Virus genome (UHGV): UHGV-1593293 | Strand: one strand, 5' to 3' | Length of the DNA: 11,721 nt | From: a virus | Part shown: piece after piece, positions 1 through 11,721 of the stretch | How positions within the stretch are numbered: position 1 is the first letter of the stretch | Layout of the letters: the number at the start of each line of letters is the position of its first letter | Notes under the pieces: model-generated | Database searches by the model: none | What the model was told of the DNA's origin: nothing | Seen by the model: the letters and a program-made list of their open reading frames with translations, nothing else | Position numbers and translations under genes: made by a program

Positions 1-54
1 AATGGCTTATACCCTACACGGGATAACTTAACTGATATCCCTTTTAACGGATAA
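1..54 (+). CDS. Possible 3' end of an upstream gene (frame 1 open from window edge to TAA at 52-54); would correspond to the orf201 position of P22
   Basis: Frame 1 is open from base 1 to the TAA at 52-54; only 17 codons are visible, so this is positional inference only. Confidence 0.2.
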   Translation, partial: NGLYPTRDNLTDIPFNG

Positions 55-66
55 ACGGAGCCAACA

Positions 67-309
67 ATGGCAGAGATTATTCCCATGACTGAAGAACAGA
101 AATTCCAGTTAGAGATTTACAAACTGGTCATGAACCAGAACGCAGCCGCAGAAGAAGCATTTCAATTCATTGGTACTGACGAGCTGAAGCTTGAGCTATT
201 CAAAATTCACTTCCAGTCAGGTGGCGCTAATTCAGATATCACGACCCGCACTATCGAAGCGGTGCGTAAATCGAAGGAAGCGTTAGACCTGTTCACTACC
301 GGAGCGTAA
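67..309 (+). CDS. Small hypothetical protein (80 aa), same position and length as P22 orf80 upstream of the small terminase gene
   Basis: ATG at 67 preceded by GGAG at 57-60; 80-aa ORF ending TAA 307-309; P22 has an 80-codon ORF immediately upstream of gene 3 (recalled from the P22 genome annotation). Confidence 0.6.
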   Translation: MAEIIPMTEEQKFQLEIYKLVMNQNAAAEEAFQFIGTDELKLELFKIHFQSGGANSDITTRTIEAVRKSKEALDLFTTGA

Positions 310-311
310 AC

Positions 312-383
312 ATGGCAACTCAAGGTTTCGACAACCCATCCAAATTCCGCGATGAATGGGATAAGCAAGCAGAAGGGAAATAA
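312..383 (+). CDS. Candidate 23-codon mini-ORF ([23 protein letters not shown]) filling the orf80-terS gap
   Basis: ATG 312-314 lies 7 nt after GGAG at 301-304; TAA at 381-383, 5 nt before the terS ATG. Too short to support by composition; spacing and SD only. Confidence 0.25.
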
Positions 384-388
384 TCAAT

Positions 389-877
389 ATGGCAGCACCA
401 AAGGGCAACCGATTTTGGGAGGCCCGCAGTAGTCATGGGCGAAATCCTAAATTCGAATCGCCTGAGGCGCTGTGGGCTGCTTGTTGTGAATACTTCGAGT
501 GGGTGGAAGCTAACCCGCTATGGGAGATGAAGGCGTTCTCGTATCAGGGTGAAGTGATACAAGAGCCTATCGCCAAGATGCGAGCGATGACCATTACCGG
601 CCTCACTCTGTTCATTGATGTGACGCTTGAAACATGGCGCACATATCGCCTGCGAGAAGATTTATCTGAAGTCGTTACGCGAGCAGAACAGGTCATCTAC
701 GACCAGAAATTCTCTGGCGCAGCCGCTGACCTTCTCAACGCTAACATCATCGCCCGTGATTTGGGCCTCAAAGAGCAGTCGCAAGTTGAAGACGTGACAC
801 CTGATAAGGGAGATCGCGATAAGCGACGCTCTCGTATCAAGGAGCTATTCAACCGTGGAACTGGACGCGATTCTTGA
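389..877 (+). CDS. terS: Terminase small subunit (P22 gp3-type, 162 aa)
   Basis: 162-aa ORF whose sequence ([29 protein letters not shown]...) I recognise as P22 gp3; same length as P22 gp3; contains the pac-like sequence; lies directly upstream of terL. Confidence 0.93.
657..678 (+). other. Candidate pac site (P22-type packaging initiation sequence) embedded in terS
   Basis: Sequence AAGATTTATCTGAAGTCGTTAC inside terS matches my recollection of the 22-bp P22 pac site, which lies within gene 3; exact boundaries are from memory. Confidence 0.55.
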
Positions 878-2354
878 TAACCTGAGCGACGAAGAGCAAA
901 TCGAATTGCTCGAGCTACTCGAAGAAGAAGAGAACTACAGGAACACACACCTGCTATATGAATTTACGCCATACAGCAAACAGCGTGAGTTCATCGACGC
1001 CGGGCATGACTATCCAGAGCGCTGTTTTATGGCTGGTAACCAGCTTGGTAAGTCATTTACTGGGGCTGCTGAAGTCGCGTTTCACCTTACCGGGCGTTAT
1101 CCGGGAACAAAAGGCTATCCGGCTGATGGTAAATATGGTGGGGAGTGGAAAGGTAAGCGTTTCTATGAGCCTGTTGTCTTCTGGATTGGCGGCGAGACAA
1201 ACGAGACTGTAACCAAAACGACTCAACGCATCCTGTGTGGTCGTATCGAAGAGAATGATGAGCCAGGCTACGGTTCCATACCTAAAGAAGACATCATTAG
1301 CTGGAAGAAGTCTCCTTTCTTTCCGAACCTTGTTGATCATCTTCTGGTTAAGCATCACACGGCTGATGGCGTTGAAGATGGCATTTCAATCTGCTACTTC
1401 AAACCATACTCGCAAGGCCGCGCTCGCTGGCAGGGTGACACAATCCACGGCGTGTGGTTTGACGAAGAGCCACCATACAGCATTTATGGCGAAGGTCTTA
1501 CCCGTACCAACAAATACGGGCAATTCTCAATTCTGACGTTTACCCCGCTGATGGGGATGTCTGACGTTGTTACCAAGTTCCTGAAGAATCCCAGCAAGTC
1601 GCAGAAAGTGCTCAACATGACCATCTATGACGCTGAGCACTACACCGACGAGCAGAAAGAGCAAATCATCGCATCCTATCCTGAGCATGAGAGAGAGGCG
1701 CGTGCTCGCGGTATTCCTACGATGGGTAGTGGTCGAATCTTCCAGATACCGGAAGAGACGATTAAGTGTCAGCCGTTCGAGTGTCCTGATCACTTCTACG
1801 TAATTGGCGGGATGGATTTTGGATGGGATCACCCGCAGGCGCAGGTTCAGCTTTGGTGGGATAAGGACGCAGACACAATCTACGTTTCACGCGTGTGGAA
1901 GGCGAAAGAAAAAACAGCCGTTCAGGCATGGGGATCTGTTAAATCATGGGCGCATAAAGTGCCAACCGCATGGCCTCATGACGGAAACCAGCACGAGAAG
2001 GGCGGCGGTGAGCAGCTCAAAGGGCAGTATGCAGATGCTGGTTTTATGATGTTGCAGGAGCATGCGACATGGCCTGATGGCGGTAATGCTGTGGAGCCTG
2101 GCATCACTGAATTGCGCGACATGATGCTCGATGGTCGCTTCAAAGTATTCAACACCTGTGAGCCATTCTTTGAGGAGTTCCGCCTCTATCACCGTGATGA
2201 AAACGGGAAAATCGTCAAGCTTAACGACGACGTTCTCTCAGCCGTTCGCTATGCATACATGATGCGCCGCTTCGCCAAAATGATGCGCGACATCAAAAAA
2301 CCAAAAGAGAAAAAGATACCAGCCCCAATCAGGCCCATCGCACGGAGAACTTAA
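855..2354 (+). CDS. terL: Terminase large subunit (P22 gp2-type, 499 aa), GTG start overlapping terS 3' end by 23 nt
   Basis: 499-aa ORF, same length as P22 gp2 and very similar to its recalled sequence ([30 protein letters not shown]...); AAGGAG at 839-844 upstream of GTG 855; ends TAA 2352-2354. Confidence 0.93.
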
Positions 2355-4520
2355 ATGGCCGACGAAAACAGACTCAATTCCATTCTGTGTAAGTTTGACG
2401 CGGACTGGATGGCGAGCGATGAAGCCAGAACCGAGGCGACAAATGACCTGTATTTTAGCCGAGTGTCGCAATGGGATGACTGGCTATCAAACTACACTAC
2501 CCTGCAATATCGCGGACAATTCGATGTTGTTCGCCCGGTGGTCAGGAAACTGGTAGCAGAGATGCGCCGGAACCCTATCGACGTTCTCTTCCGACCCAAA
2601 GACGGCGCTAATCCTGATGCTGCCGATGTGTTGATGGGAATGTATCGTACTGATATGCGCCATAACACGGCAAAGATTGCCGTTAACGTTGGCGTTCGTG
2701 AGCAGATAGAGTCCGGCGTTGGTGCATGGCGTCTGGTCACCCAGTACGAAGACAACGACCCAACAAGCAACAATCAGGTAATCCGACGCCTTCCAATCCA
2801 TGAAGCCTGCTCACACGTCATATGGGACGCCAGCAGCAAGCAGATGGATAAGAGCGACGCTAAGCACTGCACGGTGATTAACGCCTTGTCACGCAATGGC
2901 TGGAAAGAGTTCGCAGAGGATTACGGTATTGATCCGGACACCTTGCCATCTTTCCAGAATCCGAACGATAAATGGCTGTTTCCGTGGGTATCGAATGATG
3001 TCGTCTACGTCGCTGAGTATTACGAGGTCGAAGAGAAGAAAGAGAAAGTCTTCATCTACCGCGACCCGCTGACAGGTGAGCCGGTCAGCTATTTCCAGCA
3101 GGATATCAAAGACGTCATCGACGACCTGGCTAATCGTGGATTCATTAAGGTAGCAGAGCGTAAGGTCAAGCGTCGGCGTGTGTATAAGTCGATCATCACA
3201 TGCACACAGATACTGAAAGACCGCGAGAAGATAGCCGGAGAGCATATTCCAATCGTTCCAGTGTATGGCGAATGGTCCTTCGCTGGTGACAAGGAGTGCT
3301 ACGAAGGAGTGGTAAGGCTGACGAAAGACGGTCAGCGCCTTCGTAACATGATCATGTCATTCAACGCCGATATTGTTGCTCGTTCACCGAAGAAGAAACC
3401 GACCTTCTTCCCTGAGCAAATCGAAGGCTACGAATACATGTACGGTGGAAATGATGACTATCCGTACTATCTGCAGAACATGACCGATGAAAACGGTAAC
3501 GACCTGCCGATTGGTCCAATCTCCTACATGGAAAACCCTGAAGTGCCGCAAGCCAACGCTTACATGCTTGAGGCTGCCACCAACGCAGTGAAAGAGGTGG
3601 CTAGTCTTGGCGTGGATGCGCAGGCAGCAAACTCTCAGGTCGCTTTCGATACCGTCAATCAACTGAACATGCGGGCAGACCTTGAGACATACGTGTTTCA
3701 GGATAACCTGGCTACCGCAATGCGACGTGATGGCGAGATTTATGCCTCAATGGTCAACGATATTTATGACGTTCCTCGTCATGTAACGCTGACACTTGAA
3801 GATGGTAGCGAGAAAGACGTTCAACTATACGCGCAAGTTGTATATTACCAGTCCGGTAATGTGGTCACACTCAACGACATTCGCGGTCGCTATGAGTGCT
3901 ATACAGACGTTGGACCATCCTTCCAGAGTATGAAGGAACAGAACCGCGCAGAGATTCAGGAGTTGCTCACCAAGGTTCCGCAAGGTACTCCAGAGTTCCA
4001 GATGCTGATGCTGCAATACTTCACGCTGCTTGACGGTAAAGGCGTCGAGATGATGCGAGAGTACGCGAACAAGCAACTGGTGATGATGGGGCTGAAGAAA
4101 CCAGAAACACCTGAAGAGATGGAGATGGTACAGCAGGCTCAACAGCAGCCGCAGCAGCCATCAGCAGAGCAAATTCAGGCGCAGGGTATCCTTCTGCAAG
4201 GTCAGGCTGAATTGCTCAAGGCAGAGAACCAACAGGCGCAGATTCAGGTTGAAGCCGCCAAGGTTGAAGCCCAAAACCAACTCAACGCCGCGAAGATTGC
4301 GGAAATCTTCAACAATATGGACCTCGACAAGCAGGCAGAACTGCGTGAGTACCTCAAGCTCGTAGGTCAATTCCAGCAACAGCGCAGCAAAGATGCTCGC
4401 GCTAACGCTGAGCTGCTTCTTAAAGATGCAGACCAGACTCATTCACAACGCATGGATTTCGCGAATCTTATGCGTCAAGTTCAAATCCCCTCCGGCGGAG
4501 TAGCCGAGACACCTCAATAA
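2355..4520 (+). CDS. 1: Portal protein (P22 gp1-type, 721 aa) with long Gln/Ala-rich C-terminal helical region
   Basis: 721-aa ORF starting immediately after the terL stop; N-terminus ([18 protein letters not shown]...[10 protein letters not shown]...) and C-terminus (...[10 protein letters not shown]...SGGVAETPQ) match recalled P22 portal; P22 portal is 725 aa. Confidence 0.93.
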
Positions 4521-4533
4521 GAGAGAGTTAACC

Positions 4534-5445
4534 ATGGACCAAACCACCGACATTCAGGCTTCTGAAGAATTAACCCTGCCCGGCAATCATGCAGCGGCAT
4601 CTGCTGATGGCTTAGTTGTCGATAATGCCAACGACATCGCAGGTCAGGAAGAAGGCTTCGAGATTGTCCTGAAAGACGATGAGAAACCAAAACAAGACCC
4701 GGCAACTAATGCTGAATTTGCCCGTCGCCGCATCGAACGCAAACGCCAGCGTGAGCTTGAGCAGCAGATGGAAGCGGTTAAGCGTGGAGAGTTGCCGGAG
4801 CACCTGCGGGTGAACCCTGAGTTACCAAAACAACCAGACCCTAACGATTATCTTTCCGAAGACGCACTGGCTAAGTACGACTATGACCAGAGCCGAGCAC
4901 TGGCTGCCTTCCAGCAGGCAAACAGTGAATGGCAGATCAAGGCTATGGACGCACGAAGCCAGGCTGTCGCCGAGCAGGGGCGCAAAACTCAGGAGTTCAC
5001 CCAGCAATCAGCGCAATACGTCGAGGCAGCCCGTAAGCACTACGACGCAGCGGAAAAGCTCAATATCCCTGACTATCAGGAGAAAGAGGATGCATTCATG
5101 CAACTGGTGCCGCCAGCAGTCGGTGCCGACATCATGCGCCTCTTCCCGGAGAAATCCGCTGCTCTCATGTATCACCTTGGTGCTAATCCTGAGAAAACAC
5201 GCCAGTTGCTGGCGATGGACGGGCAATCCGCGCTGATTGAACTCACTCGACTGTCAGAACGTTTAACTCTCAAGCCTCGAGCCAAGCCTGTTTCAGAAGC
5301 CCCGTTACCTGATGAACCCATTCAGGGACACGCTGTTGCTGCAAATATCTCTGCGATTGAAAAGCAGATGGAAGCGGCAGCAAACAAAGGGGATGTAGAG
5401 ACATACCGCAAGCTCAAGGCGCAACTGAATAAAGGAATTCGATAA
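4534..5445 (+). CDS. 8: Scaffolding protein (P22 gp8-type, 303 aa)
   Basis: 303-aa ORF, same length as P22 gp8; acidic, helical, Ala/Glu/Gln/Lys-rich composition; sits between portal and coat; stop overlaps coat start (TAATG). Confidence 0.9.
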
Positions 5446-6746
5446 TGGCATTAAAAGAAGGGCAGTTAGTTACTTACGCTATCGATGAAATCATCGAAAC
5501 CGTCCAGAACCTGACGCCAATGGCGTCCAAAGTGACAAAATACACCCCTCCGGCAGAATCCATGCAGCGTTCAAGCAACACCGTGTGGATGCCTGTTGAG
5601 CAGGAAGCGCCAACTCAGACTGGCTGGGATTTAACTGGCAAGGCAAGCGGGATTCTGGAACTCTCCGTGAAATGCAACATGGGCGATCCGGATAACGATT
5701 TCTTCGAGCTTCGTGCAGATGACCTGCGTGATGAGCGTTCTTACCGTCGCCGCATCCAGGCATCCGCCAGAAAACTGGCGAATAACATTGAGTCAGCGAT
5801 TGCCAAACAGGCAACTGAAATGGGCTCGCTTGTTGTTCACGATACCCGCGCAATTGGTCCATCATCTACTGACCTGTCTGGCTGGGATTTTGTGTCTGAT
5901 GCAGAGCGCCTGATGTTCTCCCGTGAGCTAAACCGCGATATGGGCATCAGTTACTTCATGAACCCTGACGATTACCGCAAATCAGGCCGCAACCTGGTAG
6001 ATGGTGACATCTTTGGTCGCGTTCCTGAAGAAGCGTATCGTAACGGTACTATTCAGCGTCAGATTGCTGGCTTTGATGAAATTCTTCGCTCACCGAAACT
6101 TCCGGCAGTTACCAAGTCAACCGCTACTGATGTAACTGTGACTGGAGTGCATAAGTTTAAGCCGCAGGCATACACCCTTGATACCGATGGTAACAAAGAG
6201 AACGTCGACAACCGTGTTGCAACGGTGACCGTATCCTCCACCGCCGGATTTAATCGCGGCGACAAAATCAGCTTCACTGGTGTGAAATTTCTGTCTCAGA
6301 TGGCGAAGAACGTGCTGACTGATGATGCGACTTTCTCAATCACCCGTGTGATCGATAGTACTCACATCGAAATCACGCCGAAGCCGATTGCACTGGATGA
6401 CGAGTCACTGACAAAAGAAGAGAAGGCTTACGCTAATGTAAACACCTCTCTTGCTGCGAGCGCTACGGTAAACGTTCTGAATGTGGCAACAACCACCGCT
6501 AACGTGTTCTGGGCTGATGACTCAATCCGCCTGCTGTCTCAGCCGATCCCGGTAACCCATGAACTGTTTGCTGGTATGAAAACGTCTTCCTTCAGCATTC
6601 CTGGCATTGGTGTTAACGGCATCTTCGCAACGCAGGGTGATATCAACACTCTGTCTGGCAAGTGCCGTATTGCTGTGTGGTATTCAGCATGTGCTGTACG
6701 ACCAGAGGCAATTGGTGTTGGTCTGCCTAACCAGACTGCGCGATAA
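5445..6746 (+). CDS. 5: Major capsid (coat) protein (P22 gp5-type, 433 aa)
   Basis: 433-aa ORF (P22 coat 430 aa) directly after scaffold with ATG overlapping the scaffold stop; followed by a strong terminator, as expected for the most highly expressed structural gene. Confidence 0.9.
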
Positions 6747-6750
6747 CCAG

Positions 6751-6775
6751 AGGGAGCTTCGGCTCCCTTTTTTAT
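6751..6775 (+). terminator. Rho-independent terminator downstream of coat gene
   Basis: AGGGAGC-TTCG-GCTCCCT perfect 7-bp GC-rich stem with a TTCG tetraloop (6751-6768), followed by T-run TTTTTTAT; starts 5 nt after the coat stop codon. Confidence 0.8.
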
Positions 6776-6787
6776 CTGGAGACAAGC

Positions 6788-7024
6788 ATGACACACATGA
6801 TCTTTCGTCATGGAGACATGAAGAAATGGAAAGGCGTTGGATACGACTTTGAAATCGTGAAAGCCGAAGAGCTTCAGGAATATCTGGATGCTGGTTGGTT
6901 TTCACATCCTGATGACCTTTTGAAGGATGTTGCAGAGCCAGAGCCAGAGCCAGAAGAAAAACAGCGTAAAAAGCCTGGTCGAAAACCTAAGGCGGCAGCA
7001 GATGAACCTGACAACGAAGGGTGA
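6788..7024 (+). CDS. Small hypothetical protein (78 aa) in the P22 orf69 position between coat gene and gene 4; acidic EPEPEP stretch followed by basic KKPGRKPK tail
   Basis: ATG 6788 lies 8 nt after GGAG at 6777-6780; 78-aa ORF; 3' end overlaps the gene 4 start by 23 nt; P22 carries a small ORF (orf69) at this position as I recall. Confidence 0.5.
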
Positions 7025-7502
7025 TTTAGTTCTTGCGGCATTACGTAAGCTCGGTGTGGCATCAAATGCCACGTTAACCGATGTCGAACCGCAGTCTATG
7101 GAAGACGGCGTTAACGACCTTGAAATGATGATGGCTGAATGGCTTGGCGGTGATGCGTCACCAGGTATCAACGTTGGCTACATTTTCGCTGATGCAGATG
7201 TCGCTCCAGATCCTGGCGATGAACACGGTTTATCAAATAACGCTATCAATGCCGTCATTTTCAACCTTGCCTGCCGCATTGCTCCGGATTATGCGCTGGA
7301 AGCGTCTGCAAAACTTATAACCACTGCCAGATACGGGAAAGAGAGACTCGTCAAACTGTCTGCAATGGATAGGGCAAAAGCCGCTAAATGTAAGTCCGGT
7401 TATCCAAACCGTATGCCTGTTGGTAGTGGTAACCAGTTGGCGAAGTGGAATGGTTGGAATTACTTCCACCGAAAGGAACCTTGCGATAACGGGAGCGAAT
7501 AA
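7002..7502 (+). CDS. 4: Portal-associated head-completion / tail accessory protein (P22 gp4-type, 166 aa)
   Basis: The ORF track gives 6927-7502, but the ATG at 7002 yields 166 aa (P22 gp4 length) beginning [21 protein letters not shown]..., which resembles recalled gp4; AAGG upstream at 6989-6992; stop overlaps gene 10 start (TAATG). Confidence 0.8.
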
Positions 7503-8920
7503 TGCCTATTCAGCAACTTCCGCTTATGAAAGGTGTCGGCAAAGACTTTCGAAACGCCGACTATATCGACTATCTGCCAGTGAATATGCTGGCTACACCC
7601 AAAGAAATCCTCAACAGCAGCGGATATCTTCGCTCATTCCCGGGCATTGCCAAACGTTCTGATGTGAACGGTGTATCTCGAGGCGTCGAGTACAACATGG
7701 CGCAGAATGCTGTTTATCGTGTGTGTGGTGGCAAGCTGTACAAAGGAGAAAGTGAAGTCGGTGACGTTGCCGGAAGTGGTCGCGTATCAATGGCGCATGG
7801 TCGGACATCACAGGCAGTAGGCGTTAATGGTCAACTGGTCGAGTATCGCTATGATGGCACGGTTAAAACCGTCTCAAACTGGCCTACAGACAGCGGATTC
7901 ACGCAGTATGAGTTAGGTTCGGTCCGTGACATTACGCGCTTACGTGGGCGTTATGCGTGGTCAAAAGACGGTACTGATTCATGGTTTATCACTGACCTTG
8001 AAGACGAATCGCATCCTGACCGCTACAGCGCACAATATCGTGCCGAGTCGCAGCCTGACGGCATCATCGGAATCGGAACATGGCGAGACTTCATCGTCTG
8101 CTTTGGTTCATCGACGATTGAGTATTTTTCCCTGACTGGTGCAACCACCGTTGGTGCTGCTTTGTATGTCGCCCAGCCATCGCTGATGGTGCAGAAAGGT
8201 ATTGCCGGGACTTACTGCAAAACGCCGTTTGCTGATTCCTATGCGTTCATCAGCAATCCGGCAACGGGTGCGCCGTCTGTATACATCATCGGCTCCGGTC
8301 AGGTGTCACCAATCGCCAGCGCGAGCATTGAGAAAATCCTCCGCTCCTACACTGCTGATGAACTGGCTGATGGCGTGATGGAATCGTTGCGGTTTGATGC
8401 TCATGAGTTGCTGATTATCCATCTTACGCGTCACGTCCTCGTGTACGACGCATCTTCAAGCGCCAATGGCCCGCAATGGTGTGTGCTGAAAACAGGCCTG
8501 TATGACGATGTGTACCGCGCTATCGACTTCATTTTCGAAGGCAATCAGATAACGTGCGGCGATAAGCTGGAATCTGTTACCGGGAAATTGCAGTTCGATA
8601 TCAGCAGCCAGTACGACAAGCAGCAGGAACACCTGCTGTTTACTCCGTTGTTCAAAGCGGATAACGCCAGAGTGTTTGACTTTGAGGTTGAATCGTCAAC
8701 TGGCGTTGCGCAGTACGCCGACCGCCTTTTTCTCTCTGCAACCACTGACGGCATCAATTACGGTCGTGAGCAGATGATTGAGCAGAATGAACCGTTCGTT
8801 TACGACAAGCGTGTTTTGTGGAAGCGTGTCGGGCGAATAAGGAAAAATGTCGGCTTCAAATTGCGCGTTATCACAAAGTCACCTGTCACTCTGTCTGGCT
8901 GCCAGATAAGGATTGAGTAA
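7502..8920 (+). CDS. 10: Tail hub / head-completion protein (P22 gp10-type, 472 aa)
   Basis: 472-aa ORF, identical in length to P22 gp10 and at the expected position after gene 4; start overlaps gene 4 stop and its own stop overlaps the gene 26 start. Confidence 0.85.
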
Positions 8921-9621
8921 TGGCTGATTCGAATCTCAACACCCCTGTTATTGTGCAGGCGACGCGGCTCGATACATCAATCCTTCCACGCAATATATTC
9001 AGCCAGTCTTACCTGCTGTATGTCATTAATCAGGGGGCTGATGTCGGCGCAATTGCCGGGAAGGCAAATCAGGCTGGTCAGGGCGCTTACGATGCTCAGG
9101 TGAAAAACGATGAACAGGATGTCGAACTGGCTGACCACGATGCAAGAATCACCGCAAACACAAAAGCGATAAATCTCCTTGAGGTCAGGTTAACAACCGC
9201 CGAAGGGAAGATAGTCGTACTGCGTAGCGATGTTGATTACTTGCTGGATGAAGTTATCGATATTCAGGCGCATCTGGTCACTGTTGACAAAAGACTGGAT
9301 GACGTAGAAAACGATGTCTCTGGCATTAAGAGTGATTACGTATCGAAAACCGTAACCAAATTGCAGTCTCTTGCGTCACCGCTGGATGTAAAAACATCAT
9401 ATTCAGTTGATGGAATTCAGGTTGTTGGAGCAAGAAATACCGGATGGACTGCAGCCACAGGTACACCTCTTCTTGGCTCATTCAACGCTAACCAGTCATA
9501 CACGGTCGGCACTACGTACACACAATCCGAAGTCGCGGCTCTCGCTACAGGTTTGCAGCAGGCGCGGCAGCGTATTCTGGCGCTTGAAACGGCACTTAGA
9601 TTACATGGGCTGATTGACTGA
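8920..9621 (+). CDS. 26: Tail needle / plug protein (P22 gp26-type, 233 aa), trimeric coiled-coil fibre
   Basis: 233 aa, same as P22 gp26; N-terminus ([25 protein letters not shown]...[48 protein letters not shown]) and C-terminus (...[35 protein letters not shown]) match recalled gp26. Confidence 0.9.
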
Positions 9622-10076
9622 TGATTACATTCAAACCAACGCGAAACATCGACCTGATCGAAGCAGTCGGAAATCACCATGACATTATTGCCGGAAGCAA
9701 CAACGGTGATGGATACGACTACAAGCCTGAATGCCGTTACTTTGAGGTTAACGTGCACGGTCAGTTTGGCGGCATTGTTTACTATCAGGAGATTCAGCCG
9801 CTGACATTCGATTGCCACGCCATGTACCTGCCAGAGATTCGCGGCTTCAGCAAGGAAATCGGGCTGGCGTTCTGGCGATACATTCTGACTAACACCACCG
9901 TTCAGTGCATCACATCGTTCGCTGCACGCAAATTCCGCCACGGGCAGATGTACTGCGCAATGATTGGCCTTAAGCGTGTAGGAACCATCAAGAAATACTT
10001 CAAAGGCGTGGATGACGTGACGTTTTACAGCGCCACACGCGAAGAACTAATCGACTTCCTGAATCACGGGAGATAG
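9621..10076 (+). CDS. 14: Gene-14-position protein (151 aa), function unknown; Cys/His-rich
   Basis: 151-aa ORF between the tail needle and gp7 genes, where P22 gene 14 lies; ATG overlaps the gene 26 stop (TGATG). I do not recognise the sequence itself; the assignment is by synteny. Confidence 0.6.
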   Translation: MITFKPTRNIDLIEAVGNHHDIIAGSNNGDGYDYKPECRYFEVNVHGQFGGIVYYQEIQPLTFDCHAMYLPEIRGFSKEIGLAFWRYILTNTTVQCITSFAARKFRHGQMYCAMIGLKRVGTIKKYFKGVDDVTFYSATREELIDFLNHGR

Positions 10077-10078
10077 CC

Positions 10079-10771
10079 ATGTTATATGCATTTAAGCTGG
10101 GCAGAAAACTGCGCGGCGAGGAACCTTATTGCCCTGAAAAAGGCGGGAAAGGTGGCAGTTCTGATAAAAGCGCAAAGTATGCAGCAGAAGCTCAGAAGTA
10201 TGCTGCAGACCTGCAAAATCAGCAGTTCAACACCATCATGAACAACCTGAAGCCGTTTACTCCTCTGGCTGATAAGTATGTCGGCAGCCTCGAGAACTTA
10301 TCGTCTCTGGAAGGGCAAGGTCAGGCGCTTAACCAGTATTACAACTCTCAGCAGTATAAAGACCTTGCAGGTCAGGCTCGCTATCAGAGTCTGGCGGCAG
10401 CGGAAGCAACAGGTGGATTGGGTTCCACCGCAACCAGTAATCAGTTAGCAACAATCGCACCAACGCTTGGTCAGCAATGGCTATCTGGTCAGATGAACAA
10501 CTACCAGAATCTGGCAAATATTGGTCTTGGCGCACTGCAAGGTCAGGCAAACGCCGGGCAGACATATGCCAACAACATGAGTCAGATTTCGCAGCAAAGT
10601 GCGGCTCTTGCAGCGGCAAATGCCAACAGACCATCAGCAATGCAATCTGCTATTGGCGGAGGTGCGTCTGGTGCTATTGCTGGGGCTGGACTTGCGAAAT
10701 TAATTGGTTCATCAACTCCGTGGGGGGCTGCGATCGGCGGCGGTCTTGGTCTGCTTGGCTCGTTGTTTTAA
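10079..10771 (+). CDS. 7: Ejection (internal virion) protein (P22 gp7-type, 230 aa), Gln/Asn/Ala/Gly-rich
   Basis: 230 aa (P22 gp7 229 aa); GGGAGA SD at 10068-10073; low-complexity Q/N/A/G composition and a glycine-rich hydrophobic C-terminus typical of P22-like ejection proteins; correct synteny. Confidence 0.8.
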   Translation: MLYAFKLGRKLRGEEPYCPEKGGKGGSSDKSAKYAAEAQKYAADLQNQQFNTIMNNLKPFTPLADKYVGSLENLSSLEGQGQALNQYYNSQQYKDLAGQARYQSLAAAEATGGLGSTATSNQLATIAPTLGQQWLSGQMNNYQNLANIGLGALQGQANAGQTYANNMSQISQQSAALAAANANRPSAMQSAIGGGASGAIAGAGLAKLIGSSTPWGAAIGGGLGLLGSLF

Positions 10772-10780
10772 GGGGTAATC

Positions 10781-11560
10781 ATGGCTACGTGGCAACAGGG
10801 TATTAATTCTGGTGGTTTTCTGGCTGGCATCGGTACGCAAAATGAGAATGCGCCAAAGGCAAGCGACATTAACGCAACGCTTGGTCTGATCCGCGAAAAC
10901 AATGAACTGGCTCGCTCAGGTGCAAATAACGTTGGCCTGACCGCCTTACGTGGTCTGGCTGGAGTTGCTGATATTTACAATCAGGAACAGCAACAGAAAG
11001 CTATTAGTGCGTTCAATAAGGTTCATGCTGATGCATGGGCTTCTGGTGATCCATCGGGACTATTTAAGTTTGCCCAGGAAAATCCAGCGTTTGTTGCACA
11101 GGCACAACAGGCGTTTTCAGGTCTTAATGATCAGCAACGCAACGATATGGGCGATTTAGCCATGAGGGCTAACGTCGCTCTTTCTCAGGGACCGGAAGCC
11201 TACAGTAAATTCATTACTGACAACAAGGACAGGTTAAATCGCGTTGGTGCTAATGCTGACTGGATGATTCAGACAGGTATCCAGAATCCAGAGCAGCTAT
11301 CACACATGCTGACTACTATGTCTCTCGGTGCACTTGGGCCAGAAAAGGCGTTTGCTGTTCAGGATAAGATGGTTGGTCGCCAGCAGGAGCAGCAAAGAAT
11401 TAACGAAACCATTCGCAATAATGACATGACGAATGCGAGGGCTATTAGGGGGCAGGATCTTTCCTATAAGGCTCAAATGGCAAGACTGAATCACGACAAG
11501 TATGTGTTTAAGCAGTCACAGGCGGCCCTTGAAAGAGCAGGACAACTTCAGGATATGTAG
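10781..11560 (+). pseudogene. 20: Ejection protein gene (P22 gp20-type) truncated after 259 codons by IS2 insertion; stop codon TAG is supplied by the first three bases of IS2
   Basis: ORF begins with a good SD (AAGGGG) right after gp7, as gene 20 does in P22, but P22 gp20 is about 471 aa as I recall; the frame ends at 11558-11560 exactly where the IS2 terminal repeat (TAGACTGGCCCCC...) begins. Confidence 0.8.
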
Positions 11561-11598
11561 ACTGGCCCCCTGAATCTCCAGACAACCAATATCACTTA
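11558..11598 (+). repeat. IS2 left terminal inverted repeat (IRL), approximate extent
   Basis: First roughly 41 bp of the IS2 end as recalled; the precise inner boundary is not determinable without the right end for comparison. Confidence 0.6.
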
Positions 11599-11648
11599 TT
11601 TAAGTGATAGTCTTAATACTAGTTTTTAGACTAGTCATTGGAGAGCAG

Positions 11649-11721
11649 ATGATTGATGTCTTAGGACCGGAGAAACGCAGACGGCGTACTACACAGGAAA
11701 AGATCGCTATTGTTCAGCAGA
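11649..11721 (+). CDS. insC: IS2 transposase OrfA (InsC), N-terminal 24 codons; partial, runs off window
   Basis: ATG 11649 lies 5 nt after GGAG 11640-11643; translation [24 protein letters not shown] is the recalled N-terminus of IS2 OrfA, including the start of its helix-turn-helix region. Confidence 0.85.

Follow-up and report, generated by a model that had tools for sequence, protein, structure and literature searches.

A conserved small gene ahead of gene 4 in P22-like phages: predicted N-terminal domain, hypermutable Glu-Pro spacer and a probable DNA-binding tail

Among short-tailed phages, P22 serves as the reference for how capsids are assembled and DNA is packaged. The stretch of DNA analysed here, 11,721 nucleotides of the virus genome UHGV-1593293 (the window), is by ORF sizes and homology a P22-like virion assembly operon, and between its coat gene and gene 4 it carries a small ORF that is the subject of this report. 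The features of the window are as follows.

389-877, small terminase
855-2354, large terminase
2355-4520, portal
4534-5445, scaffold
5445-6746, coat ORF
6749-6770, + strand, terminator-like hairpin with a UUCG loop and a T-run, just 3' of the coat stop (from a scan)
6778-6781, + strand, Shine-Dalgarno GGAG of the small ORF, 6 nt 5' of its ATG (from the sequence)
6788-7024, + strand, small ORF of 78 aa plus stop (ATG 6788, TGA 7022-7024), P22 orf69/PHROG 1175 family
6788-6931, + strand, N-terminal domain predicted to fold (residues 1-48): beta-hairpin, helix, invariant G-W...P, short helix
6933-6954, + strand, hexanucleotide repeat (GAGCCA)3 encoding EPEPEP, the acidic proline-rich spacer (residues 49-57), from Tandem Repeats Finder (TRF)
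6959-6991, + strand, basic AT-hook-like patch (residues 58-68), net charge +7
6992-7021, + strand, acidic C-terminal end of the small ORF (residues 69-78), doubly coding with the gene 4 start
7002-7502, + strand, gene 4, head-tail adaptor/packaged-DNA stabilisation protein of 166 aa (phmmer, tblastn)
7502-8920, gene 10

The hairpin that follows the coat gene has 9 pairs, a 4-nt loop and a T tail in the terminator scan, and the RNA of 6740-6800 folds at -20.2 kcal/mol (z = -3.75), a stability reached by 0/200 shuffles. The P22 annotation lists this element as a stem_loop, those of Sf6 and HK620 call it the coat terminator, and a distant locus (L014) has it too. Within the scanned 6400-7300 it is the sole terminator-like hairpin, upstream of the small ORF with none downstream; a promoter scan of the same interval returned no promoter-like site, and a search of 6600-7200 against Rfam returned no RNA family at E <= 1.

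The small ORF is a genuine late-operon gene and the orthologue of P22 orf69. An earlier note on this DNA had described a 78-aa ORF with a good Shine-Dalgarno sequence and had named lack of conservation of the frame as one way to refute it; the description holds, and the frame is conserved. The GGAG shows no variation across 7 related phages, the ORF is kept in seven close phages, a scan of IMG/VR for the invariant tail DNA yielded 120 loci, and every complete locus from the two sources, IMG/VR and GenBank, has an intact frame (117/117). Over the first 144 nt, 96 copies reduce to 42 distinct sequences with 28 variable sites, 21 of them at codon position 3. Read in the ORF frame, these sites give 22 synonymous and 9 non-synonymous changes with zero stops, as against 2/27 and 5/25 in the other two forward frames and 5/26, 15/15 (with 2 stops) and 0/29 in the reverse frames. 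Close homologues of the protein number 334, in Escherichia and Salmonella prophages; of 5426 complete E. coli genomes, 217 have the locus, strain W46 with 100% identity, and among the matches listed the RefSeq annotation is 'hypothetical protein'.

At its 3' end the small ORF runs into gene 4, whose start can be fixed by alignment to the solved P22 protein. The gene 4 product matches P22 gp4 in the PDB by phmmer (E = 7.9e-57) and is 58.8% identical to it by tblastn; residue 1 of the solved chain corresponds to the codon at 7002 and to residue 26 of a longer ORF that opens at 6927. The ATG at 7002 is preceded by a ribosome-binding site, AAGG at 6989-6992. With gp4 residue 1 at 7002, the overlap between the two genes is therefore 7002-7024, the 23 nt that the earlier note had proposed, and the disagreement among public records over where gene 4 begins is resolved. 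The overlap measures 17 nt in P22, 26 nt in Sf6, 11 nt in the distant locus L012 and 1 nt in L014, and in two further distant loci (L015 and L140) the genes stand without overlap. Among the 7 related phages the last ten codons of the small ORF have one variable position, because the same nucleotides also carry the gene 4 ribosome-binding site and start codon region. Shuffled RNA folds just as well as the stretch around the gene 4 start (z = -0.09), and on this ground a masked gene 4 ribosome-binding site was rejected.

The family to which the protein belongs is already catalogued in PHROGs and is said to have been recognised since the P22 packaging-gene sequence of 1991. The 78-aa protein matches phrog_1175 (E = 2e-37, residues 1-76 of 78), as does P22 orf69 (NP_059631; 4.5e-31), whose sequence, MKIAIYKPGGSIMVWGVMAQMKVIDSSELPEYVKDGWLDHPSKLLPVEADDVKPRKGRKPKAVSDADKD, aligns over its full length at 33% identity and whose gene likewise sits 3' of the coat stem-loop and overlaps gene 4. 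The small gene has diverged alongside its neighbours, with 33% identity to P22 orf69 against 58.8% for gp4. The two proteins share an N-domain with GW..HP, an acidic linker, a basic tail (KGRKPK in P22) and an acidic end; they differ in that P22 has a short non-repetitive linker, PVEADDV, where the window gene has its GAGCCA repeat. NCBIfam returned no match for the small-ORF protein, and Pfam gave a weak match to DUF7302, below its cut-off (E = 0.029). ORF69 of the Stx phage Sp5 shares only the name and is unrelated to P22 orf69.

Villafane, Casjens and colleagues treated the family as that of epsilon34 gene 6, called its role unknown, in agreement with the earlier note's view that ORFs at this position in P22-like phages are uncharacterised, and recorded that the P22 homologue carries an internal deletion (PMC2629481). 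The same paper reports P22 orf69 as non-essential in the laboratory, giving Eppler et al. 1991 as its source (PMC2629481). The family also includes ST64T Orf-186 and ST104 ORF54 (PHROG 1175/3769). Members of the epsilon34 type are longer and carry an inserted WDGH domain (PF25311) that the window protein lacks. In the E. coli lineage the insertion is present in 20 of the 117 loci, and it lies between a different allele of the N-domain and the same repeat and tail; since it leaves spacer and tail unaltered, it supports a modular architecture for the family. Literature searches on the WDGH domain and on hkbT, a gene of HK620 considered below, found nothing relevant.

More distant relatives were sought exhaustively among 1.8 billion cluster representatives, and at E <= 0.001 this gave 30 proteins, about 30 clusters at 50% identity; searching again with a family profile contributed few additional distant members. 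The small proteins among the 30 have the invariant G-W...P, usually a Glu-Pro run, and a basic tail. Of five distant members traced to contigs, four lie directly 5' of a P22_Tail-4 (gp4) gene. In three of these (L012, L014, L015) the member also follows an identified P22 coat gene; in L140, where it adjoins the gp4 gene, the gene on its upstream side is truncated and carries no name. The contig of the fifth member (L142) has too little sequence to name its neighbours. The order coat, hairpin, small ORF, gp4 is found as well in Proteus phage V3 and in Vibrio phage 1.003.O, the latter with a gp4 only 29% identical and the synteny of the small ORF still kept. In the lineages examined, relatives down to about 30% identity keep the position before the gp4 gene. 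The earlier note had considered the architecture of the ORF unusual for a virion assembly operon; to the contrary, the gene belongs in constant synteny to the P22-like operon, even where gp4 is only about 29% identical.

Homology search and structure prediction, two of the checks which that note had proposed, place the protein in phrog_1175 and divide it into a confidently predicted N-domain and a disordered remainder. An AlphaFold2 model built from 22 diverse sequences gives pLDDT 85-91 over residues 1-40, with strands at 2-14 and 17-25 forming a beta-hairpin and helices at 26-35 and 42-46; residues 1-46 are predicted to be folded and 47-78 disordered. G36, W37 and P41 are invariant in 20 divergent relatives, and the corresponding motif G-W-x-x-(H)-P is present in the window protein. 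Fold searches were uninformative and gave no solved structural relative of the N-domain. PDB sequence searches with profiles of the N-domain and of the endonuclease repeat described next produced chance or compositional matches only.

Residues 12-52 match repeat units in three homing endonucleases (P0138, P0148, P0150) that have GIY-YIG or HNH catalytic domains and NUMOD3 motifs. The phmmer E-values, taken over the whole library, run from 1.4e-5 to 8.7e-4 and are summed over 4-5 units per protein. A profile comparison by hhalign of the N-domain with the repeat unit gives a probability of 96.3% and E = 1.8e-9 over 20 columns only, which comprise the strand, the helix and the GW and share the motif 'V..EELQ.YL..GW'. 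The repeat, of about 35 aa, has a shorter hairpin than the N-domain and its unit ends in G, not HP. It is absent from Pfam; no well-studied homing endonuclease with this repeat was found, and tblastn matched one Chryseobacterium phage record. The match is a lead toward DNA binding, short of evidence.

Between the N-domain and the tail, the spacer is a hypermutable in-frame repeat. The three exact GAGCCA units at 6935-6952, encoding EPEPEP, are as the earlier note read them, and TRF extends the array to 6933-6954 (period 6, 3.7 copies, 100% match); within 2 mismatches, the repeat was matched in 0/200 dinucleotide-preserving shuffles of the window. The suspicion that repeat number varies at the locus was borne out: named phages, seven close ones, carry 2, 3, 5, 6 or 8 copies, and 95 IMG/VR loci carry 1-14 with no favoured value. 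Even where the flanks are identical to the nucleotide, contigs differ, with anything from 3 to 14 copies. Among the matches listed in E. coli genomes, the locus spans 307-397 nt, mostly in 6-nt steps, corresponding to some 1-16 copies. Of about 530 units, 458 are GAGCCA, and a relative only about 41% identical has a CCAGAG unit five times. The GenBank record APC_JM3.2 already marks a repeat_region here. Because the unit is six bases long, neither frame is ever broken and only the length of the spacer changes. The spacer is predicted to be disordered (AlphaFold2 pLDDT about 50), and the tolerance of length variation argues that it is a flexible tether and not a ruler. Pfam matches such as that to procyclin are compositional only. 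The repeat could serve as a fast-evolving typing marker for closely related P22-like E. coli prophages.

The tail completes a layout in which charge is segregated, as the earlier note had observed: net charge is -4 over residues 1-48, -5 over 49-57, +7 over 58-68 and -4 over 69-78. Whether the basic segment deserves its 'AT-hook-like' label turns on its core. The window tail reads KKPGRKPK with a core of PGRKP and not the canonical RGRP, and a canonical AT-hook protein was accordingly rejected, the R-G-R-P core being absent. Of the 20 divergent relatives, 4 (P0134, P0136, P0145, P0147) do have the canonical RGRP where the tails align; the others have GRP (one, P0144), GRKP (three), GPKP (three) or other K/R-rich strings, and in some, for example P0125 and P0137, the tail is degenerate. 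The Pfam AT_hook model (PF02178) does not match the window protein even at E <= 10 and gives sub-threshold matches in 2 of the 20 relatives (best E = 0.047, cut-off 17.4 bits). Bacterial 'AT-hook-like' motifs with a Q/RGR core, those of H-NS and Lsr2, bind the minor groove of AT-rich DNA (PMC6936261). The tail resembles these and the HMGA-type AT-hook (PF02178) in being a short, disordered K/R/P/G peptide with a G-R core, and the label is fair for a protein whose own core is non-canonical and whose relatives have RGRP or GRP at the aligned position. Distant loci encode the tail with different, GC-rich codons (AAG CGT AGA GGC CGC CCG in L012, AAA CGC CGC GGA CGC CCA in L014), so that its retention reflects selection on the protein and not an A-rich leader of gene 4. 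Judged by these motifs, the tail is probably DNA-binding, of the AT-hook type. The ORF of Vibrio phage 1.003.O and P0146 end in alternative tails, which we had taken to be HeH/SAP-like; the reading was dropped, as Pfam gave no support for either tail and a comparison of the P0146 tail with PDB sequences gave none.

The explanation that best accommodates these features, and which we hold tentatively, is that the protein is an accessory head-completion factor with a tethered nucleic-acid-binding tail. The small ORF would be expressed from transcripts of the late operon that continue through the post-coat hairpin, and would be translated from its own GGAG, its end overlapping the ribosome-binding site and start of gene 4. 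Its product has three modules: the compact N-domain (residues 1-46), the (Glu-Pro)n spacer, whose length drifts freely through slippage of the GAGCCA repeat, and the short K/R/P/G tail of AT-hook type followed by the acidic end. The N-domain may dock on a head-completion partner, or on DNA, while the basic tail, on a flexible spacer of non-critical length, would bind nucleic acid, with phage DNA, at its minor groove or backbone, as the likeliest target. To our knowledge, the orf69-family protein is not among the recognised P22 virion proteins. The outcome would be a dispensable accessory to DNA packaging, to DNA retention or to head completion by gp4; since the P22 homologue is reported to be non-essential (PMC2629481), any role in assembly is accessory at most.

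Other readings of the locus have to be weighed against this one, and one of them denies that there is a separate gene, taking the repeat to be read as SQSQSQ in an N-terminal extension of gp4 from ATG 6927. The frame is indeed open from 6927 into gene 4 and is annotated in this way in the GenBank entries for IME10, Louie and Dewey. The solved P22 gp4, however, begins at the residue equivalent to 7002, the substitution pattern fits the small-ORF frame only, AAGGA lies directly against ATG 6927 with zero spacer, and P22, Sf6 and HK620 all annotate a separate small gene, so that such an extension is effectively excluded. It is also conceivable, if decidedly unlikely, that translation of the ORF matters more than its peptide, the ORF reloading ribosomes after the coat hairpin and delivering them to the gene 4 start. 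The stop overlaps the gene 4 start in the window, P22, Sf6, L012 and L014, the gene 4 ribosome-binding site lies inside the small ORF, and the P22 gene is reported to be non-essential (PMC2629481), all of which would suit a leader of this kind. The strong purifying selection on the amino acids of the N-domain (22/9), its GW..P, invariant over deep divergence, and its confidently predicted fold tell against this reading; the unstructured gene 4 start offers no masked site in need of opening, and L015 and L140 dispense with the overlap.

If the peptide matters, its basic tail could be directed at protein, binding an acidic surface of gp4, portal, the coat interior, scaffold or terminase, in one version as a transient assembly chaperone whose position and logic are analogous to those of lambda gpFI. 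Strict linkage to the gp4 gene over deep divergence, a gene end that overlaps or abuts gene 4, divergence in step with the neighbours and the gpFI-like gene position are all consistent with a protein partner. The RGRP cores of the relatives favour the DNA minor groove over a protein surface, however, and neither sequence nor fold searches turned up a likeness to gpFI or to any chaperone; we consider this reading rather unlikely. Very unlikely, in our judgement, is a small DNA-binding protein whose target is the host or a competing element, as a moron (the earlier note's suggestion), an anti-defence factor or a regulator. Such a protein might well be non-essential in the laboratory, as the P22 gene is reported to be (PMC2629481), and small, charged and fast-diverging with a hypervariable repeat, and the variant with an inserted WDGH domain could be seen in the same light. 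The gene, however, lacks a terminator of its own, the hairpin being upstream and not downstream, and the scan of 6400-7300 showed no promoter-like site; its operon position is fixed in all lineages examined and not patchy, and among the matches listed there is no sign of its exchange independently of its neighbours. The moron idea fails on the missing promoter-like site and the fixed synteny, and the divergence of the gene with its neighbours tells against it as well.

Several known systems invite comparison with the accessory head-completion factor preferred here. Sf6 gene 6, HK620 hkbT and an unannotated APSE-2 ORF occupy the same slot, overlap the gp4 homologue, encode 61-65 aa and place a basic stretch (KRGRK or KKGKR) close to a C-terminus that is acidic or polar; they differ in belonging to another PHROG (phrog_3251) and in having no Glu-Pro repeat. 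Homology between the orf69 family and Sf6 gene 6 was rejected, as hhalign gave a probability of 1.3% with 7 tail residues aligned. The spacer of TonB, an extended and stiff (Glu-Pro)n run followed by (Lys-Pro)n, likewise sets an acidic Glu-Pro run before a basic Lys/Pro-rich one. This likeness is compositional only and not homologous, and unlike TonB the window protein has no signal peptide or membrane anchor and is cytoplasmic. Lambda gpFI is encoded directly after the major capsid gene and before the head-completion genes, is small with a flexible linker, and acts as a catalytic, non-virion packaging helper whose mutants have a strong phenotype. P22 orf69, by contrast, is reported to be dispensable (PMC2629481), and the domain order of gpFI is reversed relative to that of the window protein. 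No similarity to gpFI appeared among the Pfam, PDB sequence or fold matches; gene position alone is alike, and the small-ORF protein is not related to gpFI.

It is nonetheless enticing to speculate along the lines of gpFI. In a bolder version of the accessory-factor reading, one that we regard as somewhat improbable, the orf69 family would be a conserved, overlooked DNA-tethering accessory of head completion in P22-like phages. Its N-domain would dock on gp4, portal or DNA and its tail would hold the packaged DNA end or the terminase-DNA complex, so that a gpFI-like function would be served by an unrelated fold that shares a module with the DNA-binding regions of homing endonucleases. In the literature searched, no earlier account was found of the module analysis, the endonuclease-repeat link, the AT-hook cores of distant members or the hypermutability of the repeat.

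The analysis gives a gene of the P22 operon a testable anatomy, consisting of a folded GW domain, a hypermutable Glu-Pro spacer and a tail of AT-hook type. Should the tail not bind DNA, the gene would be an ordinary dispensable small ORF; should it do so, the family would represent an extra, accessory step of head completion in a system that is already well studied.

Public records conflict on where gene 4 begins (window 6927-7001; comparison loci L002, L005 and L006 from 828 onward; L001 933-1433). In the IME10, Louie and Dewey records gp4 is annotated from the ATG equivalent to 6927, an annotation under which the repeat is read as SQSQ and the small gene is left out of the record. The solved P22 gp4 shows that the gene in fact begins at 7002. 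In the APC_JM3.2 record, gp4 is named 'recombinase RmuC'. Upstream of the small gene, the coat gene is followed in all lineages examined by a stable hairpin (UUCG loop, T-run), which the P22, Sf6 and HK620 records mark as a stem-loop or terminator:

Window 6749-6770: the hairpin 3' of the coat gene here (z = -3.75)
L007 275-292: equivalent hairpin
L008 288-314: equivalent hairpin
L014 about 3958-3985: equivalent hairpin

Presumably it is this structure that determines how much coat is made relative to the products encoded downstream.

Three further short imperfect tandem repeats (4130-4158, 9401-9429 and 10168-10209) lie within the window's homologues of portal, gene 26 and gene 7; their periods are 12, 15 and 21, and each has roughly 2 copies. 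GIY-YIG and HNH homing endonucleases (P0138, P0148, P0150) carry 4-6 copies per protein of an unnamed repeat of about 35 aa, K.YINKDG..K.V..EELQ.YLNDGW..G, which is accompanied in P0138 by NUMOD3 and for which Pfam holds no covering model. In one E. coli homologue, P0001, a 13-aa segment of the N-domain occurs twice, as an internal duplication. In APSE-2 (NC_011551), an unannotated ORF is homologous to Sf6 gene 6 (phrog_3251, E = 7.8e-30):

L137 508-705: 65-aa ORF preceding APSE-2 gene P27

Two relatives of the small gene still have the N-domain and still lie in the slot ahead of gp4, but in place of the basic tail they carry a longer C-terminal segment:

L138 421-717: ORF of Vibrio phage 1.003.O, with replacement segment ELREQIKALGGKPAGRSSIETLEKQL
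L140 849-1169: P0146, with replacement segment LEQRAAALGLKIDGRWSPETLAEKI

We take both segments to resemble the HeH/SAP DNA-binding motif, a likeness that found no support in Pfam for either segment or in a PDB sequence search with the P0146 tail.

Finally, a variant of the small gene, 195-214 aa in length (L037, L045, L062, L098 and others in IMG/VR; E. coli matches H110-H114), has a different N-domain allele, behind which a WDGH domain (PF25311) is inserted. The Glu-Pro repeat of this variant is present in 1-5 copies, the protein sequence of its repeat and tail is that of the window, and a 27-nt tail segment, itself the pattern by which loci were searched, is identical in nucleotide sequence. 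This pattern suggests that a mosaic joint lies at or near the Glu-Pro repeat.

Follow-up and report, generated by a model that had tools for sequence, protein, structure and literature searches.

The window, by which we mean the whole stretch of 11,721 nucleotides analysed here (UHGV virus genome UHGV-1593293), carries a P22-like late operon that runs into an interrupted gene 20 and ends within an insertion sequence. Upstream of gene 20 lie full-length homologues of P22 gp3, gp2, gp1, gp8, gp5, gp4, gp10, gp26, gp14 and gp7, and the operon matches the Pfam families GP3_package, Terminase_6N/6C, P22_portal, Phage-scaffold, P22_CoatProtein, P22_Tail-4, Phage_stabilise, DUF2824, P22_gp7 and Inj_translocase. 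The likeness to P22 extends to the order and sizes of the genes (3-2-1-8-5-4-10-26-14-7-20), to the N-terminal Inj_translocase domain of the gene 20 product and to the DNA itself, with about 82% identity over 86% of the window, and the coliphages HZ41, APC_JM3.2 and IME10 (Lederbergvirus) share about 96% DNA identity with it. Two small conserved reading frames in the late region, at 67-309, upstream of the small terminase gene, and at 6788-7024, between the coat gene and gene 4, encode a DUF2560 protein of unknown function (Pfam E 1e-43) and a protein of 78 amino acids belonging to phrog_1175 (unknown function), respectively.

Gene 20 departs from that of P22 in two ways. Unlike the P22 gene, it is interrupted, at codon 259 of 449, the full length being that of the uninterrupted allele of E. 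coli W46 described below; furthermore, its C-terminal half is of a non-P22 mosaic type, with DNA similarity to P22 ending at about 11376-11379, and the full-length W46 protein matches phrog_2534 with an E value of 2.4e-177 as against 5.3e-119 for the P22-type phrog_917. Ends of similarity recur in comparisons with other phages: with APC_JM3.2 and IME10, among others, they fall near 10795, where gp7 gives way to gene 20, and with P22, HZ41 and a large number of Salmonella phages they fall within gene 20, at about 11376-11382. Because these ends recur, the C-terminal half of gene 20, which is the landing place of the insertion sequence, can be regarded as a separate mosaic module.

The 259-residue product of the interrupted gene matches PF16928 (Inj_translocase), described in Pfam as 'DNA/protein translocase of phage P22 injectosome', with an E value of 9.3e-110 over profile positions 1-217 of 218, the domain occupying residues 12-228. 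It also matches phrog_2534 and phrog_917, 'released from the phage upon host infection', and the disrupted reading frame at 10781-11560 is the homologue of P22 gene 20. The initial annotation had placed an IS2 element within the phage structural operon; this position holds and can now be given precisely as the gene-20-type ejection gene, whose product is shortened from 449 to 259 amino acids. The features on either side of the junction are collected in Table 1.

Table 1. Features of the interrupted gene 20 and of the adjoining IS2 end, in window coordinates.
Feature	Position	Strand	Basis
5' 259 codons of a P22 gene-20-type ejection ('DNA transfer') protein gene	10781-11557	+	Pfam PF16928, phrog_2534, phrog_917
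ATATG, presumed 5-bp target	11553-11557	.	GGATATG/GATG in W46 (slash, insertion point); flanks in CH4804; right copy, beyond the window end, presumed
IS2 left end, first 164 of 1331 bp, continuing past the window end	11558-11721	+	100% identical to L004 1601-1764
TAG stop of the truncated gene 20, from the first three IS2 bases	11558-11560	+	Translation ends ...AGQLQDM*
IRL, 42-bp left terminal inverted repeat	11558-11599	+	41/42 against PMC3299598
IS positions 39-48, region with the putative OrfA repressor docking site	11596-11605	+	Position and footprint from PMC3299598; function by homology
PIRL, putative weak extended -10 promoter of IS2, TGATAGTCT	11605-11613	+	IS positions 48-56; identity to the published element
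orfA, first 24 codons (HTH regulator, N-terminus of the OrfAB transposase)	11649-11720	+	Identical to residues 1-24 of L004 OrfA

From 11558 the window reads TAGACTGGCCCCCTGAATCTCCAGACAACCAATATCACTTAT... / TAGACTGGCCCCCTGAATCTCCAGACAACCAATATCACTTATTTAAGTGATAGTCTTAATAC..., and from there to its end all 164 nucleotides agree exactly with the start (positions 1-164) of a complete IS2 of 1331 bp carried by E. coli 20Ec-P-124 (L004 1601-2931), a copy annotated as 'IS3-like element IS2 family transposase' and bounded by the termini TAGACTGGCCCCC... and ...GGGGCAAATCCA. Many other E. coli records hold IS2 copies that match the same stretch at 100%. The part of the element visible in the window is thus its left 12% (IS positions 1-164). 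In a megablast search with 11558-11721 against 5,426 complete E. coli genomes, 4,755 contained the stretch, at a median of 3 and a maximum of 41 places per genome, and 7,163 records from these genomes cover at least 80% of the 164-nt query, almost all of them at 95% identity or more. As at least 80% of the stretch is present in 4702 of the 5426 genomes, a chance match to IS2 is ruled out. The initial annotation, which had recognised the last 164 bases as the left terminus of IS2 followed by the first 24 codons of orfA, is therefore borne out on both points, by alignment to complete IS2 copies at 100% identity, by agreement with the published terminal repeat at 41 of 42 positions, and by identity of the 24 codons to the start of the L004 OrfA.

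The published left end of IS2 consists of the 42-mer TAGACTGGCCCCCTGAATCTCCAGACAACCAATATCACTTAA followed by ATAAGTGATAGTCTTA (Lewis et al. 2012; PMC3299598), and over 58 nt of it the window differs at IS positions 42 and 43 only, where AA is replaced by TT. The IRL motif TAGACTGGCCCCC...CACTTAA is accordingly present with a sole mismatch at position 42, A to T, and IS positions 39-48 read TTATTTAAGT in the window and TTAAATAAGT in the published element. The window thus agrees with IS2 (IS3 family, IS2 group) in its first 164 nt, in its IRL, in the positions of PIRL and of the orfA start and in the N-terminus of orfA, and is unlike the laboratory reference, with its AA, at positions 42-43. The TT, at window positions 11599-11600, forms the centre of the palindrome CACTTAnnTAAGTG, within the published OrfA docking site TAAATAA, and the change flips this centre such that the same heptamer is found on the opposite strand, shifted by 1 bp. 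Complete IS2 copies, such as that of L004, also carry the TT allele, and the window falls within a minority of IS2 alleles, 545 of 7,363 matching records being at least 99% identical.

The first four bases of PIRL (TGAT) lie at IS positions 48-51 of the published element (PMC3299598). Our generic two-hexamer sigma-70 promoter and terminator scan of 11400-11721 gave no prediction, PIRL, as an extended -10 promoter that lacks a -35 element, being invisible to such a scan, and an Rfam scan of the window returned no family. The sequence GGAGAGCAG leads directly into the orfA ATG at 11649, which corresponds to IS position 92, and GGAGAG is found ahead of this ATG at 11640-11645. In the complete L004 element, OrfA, in IS2 a protein of 14 kDa, has 121 amino acids and matches Pfam HTH_Tnp_1 (E 1.8e-19), an A6G slippery site is present at position 409, and the OrfAB fusion of 409 amino acids is annotated in RefSeq as arising by programmed frameshift. 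In IS2 it is orfB that brings the DDE catalytic domain to the OrfAB transposase, by a -1 frameshift at A6G. PIRL, IRL, the docking region and orfA are assigned in the window by position and by identity to published IS2, and the functions given to them are to that extent putative.

An uninterrupted form of the same allele exists in E. coli W46 (NZ_CP163115), which matches window positions 1-11557 in a single piece at 100.0% identity, with no mismatch in the 4.8 kb aligned base by base. At the empty site W46 reads ...CTTCAGGATATG followed by GATGTTTTGTCTC..., and gene 20, which continues beyond the insertion site as ATATGGATGTTTTGTCTC..., is intact and encodes 449 amino acids. The left boundary is unambiguous, W46 being identical to the window through 11557 and divergent from 11558. 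The W46 prophage looks complete, spanning about 39 kb between intS, which adjoins a tRNA-Arg gene, and torI; downstream of gene 20 it carries a gene-16 homologue, an Arc/antirepressor (immI-like) region and the tailspike gene. P22-like late regions are common in this host, with 187 complete E. coli genomes carrying at least 80% of the window. The W46 background is also rich in IS2, as judged from the 15 places in it that match a 1022-nt query, with about 14 IS2 copies.

Since an allele identical over 11.5 kb exists without the insertion sequence, the insertion must be very recent and must have taken place in E. coli. The match of the flank to the allele with the empty site and the intactness of all other late genes likewise point to a recent acquisition, as the initial annotation had proposed. 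Its further reading of the locus as a prophage, of P22-like type but outside the Salmonella context, also agrees with the W46 comparison: the host is E. coli, W46 holds the identical prophage, and this sequence is identified there as a prophage by its tRNA-Arg gene and intS. The window itself holds phage and IS2 DNA without host DNA, and the presence of IS2 in an essential gene argues for its prophage status.

Another insertion into the same gene is found in E. coli CH4804 (NZ_CM166344), where a complete 1331-bp IS2 (L001 4849-6179) occupies the same 5-bp target in the opposite orientation. It is flanked on both sides by ATATG, the canonical 5-bp duplication, with the junctions reading ...CAGGATATG, then TGGATTTGCCCC..., through the reversed IS2, to ...GGGGGCCAGTCTA, then ATATGGATGTTTTG.... 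Over 4 kb, the prophage flank in CH4804 shares 94.6% identity with the window and is thus about 5% diverged, its IS2 carries AA at positions 42-43 where the window has TT, and among the complete E. coli genomes CH4804 is the only one with its reversed-IS2 junction. The window and CH4804 represent two independent IS2 insertions at one 5-bp target.

We propose a model for the origin of the locus that best accommodates these observations. A copy of IS2, an element of the IS3 family that moves by a copy-out/paste-in route via a minicircle, would have inserted into gene 20 of a P22-like E. coli prophage of Lederbergvirus type, co-oriented with the late operon; we hold a recent insertion of this kind into the gene-20-type ejection gene to be highly probable. 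The junction coincides to the nucleotide with base 1 of IRL and so bears the signature of transposition. In the first step of IS2 transposition the IRR end is cleaved and joined beside IRL, giving a figure-of-eight and then a minicircle, whose abutted ends form the strong promoter Pjunc, and in the second step both ends attack the target and direct repeats are left (PMC3299598). The complete insertion would then consist of a 1331-bp IS2 ending ...TTAAGTGATAACAGATGTCTGGAAATATAGGGGCAAATCCA, followed by ATATGGATGTTTTGTCTCTTAACTCACAG, and we think it likely, if with somewhat less assurance than the insertion itself, that the element is complete with its 41-bp right inverted repeat and the ATATG duplication; a mere fragment of IS2 is the less likely possibility.

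The window ends in IS2, before orfB and the right junction, and very likely does so because the IS2 repeat caused a contig end. This leaves room for a different history, in which the IS2 end results from a rearrangement, either an IS2-induced deletion or inversion of neighbouring DNA or homologous recombination between two IS2 copies, and the window is a prophage remnant whose head-gene block has been separated from the 3' part of gene 20, gene 16, the immI-like region, the tailspike gene and int. Recombination-capable IS2 copies are plentiful in E. coli, as the genome counts given above, including that of W46, attest. Furthermore, neither the scans with the downstream flank nor the search with the C-terminal part of the protein gave a contig joining the IS2 right end to ATATGGATG...: the former found 51 metagenomic and IMG/VR loci, with the insertion site empty in every one, and the latter, with the C-terminal 191 amino acids, gave partial proteins only, including contig-edge fragments that start 52 nt past the site and are unrelated to the IS. 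Against a rearrangement, however, stand the 100% identity of the flank to that of an intact prophage, which speaks for a very recent single event, and the clean, simple insertion with duplication at the same 5-bp target in CH4804, and the missing right junction is more simply explained by a source assembly that lies outside the collections searched. We therefore consider a rearrangement improbable.

The contig edges 52 nt downstream were also considered as candidate IS junctions and rejected, as they look like a mosaic or assembly branch point. Nine contigs (L057-L065) from seven samples or assemblies, two of them from one E. coli assembly, start within one base of this same point, and their product begins LTGKAATS...; the shared start looks like a mosaic boundary or a shared segment at which assemblies break.

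The junction could alternatively be an artefact of assembly, produced by false extension of a contig end into a repeat or by a chimeric join of two sequences, the real gene 20 being free of IS2. The window does end inside a multi-copy repeat, as a draft contig would, and its junction turned up nowhere else in the public collections searched: in the window's orientation it is absent from the 5,426 complete E. coli genomes, and exact-pattern scans for the left junction returned none in the GTDB species representatives, IMG/VR or the JGI metagenomes. A chimeric join would not be expected, however, to land on the first base of the 42-bp IRL, nor on the 5-bp target that IS2 has used in the finished genome of CH4804. 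A second, independent assembly, moreover, breaks at the identical nucleotide. The 259-residue product, which is absent from the clustered protein collection, was located by exact-protein look-up in one ENA contig, ERZ773525 NODE_39 (L003, 27,866 nt), which differs from the window by 1 mismatch in 10,777 nt (at window position 3843), has the same 259-codon reading frame and ends exactly at window position 11557, without IS sequence. Its end fits a repeat or a polymorphic junction. That NODE_39 stops at the junction itself, not a k-mer length into the repeat, would fit two coexisting continuations after 11557. Given the exactness of the join and the break of NODE_39 at the same nucleotide, an artefact is very improbable.

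The least probable reading, which we give hardly any credence, is that of a viable phage carrying IS2 as cargo, with gene 20 expressed as residues 1-259 plus a C-terminal piece whose translation restarts from the ATG in the duplicated ATATG: the truncated product does retain the whole conserved Pfam domain, the CH4804 annotation does have a 191-aa ORF from that ATG, and amber fragments of P22 gp20 are reportedly encapsidated (as cited in PMC4992974), but no phage record carries the IS2/gene 20 junction, the site is empty in all 51 of the related viral and metagenomic loci, the restart ATG is preceded by no evident Shine-Dalgarno sequence, and an extra 1.3 kb would enlarge a genome packaged by the headful.

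Under the proposed insertion, 1.3 kb of foreign DNA would split the head and tail genes from the distal genes, namely what remains of gene 20, the homologue of gene 16 and, farther downstream, the tailspike gene, and a polar effect of the insert on the gene-16 homologue is possible. The E-proteins of P22 are absolutely required for DNA delivery and dispensable for assembly, and their loss is lethal to the phage (PMC4992974). Since these proteins are essential for delivery, a prophage with an interrupted gene 20 should, by analogy with P22 genetics, be unable to give infectious progeny; it may remain inducible and assemble DNA-filled particles, without infectious ones among them, and would in this way be stranded in its host. 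For annotation, the value of the case is that the window is to be read as part of a P22-like prophage of E. coli and not as DNA of a free phage, and its gene 20 as a pseudogene made by IS2. Events in which an insertion sequence ubiquitous in E. coli disrupts an essential gene in a common type of prophage are ordinary and already known in kind, and the case adds an example of insertion sequences immobilising prophages.

The recurrent target is the sole mildly interesting point of the case. End-targeting is known for IS30 and IS911, and resemblance of the target to the IS2 ends was considered here on the same lines and rejected, as it did not rise above shuffled controls. Whether ATATG at codon 258-259 is a true preferred IS2 target, hit at least twice independently, in opposite orientations and by slightly different IS2 variants, such that IS2 insertion there forms a recurrent route to stranded P22-like prophages, we regard as evenly balanced. 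Non-random insertion by IS2 has been described at the 'hot target' of bacteriophage P1 (Sengstag et al. 1983) and in hemB (Lewis et al. 1994), both as cited in PMC3299598, and the present case resembles these in the repeated use of one target by IS2, here in a phage genome, and differs in that only two events are known at ATATG. That IS2 has used the same 5-bp target in two unrelated strains provides a small data point on the unexplained choice of targets by this element.

Follow-up and report, generated by a model that had tools for sequence, protein, structure and literature searches.

An IS2 element interrupts ejection-protein gene 20 of an HK620/P22-type prophage in virus genome UHGV-1593293

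The virus genome UHGV-1593293 was analyzed over a stretch of 11,721 nucleotides, hereafter called the window. Close to its 3' end, the open reading frame (ORF) that follows the ejection-protein gene 7 stops after only 259 codons. Is this ORF a short natural gene or the 5' part of a gene 20 cut by an insertion sequence, and what does the early stop mean for the prophage that carries it? The ORF extends from 10781 to 11560 on the plus strand, with an ATG at 10781, the sequence AAGGGG upstream, 259 sense codons and a TAG at 11558-11560. The features on which the answer depends are the following.

10079-10771, plus strand: gene 7 (ejection protein gp7, 230 aa), intact; PF25688 P22_gp7, E = 2.7e-134, model positions 1-230 of 230.
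10781-11557, plus strand: 5' part of gene 20, codons 1-259 of 449; PF16928, identity with HK620 gp20 and with W46 gene 20, alignment A1.
11553-11557, plus strand: target pentanucleotide ATATG, the ATG of which is codon 259; it flanks IS2 on both sides in strain CH4804 and is single copy in W46.
11558-11560, plus strand: TAG stop of the truncated ORF, formed by bases 1-3 of IS2; the IS2 left inverted repeat (IRL) starts with 5'-TAG (PMC3299598).
11558-11599, plus strand: IRL of IS2, 42 bp; 41 of 42 positions as in IS2A of K-12, with the mismatch at position 42.
11558-11721, plus strand: left-hand 164 nt of IS2 (IS3 family), oriented like gene 20; identity with IS2A and with the CH4804 copy.
11649-11721, plus strand: start of IS2 orfA (insC), 24 codons of which lie inside the window; ATG at IS position 92, as in insC1 of K-12.

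The gp7 ORF lies 9 nt 5' of the truncated ORF, in the same order as in HK620, P22, W46 and 10 other prophages. As this gp7 is of full length and directly 5', the next ORF sits in the gene 20 position. The 259-aa product matched PF16928 (Inj_translocase) from residue 12 to residue 228, that is, over model positions 1-217 of 218 (E = 9.3e-110, 365.9 bits for a cutoff of 29.7), and a tblastn search showed 99.2% identity with residues 1-259 of HK620 gp20. The first-pass annotation, which had placed this ORF in the gene 20 position, is borne out by the PF25688 match upstream, by the PF16928 match and by the HK620 gp20 identity. Also, the gene 20 part of the window is identical to W46 gene 20 at 777 of 777 nt. 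In the product, the conserved N-terminal domain (residues ~1-220) is complete, whereas the variable C-terminal module is present only up to about its 40th residue; the product does not reach the full length of the gp20 family (about 420-475 aa with the C-terminal module included).

The lengths of gp20 homologues were taken from the 120 best of 2,919. They were mostly 424 aa (68 sequences), 449 aa (37) or 418 aa (9), together with lengths of 422, 439 and 451 aa, and the three short ones (289, 312 and 389 aa) were fragments with unrelated tails. The first-pass annotation had itself proposed looking for a gp20 that naturally measures about 259 aa and shares this C-terminus; none was present among these 120 best homologues, nor among 10 other prophages that encode an identical gp7. 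In the latter, gp20 measures 424-473 aa and is directly followed by gp16, all of these contexts being intact. An exact match to the 259-aa product was found only in one ENA contig, which ends at the junction. The length of about 471 aa given for P22 gp20 was right for P22 itself, but the relevant intact allele here is the 449-aa HK620 type. The 259-aa product is a truncated member of the gp20 family and not a short natural variant. For annotation purposes, ORF 10781-11560 should be described as a gene 20 pseudogene (5' fragment) rather than as a short "DNA transfer protein".

The mosaic build of gp20 has already been described (PMC10883804), and it was clearly visible in our comparison of window positions 10781-11557 with loci L001, L003, L007 and L010-L019. 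Over the N-terminal ~215-220 residues, identity is 90% or more in 12 of the 12 prophages compared (alignment A1, pairwise). The C-terminal module, of about 209 to 258 aa in these prophages, shows a mean identity of 30% with a minimum of 6%, and it is present in every full-length homologue compared. The IS2 insertion falls ~40 residues into this module. A co-variation of the lost module with gp16 was considered and rejected: the modules of L014 and L003 are 29% identical for gp16 proteins at 93%, those of L013 and L019 are 91% identical for gp16 proteins at 54%, which indicates independent assortment, and the correlation between module and gp16 was no stronger than for the N-terminal domain. 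A search of PDB sequences for gp20 relatives with a solved structure gave no match.

IS2 belongs to the IS3 family and transposes by a copy-out/paste-in pathway via a minicircle. Bases 11558-11721 of the window are identical at 158 of 164 positions to the curated IS2A of K-12 MG1655 (annotated mobile element, 1331 bp) and at 162 of 164 positions to the IS2 copy of strain CH4804, which is 1331 bp long as well. They also match at 100% the IS2 left ends of many E. coli genomes, some of them labelled "IS3-like element IS2 family transposase". The offset of orfA is the same as in K-12, where insC1 starts at 381351 and the IS2A element at 381260, and the three differences from K-12 inside orfA, read by eye, are all at third codon positions. 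The IRL of IS2 has been described as a 42-bp repeat beginning 5'-TAGACTGGCCCCC (Lewis et al. 2012, PMC3299598), and since it begins with 5'-TAG, bases 1-3 of the element serve as the stop codon of the truncated gene 20. The description of an ORF ending at 259 aa at the IS2 boundary, with a TAG contributed by IS2, was thus correct, coordinates included. The window ends 164 nt into IS2; the right end of the element and the expected second copy of ATATG would lie past that point. Rfam and repeat scans around the junction gave no matches.

A small sequence variation was noticed within the left end of the element. At IS2 positions 42-43 (window 11599-11600), the window has CTTATTTAAG, versus CTTAAATAAG in K-12 IS2A and in the CH4804 copy. 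The reported docking site of the OrfA repressor of IS2 is TAAATAA (PMC3299598), and the change turns it into TATTTAA, in effect an inversion of the loop in a small palindrome. The TATTTAA allele is common, as the same 164-nt left ends are present in many E. coli genomes.

An uninterrupted version of the same prophage was found by a megablast search of window positions 1-11557 against 5,426 complete E. coli genomes. Only one of them, E. coli W46 (NZ_CP163115.1), matched this whole segment at 100.0%, the next best genomes being at about 96-97%. Base by base, there was 1 mismatch in 11,557 nt, at position 3843. The W46 sequence at the junction is ...CAGGATATG/GATGTTTTGTCTC... and that of the window ...CAGGATATG/TAGACTGGCCCCC... 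(the slash marks the junction). W46 continues across the site (...GATATG/GATGTT..., i.e. ...GATATG/GATGTTTTG...) precisely where the window turns to IS2, and a junction located at the very point where a near-identical prophage goes on with gene 20 is not a chance pattern. In W46, gene 20 is intact with 449 codons and is followed by gene 16, the end of the former overlapping the start of the latter (TAATG); HK620 gene 20 likewise has 449 codons. Over their first 259 codons, the intact 449-aa genes of HK620, CUS-3 and W46 are 97-100% identical to the window, and the gene order 14-7-20 is common to all, but these genes extend 190 codons further than the window ORF and overlap the start of gene 16. 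On this comparison, W46 is the empty-site allele of the window's HK620/P22-type (Lederbergvirus) prophage, and its 449-codon gene 20 substantiates the proposal that IS2 had cut the gene to 259 codons. Given that the flanking 11.5 kb differ by one base from the uninterrupted copy, the IS2 insertion looks very recent.

The sole difference between W46 and the window, at position 3843, is located in the portal gene (2355-4520) and gives TAT (Tyr) for GAT (Asp) at codon 497. Asp497 is kept in W46, in P22 and even in HK620, the portal of which is only 33% identical overall; the Tyr of the window is thus derived. It could represent a further lesion or else neutral drift that followed inactivation. 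A search for the exact sequence of the window-specific portal protein (Y497) gave no record. The W46 prophage (L005), which has an integrase of the IntS type, is integrated by a tRNA-Arg gene adjoining yfdC, and its annotation already includes a RusA pseudogene (partial) and a hypothetical gene with a frameshift (28990-29166 and 40560-40738). The empty-site prophage may therefore not be pristine itself.

The same position in gene 20 is occupied by IS2 in another strain. In CH4804 (L002, NZ_CM166344.1, 6773-8113), a complete 1331-bp IS2 interrupts gene 20 at this very nucleotide but points the other way, with a 5-bp target duplication, ATATG. On the 3' side of this IS2 is a 191-codon ORF, 100% identical to the W46 C-terminus, and then gene 16. 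The 5' part of gene 20 is annotated by PGAP as a pseudogene "missing C-terminus" (ACUZ8C_RS07985). CH4804 and the window share the nucleotide and the ATATG target, but they differ in the end of the element that adjoins the 5' part: this is the IRL in the window, whereas in CH4804 it is the right inverted repeat (IRR), and the ORF reads into the IS for about 28 extra codons (reading by eye). The prophage background of CH4804 is also unlike that of the window, with 6 mismatches in the 777 nt of the 5' part and different head genes, which indicates that its insertion is independent. A third case is the ENA contig ERZ773525 NODE_39 (end of L004), a W46-type prophage that stops exactly at ...CAGGATATG; its G at 3843 sets it apart from the source of the window.

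Gene 20 is therefore discontinuous at the same base in three genomes, through at least two independent events. With uniform insertion along this 1,350-bp gene, the chance of hitting the same base would be about 1 in 1,350, so that a local target preference of IS2 is likely. These sequences suggest that the codon-259 site of HK620-type gene 20 is a hot spot for IS2 insertion. For the related IS911, a target resembling the IS end is described as a targeting mode. A target mimicking the IS2 end was rejected here, as the best 16-nt matches reached 9/16 and 10/16, values attained by 1345 and 366 of 2000 shuffles, respectively. Mutation-accumulation data revealed no sequence motif at IS2 targets (PMC5009759), and curvature has been proposed for the choice of targets (PMC3299598). 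Non-random targeting by IS2 being already known, the hot spot is a detail and not a discovery.

From the junction, the W46 allele and the CH4804 copy, it appears highly likely that IS2 transposed into gene 20 between codons 259 and 260 of 449 as a simple insertion, and that the prophage lost its infectivity. An IS2 resident in the host would have transposed into gene 20 of this HK620/P22-type prophage between these two codons. The left end of the element puts a TAG in frame and translation stops at once, giving a 259-aa product of ~28 kDa (rough estimate) that keeps the conserved N-terminal domain without 190 residues of the C-terminal module. A simple insertion would also place the end of IS2, ...GGGGCAAATCCA, about 1.17 kb past the last base of the window, and gene 20 would resume there with ATATGGATGTTTTG... 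We infer that the right end is indeed followed by a second ATATG, by codons 259-449 and by gene 16. On four contigs, a deposited E. coli protein labelled "partial" is exactly the 191-aa C-fragment that would result. When viral contigs, GTDB representative genomes and JGI metagenome contigs were scanned for the exact patterns of the left and of the predicted right junction, no match was obtained, and the window's junction was also absent from the 5,426 complete E. coli genomes searched by megablast.

Another possibility is that the locus was rearranged, a deletion or an IS2-IS2 recombination having removed or moved the remainder of gene 20, perhaps along with gene 16 and the tailspike gene, so that the prophage would be a truncated remnant at this end. 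Only 164 nt of IS2 are inside the window and the right junction is past its end; W46 is rich in IS2, with about 14 other copies (15 matching places versus a median of 3 per genome), which gives scope for IS2-IS2 recombination; and IS-bounded truncated remnants of P22-like prophages do exist, L010 being an example. Nevertheless, both ends of an element at this site can be seen only in CH4804, and there the insertion is clean: 5 bp are duplicated, and the 3' fragment is intact and accompanied by gene 16. Also, a single SNP in 11.5 kb relative to W46 leaves little time for secondary events, and the exact 191-aa C-fragments of public assemblies start at the duplicated ATG. A rearrangement is thus unlikely.

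Mobile-element damage or insertions of other kinds were seen among the related P22-like prophages (L010 947-2707 and 4157-4702; L015 2751-3476). In the L010 remnant, an IS3-family-type transposase gene abuts gene 4, beside an apparent host exonuclease I gene. L010 and L015 carry insertions of NUMOD4/HNH endonuclease genes, either in the gp10 gene or behind it, and in L015 a 34-aa gp10 fragment lies 5' of the HNH gene.

The consequence of a simple insertion in gene 20 can be appreciated by comparison with P22. The three ejection proteins of P22 are dispensable for particle assembly and required for DNA delivery (PMC4992974; PMC8402733), and the first-pass annotation was right that gp20 is needed for this delivery. 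In the P22 gene 20 mutant amH1025 (codon 315), the 314-aa N-terminal amber fragment is still encapsidated (PMC8402733). In amL100 and amH1032, where the last 66 and 33 residues of gp20 are removed, virions are non-functional (PMC10883804). The HK620 genes 7, 20 and 16 function as a set in a P22 hybrid (PMC10883804). The window resembles these nonsense mutants, which combine a premature stop in the same ejection-protein family with a packageable N-fragment and virions that are non-functional for DNA delivery. It differs from them by a stop that comes from the end of IS2 and not from a point mutation, by a shorter fragment (259 of 449 residues) and by an HK620-type C-terminal half, to which the C-terminal half of P22 gp20 is only distantly related, and this limits the comparison. 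The fragment ends at about residue 269 of P22 gp20 (alignment A1), with 42% of the protein missing. By analogy with the P22 mutants, the prophage is very probably no longer infectious. On induction, DNA-filled particles would still be assembled, probably carrying the ~28 kDa stub of gp20, and would not inject; since the N-terminal portion is enough for incorporation into the procapsid in P22, the 259-aa fragment is probably packaged. An amber suppressor would have no useful effect on this lesion, as 1.3 kb of IS2 follow the stop.

The packaging of the fragment leads to a more elaborate reading, which we consider very unlikely. The recurrent IS2 hot spot, used in both orientations, would yield a packageable N-fragment acting as a dominant-negative decoy against superinfecting P22-like phages, to the benefit of the host population. 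This reading is based on the domain kept by the 259-aa fragment, which is at least 90% identical among the prophages, and on the fact that in P22 the N-terminal portion mediates packaging. If it were true, a superinfecting P22-like phage would trans-activate the late operon of the prophage, and the fragment would be co-packaged into its progeny and would poison them.

That the split gene is still functional in a viable prophage, with DNA delivery supported by the N-fragment by itself or by the N-fragment plus a C-fragment (residues 259-449) translated on its own, is extremely improbable. The whole Pfam domain (12-228) is kept, the duplicated ATATG provides an ATG for the 191-aa ORF, which is a PGAP CDS in CH4804, and the partial function of P22 gp20 N-fragments has been stated as unknown (PMC8402733). 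However, the loss of merely 33 or 66 C-terminal residues disables P22 virions (PMC10883804), the encapsidated 314-aa fragment stems from a nonsense mutant in a gene required for DNA delivery, and a C-terminal module of about 200-250 aa accompanies every full-length homologue. A free C-fragment would probably be neither packaged nor ejected, and a rescue by it is unlikely because packaging depends on the N-terminal part of gp20. Finally, a chimeric assembly, in which the end of the prophage contig had been joined to an IS2 read and gene 20 was really intact, is practically negligible: IS2 is a multi-copy repeat and the window terminates inside it, but the join is exactly at base 1 of the IRL and at the same nucleotide as the genuine CH4804 IS2 with its target duplication, an independent ENA assembly breaks at this nucleotide, and a random chimera would not respect both boundaries.

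The simple insertion could also affect the genes located further downstream. IS2 has Rho-dependent terminators, on which the galEP3 reporter relies (PMC3737525), and a polar effect of the element on gene 16 and on the tailspike gene, as suggested in the first-pass annotation, is therefore plausible. In galEP3, as in the window, IS2 lies within an operon, the gal operon in that case, and its Rho-dependent terminators lower distal expression (PMC3737525). In the window, by contrast, the operon is a phage late operon under a Q/gp23-type antiterminator, and it is the interrupted gene itself that suffers most. Prophages of the W46 type encode such a Q/gp23-type late antitermination protein. A lambdoid late antiterminator should reduce termination inside the IS and blunt polarity, which in the present prophage may be weakened in this way. 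A consensus scan of a full IS2 copy revealed no intrinsic terminator and no outward sigma-70 promoter; with no intrinsic terminator, any polarity would be Rho-dependent or translational. Also, the start of gene 16 overlaps the stop of gene 20, so that the loss of translational coupling may lower gp16 as well. We infer some reduction of gene 16 expression. Such polarity is secondary to the loss of gp20.

The window, CH4804 and the break of the ENA contig together point to a preferred IS2 target inside gene 20. At one SNP from an intact copy, the inactivation of the prophage appears to have been caught very soon after the event. Prophage decay through an insertion sequence is ordinary and well known, and the window adds one more example, in which both the mechanism and the consequence are textbook. 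The prophage looks complete gene by gene over the 11.5 kb seen, yet it should score as defective for the production of infectious virions.
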